Shown here: piece by piece, positions 1 through 32,000 of the stretch
How positions within the stretch are numbered: the first letter of the stretch is position 1
How the letters are laid out: each line of letters starts with the position of its first letter
From: Candidatus Saccharimonadota bacterium
GTDB lineage: Bacteria > Patescibacteriota > Gracilibacteria > BD1-5 > UBA6164
DNA: 32,000 nt
NCBI GenBank assembly: GCA_963677765.1
Contig: OY782392.1
Span: 1-32,000 of the forward strand
Direction of reading: 5' to 3'
Program-made: the position numbers and the translations under genes
The notes under the pieces: model-generated
Told to the model about the DNA's origin: nothing
The model's input: the letters and a program-made list of their open reading frames with translations, nothing else
The model's database searches: none

Positions 1-258
1 AATTCTGAAAAAATACCATATTTAAAAGAAACATATAAAAATATAATAAAGGAAGATTTAAAGGATGATATTAAAAAAATTAGTGTAAATACATTATTAA
101 TTTGGTGAGAAAAAGATACCTACACACCAATAAGTGATGCTTATTATTTTAGAAATAATATAAAAAAATCAAAATTAGTGATATTAGATTGAGAAACTCA
201 TGGAATCCATTTAAAAAACCCTGTTAGATTAATAGATACATTTATAAATAATATATAA
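1..258 (+). CDS. alpha/beta-fold hydrolase, C-terminal fragment (5' end outside window)
   Basis: Frame 1 is open from the window edge to TAA at 256-258 with TGA=Gly. Translation ...LLIWGEKDTYTP...VILDGETHGIHLKNP... resembles the C-terminal Asp/His region of alpha/beta hydrolases. TGG-TGA reads W-G. Confidence 0.5.
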
Positions 259-260
259 AA

Positions 261-1838
261 ATGCAAGAAAAAATAATATTAATTTCATTATTATCTATAT
301 TACCAATAATAAATAGATATAGTTTTTGGTTTTATGTTATTCAGTTAAAAGAATATAGGATTGATAGATTTAGTGAATATCTTTCAACTCCTCAATGAAA
401 AAAAGCATTATACAATAATTGGTTATTCTTAGAAATACCTTTATTGATTTTCAGTATTGGTTATTTTATAAATCCTTTATTTGAGTGAATATTAATAAAT
501 ATAGTAATTTTATTTTTATTATTATCATCTTTATTTTCATCTTATAAATTTTTTAAAAATACTATAAAAATACCTAAAACAACTTCAAGATTTTTAGTGA
601 CACTAACTATATTAATATTTTTAGTTATATTGTATTTTTATATTATAGATAATATATATTTTCAAATATTATCATTATTGATAGCTTCACCTCTTTTAAT
701 ATTCCTTTCTATCTTTATAAGTTTACCAATTGTTAATTATTTAAAATCTAAAAAAATTAAGTTAGCGATAAATAAATCAGTTAAGAAAAATAAACCTATA
801 AAAATAGGTATTACAGGTTCATATTGAAAATCGAGTGTAAAAGAATACTTAAGACAAGTACTAGAACATGATGGATTAACTTTATCAACACCTAAGAATA
901 TAAATACAGAATTATGAATATCTGATTTAATAATAAATAAACTAAAAAATAAGTATAAATATTTTGTTGCAGAAATGTGAGCTTATAAAATTTGAGAAAT
1001 AGATTTATTATGAAAAATTGTCAATCATAAATATTGATTTTTAACTGCAATATGAAATCAACACTTAGCTCTATTTTGATGAATAAAAAATACAATTAAA
1101 TGAAAAAGTGAAATAGCTAATTCAGTTTTAAAAAATGATGGTGTACTTTATGTTAATTGGGATAATAAAGAGATAAAAAAAGCTGATTTTCCTAAAAAAT
1201 TAAATATTGTAAAGTATTGAATAAAAAATAAATCAGATGCTAAATCAGAAATAATAGAAAAATCGGTAGATAAAACTAAGTTTAATTTTTATTATAAATG
1301 AAAATCTCATAAATATACAACAAACCTTGTTTGAGATCATAATATATTAAATATAACTTGAGTTTTAGCTTTCTGTTATGACCAATGATTAGATGTTAAA
1401 TTATTAAAAAAAGCATTAAAAAACTTAAATACACCAGATAACACTCAAAAAATAATAAAAACATCGAAAAATATAATTATTGATGATAGTTATAATTTAT
1501 CTGAAGAATGACTTTTTTCATGATTAAATATATTAAATAATTACAATAAAAAGGGTAATAAAGTAATTATAGTTGATGATATATTAGAACTATGAGAGGA
1601 TTCTAATAAAATTATTAAAAAAATATGAACTAAATTGGCAAAAAAGAAACTAGCAGATAAAGTTTTTTATGTATGAGTAAATTATAAAAAAAGCTTTTAT
1701 GAATGATTAATAAAATGATGATTTAATGAAAAAAACATAATATCTAGTATAGAAGAAATAAAAAAACATGATGTTATTTTATTAGAATGAAGAAAATCTT
1801 GAAACTATTTAAAAATATTAACATGAGAAAAACAATAA
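261..1838 (+). CDS. murF: UDP-MurNAc-tripeptide--D-Ala-D-Ala ligase (MurF) with a hydrophobic N-terminal extension
   Basis: ATG at 261, TAA at 1836-1838, 525 aa under table 25. Mur-ligase P-loop KIGITGSY-G(TGA)-KSSVKE near 807-836, DDSYNLS and DDILELGE signatures typical of MurF. The first ~175 aa are strongly hydrophobic (LISLLSILPII, IPLLIFSIGYF, ILFLLLSSLF, LTILIFLVILYFYII, LLIASPLLIFLSIFISLPIV). Confidence 0.8.
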
Positions 1839-3085
1839 AAACAGAATTTTTTACAACTTTAAGTTTTAGTCACTTTATTAGATCATTGTATCTGATTTCT
1901 ATATGAAGATATATGATTATAAAATGAAAATATAATAAAATTTTAGAAAATGAATTATTAATTTATCTTTGACTAAATAAATCAAAAATAATATCTTTTT
2001 ATAATGCTAGGACATGAATTTATCAATTATTGTCAAATTGTGATTTTAAAAATAAAAAAGAAGTTATAATATCGTGATATAATTGTGTATCTGTTGTAAA
2101 TTCAATAATTCAAGCATGATATAAACCAGTATATTGTGATATAGATAAGGATGATTTATGATTAAATTTACAAGATTTAAAAAATAAAATCAATAAGAAT
2201 ACTGCTCTTGTTATTATACAGCATAGTTTTTGAAAAACATCAAAAATAGATGATATAACTAAAAATTGTAGAGATATGAATGTTTTAACAATGGAAGATT
2301 GTGCTCATTCATTATGAACTAAGTTTAGAAATAATAACACATGAATATTTGCTGATTTTTCAATATTTTCGACATGAAGAGATAAAGTTATATCATGAGT
2401 TAATTGAGGTTTTTTAGTAATAAATAATGAATCATATAATTATATAGAAAAAAAAATTAAATCTAAATTAATAGATATTAATAAAAAAGAAATAATAAAA
2501 AATATAAATTATAATATTTTATGATATCTATCATTATTAACTTATGATTTTTTCTGATTATGAAAAATAATAATTTATTATTCAAGAAAACTATGATTAA
2601 TAAATGAAATAATATCTAATGATGAAAAAAATTGTAATGAAAATAAATTGAATTATAAATTACCAAACTCATTAGCTTATCTTGCATATAACGACCTAAA
2701 AAAAATAGATATATATAATTTAAAAAGAAGATATATAGCTAATATTTACAATAAAAAAATAAACAATAAAAATATTGAGATATTAATAAGGGAAAAAGAC
2801 TTAGAAGAGCAAAATTATTTCAGATACCCCATTATTATTAAGAATAATTTGATTTCAAACTTTGTAAAATATTTTAGAGATAATTGAGTTATAATATGAA
2901 CAAGTTGGTCTTGAATAAATATAGCACCAATTACAACTAATATAAAATCATGTAATTATAATAATGATTGTAAAAATAGTAATATAATATCAAAAAATAT
3001 AGTATTTTTACCTAATCATAAATTCATGAATGATAAGGATATAGAAAAAATAATAAAATTAACTAATGATTTTAAAAATGTATAA
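1823..3085 (+). CDS. DegT/DnrJ/EryC1/StrS-family PLP-dependent aminotransferase
   Basis: ATG at 1823 overlaps the murF end by 16 nt; TAA at 3083-3085; 420 aa. Motifs GYNCVSVVNSIIQAGYKPVYCDID, MEDCAHSLG and FSTGRDKVISGVNGGF (candidate PLP-Lys) fit the DegT family. Contains the track ORF 2648-2887 in the same frame. Confidence 0.65.
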
Positions 3086-4118
3086 ATTAAAACTAATTGA
3101 AGATAAAAAAATATGGAATTCCTTTGTAGAAAAAAATAATTTTGAGTTTTATAGTTTTCTCTCAAGTTGGGAATGGTGAGATTTTCAAATATTATCATGA
3201 AAAGAAGTATTAAGGTATTGAATATTCAATAATTGAGAATTGATCTGATTATTACCTTTAATATTAAACAAAGCAAAAAGAGCAACCTATTTATTTGCTC
3301 CACACACACCATTAATAATAAAAAATATAGACTTTTTTAATGTTGTTAATTCAATTAAATCTGAATTAATAAAAATTTGAAAAAATAATAAAGCAGACTT
3401 CATAAGATTCAATTCACCTGTAAAAAACCTAAAAGAAAACAAAGAAAAATTTAAGGAATTAGGTTTTATAGATGCACCTATGCATGAACATGCTGAGGAT
3501 ACTCATTTATTAGACTTAACAAAAGATGAAAATGATATTTTATCAAATATTAAAAAATGAGATAGATATTATATAAATAGAGCTATAAAAGAATGAGTAG
3601 TTATAAAAAATGAAAATTCAAAAGAAAATATTAGTATATTAAAAAAAATGCATATAGAACATTCAAAAAAAATATGATACCATGCATTTAAAGAAGAATT
3701 TATCGATAATTTATACAAATCTTTTTGAAATAATATAAATACAATTAGTGCTAGTTATAATTGAAAAGTAGAAAGTATTTTAATGACTATAAAATTTTGA
3801 AAAAGCTGTGTTTATTATATAGCTGCAAGTGATATTAAAAGTCATAAATTTTCTCCAAATTATTTATGCCAATGGGAAGCAATAAAAAATGCCAAGGAAA
3901 ATTGATGTGAGATTTATAATTTTTGGGGGGTATCACCAGATGACAATCCTAAACATCCAATTGCAGGTGTAACTAAATTTAAAAGAAAATTTAGCTGATA
4001 TGACTATAGTCTAATACATGCTCAAGATCTAATTATAACAAAAAAATATTATATAAATTATATAATAGAAACAATAAGAAGAATAAAAAGATGATATTAT
4101 TACAAAAAACCAGAATAA
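3078..4118 (+). CDS. FemAB-family peptidoglycan peptide-bridge transferase (FemX/MurM-like)
   Basis: ATG at 3078 overlaps the upstream stop by 8 nt; TAA at 4116-4118; 346 aa. Translation ...SWEWGDFQ..., ASYNGKVESILMTIKFGKSCVYYIAASD, NYLCQWEAIKNAKENGCEIYNFWGVSP, AGVTKFKRKF matches the FemAB/GNAT-pair family pattern. Confidence 0.7.
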
Positions 4119-4175
4119 TATTGACTTATATTATTTTTACTGTATTATACAGTTGTATATTTTAAATTAAAACTA

Positions 4176-4484
4176 ATGAAAAATATAAATAAAAATAATA
4201 ATAATCAAGATATATTAGCTCTTCCGTATAGTAAAACAGTACAGGAACTAGTAGATTCAACAAAAGATATTGCTATAAAATTAAGCAATACTCATATTCA
4301 AGAAAGCTCATGACTAATAAAAAATACTCTTAATAATAGATGTCAATGATATTGTATTAGTAATTCAAATTCACCAATAGTATGTTGAAGATGAGAAAAT
4401 TGTAACAATTTTAAAAGAGCAGATGATAGTCTGAAACATATTTCAGAATATGAACATAAAAAACAATTAGAAGGTTTGTACTAA
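4176..4484 (+). CDS. hypothetical small protein with a four-Cys cluster
   Basis: ATG at 4176 to TAA at 4482-4484, 102 aa, followed directly by a terminator hairpin. Contains RCQGYCISNSNSPIVCGRGENC. No family recognised. Confidence 0.4.
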
Positions 4485-4513
4485 AAAAAACTAGGAATTA
4501 TCCTAGTTTTTTT
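4483..4513. terminator. bidirectional intrinsic terminator between convergent genes
   Basis: A-run, CTAGGA (4491-4496), loop ATTA, TCCTAG (4501-4506), T-run. Sits between the + gene ending at 4484 and the - gene ending at 4512. Confidence 0.6.
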
Positions 4514-5483
4514 ATTGCATAATATCACTTCATGCTATTAATTTTTCTTCTCTTGATTTAGATTTTCTTCATTCTAGATCTTCATTTAAATATACTAATT
4601 TAGAATTTTGTTGACTACCAATATTTCATAAAGTTTCTATTCTTGAAGAATCAAGTAAGAAATCTAAAACTTTTTCAGCATTTAAAGAATTATCAGTTTG
4701 TTTAATAAGATCAACAGATTCTTTAAATCATTCTGCTATTTTCATTCTTTGACCTGCCATACCTTCTCATAATAAAATTTTTGATTCTTTTTCAGCTTCA
4801 GCTTCTTTAACTTTCATTATTTTATCAGCTTCAGCTTCATTTAAAGCAGCTTCTTTTAATTTTTCAGTTTCAACTACTTTGTTCATTGCTGCCATAACTG
4901 ATGATTCTAATCCAATATCTCTTACTTGAATAGAATCAAGTCTATAACCAAAAGTAGCTAATTTTTCTCTAAGTCTCGATTCTATATTTTGACCAATTTC
5001 TTCTCTTTTTTCAAATATATTTTTGTGAGTAAAACTAACTATCATAGCTCTTAATTGTTCGTCAATAGTTGATCTCATCATAGTTCTAGGGTCATCGATA
5101 TTATATATAGATTTAAATATATTACCTTCACTTGAATCAATTCTATCATCTTCTACATAATATATAACATTTAATCAAATTCTTGCAGTTACATTATCAT
5201 CAGTAATACCATCAACTTCTACAGGGAAATTTCTTCTAAAAAGAGTTTGTTTTCTAGTCCATTCTATGAAAGGTATAATAAAATGTAAACCTGGTCTTAG
5301 GATTCTATTAAACTTACCTAAAAATTCTACAGTCATAACAGTATTAGGAGTAACTATTCTTATAGATAATGCTGCCAAAATAATATCTAAAACAATTGCG
5401 GGAATTATTCATACAAAACCTCAAAATCAAATTAAAATAAGAGGTATTAAAATAAGTAGTAAAGGTACTATAAATCTAATCAT
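4512..5483 (-). CDS. SPFH/band-7 (stomatin/prohibitin-like) membrane protein
   Basis: ATG (complement of 5481-5483) to TAA (complement of 4512-4514), 323 aa. Joins track ORFs 5175-5378 and 4767-5081 through in-frame TGA. N-terminal TM segment, then VTPNTVMTVEFLGKFNRILRPGLHFIIPFIE, and an EA-rich coiled coil (EKLKEAALNEAEADKIMKVKEAEAEKE). Confidence 0.8.
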
Positions 5484-5611
5484 TTTTTATAATGTTAAAT
5501 ATTAAAACAAGAAAATTATAGCATACTTTAAATATTTAACAAATATTTTTATTTCATTTTTTTAAAAAAAATGTTATATTTAGAACGTATTTATAAATAA
5601 TTATATAAAAA

Positions 5612-6232
5612 ATGGTTATTGAAAACAAAAATATTTTTAGTGAAAATGATAAGAAGAAAAGGGAATTAAAAGAAGAAGAAATTATTAATGAACAAAAAAA
5701 ACAAATAGAGTTTAAAAAAACAAAAGAAAAAATTAATGTTGAGATTGAAATTGAAGATGAAATATATCATTTGAAAGAATTAGTTGAGAAATGAGTAATT
5801 TCAAAAGAAACAGTAGATAAGGTTATAAGCTGAAAAGATATTTCTGAAGAAGAAATAAAAGAGATTTTTGAAAAAATTGATGAAATTGAAGAATTAAAAG
5901 ATGTTGACAATTATTTACCACAAAATTTAAGAATAACAAAAGAAGATTATTTAAAAGCTGTTAATGATGATATTTTTAGAGTTCAGACAATAACAAAAAT
6001 TGATTCAGCACTTACTCTACTTTCAAATCAAGCAAATCCAGACTCTGCAATGGGATTAAATTTATTTTCATGATTTTTAGCTATTCTAGATAAAAATTTA
6101 ATAAAAATACAAGAAAATACTATTGATGTTAAGGATTCTCTTAAATCTATAGATATAAAAAAATGATTATATAAAGATAAAAGAACAAAGTGACAAAAAT
6201 TTTTAGATTTTTTAAGAGAAATATTTAAATAA
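5612..6232 (+). CDS. hypothetical protein with an acidic, coiled-coil N-terminal half
   Basis: Track ORF 5612-5794 extends through TGA codons to TAA at 6230-6232, 206 aa. No family recognised. Confidence 0.45.
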
Positions 6233-7074
6233 TGATTTATGCAATAATATCTACAATTTTAGATTCTATATGAACAAATATATGGAAAAAAGCTTTGAAC
6301 TTTAATATGGCTAAAGAACCTTTTAGTATGTTAGCGTATTCTTCATTGTTTTTTATGTTAATTGTACTTTATTTTTTGTGAAAATTACAATTAAACAATC
6401 TAGGTATATATGAAGTTTTCTTAATTCTAATAATATTTATAATATGATATTTTAGGTGATTTTTATTACAATATGTTTATAAAAATGATAAAATTTCGAA
6501 AATATTACCATATCAAAATATTAGTAAAATACTTACTATAATAATAGGGTTTTTTATTTTTGCAGATACATCAATTATAACATTATTTATAGCTATATTT
6601 ACTGCTTTAATAATATTTATATTTAGCTTTGATTTTAAAAAAATTTATATACCTAAAACAATTAAAACATTTTGAATTGCTGAGATTATGTATTCAGTAA
6701 ATATATTACTATTAGGAGTAATACTAACAAAAATAACTAATATATCATATTTTGTCTATTCATATATAGTATGACTTACAATTATATGAATTATAGTTAT
6801 ATTAAAAAAACAATTAAATGAATTTATAAAGGTAGACAAAAAGTTTTATATATATAGATTATCTGCTTCTCATATTTGATGAGTAAGTTATATATTAAGT
6901 TTGCTTGTAATGCAAGAGTTATGAGTAATAATGAGTATATTAATATCATATATTTGACTTTGATCAACTTTGCTTTTTTCATTTTTAATATTTAAAGATA
7001 AACCTTCAAAAAAAGATTTATTATTATTGATATTAGTTTCAATTTTAATAACAGTATGATTTTACTATAAATAA
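6232..7074 (+). CDS. EamA/DMT-superfamily-like polytopic membrane protein (paralog 1)
   Basis: ATG at 6232 overlaps the upstream TAA (TAATG); TAA at 7072-7074; 280 aa. About 10 hydrophobic segments. C-terminus FLIFKDKPSKKDLLLLILVSILITVGFYY resembles EamA-repeat ends. Confidence 0.5.
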
Positions 7075-7082
7075 TAACTATT

Positions 7083-7955
7083 ATGTGAATAATATTATGA
7101 ATAATACAATCGTTTCTAAATTCATTAGGAATGATTTTAACAAAAAAAGTACTTGAAAATAAAGCAGTTTGAAATAATATTCAAACTCTTTTCAGTAGGT
7201 TTAATCATTTAATTATAATGCTTATTATTATCTGATTTTGATTTTTTGATTTTAAATTAAATGATTCATGATTTACTAAATTTGATATACTACTTTTATT
7301 TATAGCTACTATTTGATTATATATAACTTATCCTCTTAGAAGAATAGCTTATGCAAATGAAAAAATATCAACTTTACAACCATTTGCAATGCTATTTCAA
7401 GTTTTTCCAATAATTATAGGTTTCATATTTATTGCATCAGAAAGAGCTAATTTTATAACTTTTATTTTTGCACTTTTAGCATCTTTTATAGTTATAATTC
7501 CAAACATAGATTTAAAAACATTCAAAATAAATAAATATTCTTTAATGGTTTTAAGTTCCTCTATAATTAAATCATTTCAGTTATTTGCAACTGTTTATTT
7601 TTTAACTAAACTTGATGCAGTTAATTTTTATCTTTTAGAAACAATATTAATAATAGCTTTTTCAATAATATTATTAATCATAAAGAAAGAATTGAATCAA
7701 TTTAAATTATTAACTAAGAAATATATTAAATTATTAGCAATAGCCAATAGTGTTTCTGTAGTTAGTATAATAATAGTTCTGACTATGTATACAAGTCTAT
7801 GAATAATAGCTACTAGTTTATTATGATTATTATACATATTCTTTGTTTTTGCACTTGGTTATGTTTTCTTATGAGAGAAACCAACAAAAAAAGATATAAT
7901 AATAACAATACTTATATCAATATGTATAACAATCTGATTATTTTTTAAAAACTAA
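7083..7955 (+). CDS. EamA/DMT-superfamily-like polytopic membrane protein (paralog 2)
   Basis: ATG at 7083, TAA at 7953-7955, 290 aa; includes track ORF 7389-7802. C-terminus YVFLGEKPTKKDIIITILISICITIGLFF parallels the upstream paralog. Confidence 0.5.
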
Positions 7956-7982
7956 GCTTAATTAATTAAATTAAGCTTTTTT
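7954..7982 (+). terminator. intrinsic terminator
   Basis: AAGCTTAATT (7954-7963), 5-nt loop, AATTAAGCTT (7969-7978), then TTTT. Confidence 0.65.
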
Positions 7983-8050
7983 ATTGTAAAAAAACAAAAA
8001 TTATATATAGTTTATTTAATTTATATAAAAGAATAATTTAATTAAAAAAT

Positions 8051-9424
8051 ATGGAAGAAAAACAAGTGTTTATTAGAAATGATTTCTGGGTTGATATAGA
8101 AAATTCTGAAAAAAAATATGCACACATTATAATGATTGCAACTAAGCCAGATATAATAAAACAAGCTCCTCTTTATTTAGAATTAAAAAAAAGGGGAGAA
8201 TTAGTTGTTTTAATACATACATGACAACACTATGATTATAATCTAAGTTCTTGAGTACTAGAAGAATTTTGAATGGATGTAGATATTAACTTAAATATTT
8301 TTTGAAAAATACATAAAAAATATTCTTTAATAATTGATAGGTTATGAGAAATTTTAATTGAATTAAATGAATCTTATAAAAAAATACCTATTCCTTATGT
8401 TCACTGAGACACATTAACTGCTACAACAGCTGACAAAGCGGCTTTTTTAAATAAATTTGCTGTAGTACATGTAGAAGCATGAATAAGAACTTTTACTCCA
8501 AATAAAGATTTTTATGATAATTTATTCAGTCAATATAAAAAAGGTATTTTTAATTGGCAAGATTATTATAAATCATTACAAGATTTTTCAATTTATGAAA
8601 GAGGTAGTATAGAACCTTATCCAGAACAATTTGATACTAGATGAATAGAAGGATCAACATGATTATTTGCAGCTCCAGTTGAATTATATAGAGATACTTT
8701 GCAACAAGAGGGTTTTCCATCTGAACATATCAAAGTAGTATGAAATACTGTTGCAGATGCAATTGAAATATCAAAAAAGTTTAGTAGCAAATCTAAAGCA
8801 TTTGAAATATATCCAAATATGAAATGAAAAGATTTTATATTTATAACTATTCATAGAAGAGAAAATACAGAGAAAAAAGAAAGATTCTTAGCAATATATA
8901 ATTGAATTAAAAAATTAATACAATCAGGTGTAAATGTTTGTTTTTTATGACTATATGCTTCAGAATTTGCTATTGATAATTTTTGATTAAGAGAGGATAT
9001 TGAAAACCTAAAAAATAAATATAAAGATAATTTTGCATATTGACCAGCATTAGCACATCATAGTGAGGTAATTGATATGATTAGTAAGGCTTGAGCAGTA
9101 GTTACAGATAGCTGAAGTATGCAAGAAGAAGCAAATATAGTTTGAGTACCTTGTGTTACTATAAGATTTGGATCAGATAGAACAGAAACGATACTAGAGT
9201 GAACTAATATAATTGCACCACCTATTAATTCAAATCTTATAGCAGATATAGTTATTTGAGCTATATGAAATAAACAAATGATTAAAAATAATCATTTGTA
9301 TTGAAATAATGTTTCTTCAAAAATAGTAGATGAAGTTCTTAATATGCTTAAAAAAGATTGAAAATTATTTAAGTATGATGATGAAAGATTGGATTTGGAA
9401 AAATATTTTGATTGGAATATATAA
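8051..9424 (+). CDS. wecB: UDP-N-acetylglucosamine 2-epimerase (non-hydrolysing, WecB/MnaA type)
   Basis: ATG at 8051, TAA at 9422-9424, 457 aa. Motifs IMIATKPDIIKQAPL, VHGDTLTA, VHVEAGIRT, PYPEQFDTR, FITIHRREN and VVTDSGSMQEEA fit the epimerase family. There appears to be a ~40-aa insertion after EAGIRT. Confidence 0.8.
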
Positions 9425-9457
9425 AAAAGTGAGGACTATTACAGTTCTCACTTTTTT
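9425..9457. terminator. bidirectional intrinsic terminator
   Basis: AAAAGTGAG (9425-9433) pairs with CTCACTTTT (9447-9455), with a flanking T-run. Lies between convergent wecB and the - strand gene ending at 9448. Confidence 0.55.
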
Positions 9458-10251
9458 ATATATTCTTCTCTAAGTTCAATTATTTTTTTTATAACTATTT
9501 GATATATATTAACTTTTTGTTTTGATGCTTTATCTGAAAGTAGTAATGATTTATCTAAATCAGAATTAAGTCTATCTAGAGTTTTATTTAAAATTTCTAT
9601 TTTTAAAGAATTATCTAATTTTTCAAAATTAGGGTTATTTTCAATATTAGAGATTTTTTCCTCTATTTTTTGATATATTATTTGATTTAATGTATCTTCT
9701 AAGTTTACTCTATATTCTCTTATTTTATCTTCAATTAAAACAAGTTTTGTATTCACTAATTCTTGTTTTTTTAAAATATCAGAATAAATTTCAGTTTTTT
9801 CAGAATAATAATGTGTGTCAGTTTTTATATAAGATAAATAATCATTATAATGACTAATTTTTATAAAAGGAGTCATTTGCTTATATAGATTTTTTTTCAC
9901 ATCCATTAAGTTAGACTTAATTTCAGTAGTATCTTCAAGATTTTTTGATTTTAAATTTAACTCAGCCTCTAAGAATTTTTTATTATTATTATAATCAGAA
10001 ATTATAGTTTCAAGTAAATCTAATTCTTGTTTATTTAAATCAGTTCTAAAATAAGACATCAATAAATCATTTGAATTTAAATCAAGCTTTTCATTAAAAA
10101 GCTCTTTTCTGTCATTATCTAATTTTTCTATACTTTCTTTCAATTCTTTAATAGTTTTCAGATTATCATCAAAAACCAAATCATTATTAGCATATGACTT
10201 GGTAACTAAAAAAGTAAATATCAAAAAAATGTATATTATTTTTTTTATCAA
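9448..10251 (-). CDS. secreted coiled-coil protein (hypothetical)
   Basis: Track ORF, 267 aa, TTG start, no internal TGA. N-terminal signal-like MIKKIIYIFLIFTFLVTKSYA, followed by heptad-rich low-complexity sequence. Confidence 0.55.
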   Translation of the reverse strand: MIKKIIYIFLIFTFLVTKSYANNDLVFDDNLKTIKELKESIEKLDNDRKELFNEKLDLNSNDLLMSYFRTDLNKQELDLLETIISDYNNNKKFLEAELNLKSKNLEDTTEIKSNLMDVKKNLYKQMTPFIKISHYNDYLSYIKTDTHYYSEKTEIYSDILKKQELVNTKLVLIEDKIREYRVNLEDTLNQIIYQKIEEKISNIENNPNFEKLDNSLKIEILNKTLDRLNSDLDKSLLLSDKASKQKVNIYQIVIKKIIELREEYIKK

Positions 10252-10391
10252 TTTTTTTATTTTAAAAACTAAAGAAGGGGAAGTTAAATAATAAGTTTTT
10301 AGGCTTTAACTCAAAATTATCCCCAACTTGTAATTATATAATACTCTTTTTTAAAAAAAAGAAAGGCTTTAATGTGAATATTATGTGAAGA

Positions 10392-11717
10392 TTAAATATA
10401 CAATTTAAAATTAAATCATCTTCATTCATCTGTTTTTATATCAAATTTCCATCAATGAGAATTTATTATCTTTGATATTATAGAAAGTCAAACTCATATT
10501 CATCTTGATTCAATATTTCAAGTCTTAGAATTGTTTGATTGATAAAATTTTTCTGTCAAAAATGGTATTTCCGATGATTTGACTCACACTCAATCATCTA
10601 CAAATTCAATATACCTTTTTGTAATATTTATTCTTAGTATAGTTTTGTTTCATGCATACTTTAAAAAATTTCATATTAAATTATGTACTAATTGAATAAA
10701 TAAATCCTTATCAGCAGTTATTTTAAAATCATCTATTCAACTAACTTTTATTCTTTGTTTATTTTCTTTTAATTTCTTTTTATGAGTTTCAACAAGAGAT
10801 ATTATTAAATCTTTTACAGAGAATTCATTTAATTTTAAATCTATTTCTTTTCTTTCTAGTTTTTCATATTCCATTATTTTATTAACAAGAGAAATTAATC
10901 TAGACATTTCATCAGTAATAGAATTAAGATTTTTTTGATCTAGCTTTATAACTCAATCTGATATTCATTCTAAGTAACATTGTATAGAAGTAATAGGAGT
11001 TTTTAGTTCATGTGATATATCAGCTAATAATCTTGTTCTTATTTCATCTTGAAGATTAAGTTTTTTGTTTAAATTATTTATAGCGTTTATAAGTAATCAA
11101 ATTTCATCTTTTTTATTATAATAGCTTATATCCTTAATAGATTTATAATCTATAAGATTTTTATCAGTATCTAAACTTTTTATTCTTTGAGTAACTAATT
11201 TTACTGGATAAATAGTATGTCTTATAAATATACTAAGTAATATAACTATAAATCAAATTGCAACTATATTAGTAATTATTATAGATATAGTTAATTTATT
11301 TATAAACTTAGCTTCAGGACTATTTTTATCTTTTAATGCTTCAAGTACCTTTCAAAAATTATCAGTTGGTATAATTTCTTCTATATATTTAGGAGCAATT
11401 CAATTTTCAACTAAATAATTAATTACTATATCAATATTTTGTTGTTTATTTAATGGAATTTCTCAATCATTATCATCTAATAGTTCAAAAAATTCAATTT
11501 CAGTATCAGAAAATATACTATCTATTTCATCAATAGTTTGTTTTTTAATAACATCATTAATATATTCAATAGTTATCTTATCTCTTGACTCATTTTTTTC
11601 TATCAAATACACTTTTAAATAAGTAGTATAAAAAAGATAAAAAGCCAAAACATTTACAGTTGCGATAAAAAATATACTACTTATTATCGCTATAACAAAT
11701 TTTCTTGCTAAAGACAT
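10392..11717 (-). CDS. sensor histidine kinase (two TM segments, HisKA + HATPase_c)
   Basis: Track ORF 11463-11717 extends through TGA codons to TAA (complement of 10392-10394), 441 aa. H-box LLADISHELKTPITSI, N-box LVHNLIGNFLKY, G-boxes DDGVGV and GIGVGLSI. Confidence 0.85.
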
Positions 11718-11726
11718 TTTATTTAG

Positions 11727-12389
11727 TTAAATATTAATTCTATATCACTCTCATCTAATAGTTAAAATTAAATCTTTTCAATCTAATTTTTTTCTTAAAT
11801 TTTTTATATGAGTATCAATTGTTCTATCGTAAATATAATTATCGTATCATATTATATCTCTCATAATAGTTTCTCTTGAAACTATTCATCAATTTTCATT
11901 TAATAATTTTTTTAATATTTCAAATTCATTTGATGTTAAAGTAATATTTTTTCAATCTTTTGATGCTATTTTTTTAGACTCATCAAGAGTAATATTTAAA
12001 ACACTATCAGATTTATCATCATCTTGTTCAGGAATTCTTCTTATAATAGTATTTATTCTAGCTAGTAATTCTCTAGGAGAAAAAGGTTTTGCTATATAGT
12101 CGTCTGCTCAAATTTCTAGTCAGTTAATTCTATCTAATTCACTTGATCTAGCTGTTAGCATTATAATTGGAGTTGAACTAGTTTTCCTATATTCTTTAGT
12201 TATTTCAATTCAATCCATTCAAGGTAAATTTATATCTAAAATTATTATATCTGGCTTGATTTTATTTATAAATTCAATAGCATTAGTTCACTCATGATAT
12301 AAATAAACTTCAAAATTTGAGTTTTCTAAATATAATTTAAGTGAAGTAGATATTCATTTATCATCTTCAATTATTAGTATTTTTCTCAT
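11727..12389 (-). CDS. OmpR/PhoB-family response regulator
   Basis: ATG (complement of 12387-12389) to TAA (complement of 11727-11729), 220 aa. Receiver domain [10 protein letters not shown]...[12 protein letters not shown]...[17 protein letters not shown] and a C-terminal winged helix ([12 protein letters not shown]...[14 protein letters not shown]...IRGEGYRI). Confidence 0.85.
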
Positions 12390-12529
12390 CCTTATTTACA
12401 TTTTTAAAAAGTATTTATTTATATAAATATACTTTTATATATTTTTTTTTCAAATTAAATTTGCATTTTAGAAAAAAATTTATAAAATCCACGAGTAATT
12501 TTTAAATTTATTTTTTAACTTATAGAAAA

Positions 12530-12739
12530 ATGGCTTTCTGACCAAAGAAAAAACATTCAAAATCTAGATCTAGAACAAGAACTACAAATTGGATAAAATT
12601 AACTGCTTTAAAATTAAAAAATAGAGTTATGTTAAATAAAGAATCTACTGGTTTATCACATATGGTTGATGAAAACGGTATGTATAATGGTAGAGAAGTT
12701 GTTGCTAAAAAATCTAGCAAAAAAACAACTAGAATATAA
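12530..12739 (+). CDS. rpmF: 50S ribosomal protein L32
   Basis: ATG at 12530, TAA at 12737-12739, 69 aa. The N-terminus MAFGPKKKHSKSRSRTRTTNW matches the L32 pattern (MAVPKRKTSKSRRDKRR...). The track ORF on the opposite strand is a shadow. Confidence 0.7.
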
Positions 12740-12757
12740 TAACATAAAATATTTAAT

Positions 12758-12795
12758 AACATAGATAGATAGAATTTTTATCTATGTTATTTTTT
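12758..12795 (+). terminator. intrinsic terminator after rpmF
   Basis: AACATAGATA (12758-12767) pairs with TATCTATGTT (12779-12788), then ATTTTTT. Confidence 0.65.
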
Positions 12796-12817
12796 GTATC
12801 TATAATTGCTCCTTAAA

Positions 12818-13360
12818 ATGAACTCTCAAACAATAAAAGATCTAAATGATAAATCTTGAGATTTAACTACGAAAAAAAATGAAACTAACAAATCAAATCG
12901 TAAAAAAACAAGAAAAATATTATATCAAGAATTATATGCTTCTACTTTTTTATTAAACGATAAGAAAGATTTTTATGAATCATTTTTTGATAATGTTTTT
13001 TCATTCAATAGAGATGAAAAATATCTAGAAGAAATTGTTAGTAAAATAAAATATTATGAATATTTCTTTATATACGTTATAAAAAAATATTCACCAAAAT
13101 TTGATTTTGAAAAAATGAATGTAATAAATATAATACCTATTTATATCGCATTAGCTGAAATGTTTTATTTAGATGAAGAAATTCCTGCGAAAGTATCTAT
13201 AAATGAAGCTGTTGAAGTAGCTAAAGTTTATTGAGATAATTCTGCAAAAAAGATTGTTAATTGAGTTCTAAACAAAGTATTAGAAGACCATGATGAACTT
13301 GATAAAATTAAAGATACTATATCTAAAGAAGATTTTACATATTCAATATTTAAAAAATAG
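12818..13360 (+). CDS. nusB: transcription antitermination factor NusB
   Basis: ATG at 12818, TAG at 13358-13360, 180 aa. C-terminal INEAVEVAKVYGDNSAKKIVNGVLNKV is the classic NusB signature region. Confidence 0.8.
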
Positions 13361-13382
13361 CCATTAAAATGGCTATTTTTTT
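13355..13382 (+). terminator. intrinsic terminator after nusB
   Basis: AAATAGCCATT pairs with AATGGCTATTT around 13355-13378, followed by a T-run. Confidence 0.6.
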
Positions 13383-13428
13383 CTTTACTTTTTTTACAAA
13401 AAAAGTAATCTATTATAGAAAAAATAAG

Positions 13429-13472
13429 AAATTAGAAAATTAAAAAATTAATTTTCTAATTTGTTGTTTTTT
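13429..13472 (+). promoter_or_regulatory. perfect 14-bp stem hairpin plus T-tract, 24 nt upstream of the rnc start
   Basis: AAATTAGAAAATTA (13429-13442), 6-nt loop, TAATTTTCTAATTT (13449-13462), then GTTGTTTTTT. Either a second terminator or a structured rnc leader. Confidence 0.45.
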
Positions 13473-13495
13473 ATTTATAAATTTAAATAAAAAGT

Positions 13496-14230
13496 ATGGT
13501 AATAGTTAAAAAAGCTATTGAAAATGAAATAGAAATAAAAAAAATTTCAGAACTACTAAAATCATTGAATATTGAAGCAAATAATATATCATATTATATT
13601 TTAGCCTTTATACATAGATCAATTGTAAATGAAAGACCAGATTTTGCTCCAGAGCATAATGAAAGACTTGAATTTTTATGAGATGCTGTATTAGAATTAG
13701 TAATAACTGATAATTTATATAATGATTATCCTGATAAACCAGAATGAGAATTAACAGATATTAGAAGTGCTGTAGTTAGATGAAGAAACTTATCTCAAAT
13801 CGCAAGAAAACTAAATTTTTCAAAATATTTATTATTATGAAAATGAGAAGAAAAATGATGATGAAGAGAAAGTGATTACTTATTAGCAAATGTTACAGAA
13901 GCTCTTATATGAGCAATATATAAAGACTTATGATGGGAATATGCAAAAAAATTTATAAATATATATATATATCCTACAGCTAAAGAAATAGTAGAATTTA
14001 ATTTATTAAAAGACTTCAAAACTTCTATACAAGAATATGCACAAGCTCATTTTGAAGTAACACCAATTTACAAGGTATTGTCTGAAGAATGACTTGATCA
14101 CGATAAAACATTTACTGTATGAATATATTTTTGAGAAAGGTTAATGTGAGAATGAATATGATCGAGTAAAAAAAAGGCACAAGAAAAAGCAGCAGAAAAT
14201 GCTTATTTAGATTTAATTAAAAAAAATTAA
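13496..14230 (+). CDS. rnc: ribonuclease III
   Basis: Track ORF 13496-13681 stops at a TGA that is the Gly of the RNase III signature ERLEFL-G-DAVLEL. Continues to TAA at 14228-14230, 244 aa. The C-terminal dsRBD-like region ends ...SSKKKAQEKAAENAY. Confidence 0.9.
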
Positions 14231-14231
14231 T

Positions 14232-14525
14232 ATGACAACTATTTTAATATCAATATTACTTTTAACAGATATAATAACATATATAGTATTTTTTGATGTT
14301 ATATTATCATGGTTAATGTTATTTTGATTGAAAGCAAGACCAAAATTTATAGCTGATATACTTGATCCAATGTATATAAAAATAAAAGATACAATCCCTA
14401 CAACAATAGGACCTCTTGATCTAACACCTATTATTATTATATTTTTAATGATGATAATTCAATGATTTGTTGTAGCTTATGAACCTAGTATAGCTGCATA
14501 TTATAGAGATTTAATAAGTTTTTAA
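14232..14525 (+). CDS. YggT-family small membrane protein
   Basis: ATG at 14232, TAA at 14523-14525, 97 aa. FFDVILSWL...RPKF...DPMY...PLDLTPIII fits the YGGT repeat. Confidence 0.6.
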
Positions 14526-14536
14526 TAAAAAAATTA

Positions 14537-15751
14537 ATGAAAAAAGATATAGATTATAAATTATTTTTTAGTGTAATAATACTTATTGTTCTATGAATGG
14601 TTATGGTATCATCTGTATCTGTTTATTGATCATTTAGAGTTACAGATGCTATGGCAAAAGCATGAAGAATAGATGAAGCTTATAATTATTTTTATGTTAT
14701 TAGAAATATCTCACATATATTATTAGCATGAATAATTTTAAGCTTTTTAGTTAAACTTAAATATAGTTTTTTTGAAAAACATGCAAAAACAATATTCTGA
14801 CTAAATATAGTACTATTAATAGCTGTTTTATTTATATGAACAGAGTTAAAATGAGCTACATGATGGATAAAACTACCCTGAATACCTTTTACAATACAAC
14901 CAGCAGAATTTTGAAAATTTTCACTAATAATTATATTAGCATATTTTTTAAAAAGGTATCATGCTTACTTATGAGATTTTAAAAAATGATTTTTACCATT
15001 TTTTTGAATAGTTGGTATCATATTATGATTACTTGCATTACAGCCTGATTTTTGAATGATATTAGTAACTTTACCTATTGCAGTAATCATGTATTTTTAT
15101 GCATGAATGAATATAAAGCACTTAATGGTTACAATATTGATATGACTAACTATAGTAATGTGAGCTTATAGTTTATGAAAATATGACAAAACAATACCAG
15201 AAGATAGAAAAAAATTATCATATATAACTGATAGAATTGATAATTTTTTATCAGATAATGAAGATGCAATAAAAAATAAGACAATTAACTACCAAACAGA
15301 ACAATGATTAATAGCTATATGAAGCTGATGATTTACAGGTAGATGATTTTGATGATCAATACAAAAATTTTGATATTTACCAGAAGTACAATGAGATTTT
15401 ATATTTGCAGTATTGGTAGAAGAATTAGGTTTTATATGATGACTATGATTATTACTTATATATATGTATATATGATATAGATGATTATATATAGCAAATA
15501 GAGTAAAAGATAAATTTTGAAAATATGTTGCTGTATGAGTATCTTCACGGATATTATTCCAAGCATCTGTAAATATATGAGTAAATTTAAATATAATACC
15601 TTTAACATGAGTAACACTTCCTTTTATTAGTTACGGTTGATCATCATTACTATCTCTAATAATTTGATTATGAGTATTATTATCTATATCAAGAGATGTT
15701 GAAGATACATGAAACTTTTCAAGAGTAAATAAAAATAAAATAATGTTTTAA
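14537..15751 (+). CDS. ftsW: SEDS-family peptidoglycan polymerase (FtsW/RodA)
   Basis: ATG at 14537, TAA at 15749-15751, 404 aa. IQPAEFGKFSLII, LQPDFGM, IGSGGFTGRGFGGS, LPEVQGDFIFAVLVEELGF and LPFISYGGSSLL are SEDS signatures, many with TGA at Gly. Confidence 0.8.
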
Positions 15752-15759
15752 TAAGAATT

Positions 15760-16959
15760 ATGACAAACAAAGAAAATACTTTAACTCCAGCAATGCAACA
15801 ATATTACGAATTAAAAGAACAAAATAATGATTGTATTTTGTTCTTTAGAATGTGAGATTTCTATGAAATGTTTGATGATGATGCAATTATTGCAAATAAG
15901 GTATTATGAATTGCTGTTACTTCAAGAAATAAAAATGCTATAAAATCAACTCCTTTAGCATGAATACCATATCATGCTAAAGAAAAATATCTTCCTTTAC
16001 TAATAGAAGCATGATATAAAGTAGCAATAGCTGAACAAGTAAGTGACCCAAAATTAAAATGAATTGTAAAAAGAGAAGTAGTTAGAGTTATTACACCTTC
16101 TACTATATGATTAGAAGGTGAAAATTATGATAATAATAATTCTTGCATTATTTCAATAACATTTAACAAAAAATATTGAATTAGTATATTAAATATATGA
16201 GAAAATAAATGGTATACTAATGAATTTGATAACTTTAAGGATTTACAATCAGAAATAATAAAATTAAATCCAAATGAAGTTATACTAGATAAAATATTAT
16301 TTAATAATGTTGAAATAAAAGAAACCTTAGAAAAAAAATATTCTTTAAATATATATTTTTATTCTGAAAATAAAGATTCTTACAAAAATTTAACTAATCA
16401 TTTTTGAACAAAAAACCTTGAAGCATTTTGAATTCAAGAATTAAAAGAGGCACAAAATGCTTCATCATTATTACTAAGTTATCTTGAAAACTCTCAAAAA
16501 ACAAAATTAAATTTTTTGGATAAAATATGAATATATAATACTTCTAATTTTTTATCATTAGATGAATCTACAATAAAAAATCTTGACTTAGTATTTAATA
16601 TAGCTACAAAGTCATCGAAAAACTGAACACTATTTTGATTACTTAATGACACTAAAACTAGCTGATGATCGAGGTTTATGTATAATTCTATTTTAAATCC
16701 TTTAAAAAATATCTCAGAAATAAAAGCTAGACAAGAATTCATAGAAGAATTTATATCTAACAAAATATTACTTGATAAAGTAAGAACTGAATTAGGGACA
16801 ATATCAAATATAGATTGAATATTAAACAGAATAGCATTAAATAGAACAAGTCCTAGAGATTTAATAAATCTAAAAAATTCCCTTAAATCTATTGTAAATA
16901 TTATTGATATAATTAATAATTCTGATTCTACTAAACTTAAAAAATTAATAAGACAATAA
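15760..16959 (+). CDS. mutS: MutS N-terminal fragment (mismatch-binding, connector and part of core domain); ATPase half absent
   Basis: ATG at 15760, TAA at 16957-16959, 399 aa. [62 protein letters not shown] and LNDTKTSGGSRF match MutS domains I-III. The ORF ends where domains IV-V would follow and holA starts at once. Confidence 0.7.
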
Positions 16960-17894
16960 TGAAGTATCTTTTTACATGAAACTCTAGCTATCTAGTAAAA
17001 CAAGCTACAAAAAAACGGAAAAATCAATTCATAGAAAAATACTGAGATTTTAATTTAATTAATATTGATGATATTGATAATTATGATAATAATTATTTAG
17101 CAGAGTCACTTTTTACAGCCAGCTTCTTATCAGAAAAAAAATTGGTATCAATTGAAATAGATACTACAATAAACGAAGATAAAGCAAATTTTTTAATAAA
17201 TAATCTAGATAAAATAGTAGAGTCTACTATCTTACTTATATCATTTATAAATCCAGATAAAAGATCTAAGTTATATAAAATATTATCAAAAGAATTTGAA
17301 AAGAAAGAATTTAATATTGAAAATGAAAATGATATTTATTCTTTACTAACAAATAAATATAAAGATCAAATATCTGATTGAGCGAAAAAATTAATAATAA
17401 AATATAAGAGTAATAATCTAGATAAAATAAACAGTGAAATAGAAAAATTACTAATTACAAATAATTTTATTGAAGAAAAAGTTATTACTGATAATATAGA
17501 GCCTGAATTAGAAGAAAGTATTTTTATAATAATTGATGATATCTTGAATATAAATATAAATTCTGCTATCAACAAAATAAATAATTTACTAAATTATACT
17601 AATATCTATGCATTTTATAATAATTTATTAGCAAATATAAGAATTAATGTATTTATTTCAAAGTATAAAAATTTATGAGTAAATAATAATGAAATTTGAG
17701 ATATTTTAAACCTTTGAAATAGGTCTTTTCTTATAAATAAGAGCTATAAAATAAACAATAAAAAACTAGAAAAATTATATTTAGAGTTAGTTGAAATAGA
17801 TAAAAATATGAAATCATGAAAATTAATGTGAAGTGATGATAAAGATATACTATTTGAAATAGAAAAATCATTAATAAAAATAAGAGAAACTTAA
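16959..17894 (+). CDS. holA: DNA polymerase III delta subunit (HolA-like)
   Basis: ATG at 16959 overlaps the mutS stop (TAATG); TAA at 17892-17894; 311 aa. N-terminus YLFTGNSSYLVKQ..., with length and helical C-terminal half consistent with HolA. Includes track ORF 17142-17381. Confidence 0.55.
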
Positions 17895-17917
17895 TATAAA
17901 GTTTCTCTTATTTGTTT
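17881..17917. terminator. bidirectional intrinsic terminator between holA and the Cys-rich ORF
   Basis: TAAGAGAAAC (17881-17890), 10-nt loop, GTTTCTCTTA (17901-17910), then a T-rich tail. Both convergent stop codons lie in or next to the hairpin. Confidence 0.6.
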
Positions 17918-18126
17918 AATATATCATCTACATTAGTTTTAGTATTATCAATTTCTTTTATACATTTAATACAAGGGCTAATTCATTGAGATCTTAATAA
18001 ATCCTTTTTATCTCTATTTATTTTTCAATTTTCATTTATAATATTTCATTCACTTGCTTCTATAGAAAATAATTTATCAATATTCTTCATAGGACAAGAA
18101 TTACCACATCAGTTACATCCAGACAT
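17908..18126 (-). CDS. small Cys-rich protein (CxxCxxxC at the N-terminus, CxxC near the C-terminus), last gene of the NAS-like operon
   Basis: ATG (complement of 18124-18126) to TAA (complement of 17908-17910), 72 aa. Sequence MSGCNGCGNSCPMKNIDKLFSIEASEGNIINENGKINRDKKDLLRSQGISPCIKCIKEIDNTKTNVDDILNK. Starts 22 nt downstream of the upstream ATPase stop. Confidence 0.5.
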
Positions 18127-18148
18127 AATATATAAGTTAGTAATTAAA

Positions 18149-19027
18149 TTATTTCAAAAAATTATTTTTTATCTTATCTAGATTATCAATTCTATTATAT
18201 ATATAGTCAATATCTTTTCTTGTATTTTCATTAAAGTCATAAATATATTTAACTATATTATCAGTAACAATATTTAATCAATCTATTTTATTATCTGTTA
18301 AATTATTATCAGAATCAATTTCGTATAATTCATCACTATAAGGCATTCAATTAATAATATTATAATCAGTAAATTCTTTTTTAATAAAATCTAAATCATT
18401 ATTAGATAAATATTTATTAGTAATAATACATATTTCTTCTTTTTTAAATCAAGTTAATTCTAATCCTCTTAATATTTGTCTAGTTACCTTTAAATTTTTA
18501 AAATTAGCATCAGTTACAACAAATATCAAATCAAAACTCATTATTGTAGCACGTGATATCATTTCAACTCAAGCAGCTAAATCTGCAATTAAATATTGAT
18601 TTTGATCAAGATTAATATGATTAATAAAAACTTTAGACATTTCATAATAATCACACATACTTTCAATTCATCTTTTATCATCATCTATAAATCATAAACT
18701 CATGACTTTTATATTATTATTACTAATAGAATGTTCATTTATAAATTTATTATTGTAATCATAAAATCAATCTGTAGATTTAGGTAAATAAACTCTATTT
18801 TCCCAATCAGTCATAGTAGTACTTCATGTATAAGTCATTACTTCTTCTTTTTTTTGTCAAAAAGAAATTAAATCAGAAGAGTTTTTAAATCATAGAGCAT
18901 TAGCTAAGTTAACATTGGAATCTAAATCAAGAGCTAAAATACTGTTATCTCTAGAAACCTTATCAATAACTATAGAGCTTAGAGTAGTTTTTCATGCTCA
19001 TCATTTTCAAGCAAAGGCAATTTTCAT
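18149..19027 (-). CDS. CooC-class (COG3640-like) SIMIBI P-loop ATPase, paralog B
   Basis: ATG (complement of 19025-19027) to TAA (complement of 18149-18151), 292 aa. N-terminal deviant Walker A MKIAFAGKGGAGKTTL with all four Gly encoded by TGA (18983-19009), ALDLDSNVNLANALGF, switch II LIADLAAGVEMISR, VVTDANFKNL, ITNKY. The CooC Cys-x-Cys position reads S-M-C (IESMCDYYE). Confidence 0.7.
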
Positions 19028-19044
19028 AAAAAAATTATTAGGTA

Positions 19045-19917
19045 TTAATGACACTTTTTATCTCATTTTAATTTATCAAGATTGTTTAATCTATCAAAAA
19101 CAGATTTCTTATCAGACTTCATTTTTAATATATTATCTGCTATTTTATTAAATGAATTTACTATTTCACTATCTAATAATGAAATATTTATATCTCATTC
19201 AATATCCATTTTCATAATATCAATTGAGAAGGGAATAAATCATATAATATTAATTTCTTCTCAAAAATATTTTTTTATATAATCTAAATCAGAACTTTTT
19301 TTGTACTTATTGACTATAAAATAAACATTTTTAAAATTTATAAGTTTTAATGTCTTATATATATCTTTAGCAACATCTAAATTTTTTGAATTAGGTTCTA
19401 ATGGTATTATAATATTATCAACACTTGATATTATTCACTTATTAACAGCTTCTGCTCATGCAGCAAAATCAACCCAGACTATTTCATTATCTAAATCATC
19501 TAAATTTGATAAATAAACTTTAATTGTTTCATTATAAGGACACATTCATGTAACTCATACTCTGGCTTTTCTTGGTTCTCATAATTGAATTAAATCACAA
19601 TTATTATTTCAAATATAAGCAACTTTAGAATATATATCATCACTATTATTTGTTCTAAAAATTCTATTATTATCTTTTGGAGAATATTTTCTATCATATT
19701 CACTATTTGCTACTCATGTTTTATCAAAAATATCAGACTTTAAATCTCATAATTCAAGTTTTTCATCATATGAACTAAATCATAAATAATCAATTAAATT
19801 TTTATTACTATCAGCATCTATTGCAATAATTTTTCTTTGTTTTGATAATATTTTAATCAATCAAACACTTAAAGTTGTTTTTCATGCTCATCATTTTCAA
19901 ACTATAGCTATTTTCAT
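19045..19917 (-). CDS. CooC-class (COG3640-like) SIMIBI P-loop ATPase, paralog A
   Basis: ATG (complement of 19915-19917) to TAA (complement of 19045-19047), 290 aa. MKIAIVGKGGAGKTTL (19873-19899, Gly=TGA), AIDADSNKNLIDYLGF, GVTGMCPYNE at the CooC CxCPEN position, VWVDFAAGAEAVNKG, IIPLEPNSKNLDVAKDI, IVNKY. Confidence 0.7.
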
Positions 19918-20669
19918 ATTTGTTTTTTAGTTGATAAAATAAAAGAATTAACAATATCATTCTTAGGATGAATAATTGATTTTATATCAAAATAATTTTT
20001 ATATAAATTAATATCTATAGGTCTATATAATAACTTTCTTGTTCAGTCACTTGTTCTTGAAAGTACTAATCAAAAATTAATTTTATTGATATTTTTTAAT
20101 ATAGAATCAATATCATTAGATAAAAAAACTAAACTAGCTATAAAACAAACATCATAATTAAAGTTATCTTTATAATATAATGCATCAGATTTTTTTATAC
20201 TAATCATATCATTTAGTCATAAAACACTTATTAGTTTTTTTGATAATTCTATAGCTTCATCATTATTATCTATTATAGTAGATTTAACTCAATACTTTCT
20301 TGCCAAGATAATAGAACTCAAAGGCAAAGGTCATCATCAAATAAATAATATATTCTTTATATCATCATTAAAATATGATATATTTAAATATTCTAACTTT
20401 GTTAAATTGAAATAATTATCATAATAGGGAAATCTAACTAATTCATCATTAGGATTATCAGAAGATGAAATAATATTTGAATAATATTTTTCTAACTCGT
20501 ATTCAGCTTCAGCACAATTTTTATTTATAAAATCAATTTTATCTGAATTATTTATATTTAAATCATTATTTATTGAATAACAACATAATTCAGAAAAAAA
20601 ATCATTAACCTTTGGTGATGGAGATAAATCATCTAAGGACTTTAATTTATCAAAAAAATATTCTATCAT
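19908..20669 (-). CDS. nicotianamine synthase-like (NAS/CntL-family) aminocarboxypropyltransferase
   Basis: ATG at 20669 (in-frame TTG at 20675 is the track start) to TAG (complement of 19908-19910), ~253 aa. Overlaps the downstream ATPase start by 10 nt. LSPSPKVNDFFSELC, CAEAEYELEKYYS, NPNDELVRFPYYDNYFNLTKLEY, ILFIGGGPLPLSSIILA, YDVCFIASLV, VLSRTSDGTRKLLYRPID and HPKNDIVNSFI track the plant/archaeal NAS consensus block for block. Confidence 0.75.
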
Positions 20670-20702
20670 TAACAAGTAATATACTAAGTAAAAATTTTAA
20701 TG

Positions 20703-20730
20703 ATAGTATTAAAAAAGTTATATATGTCAA
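20703..20730 (-). promoter_or_regulatory. candidate sigma70-type promoter of the NAS-like operon
   Basis: On the minus strand: TTGACA (complement of 20725-20730), 16-nt spacer, TACTAT (complement of 20703-20708), ~30 nt upstream of the ATG at 20669. Confidence 0.4.
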
Positions 20731-20769
20731 ACTTATTTATTATTAATATAATAATATAGTTAAAAAATA

Positions 20770-20801
20770 TTGATAATCTAAATAAATATTATATAATATT
20801 T
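20770..20801 (+). promoter_or_regulatory. candidate promoter of the DtxR-like gene, overlapped by an 18-bp perfect palindrome (possible operator)
   Basis: TTGATA (20770-20775), 16-nt spacer, TATAAT (20792-20797). The palindrome AAATATTAT|ATAATATTT spans 20784-20801 across the -10 element. Confidence 0.35.
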
Positions 20802-20828
20802 AATAATAATATATAATATATAGTATAT

Positions 20829-21227
20829 ATGAATCATCTAAATGAGGTATGGAAAGAATATGACGAATGAGAGATAACTCATTCAATTCTACATTATTTA
20901 TTTGCAATTGACGAATTACATAGAAATAAATGATATGCTAGAGCTGTAGATATTGCTCATAATTTAAACATAACTGCTTGAAGTTGTAGTATATCATTAA
21001 AAAATTTATTAAAGAAAAAATTAATTAAAGAAGATGAAAATAAATTTTATTCATTATGCAACAAATGAAAAAAAATAGTAAAAGAAACTATAGAAAAGAG
21101 AGAAGTATTATATAATTTTTTTCATAATAATTTATGACTCAATGAAAGTATATCTAACATAAACGCTTGTAAATTAGAACATCTAATATGAGATGAAGTT
21201 ATAAAAAAAATAAAAGAGAAGTTTTAA
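20829..21227 (+). CDS. DtxR/IdeR/MntR-family metal-dependent transcriptional repressor (short form, no SH3-like domain)
   Basis: ATG at 20829, TAA at 21225-21227, 132 aa. HYLFAIDELHRNKGYARAVDIAHNLNITAGSCSISLKNLLKKKLI is the wHTH region. NACKLEHLIGDEVIKKI parallels DtxR EACRWEHVMSDEVERRL (Cys-x-x-Glu-His metal site). Confidence 0.75.
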
Positions 21228-21244
21228 TCTCTTTTATTTTTTTT
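21212..21244. terminator. bidirectional intrinsic terminator
   Basis: AAAAGAGA (21212-21219), 8-nt loop, TCTCTTTT (21228-21235), then a long T-run. Shared by the convergent DtxR-like and rhomboid genes. Confidence 0.6.
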
Positions 21245-21806
21245 ATGATTCTCAAATAAATTTTGGTCTAAAAAATTGTTTGTTAAGATAGTAAAATATA
21301 ACTCAAGCTATAACTCAAAACAAATGTCATAACAAACTAATTCAAGGCATAAATCAAATCATTATATTTATTGCAATAGCAGTTATTCATCATTTATATT
21401 CAGGATTATTAAGTGACTTTAATTCTAATACAAAATAAGACAATACAGCCATACAAAATCAACTAATTCATATTGTATTTGTATAATATCAAGATAAATT
21501 AGTTATTAAAAGTCAATTAAATATAGAAACAAATATAAAAAAATATATATATTTTTTTTGTCATATAATTAATTCAACTTGACTTCAAAATAAATATAAA
21601 AAAACTGCATTAAATAAAAAATGAAAAAGATCTCAATGAATAAAATTAGAAATAAATAACTGCAAAATATAATTAATATAGTTTCAATTATCAATAAAAT
21701 AATGATTTATTCAAAAAAGTCATACATTAGGGTTAATATATAATAAAACAGTAAATATAAAACTTAAGAGAATTAAAAAATAATTAAATCAAAAATTTCT
21801 AAACAT
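21243..21806 (-). CDS. rhomboid-family intramembrane serine protease
   Basis: ATG (complement of 21804-21806) to TAA (complement of 21243-21245), 187 aa. HGDLFHFLFNAVFLYLFG, GISGFCMAVL (GxSG) and LLGHLFGVIAG (catalytic His region). Confidence 0.75.
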
Positions 21807-22554
21807 TTTTCCTTGTTTTATATAATAAAATAAAACCAACCAAAAACATAGGTATACTTAAAATTTGTCCCATTGTTATGAATCAATATATATATCATAT
21901 ATGAGAGTCAGGTTGTCTAAAGAAAATTTCTATAAAAATTCTTGAAATAGAATATACAACTAGAAATAATCAAGATATAAAACCTGCTCAAAATTTATGA
22001 TAATGTTTTTTGTATATAAAAAATAATATTATAAATAAAAATAAACCCTCAAATAATGCTTCTAATAAAGTACTAGGAAAATATCATACTCATTCTTTAT
22101 AAATAGCCATAAATCATTCATATCATGGATAACCTAAAAGCTCCTTATTTATATAATTTCATATTCTTCAAAAAAACAAACCAATTGGAGCAACAATAGC
22201 CAAATAATCTGTTAACCTTAAAAATTCTAATTTATTTAGCTTCGAAAATATAAATGAAGCTAATATTACTCATATAAGACCTCAATGAAAACTCATTCAT
22301 CATTCCCAAACTTTAAATATATCTAAGTAATTAGAAATATAATAATCAAAATTATAAAAAAACACATATCATAACCTTCATCATATAACTACTCATAACA
22401 CTATATATAAAAATAAAGAATCTAATTTTTTTTCATCTAATTTTATATATTTAAGAAGTATTATATATCAAATAATAAAAGATAATGCATACATTAATCA
22501 ATAATAAGTAGGTGATAATGTTATTCAAAATAGATCTATTTCAAAAATTTTCAT
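21799..22554 (-). CDS. lgt: prolipoprotein diacylglyceryl transferase
   Basis: ATG (complement of 22552-22554) to TAG (complement of 21799-21801), 251 aa; 8-nt overlap with the rhomboid start. GGRLGYVFFYN, WEGGMSFHGGLIG and FGRIGNYINKELLG are Lgt signatures. Confidence 0.85.
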
Positions 22555-22596
22555 ATATATTTATTTTAAAAAATAAGTTATTTGACTTATATTTAT

Positions 22597-22625
22597 TATA
22601 TTGTATAAAATATTTATACAATATA
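22597..22625. repeat. 13-bp perfect inverted repeat with 3-nt spacer in the lgt / M23-peptidase intergenic region
   Basis: TATATTGTATAAA (22597-22609), ATA, TTTATACAATATA (22613-22625). Confidence 0.5.
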
Positions 22626-22736
22626 AATTGACTTTTATATATTTTTATTAATAATTAATTATATAAAACTTTTCTCTTTAAATAGGGAAGGGTTATTTTT
22701 TTATAACAAAAATATATTAAACAATAAATTATTAAA

Positions 22737-22765
22737 TTGACAAGTATTTTAAATTATGTCATAAT
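22737..22765 (+). promoter_or_regulatory. strong sigma70-like promoter (consensus -35, extended -10)
   Basis: TTGACA (22737-22742), 17-nt spacer ending in TGT, then CATAAT (22760-22765). Lies ~150 nt upstream of the M23 peptidase start. Confidence 0.5.
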
Positions 22766-22911
22766 ATTTTTGTGAAAGTGATTTAAGAATAATTTTAAAT
22801 AATTGTCAATATATATAAATATAAATAACTGTCTGCAAAATAAGTTAATTATTTTCATTATATATAATAAAACAATTTTTAAAAATATATTATTTCAAAA
22901 ATAAAGTTATT

Positions 22912-25287
22912 ATGAAAAAAACAAATACAAATAAAATAATAAGTATATTATCTTTAGCAGTATTTATTACTAATTCATTAATGCCAATATCTGCAACTAT
23001 GGCAAACAATGATTCAGTAGTATATCCACTAAAAGAAATATCTAAGTTAGAATGTAGATTTACACCATTTTGAGAATTATCAAGTGATTGTAAAAAAGAT
23101 TTACCAATACTAAATACAAAAGATTATAATAAATATGCAAAAATGGATGGGGGTTATAATGAGTATACTAGATTATACACTGTATTATGGTGATCAAGTT
23201 ATAAATATGGTTGGGACGTTTGAAATTGAGGTCATATGTGAACAGATATAGCAACTGCAAAAGGAACACCTGTTTATTCTATAGCCGAATGAACTGTTAT
23301 TAAATCTTGATTAGATTGAATGCTTTGAAACTCAATTGCTATCAAACACCAAATTAATTGAAAAACAGTAGTTTCAAGTTATTCACATATGTCAAAATTA
23401 AATGTTTCAGTAGGTGATAAAGTAAATCCTTGAACAAAAATTTGAGAAGTAGGTTCAACATGAAACTCTACATGAAACCATTTACATTTTCAAATAGATA
23501 TTGACACAAAAAATTCTCCTGCTTATTATAACTATAATACTTGTCCATATAGTTATTATAGTATAACTGAAGAATGAAAATGTTTTTCAGAATTAAAAAG
23601 ATTAACTGTTGATCCATTATTATTTTTAGAAACTAAATGAGCTGTATTAAGTGATATTAAAACTACAACTCAAACAGTAGATAGAGGTGATATTTGAGAA
23701 GACTGAATAGATATATCAATTTTTAATAGAACAGTACATATTTGATATGCAATTAATGATATTAAACAAGTACAAAAAATAATGACTAAATTTGGTTATT
23801 ATAACTGAAATATAAGTTGAAGTTATGAAGATGTAGAAGAATCTGTAATACAATATCAAATTGCTACTTGAGTAATTGAAAATAGAAACTCTACCTGAGC
23901 AGGTTGGTTTGGTCCATCAACAAGAAAACAAGCAAAAATAGATTACGATAATTACTTAACAACTTGAGAAATAACAAGTAATGAATATGTTCAAACAACT
24001 GAAAATAATATTGAAACTCAAGTAATTGAAAGAAACAACTTAATGACTAGAGAACAAATTGAAGCAATTGAAGTTGAAAACTTCTTAAAAGATTACAACA
24101 TAGAATTAAATTTTAAAAATGCTTGAACTAATGTAGCTGTATGAAAATCAGAAACATTAGAATTAAAAATTACAGACAAAAGAGGTAAAGCTTTTAAATG
24201 AAGTATGCCATGAGATATGACATTTATAGTAAATACTGAAAAAGTAAATTTATTTCCTACTAAATTATTTTACTTCACAGATGGTAAAAGAGATATACAA
24301 GTAACATGATTAAAAGAAGGTGATACTAAATTATATATAAAAGTTGGTAATGTAACAGTTAAAACATTTAATATAAAAGTATATAACTGAAATAAAACAA
24401 TATATCCTGAAGATGCTGTAATACTTAGTAATAAAACAATAGTATTATGAGACAGTAGTACAGCAATATGAGTATTTAAAGATTCAAATAATAAAAACAT
24501 GATTAACCTACCTTTTGGTTCAACATTTAAATTAAAAGCAAATGAATGAACAGAAGTATGTATTAAAAGATGAACTTTAAAAACTATAAGAACAGCATAT
24601 AACAGAGAATGTAGTGATGAAGAATATAAACAAGAAATAGATTTTACCTATGATGATACAATAGTTTGATTATTAATATTTGATTATAGAACAACTAGCA
24701 GAAATGCTAACATAGAAATTGTTAATAATTATAATAACTTATCTTTAGCTAAAAATACACTAACAGTAAAAGACCCTAAATGATTAGCTTATAATTATGA
24801 ATATAAAAATGAAGTTATAGAGATGCTAGAAAGTTGAGTAGTATCATGAATAAACCAAGGTTATTTTTTACAAGATAGACAATTAAGTCAAGTTGATGCA
24901 TACAATTGGATAAGTAATTCATTAGAAGAATTAAAAACAGAAACAAACAATCAAAGCATTAAAAATAAAATAAACAAAAATATAAACGAAATAAACAGTC
25001 TAAAAAAATGAGCATCAAAATACAAATATTTAACTAGAATGGAATTTAGTGCATTAACATATAAATATTTAATTATTGATCAAAATATAGAAGTTGTTAA
25101 AAATTATAAAGATTTAGATGAAAATAAGAATAAAATAGCCAGTGCTTTATTAAAAAACACTACTTGGAAAGATAGATTTTGAGAATCATATTTCCAACCA
25201 GAAAATATGATTACAAGATGAGAAGCTAGTTTCATATTAGCAACAACTCTAAATAACTATTCAAATAAACAATTAACTCTTAAATAA
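22912..25287 (+). CDS. secreted multidomain M23 (LytM-type) metallopeptidase with PG-binding and SLH-like C-terminal repeats
   Basis: ATG at 22912, TAA at 25285-25287, 791 aa. Signal-like KIISILSLAVFITNSLMPISA. M23 core GGHMGTDIA...GTPVYSIAEGTV...SYSHMS...VGSTGNSTGNHLHFQI. PG_binding_1-like VQKIMTKFGYYNGNISGSYEDVEESVIQYQIATGVI. The beta-rich middle looks Ig-like. The C-terminus has three SLH-like repeats, ending FQPENMITRGEASFILATTL. Confidence 0.8.
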
Positions 25288-25293
25288 AAAAAT

Positions 25294-25410
25294 ATGAAAA
25301 ACAAAAACAAATATCAAGAAAATTTTACAATTGATTTTGAAAATGAAAAATCAATAACTAAGGAAATGGAATTAAAGTTTAATAAAAGGATAATGGAAAT
25401 ATTAGGATAA
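25294..25410 (+). CDS. possible 38-aa ORF (hypothetical)
   Basis: ATG at 25294 to TAA at 25408-25410. No recognisable family. Supported only by being open and by its tight spacing after the peptidase gene. Confidence 0.2.
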   Translation: MKNKNKYQENFTIDFENEKSITKEMELKFNKRIMEILG

Positions 25411-25456
25411 ATACCTTACAAAAATAAAAACAAATTAAATACTAATCAAATATAAT

Positions 25457-25759
25457 ATGAGAACAATTAATAATATAAGAAATAATGAAGTTAATGAAAT
25501 ATTAACTAATAATGAAATTGAAAATACTAGAGATAGTATTGTATCAAAAATACAAAATATAATATCTTGAGAACAAAAATTTGAAACTCAAGAAAATAGT
25601 GATAATAAACATTTAATATTAGAACTAGAACTAGCAAAAATGTTTTGAATTAAAAATACTGAAACAATAGAAAATGATCATAAAAAACCTATGACAGTAG
25701 CTGATGTATTAGCCGATGCAGAAGAACTTTGGAATGAATATGATTTAATAGCTGCATAA
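25457..25759 (+). CDS. hypothetical 100-aa acidic protein
   Basis: ATG at 25457 to TAA at 25757-25759, two in-frame TGA, followed by hairpins and a terminator. No family recognised. Confidence 0.4.
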
Positions 25760-25836
25760 AAAATATAATCATTTGATTATATTTGCAGACATAATAATCA
25801 AATGCTAATTATAATAATTTTACATTTGAAATAATA

Positions 25837-25871
25837 AATAAGAGATTATAGCTATAATCTCTTATTTTTTT
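25837..25871 (+). terminator. intrinsic terminator
   Basis: AATAAGAGATTATA (25837-25850), GC loop, TATAATCTCTTATT (25853-25866), then TTTTT. Confidence 0.65.
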
Positions 25872-25976
25872 GCTTGATTATTTAATAAAAAATAATATAT
25901 TATAAATATAATATTTTATTGTTAAATAAAAGAAAAAGTGCCTCCAAGAAAAACAACAAACAAATCAAAAAAAACT

Positions 25977-28160
25977 ATGAATCCAGAAATAAAAAGATAC
26001 ATTTATGTATCTTTATTTATGTTTATATGAATTATAGCTTTTTTATCAGAAGATTCCCTAGTATGAGAATATTTAGCTAAATGATTAGATTATTTATTTG
26101 GTGATTACTACAAAATAATATTTCCACCCGTAATGATACTTTTATCATTATTTATGATAAAAGAAAAAGATATAGAAATAGATATAACAAGAATAATATG
26201 ATTGTTAATGTATTTTTCATCTACTACAACTATAATATGAAGTATTTTATGAATAAATTATTATGCATTATTTAATTTTTATCCATTACTAAAAGATACT
26301 CTTTGAGCTATAGCAACTATACTTGCTTTTATAATAATATTTTTAACTTCACTAGTAATTCTTTTCAAGTTTTCACCTGTGAATTTTGCAAGAAAAATAT
26401 TTAATATATGAGATAAAATATCAGAAATAAAAGATACATTTGTATGAGAATGACTAAAACCTAAAGATGAAGAAGTAAACAAGAAAGCTTCTAAAAAACA
26501 AGAAAAAGAAGTAGAAAAAAAGAAAAGAGAATATGAAGAAATGATACAAAAGTTAAAAGAAGAAAAAGAAGCTTTAGCTAAAGCAAAACAACCAAAACAA
26601 TTAAATATAGATGAAGCTGAAAAAAGTCCTAAAAAAATAAAAATAGAAAAAAAAGAAACTTGAATTATATGAAGTTTTCTAAATAAAAACAATCAAGAAC
26701 AAAATAATGATGAAAAAATAAATAGAAATACAGAATTTAAAAATTGGGAATTTCCTTCTTTAGAATTACTAGATGATAAAAAAATTGTTTGAGTTGTAGA
26801 TAAAAATGAAATAAGAAGAAAAGAAATAGAAATACAAGAAAAACTACTTCAATTTAAAATAGAAGTAGATATGGAATCATATCAAGTATGACCGACTGTT
26901 ATACAATATAGACTTATACCAAAACAATGAGTTAAATTACAAAAAATTGAAAACTTAAAAAAAGATTTAGCATTAGCTCTGCATGCAAAATCAATAAGAA
27001 TTCAAGCTCCTATTCCAGGACTATGAGTTGTTGGTATAGAAGTTCCTAACCCAAAAAGAGAGGCAGTATATTTAAAAGAAGTATTATCAAGTAGAGAATT
27101 TAATAGTAATAAATACGAACTACCTATAGCATTATGAAGAGATGTTAGTTGACAAGTAGTCGTATGAGATTTAGCTAAAATGCCACATTTACTAGTAGCA
27201 TGACAAACTTGATCAGGTAAATCAGTATGAATGAATGGTTTTCTTGTATCTATGTTATATAAATTTTCTCCTAGTGAATTAAAAATGATAATGGTAGATC
27301 CTAAAAGAGTTGAGTTATCTGTATACAACTGAATACCTCACTTATTAACACCAGTAATAACAAATCCAGAAAAAGCATTAAATGCATTGAAATGGTGTGT
27401 TGCTGAAATGCTTAGAAGATATGATTTAGCAACAAAAGTAAATGCAAGAAATCTAAAAGAATACAATGCAAAAGTTGAAAAACAAGATAAACTCCCATAT
27501 ATAGTATTTGTAATAGATGAACTTGCTGATTTAATGATGAGCTGAAATAAAAAAGAAGTTGAACAATCAATAGCTAGAATAGCACAAATGGCTAGAGCTG
27601 TTTGAATACATTTAATAATTGCAACTCAAAGACCATCAGTTGATGTTATTACATGATTAATAAAAGCTAATGTTCCTTCAAGAATAGCATTTACAGTAGC
27701 ATCACAAATTGATTCTAGAACAGTTATAGATAAGGCATGAGCAGAAGATTTATTAGGAAGATGAGATATGCTTTATTATCCAACATGAGCACTAGATCCA
27801 GAAAGAGTACAATGAGTATTAGTAGAAACTCATGAAGTAGAAGCTGTGGTAAATAAACTAAAGCTAACAGTTGATCCAAATATGATTAACAATCTTCAAA
27901 TACCTGAAATTGTTGATTGAAAATCAAAACTTGAATGATCTATAATGGAAAACTATAAATGAGATCAAGATGAAGATCCTGAAATAATAGAAAAAGCTAT
28001 ACAAGTTATAAAAGAATCTAAAAAATGATCAACATCACTTATACAAAGAAAACTATGATTATGATATGCTAGAGCAGCAAAAGTTTTAGATATATTAGAA
28101 GAATTATGAGTAGTTGGACCTAGTAATTGAAGTAAACCTAGAGATGTTTACGTTGACTAA
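25977..28160 (+). CDS. ftsK: DNA translocase FtsK/SpoIIIE
   Basis: ATG at 25977 (in-frame GTG at 25938 is an alternative start), TAA at 28158-28160, 727 aa. N-terminal TM segments and a KE-rich linker. Walker A LLVAGQTGSGKS (27198-27224, two Gly=TGA), Walker [26 protein letters not shown], gamma domain [29 protein letters not shown]. Confidence 0.9.
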
Positions 28161-28189
28161 AAAGAAGTAATTTTATTACTTCTTTTTTT
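28159..28189 (+). terminator. intrinsic terminator after ftsK
   Basis: AAAGAAGTAAT (28161-28171), TTT loop, ATTACTTCTTT (28175-28185), then TTTT. Confidence 0.65.
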
Positions 28190-28215
28190 AAATATTTATT
28201 ATTTATGTCAAGTTA

Positions 28216-28279
28216 AAAAGTATATATAAATTTGTAAAAGTATATATAGTGTATATACTAATTATATACAGTATATACT
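28216..28279. repeat. cluster of phased GTATATA(T/C) motifs upstream of the small RhuM-like gene
   Basis: AAAAGTATATATA occurs at 28216-28228 and 28236-28248. GTATATAC occurs at 28251-28258 and 28271-28278. Core starts are at 28220, 28240, 28251 and 28271 (spacing 20, 11, 20). Confidence 0.5.
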
Positions 28280-28294
28280 CCTAATACAAAAAAT

Positions 28295-28681
28295 ATGATA
28301 AATATAACAAATAAATGAAAAAGCAATCAAGTTAAAATTAACTGAGAAACAATAAATATATATAAAATCAATAATAATAATTATTTATCAAAAAAAGATA
28401 TTTCTATATTATTTAATACTAAAAAATCTATTATAAAAAATATAATAAAAGAATTAAATATTAATGAATTAAATAAAGTATATTCAAAAGAAAAACAAAA
28501 ATTTATAAATACTTATTCTATTGAAAAGATTATTATTATTTGATACAAATTAAAAAAATTTAATGAAACAAAAAATATAATAAAAATAAATAGAATTATA
28601 AAAAATAATTCAAATAATAGTACTAACTTAATTGATTATACTTTATCTTTATTTTCAAAAATAAAGAATTTAGAATACTAA
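28295..28681 (+). CDS. small hypothetical protein with weak resemblance to the N-terminal region of RhuM-type DNA-binding proteins
   Basis: ATG at 28295, TAA at 28679-28681, 128 aa. ...YLSKKDISILFNTKKSIIKNIIKEL...YSIEKIIIIGYKLK... loosely parallels the RhuM N-terminal pattern (..MAELF.vs..tI..Hl.NIf...LD.IIaVGYRVnS). Match made by eye only. Confidence 0.3.
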
Positions 28682-28711
28682 AAAAAGAAGCTTTTCTAAG
28701 CTTCTTTTTTT
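28681..28711. terminator. bidirectional intrinsic terminator
   Basis: AAAGAAGCTT (28684-28693), 4-nt loop, AAGCTTCTTT (28698-28707), flanked by A and T runs. The convergent mscS stop lies inside the hairpin. Confidence 0.6.
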
Positions 28712-29859
28712 AGTATTAATTCTTGTGTAGGGAAAGCCATCTCTATAGACTCTTTTTGGAATTCATTTTTTATTTCTAGATTAATTTCTTGTTTTTGTTT
28801 TAAGTACAAAGTATAATCATCATTAATAAGTGAAAAATATGTGATATTAATATTTAACGAAAAGTCTCAAAACATATCAAAATTAACCCTAAAAGATGAT
28901 ATAGAATTATCGTCAACATATTTTTGAAGTATAGATTCAATTATAGTAACTCACAATTTCATTTTTTCTAAACTTGTTCAATAAACAACTCATATAGAAA
29001 AATCAGTTCTTCTATTTTGTCTTACAGAATAATTTTCAACTGAACTAGATATTATATTTTCATTTGGTATCATAACTTGATGTCATGATTGATCTTGTAA
29101 AGTAAGGTAACTAAGTCATATTTCCTTTACTGTTCATATATGATTATTTATATTTACATAATCTCAAACTTTAAAAGGCTTATTTAGAAGTATTGTGATA
29201 GCTCAAAAGATATTAGTAATTGACTTCTGTGCAGCTAATGCAATAGCCAATCAACCTATTCATGCTCATGCAATTAGGGCAGATACATCATATCATAAGT
29301 TTCATATAATAGTAATAGCTCAAACTACCCATAAAAAAACTACTATAACCTTGTTAATAAATGGTAGTAAAGTTCTACTAACTGCCTTTAATTTTGATTT
29401 TAATATTAACTCTTTTTTAAACAGTAAGTTAATTAGCTGAGTAGATAATATTAAAAATATAATTATAATTAATACTGATGTAATTTTATCAACTATTTTT
29501 TCTATATACAAAGATAGCTCTGCAATATAAAAAAACACATATAAAGAAACTATATATTTTATTGTATCAAAAAACTTAAGTATAAATTCAAATAATATAT
29601 CATCTAATTCACTTTTTGTTTTTTGAGAAAACCTTTTAAAAACTTTAGATGCAAAAATTATAAAAATAGTTATTAATCAAAAAACTGTAAAGAATGCAAA
29701 AAATGCATTTATATATGAAAAAATAAATTCTCAATAAGAATAATTATCTATATAACTAAATATTTTATTTTCATAAAAAAAGTAATAAACAATAAAATAT
29801 ATTACTCAAAAAACTACATAAAAATAATTTTTTATTAACTTAACTGTATCTTTAATCAT
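28696..29859 (-). CDS. mscS: MscS-family mechanosensitive channel
   Basis: ATG (complement of 29857-29859) to TAG (complement of 28696-28698), 387 aa; includes track ORF 29320-29538. AGAGIGGLAIALAAQKSITNIFGAITILLNKPFKVGDYV...GTVKEIGLSYLTL...MIPNE is the MscS TM3 and beta-domain signature. Confidence 0.8.
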
Positions 29860-29870
29860 AAAAAAAATAA

Positions 29871-29908
29871 AAAAGATTAATATATAAAATTATATATATT
29901 AATCTTTT
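29871..29908 (-). terminator. intrinsic terminator downstream of the U32 peptidase gene
   Basis: AAAAGATTAATATATA (29871-29886), 6-nt loop, TATATATTAATCTTTT (29893-29908), flanked by A and T runs. Confidence 0.55.
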
Positions 29909-29920
29909 TTTGTAAAAGTT

Positions 29921-31309
29921 TTATGATAATTCATTTGTTTCTAAGTTTTTTCTTATTAAAGAAAAGTCTTCTGGTTTTTTATCCATATTAATCCAAACTT
30001 CATATCCTCATCCATGAGCTGATTCAACTTCTTCTGCCTTATCAGAATCGAATTTATATTCAAAATCTGTAAAAGTAGTCGTAGCCTTATGAACTCAATG
30101 ATTTAAATTAGTTTTAAAAATCTTTTCAATTTTAGCAGTTGTTATTCATGATGGTGAAACTATTTCAATATCATCTCAAACATTAAATCTATTTTTAACC
30201 TCTACTCTTACAAGTTTATTTACTTCATCATAATCTCTTAAAATTCAAAGAAACGATTTAGTACCAAAACTACCATTTCTTTCATAGAATTGAGCATTAG
30301 CATTAGGATTTCATGCTAGAAAACCTGGTATATATCATCTATTTGCTATTGCAAATAGTTCTTGTGATAATTTTTTAGAATCATATTTTTCTCATCTTTC
30401 AACTGCATCAACTGCTTCTCTATAAGCTAATCAAACAGAAGCTAAATAATTAACTGTTTTATTTCTTCATTCTACCTTGAAACTTATTATTCAAGCATCA
30501 GCTAAATCATCAATATAATCAATAGCACATAAATCTCTAGAATTCATCAAATATGTACCATATTGATCTTCATCTATCTCCATTATATCTCCAGGTCTAT
30601 CTTTTTCCTCTAAATAAAAATTACCAGTTAATTCATCATAATCTTCTGGTCTACCAGTAACTTCTTCTAATTCTGCTTCAGTTCTTTCATCTTTGAAAAC
30701 TTTAAATTCCCATCTACATGAATGACTACATGTACCTTGATTAGGATCTCTATTTGATAAATAATTTGAAATTAGACATCTTCAACTATATGCCATACAA
30801 ATAGCTCAATGTACAAATGCTTCTAATTCCATTTCTGGAACTTGTTCATGAATTTCTTTCATTTCTCTTAATGAAATTTCTCTTGAAAGTATTATTCTTT
30901 TTATACCCAATTTATGCCAAAATTTTGCTTGAGCCCAGTTCGTATTATTAGCTTGTACTGAAAGATGAACTTCAACATCTGGAAATTCAGTTCTAACTAT
31001 ATCAATAAGTCATGGGTCCGACATAATAAATGCATCTGGTCACATGTCTACCATTTTTTTAAATTGAGCCATAAAAGGTTTGATTTTCATATTATGAGCA
31101 TATATATTTGCTGTGAAATATATTTTTTTTCATAAATTATGAGCATAATCTACAGCTTCTTTTAGAGTATCCATAGTAAAAGCATTTGTTCTAGCTCTAA
31201 GAGAAAACATAGGAGCTCCAACATAACATGCGTCAGCTCAATAAGCATATGCAAATTTTAATTTTTCCATATCTCATGCTGGCATTAGTAATTCCAATTT
31301 TTTTGACAT
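29921..31309 (-). CDS. peptidase U32 family protein (YegQ/TrhP/RlhA-like)
   Basis: ATG (complement of 31307-31309) to TAA (complement of 29921-29923), 462 aa. LELLMPAG, ADACYVG and the U32 signature EAFVHGAICMAYSGRCLIS, then QGTCSHSCRW and SFKVEGRNK. Confidence 0.85.
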
Positions 31310-31409
31310 ACTAAAAATATTAATAAATAAAACTAGTTCCTGACTAGCCCTTTTTAGTTTTTCTAAAAAGCTATATCATATTATGAAAAAATAAAAAAAA
31401 TCAAGTTTT

Positions 31410-31437
31410 TGATATAATATAGTTTTTATGTTATAAT
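31410..31437 (+). promoter_or_regulatory. two tandem extended -10 elements upstream of the last gene
   Basis: TGATATAAT (31410-31418) and TGTTATAAT (29 nt further on, 31429-31437). Both match TGnTATAAT. Confidence 0.4.
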
Positions 31438-31474
31438 ATATAAATAAGTAAATAATATAAATAATTTATAATAA

Positions 31475-32000
31475 ATGGGTAATTTTGAAAATAATAATTT
31501 TTGATTTAAAGAAAGTGAATTAAAAAATAATAACTTCAATCCAGAATTAGAAGCTTTTTTAAAAGATAATATTTTAGCAAAAGAAGAAGCTGATATACTA
31601 AATGATATGTTTGAAGAAAATAAAGCATGAATAATACTTGTATCTAAACAAAATCTAAGAAAATTAAGAGAATCAATATGAAGTAACAGTAAAGTTAACT
31701 ATATTAGTTCAAGTGATAAAAATATAATAAACAATATATCTCAAACAGAAAATACAAACTCAAATAAAGATACAGAGCCAAGTTATAATCTGGAACCTAA
31801 AAACAATCATATAGATTCAGAATGATATTTAACAAATGTAACAAAAATAAGATTAGATGAAATAGTTTGACCATCTGAAATGATAAAATTTTCAATAAAA
31901 TTATCTCAAAACAGTTTATATAATAACAATATGGATTGAAATACTTATAATGTTATATGGTGAAAAGATAAAATTTCAGGAAAACAAACTTATATTTTTC
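31475..32000 (+). CDS. hypothetical protein, N-terminal part (3' end outside window)
   Basis: ATG at 31475, open to the window edge with several in-frame TGA. Asn-rich low-complexity sequence; no family recognised. Confidence 0.4.

What the first reader, a model, noticed from the sequence alone, without database searches (positions are those of the whole stretch)
17908..21227. DtxR-type regulator divergent from an operon pairing a nicotianamine-synthase-like enzyme with two CooC-class ATPases and a Cys-rich mini-protein
Seen in sequence: four co-directional minus-strand genes with minimal spacing. The NAS-like stop overlaps the first ATPase start by 10 nt, then come gaps of 17 nt and 22 nt. 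They are bounded by a terminator at 17881-17917 and by a 159-nt divergent promoter region shared with a 132-aa DtxR/IdeR-like repressor. Established knowledge: bacterial NAS-like enzymes (CntL) normally sit with an opine dehydrogenase (CntM), sometimes a histidine racemase (CntK), and dedicated transporters, and make staphylopine-type metallophores. CooC ATPases are known as Ni-insertion chaperones for CODH. This window has no CntM/CntK, CODH, hydrogenase or urease. Inference: this may be an undescribed metal-handling module in a code-25 genome. In it an aminocarboxypropyl-derived chelator (or acp transfer to another acceptor) is coupled to a nucleotide-driven metal-delivery pair and a small thiolate-rich carrier, under metal-responsive repression.
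Basis: partly seen in the sequence, partly recalled or inferred. Interest (0 to 1): 0.85.

Follow-up and report, generated by a model that had tools for sequence, protein, structure and literature searches.

The report
Chelator synthase with paired metallochaperone-like ATPases
In a recoded (UGA = glycine) candidate-phylum bacterium, a metal-repressor-controlled operon joins a nicotianamine-synthase-like enzyme to two diverged CooC-like ATPases; the arrangement is real, recurs in about ten related lineages, is not described in the literature searched, and is most likely a metal-starvation system that couples a small chelator to ATP-driven metal delivery.

Summary
Under code 25, four co-directional minus-strand genes (NAS-like, ATPase A, ATPase B, a 72-aa Cys-rich ORF) end at a strong terminator. 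They face a divergent DtxR-family repressor across 159 nt.

The NAS-like enzyme is a full-length PF03059 member with both catalytic residues. A and B are closest to CooC by sequence and fold, but both lack the first Cys of CooC's C-x-C nickel site. They are exclusive sister paralogues, which suggests a heterodimer.

NAS→A→B recurs in every orthologous Gracilibacteria/Patescibacteria locus found. An invariant promoter block lies upstream of NAS in seven of these lineages. The mini-protein is real but found only in the window and its closest relative (dN/dS 0.32).

Most relatives add a COG0523 GTPase fused to an uncharacterised domain, "X". This domain also accompanies NAS beside Fur-family regulators, ZnuABC, ZIP or HupE in other bacteria. 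CntM and CntK are never present.

Best reading: a metal-starvation cassette coupling a nicotianamine-like chelator to an ATP-driven metallochaperone pair. The metal (Zn or Fe most likely) and the client are unknown.

Verdict: a new variant of a known kind; interest 0.6.

The parts
17878..17913 (.). Intrinsic terminator hairpin closing the operon. It probably works in both directions, because it also follows the convergent holA gene.
   Evidence: 15-bp stem followed by a T-run on both strands. dG -16.7 kcal/mol, z -7.25, 0 of 200 shuffles as stable. The hairpin in relative L099 differs by compensatory stem changes.
17908..18126 (-). 72-aa Cys-rich mini-protein. Cys at 4, 7, 11, 52 and 55, giving two C-x-x-C knuckles plus one further Cys. 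Lineage-specific accessory gene.
   Evidence: ORF under code 25. Conserved in L099 at the same length, 81% identity, all 5 Cys kept, dN/dS 0.32. No homologue in any other orthologous locus. Fer4_10 scores only 19.6 bits, below the 25.5-bit cutoff. No PDB relative.
18149..19027 (-). ATPase B, a CooC-like deviant-Walker-A ATPase. Invariant motif KRG[IM]ESMCDYYEMSKVF (Cys125).
   Evidence: Best and only PDB match is CooC1, E 2.9e-13. S-M-C replaces C-x-C. Invariant motif in 6 lineages. Sister clade of A.
19045..19917 (-). ATPase A, a CooC-like deviant-Walker-A ATPase. Invariant motif GVTGMCPYNET (Cys126) and a C-terminal KKCH tail.
   Evidence: CooC1 E 2e-19 against Soj 5e-5. 34 orthologue clusters, then a drop from 287 to 107 bits into CooC-annotated proteins. 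M-C-P invariant in 34/34 and C-terminal His in 33/34. Foldseek top hit is CooC1, E 8.9e-15.
19908..20669 (-). Nicotianamine-synthase-like aminobutyryl (acp) transferase.
   Evidence: PF03059 162 bits, E 2.4e-47, profile positions 15-273 of 276. Best PDB match is the archaeal thermonicotianamine synthase, E 3e-16; CntL scores 2.5e-5. E60 and Y86 align with the catalytic Glu and Tyr and are invariant in 32/32 sequences.
20701..20735 (-). NAS-operon promoter (-35 TTGACA at 20730-20725, 16-nt spacer, -10 TACTAT at 20708-20703) inside an invariant block. Probable operator of the repressor.
   Evidence: Block TTTGACATATATAACTTTTTTAATAnTATCA is conserved in 7 lineages whose proteins are 50-75% identical. 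Single copy in the window with 0 expected. One of the two best promoter matches in the region.
20770..20797 (+). Promoter of the repressor gene (TTGATA-16-TATAAT).
   Evidence: Best-scoring promoter match in the region, 11 of 12. Its position fits a divergent, possibly autoregulated arrangement (inference).
20829..21227 (+). DtxR/MntR-family metal-dependent repressor, 132 aa, without an SH3-like third domain.
   Evidence: PF02742 41.8 bits (cutoff 27). MntR models score 51.5 and 48.4 bits, below cutoff. The C114-x-x-E117-H118 motif is seen in sequence. The orthologue is divergent from NAS in L001, L005, L017, L018, L019 and L021.

Best explanation
This is a metal-starvation operon.

**Regulation (inferred).** When the cognate metal is plentiful, the divergently encoded DtxR-family repressor binds an operator overlapping the conserved NAS promoter and shuts the operon off. 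When metal is scarce the operon is transcribed.

**NAS-like enzyme.** Family membership and catalytic residues are shown. The product is inferred. The enzyme transfers aminobutyrate (3-amino-3-carboxypropyl) units from SAM onto an amino-acid starter, making a nicotianamine- or thermonicotianamine-like polyamino-carboxylate chelator. No opine-dehydrogenase step is involved.

**ATPases A and B.** They are old sister paralogues of CooC, both with intact ATPase motifs (shown). They are proposed to form an ATP-dependent heterodimer. Its composite interface site would be built from one Cys of each subunit (A: G-M-C-P-Y-N-E; B: E-S-M-C-D-Y-Y-E) in place of CooC's 2 x C-x-C, helped by A's C-terminal Cys-His tail. 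ATP binding and hydrolysis would drive metal capture and release. This would move metal between the chelator-buffered pool and apo-proteins (inferred).

**Accessory parts.** In most relatives a COG0523 GTPase fused to domain X takes part. In the window's clade that gene is absent, and a 72-aa protein with two C-x-x-C knuckles occupies the same downstream slot. It may substitute as a thiolate-rich metal-handling partner (speculative).

**Metal.** Not resolved. Zn or Fe(II) are most likely, Ni/Co possible.
For: - **Family and catalytic residues of NAS:**
- **CooC as nearest family for A and B** by sequence, database neighbours, fold and tree. Both keep GKGGAGKT, the switch Asp residues and D-x-A-A-G.
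- **A and B are exclusive sister clades**, 33% identical to each other but about 60% conserved across lineages. Each has its own invariant motif at the CooC metal-site position.
- **NAS-A-B linkage** holds in every orthologous locus: window, L001, L005, L012-14, L017-L023, L026, L099-L103.
- **Metal context of NAS homologues elsewhere:** DtxR- or Fur-family regulator, COG0523, ZnuABC, ZIP, HupE/UreJ, and a single CooC-like gene with C-x-H.
- **COG0523-X fusions and free X beside NAS:**
- **Invariant promoter block** including its spacer, in 7 lineages, with a divergent repressor.
- **Cassette swap in L104:** NAS+CobW-X is replaced by two PLP-dependent small-molecule enzymes under the same promoter, ahead of A-B.
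- **Known precedent:** Zur regulons combine COG0523, znuABC and NAS-like metallophore genes (PMC6103462).
Against: - There is no biochemical or expression evidence. Product, metal, client and the A-B interaction are all inferred.
- Both ATPases lack the first Cys of CooC's metal site, so metal binding itself is unproven.
- A-B persists where NAS is split by IS elements (L015/L024) or replaced (L104). A-B therefore does not strictly need the NAS product.
- The regulators give mixed signals. The Fur-family proteins in distant loci score higher on Fur/PerR than on Zur models, all below cutoff. The substrate-binding proteins score similarly on Zn and Mn models.
- No exporter or importer lies in the window's operon.
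- The rest of the genome could not be checked for CODH, hydrogenase, urease, CntM or a CobW-X gene.
Confidence: 0.5

Rival explanations
1. Secreted metallophore. The NAS product is exported to scavenge metal from the environment or the host cell and is re-imported as a complex, as with staphylopine or pseudopaline. A and B mature some metalloprotein independently and merely share the regulon.
For: All characterised bacterial NAS-like enzymes make secreted metallophores under Zur control (PMC5666155; PMC6103462). Distant NAS loci carry ZnuABC, ZIP or HupE importers. Two EamA-family transporters lie about 11 kb away in the window. A-B persists without NAS in L015/L024 and L104.
Against: The window's operon and the orthologous Gracilibacteria loci contain no exporter and no NikA/Opp-type complex importer. 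The importers seen elsewhere are ZnuA/TroA-type, which normally take free ions (established knowledge). CntM is never present. The tight, translationally coupled NAS-A junction (10-nt overlap) and the invariable adjacency argue for a shared pathway.
Confidence: 0.2
2. Cofactor or chelatase pathway. The NAS product is the organic ligand of a dedicated metallo-cofactor or metal-chelate, and A/B (with CobW-X) is the ATP-driven insertase that loads metal into that small molecule rather than into proteins.
For: The operon has a biosynthesis-then-NTPase order and is conserved. In L104 the biosynthetic module is swapped while A-B is kept. COG0523 member CobW and other NTPases serve metal insertion into small-molecule cofactors (established knowledge; PMC6103462).
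Against: Nicotianamine-type ligands bind metals spontaneously with high affinity, so no energy input is expected (established knowledge). No enzyme that would use such a cofactor is linked to the cassette. The deviant Walker A family is known for protein clients.
Confidence: 0.12
3. A and B are MinD/ParA-type positioning ATPases unrelated to metals, and they sit beside NAS by operon accident.
For: They share the superfamily fold, and MinD, ParA and McdA structures align with similar TM-scores. B ends in a conserved D-x-K-K-x-x-F-L motif that recalls MinD's membrane-targeting helix (the resemblance is from memory).
Against: MinD/ParA equivalog models score 19-36 bits against cutoffs of 180-213. 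Sequence and Foldseek E-values favour CooC by 3 to 14 orders of magnitude. Database neighbours are named CO dehydrogenase maturation factor by their sources. No minC/minE/parB partner is nearby. The linkage to NAS holds across about ten lineages. The conserved Cys sits exactly at CooC's metal-site position.
Confidence: 0.05
4. Redox module. A/B bridge an Fe-S cluster like NifH/BchL, and the mini-protein is a small ferredoxin- or rubredoxin-like electron carrier.
For: Weak Fer4_10/Fer4_16 matches for the mini-protein and a weak Fer4_NifH match for A. NifH structures appear among the fold matches.
Against: There is only one conserved Cys per ATPase subunit, where NifH needs two. The Fer4 scores are below cutoff. 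The mini-protein is absent from all but the closest relatives. No reductase-type catalytic partner is encoded.
Confidence: 0.03

Closest known systems
Archaeal thermonicotianamine synthase (MtNAS, PDB 3FPE/3O31) and plant/fungal nicotianamine synthases
   Same: Same Pfam family over its full length. Same GGGPLP SAM motif. Catalytic Glu and Tyr are conserved. It is a stand-alone core-NAS protein of about 250-300 aa that needs no opine dehydrogenase.
   Different: Only about 30% identical. It is embedded in a metal-regulated operon with two CooC-like ATPases, often with COG0523-X as well. The starter substrate and the number of aminobutyrate additions are unknown.
Cnt opine-metallophore operons (staphylopine, pseudopaline, yersinopine: CntK/L/M plus transporters)
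   Same: A NAS-like SAM aminobutyryl transferase under a metal-responsive repressor, in a metal-starvation context. Relatives sit beside Zn-type importers and COG0523.
   Different: The CntL model scores 27 bits against a 350-bit cutoff. No CntM, no CntK, and no CntA-F/CntI-type transport genes occur in any of the loci examined. NTPase chaperones take their place.
CooC (Ni-insertion ATPase for CO dehydrogenase; CooC1, PDB 3KJE)
   Same: Best sequence and fold match. Deviant Walker A with the signature Lys. A conserved Cys at the C114 position of the interface metal site.
   Different: The first Cys of C-x-C is replaced by Gly (A) or Ser (B), whereas 86 of 86 CooC-like relatives keep it. The proteins form a fixed, diverged A/B pair instead of a homodimer. 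They carry about 35 extra C-terminal residues. No CODH lies nearby.
Zur-regulated COG0523 metallochaperone loci (YciC/ZigA/YeiR type)
   Same: Relatives of this cassette carry a COG0523 GTPase with the C-x-C-C motif next to NAS, and distant loci add ZnuABC and a Fur-family regulator.
   Different: The window itself has no COG0523 gene. In Gracilibacteria the GTPase is fused to the uncharacterised domain X and is accompanied by the A/B pair.
ArsA (fused pseudo-dimer ATPase with an interface metalloid site)
   Same: An analogy from established knowledge: two diverged halves of a deviant-Walker-A ATPase each give Cys ligands to one asymmetric interface site.
   Different: A and B are separate polypeptides and are closer to CooC. 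The ArsA Pfam match covers only the N-terminal P-loop.

Membership tests
Nicotianamine synthase family (PF03059) | Full-length match to the family profile above the curated cutoff | tested here: met
   162 bits against a 27.1-bit cutoff, profile positions 15-273 of 276.
Nicotianamine synthase family (PF03059) | Catalytic Glu and Tyr (MtNAS E81/Y107; AtNAS1 E77/Y106, shown essential by mutagenesis) | tested here: met
   E60 and Y86 align to them (PMC10248798). Both are invariant in 32/32 homologues.
Nicotianamine synthase family (PF03059) | Formation of a nicotianamine-type product from SAM with release of MTA | not testable with these tools
   Needs an enzyme assay with LC-MS.
CntL / opine-type metallophore system | CntL equivalog model | tested here: not met
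   NF033601 scores 26.9 bits against a 350-bit cutoff. PDB CntL E 2.5e-5 against MtNAS 3e-16.
CntL / opine-type metallophore system | Adjacent CntM opine dehydrogenase (it anchors 92% of such loci; PMC5666155) | tested here: not met
   None in the window and none in any NAS-homologue locus examined. The rest of the genome was not examined.
CooC (CODH nickel-insertion ATPase) | Deviant Walker A ATPase whose closest sequence and fold relative is CooC | tested here: met
   CooC1 E 2e-19 (A) and 2.9e-13 (B); the next hit for A is 5e-5. Foldseek top hit 3kje, E 8.9e-15. Nested among CooC-like proteins in the tree.
CooC (CODH nickel-insertion ATPase) | C-x-C metal-binding motif at the dimer interface | tested here: not met
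   A has G-M-C and B has S-M-C, invariant in all orthologues. 86/86 CooC-like relatives have Cys at the first position.
CooC (CODH nickel-insertion ATPase) | Genomic association with CO dehydrogenase / acetyl-CoA synthase genes | tested here: not met
   None in the 32-kb window or in any orthologous locus with up to 10 kb of flank. The whole genome was not available.
MinD/ParA partition and positioning ATPases | Match to MinD or ParA equivalog models; partner genes (minC/minE, parB) | tested here: not met
   MinD 19 bits (cutoff 213) and ParA 18-36 bits (cutoff 180). No partner genes in the window.
DtxR/MntR family repressors | Metal-binding/dimerisation domain PF02742 above cutoff | tested here: met
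   41.8 bits against a 27-bit cutoff.
DtxR/MntR family repressors | N-terminal DtxR-type winged helix (PF01325), and assignment to a metal-specific subfamily | tested here: inconclusive
   PF01325 scores 16.4 bits, below the 26-bit cutoff. MntR equivalogs score 51.5 and 48.4 bits against cutoffs of 153 and 138; DtxR scores 18.8. The C114-x-x-E117-H118 motif resembles DtxR's C102/E105/H106 primary site (from memory). The second-site His appears absent, judged by a hand alignment from recalled reference sequences.
4Fe-4S ferredoxin (mini-protein) | Fer4 profile above cutoff with the C-x2-C-x2-C-x3-C-P motif | tested here: not met
   Fer4_10 scores 19.6 bits, below the 25.5-bit cutoff. The motif is C-x2-C-x3-C-P plus a distant C-x2-C.
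COG0523 (CobW/YciC/ZigA) GTPases | Presence of a cobW-domain gene in the cassette | tested here: not met
   No tblastn hit in the window at E <= 1. Present in relatives L001, L012, L017, L021, L022 and L026.

The most novel reading that the evidence does not exclude
A/B is a new class of heterodimeric SIMIBI metallochaperone that takes its metal from, or loads it onto, an intracellular nicotianamine-like small molecule made by the adjacent enzyme. The COG0523-X fusion, or in this clade the 72-aa Cys protein, would act as adaptor. This would be the first bacterial relay from a dedicated small-molecule metal buffer to NTP-driven chaperones, and domain X would be a new metal- or chelate-binding fold.
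Probability: 0.2. Interest if true: 0.85.

Novelty: new variant of a known kind. Interest (0 to 1): 0.6.

Why it matters
**An open question it could make testable.** It is not known where bacterial metallochaperone NTPases (COG0523, CooC-like) obtain their metal, or how they relate to the cell's small-molecule metal buffer. In this cassette a chelator synthase and chaperone-type NTPases are translationally coupled, co-regulated and co-inherited across lineages. That gives a compact, testable system: four small proteins plus one repressor.

**A wider role for the NAS family.** It shows the family working in bacteria without the CntM opine step. That is closer to the archaeal and plant logic, and it occurs in ultra-small host-dependent bacteria that must compete with their hosts for metals.

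**New families to study.** Two protein families appear here that the literature searches, Pfam and the PDB did not cover. One is the A/B CooC-like pair with a remodelled metal site. The other is domain X, which has no Pfam match and no PDB fold match.

**An annotation problem.** Most database copies of these proteins are translated with UGA as Trp, which destroys their Walker A motifs.

Tried and rejected
- **Table-11 ORF calling** fragments every gene. Code 25 was needed.
Conservation was tested through the relative L099 instead.
- **P0001 look-up** (the window's own NAS in the database) found no gene on record. L018 ended inside ATPase A. Cluster look-up gave no accession or organism name.
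- **Mini-protein as a remnant of CobW or domain X:** no similarity at E <= 1; rejected. PDB sequence search gave only a chance hit.
- **Domain X:** no Pfam match. No PDB fold match despite a confident model (best E 3.2, TM 0.25 or less).
- **About 150 loci with distant CooC/MinD-like ATPases** contained no NAS, X or CobW. The association did not extend beyond the A/B subfamily and L009.
- **A palindromic operator in the conserved promoter block:** the AAGTT/AACTT arms are not maintained in L001, so no claim is made.
- **A Fur-type 7-1-7 box in L012/L104:** a 2-mismatch match, with 0.66 such matches expected per locus by chance. Kept only as a lead.
- **Riboswitch or other RNA element in the leader:** none.
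- **Typing the metal from the Fur-family regulators, substrate-binding proteins and COG0523 of distant loci:** all scores fall below the equivalog cutoffs and are mixed between Fe, Zn and Mn models.
- **Literature:** nothing links NAS with CooC, COG0523-X or Gracilibacteria. The 'CooC' hits were the word 'cooccur'. The gene composition of the EDDS cluster could not be verified.

Full report
**1.

The window is about 20% G+C. Under table 11 the region is a field of short fragments. Reading UGA as sense gives 35 ORFs of at least 80 aa across the window, against 7 under table 11.

UGA is Gly, not Trp. It encodes all four glycines of the Walker A motif G-K-G-G-A-G-K-T in both ATPases and the G-G-G of the GGGPLP SAM motif in the NAS-like protein.

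- mini-ORF 17908-18126
- ATPase B 18149-19027
- ATPase A 19045-19917
- NAS-like 19908-20669 (all four on the minus strand)
- repressor 20829-21227 (+)
- a 10-nt NAS/A overlap, 17-nt and 22-nt gaps, and a 159-nt divergent spacer

The terminator is a 15-bp hairpin with a T-run on both strands (17878-17913). Its dG is -16.7 kcal/mol and its z-score is -7.25.

**2. What each gene is.**

*NAS-like protein.* It matches PF03059 over essentially the whole profile (162 bits, E 2.4e-47). Generic methyltransferase models score 16 bits or less. Its best solved relatives are the archaeal thermonicotianamine synthase structures (E 3e-16). CntL is far weaker, at 2.5e-5 in the PDB search and 27 bits against a 350-bit cutoff in NCBIfam. 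The two residues shown by mutagenesis to be essential in AtNAS1 (E77 and Y106, equivalent to the MtNAS catalytic pair; PMC10248798) align with E60 and Y86. Both are invariant in all 32 sequences compared.

*ATPases A and B.* Pfam gives only the generic CbiA/MinD/ParA superfamily. The best solved relative of both is CooC1: E 2e-19 for A, where the next hit is Soj at 5e-5, and 2.9e-13 for B, where it is the only hit. In the 5.8-billion-protein search, A has 34 orthologue clusters at 51-94% identity. Scores then fall from 287 to 107 bits into proteins that sources name 'CO dehydrogenase maturation factor'. A confident AlphaFold model of an A orthologue (pLDDT 87, pTM 0.88) has CooC1 as its top Foldseek hit (E 8.9e-15). 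ParA-like (1.7e-11) and MinD (1.9e-10) follow, although TM-scores are similar across the superfamily. MinD and ParA equivalog models fail by a wide margin.

*They are not canonical CooC.* In an alignment with CooC1 and 86 CooC-like database proteins, every relative has Cys at CooC1 position 112, and Cys (80) or His (6) at position 114. A has G-M-C and B has S-M-C. The remaining Cys (A Cys126, B Cys125 in window numbering) sits in motifs that are invariant within each paralogue but differ between them. A has GVTGMCPYNET (34/34 clusters). B has KRG[IM]ESMCDYYEMSKVF (6/6). A also ends in K-K-C-H: the terminal His is present in 33/34 clusters and Cys-His in 23/34.

*A and B are an old pair.* They are 33% identical to each other, yet each is about 60% identical across lineages. 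In a neighbour-joining tree they are exclusive sister clades inside the CooC-like set, and B's best non-B hits are A proteins. This points to an old lineage-specific duplication kept as a fixed pair. Both retain the signature and P-loop lysines and the switch motifs.

*Repressor.* It carries the DtxR-family metal-binding/dimerisation domain (PF02742, 41.8 bits) and scores best, but below cutoff, on MntR models. It has a C-x-x-E-H motif like DtxR's primary site. That comparison is from memory.

*Mini-protein.* It has Cys at 4, 7, 11, 52 and 55, forming two C-x-x-C knuckles plus one further Cys. Its Fer4 matches are below cutoff and it has no PDB relative.

**3. The mini-ORF is a gene, but a local one.**

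The closest relative that reaches this position is L099 (NAS 77%, A 77%, B 84% identical). It has a 72-aa ORF in the same place, 81% identical, with all five Cys. Its dN/dS is 0.32, comparable to A (0.26) and B (0.14). The downstream hairpin differs by compensatory stem changes.

None of the five genes has a Shine-Dalgarno sequence, so its absence upstream of the mini-ORF means nothing.

No other orthologous locus has a homologue or any Cys-rich small ORF after B.

**4. The cassette recurs, and the window holds a reduced form of it.**

I found loci through NAS homologues, A homologues and scans with a B alignment. I re-annotated them under code 25. The architectures are:
- repressor | NAS A B mini: window. 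L099 has NAS, A, B and mini, but its contig begins inside NAS.
- repressor | NAS A B: L005/L006, L019. L018 shows the same order but its contig ends inside A.
- repressor | NAS A B CobW-X: L001/L025
- repressor | NAS CobW-X A B: L017, L021
- NAS CobW-X A B: L022, the abundant oral GN02-872 type L012-14/L026, and L101-103
- NAS A B: L020, L100
- IS-split NAS + A B: L015/L024
- two PLP enzymes + A B: L104

True B orthologues occur only in Patescibacteria/Gracilibacteria genomes.

'CobW-X' is a roughly 500-aa protein. It has a COG0523 GTPase domain with the C-x-C-C motif, a weak CobW_C match, and a C-terminal extension of about 170 aa.

**5. A third partner: domain X.**

The C-terminal extension of CobW-X is homologous to free-standing ~200-aa 'hypothetical' proteins that lie immediately beside NAS homologues in more distant bacteria (tblastn E 1e-8 to 1e-36). 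Those loci are:
- L002: Fur-family regulator | NAS, COG0523, X, ZnuA-B-C
- L009: Fur-family regulator | a single CooC-like gene with C-A-H, NAS, X
- L011: NAS, X, ZnuABC, HupE/UreJ

X forms a family of at least 49 clusters with no Pfam domain and no informative name. Its invariant residues include N-P-x-x-W, Y-K-x-x-A-Y, H-C…I-C-x-x-R, W…E and K-W. A confident all-helical model (pLDDT 86.5, pTM 0.80) has no PDB neighbour (best E 3.2, TM 0.25 or less).

Other NAS homologues sit with a ZIP transporter, a Fur-family regulator and a GNAT (L007), or with a GNAT alone (L004). One database protein is a NAS-GNAT fusion.

The window contains neither COG0523 nor X. None of the loci contains CntM or CntK.

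**6. Regulation.**

A 30-nt block, TTTGACATATATAACTTTTTTAATAnTATCA, lies upstream of NAS. It is invariant or nearly so in seven lineages whose proteins are only 50-75% identical. The surrounding spacer is not conserved. The block is unique in the window.

It reads as -35 TTGACA, a 16-nt spacer, and -10 TAnnAT (window 20730-20703, minus strand). This promoter and the divergent TTGATA-16-TATAAT (20770-20797, +) are the two best promoter matches in the region.

Conservation of the spacer as well as the hexamers suggests an operator overlapping the promoter. I could not define a convincing palindrome. No riboswitch is present.

**7. Cassette swap.**

L104 and L012 share a 97%-identical 255-nt upstream region up to the start codon. 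In L104, however, NAS and CobW-X are replaced by two other genes. One is an Orn/DAP-decarboxylase-fold PLP enzyme. The other is a CysK/SbnA-like PLP enzyme fused to rhodanese. A-B follows directly.

One small-molecule biosynthesis module has been exchanged for another in front of an unchanged A-B pair. This fits A-B working with a small metabolite.

It equally shows, as does the IS-split NAS of L015/L024, that A-B can persist without NAS.

From memory, an SbnA-like plus DAP-decarboxylase-like pair resembles Zur-regulated EDDS zincophore genes. I could not verify this.

**8. Most likely mechanism.**

*Shown:*
- the family and catalytic competence of the NAS-like enzyme
- CooC-like ATPases with intact nucleotide motifs and a remodelled, paralogue-specific Cys motif
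- strict co-inheritance of the genes
- a metal-regulator context
- a conserved promoter block

*Inferred:*
- The repressor senses a transition metal and releases the operon on starvation.
- The enzyme makes a nicotianamine- or thermonicotianamine-like chelator without an opine step.
- A and B form an ATP-dependent heterodimer with an asymmetric interface site. It would be built from one thiolate per subunit plus Met, Asp, Glu or Tyr neighbours and A's Cys-His tail.
- The heterodimer passes metal between the chelator-buffered pool and apo-proteins.
- CobW-X, or here perhaps the mini-protein in the same downstream slot, assists.

*The metal is unresolved.* COG0523, ZnuABC and ZIP point to Zn. 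That combination is typical of Zur regulons, which also include NAS-like metallophore genes (PMC6103462). The DtxR-type Cys/Glu/His site and the higher Fur than Zur scores of the distant regulators leave Fe open. HupE/UreJ and the CooC ancestry leave Ni/Co open.

Confidence in the overall model is about 0.5.

*Rivals:*
- a secreted metallophore with independently acting A/B (0.2)
- a chelatase or cofactor pathway (0.12)
- MinD/ParA-type positioning ATPases (0.05)
- an Fe-S redox module (0.03)

**9. Comparison with the known, and novelty.**

The enzyme is a member of the NAS family. The locus is not a Cnt-type opine metallophore system: CntL model, CntM and CntK were all tested and not met.

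The ATPases work like CooC and descend from it, but they fail its defining C-x-C motif and its CODH association. I therefore file them as a CooC-like subfamily, not as CooC.

Searches of 8 million papers found nothing linking NAS with CooC, with COG0523-X, or with Gracilibacteria. Two Gracilibacteria genomics papers and the widest NAS phylogeny paper do not mention it.

I rate it a new variant of a known kind. The known kind is metal-regulated NAS-type chelator loci and NTPase metallochaperone operons. The new elements are two protein families I found no description of (the A/B pair and domain X) and a new combination of parts.

**10. Limits.**

All functional statements rest on sequence, context and models.

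Only 32 kb of the genome was available. CODH, hydrogenase, urease, CntM or a distant CobW-X gene elsewhere in the genome cannot be excluded.

The heterodimer could not be modelled. The mini-protein could not be submitted to the restricted tools, because its code-25 translation is not accepted.

Noticed in passing
window 19045-20669; database proteins P0001 and P0032: The public database copies of the window's NAS and ATPase A come from a 1,048,296-bp contig (sources NCBI and ENA). They are identical to the window proteins except for Trp at every UGA codon (8 and 18 positions). The genome was therefore translated with code 4 instead of code 25, and Walker A reads WKWWAWKT. 32 of 34 ATPase-A clusters in the database carry this error.
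   Followed up: partly
L104 2576-5112 versus L012 5720-7992: Closely related strains share a 97%-identical promoter region but differ in the first two operon genes. L012 has NAS + CobW-X. L104 has an Orn/DAP-decarboxylase-fold PLP enzyme and a CysK/SbnA-like-rhodanese fusion. Both are followed by A-B.
   Followed up: partly
L001 10638-12155; L012 6472-7992; L017 3330-4811; L002 9712-10314; L009 8819-9418; L011 1953-2645: Domain X is an uncharacterised ~170-aa all-helical domain with invariant H-C…C-x-x-R and aromatic motifs. It is either fused to COG0523 or free-standing next to NAS. It has no Pfam match and no PDB fold match.
   Followed up: yes
L015 4800-8077 / L024 5904-9181 (OZ245768.1, 1.49-Mb chromosome): NAS is split into fragments by two DDE-transposase genes while A-B stays intact. 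In this genome A ends in KKIH instead of KKCH.
   Followed up: partly
L012 5679-5693 (same site in L104): The palindrome TGATACT-C-AATATCA lies between the promoter and the start codon, in the lineage that has no adjacent DtxR-type repressor. It resembles a 7-1-7 Fur-family box. It is a 2-mismatch match, with 0.66 such matches expected per locus by chance.
   Followed up: partly
L004 8777-9262; L007 8750-9241; protein P0023: In other lineages NAS is followed, with a 4-nt overlap, by a GNAT acetyltransferase. One database protein (438 aa) is a NAS-GNAT fusion. This suggests that the product or the starter is N-acetylated there.
   Followed up: no
window 6232-7955: Two tandem EamA/DMT-family membrane proteins (weak Pfam matches) lie about 11 kb from the operon. 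The pseudopaline exporter is of this family (from memory), so they are candidate chelator exporters.
   Followed up: no
window 18149-18190 (C-terminus of ATPase B) and its orthologues: B ends in a conserved D-x-K-K-x-x-F-L-x motif, and A in L-D-x-L-K-G-x-K-K-C-H. The B tail recalls MinD's membrane-targeting helix (from memory), which could mean membrane or partner docking.
   Followed up: no
L100 4223-4810: In this lineage a 195-aa ORF with no Pfam match follows B after 17 nt on the same strand. It may be another lineage-specific accessory in the slot occupied by the mini-protein or CobW-X elsewhere.
   Followed up: partly
window 29921-31309: A peptidase U32 family gene sits in a region of markedly higher G+C (about 29% against about 20%). 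This suggests strong conservation or foreign origin.
   Followed up: no
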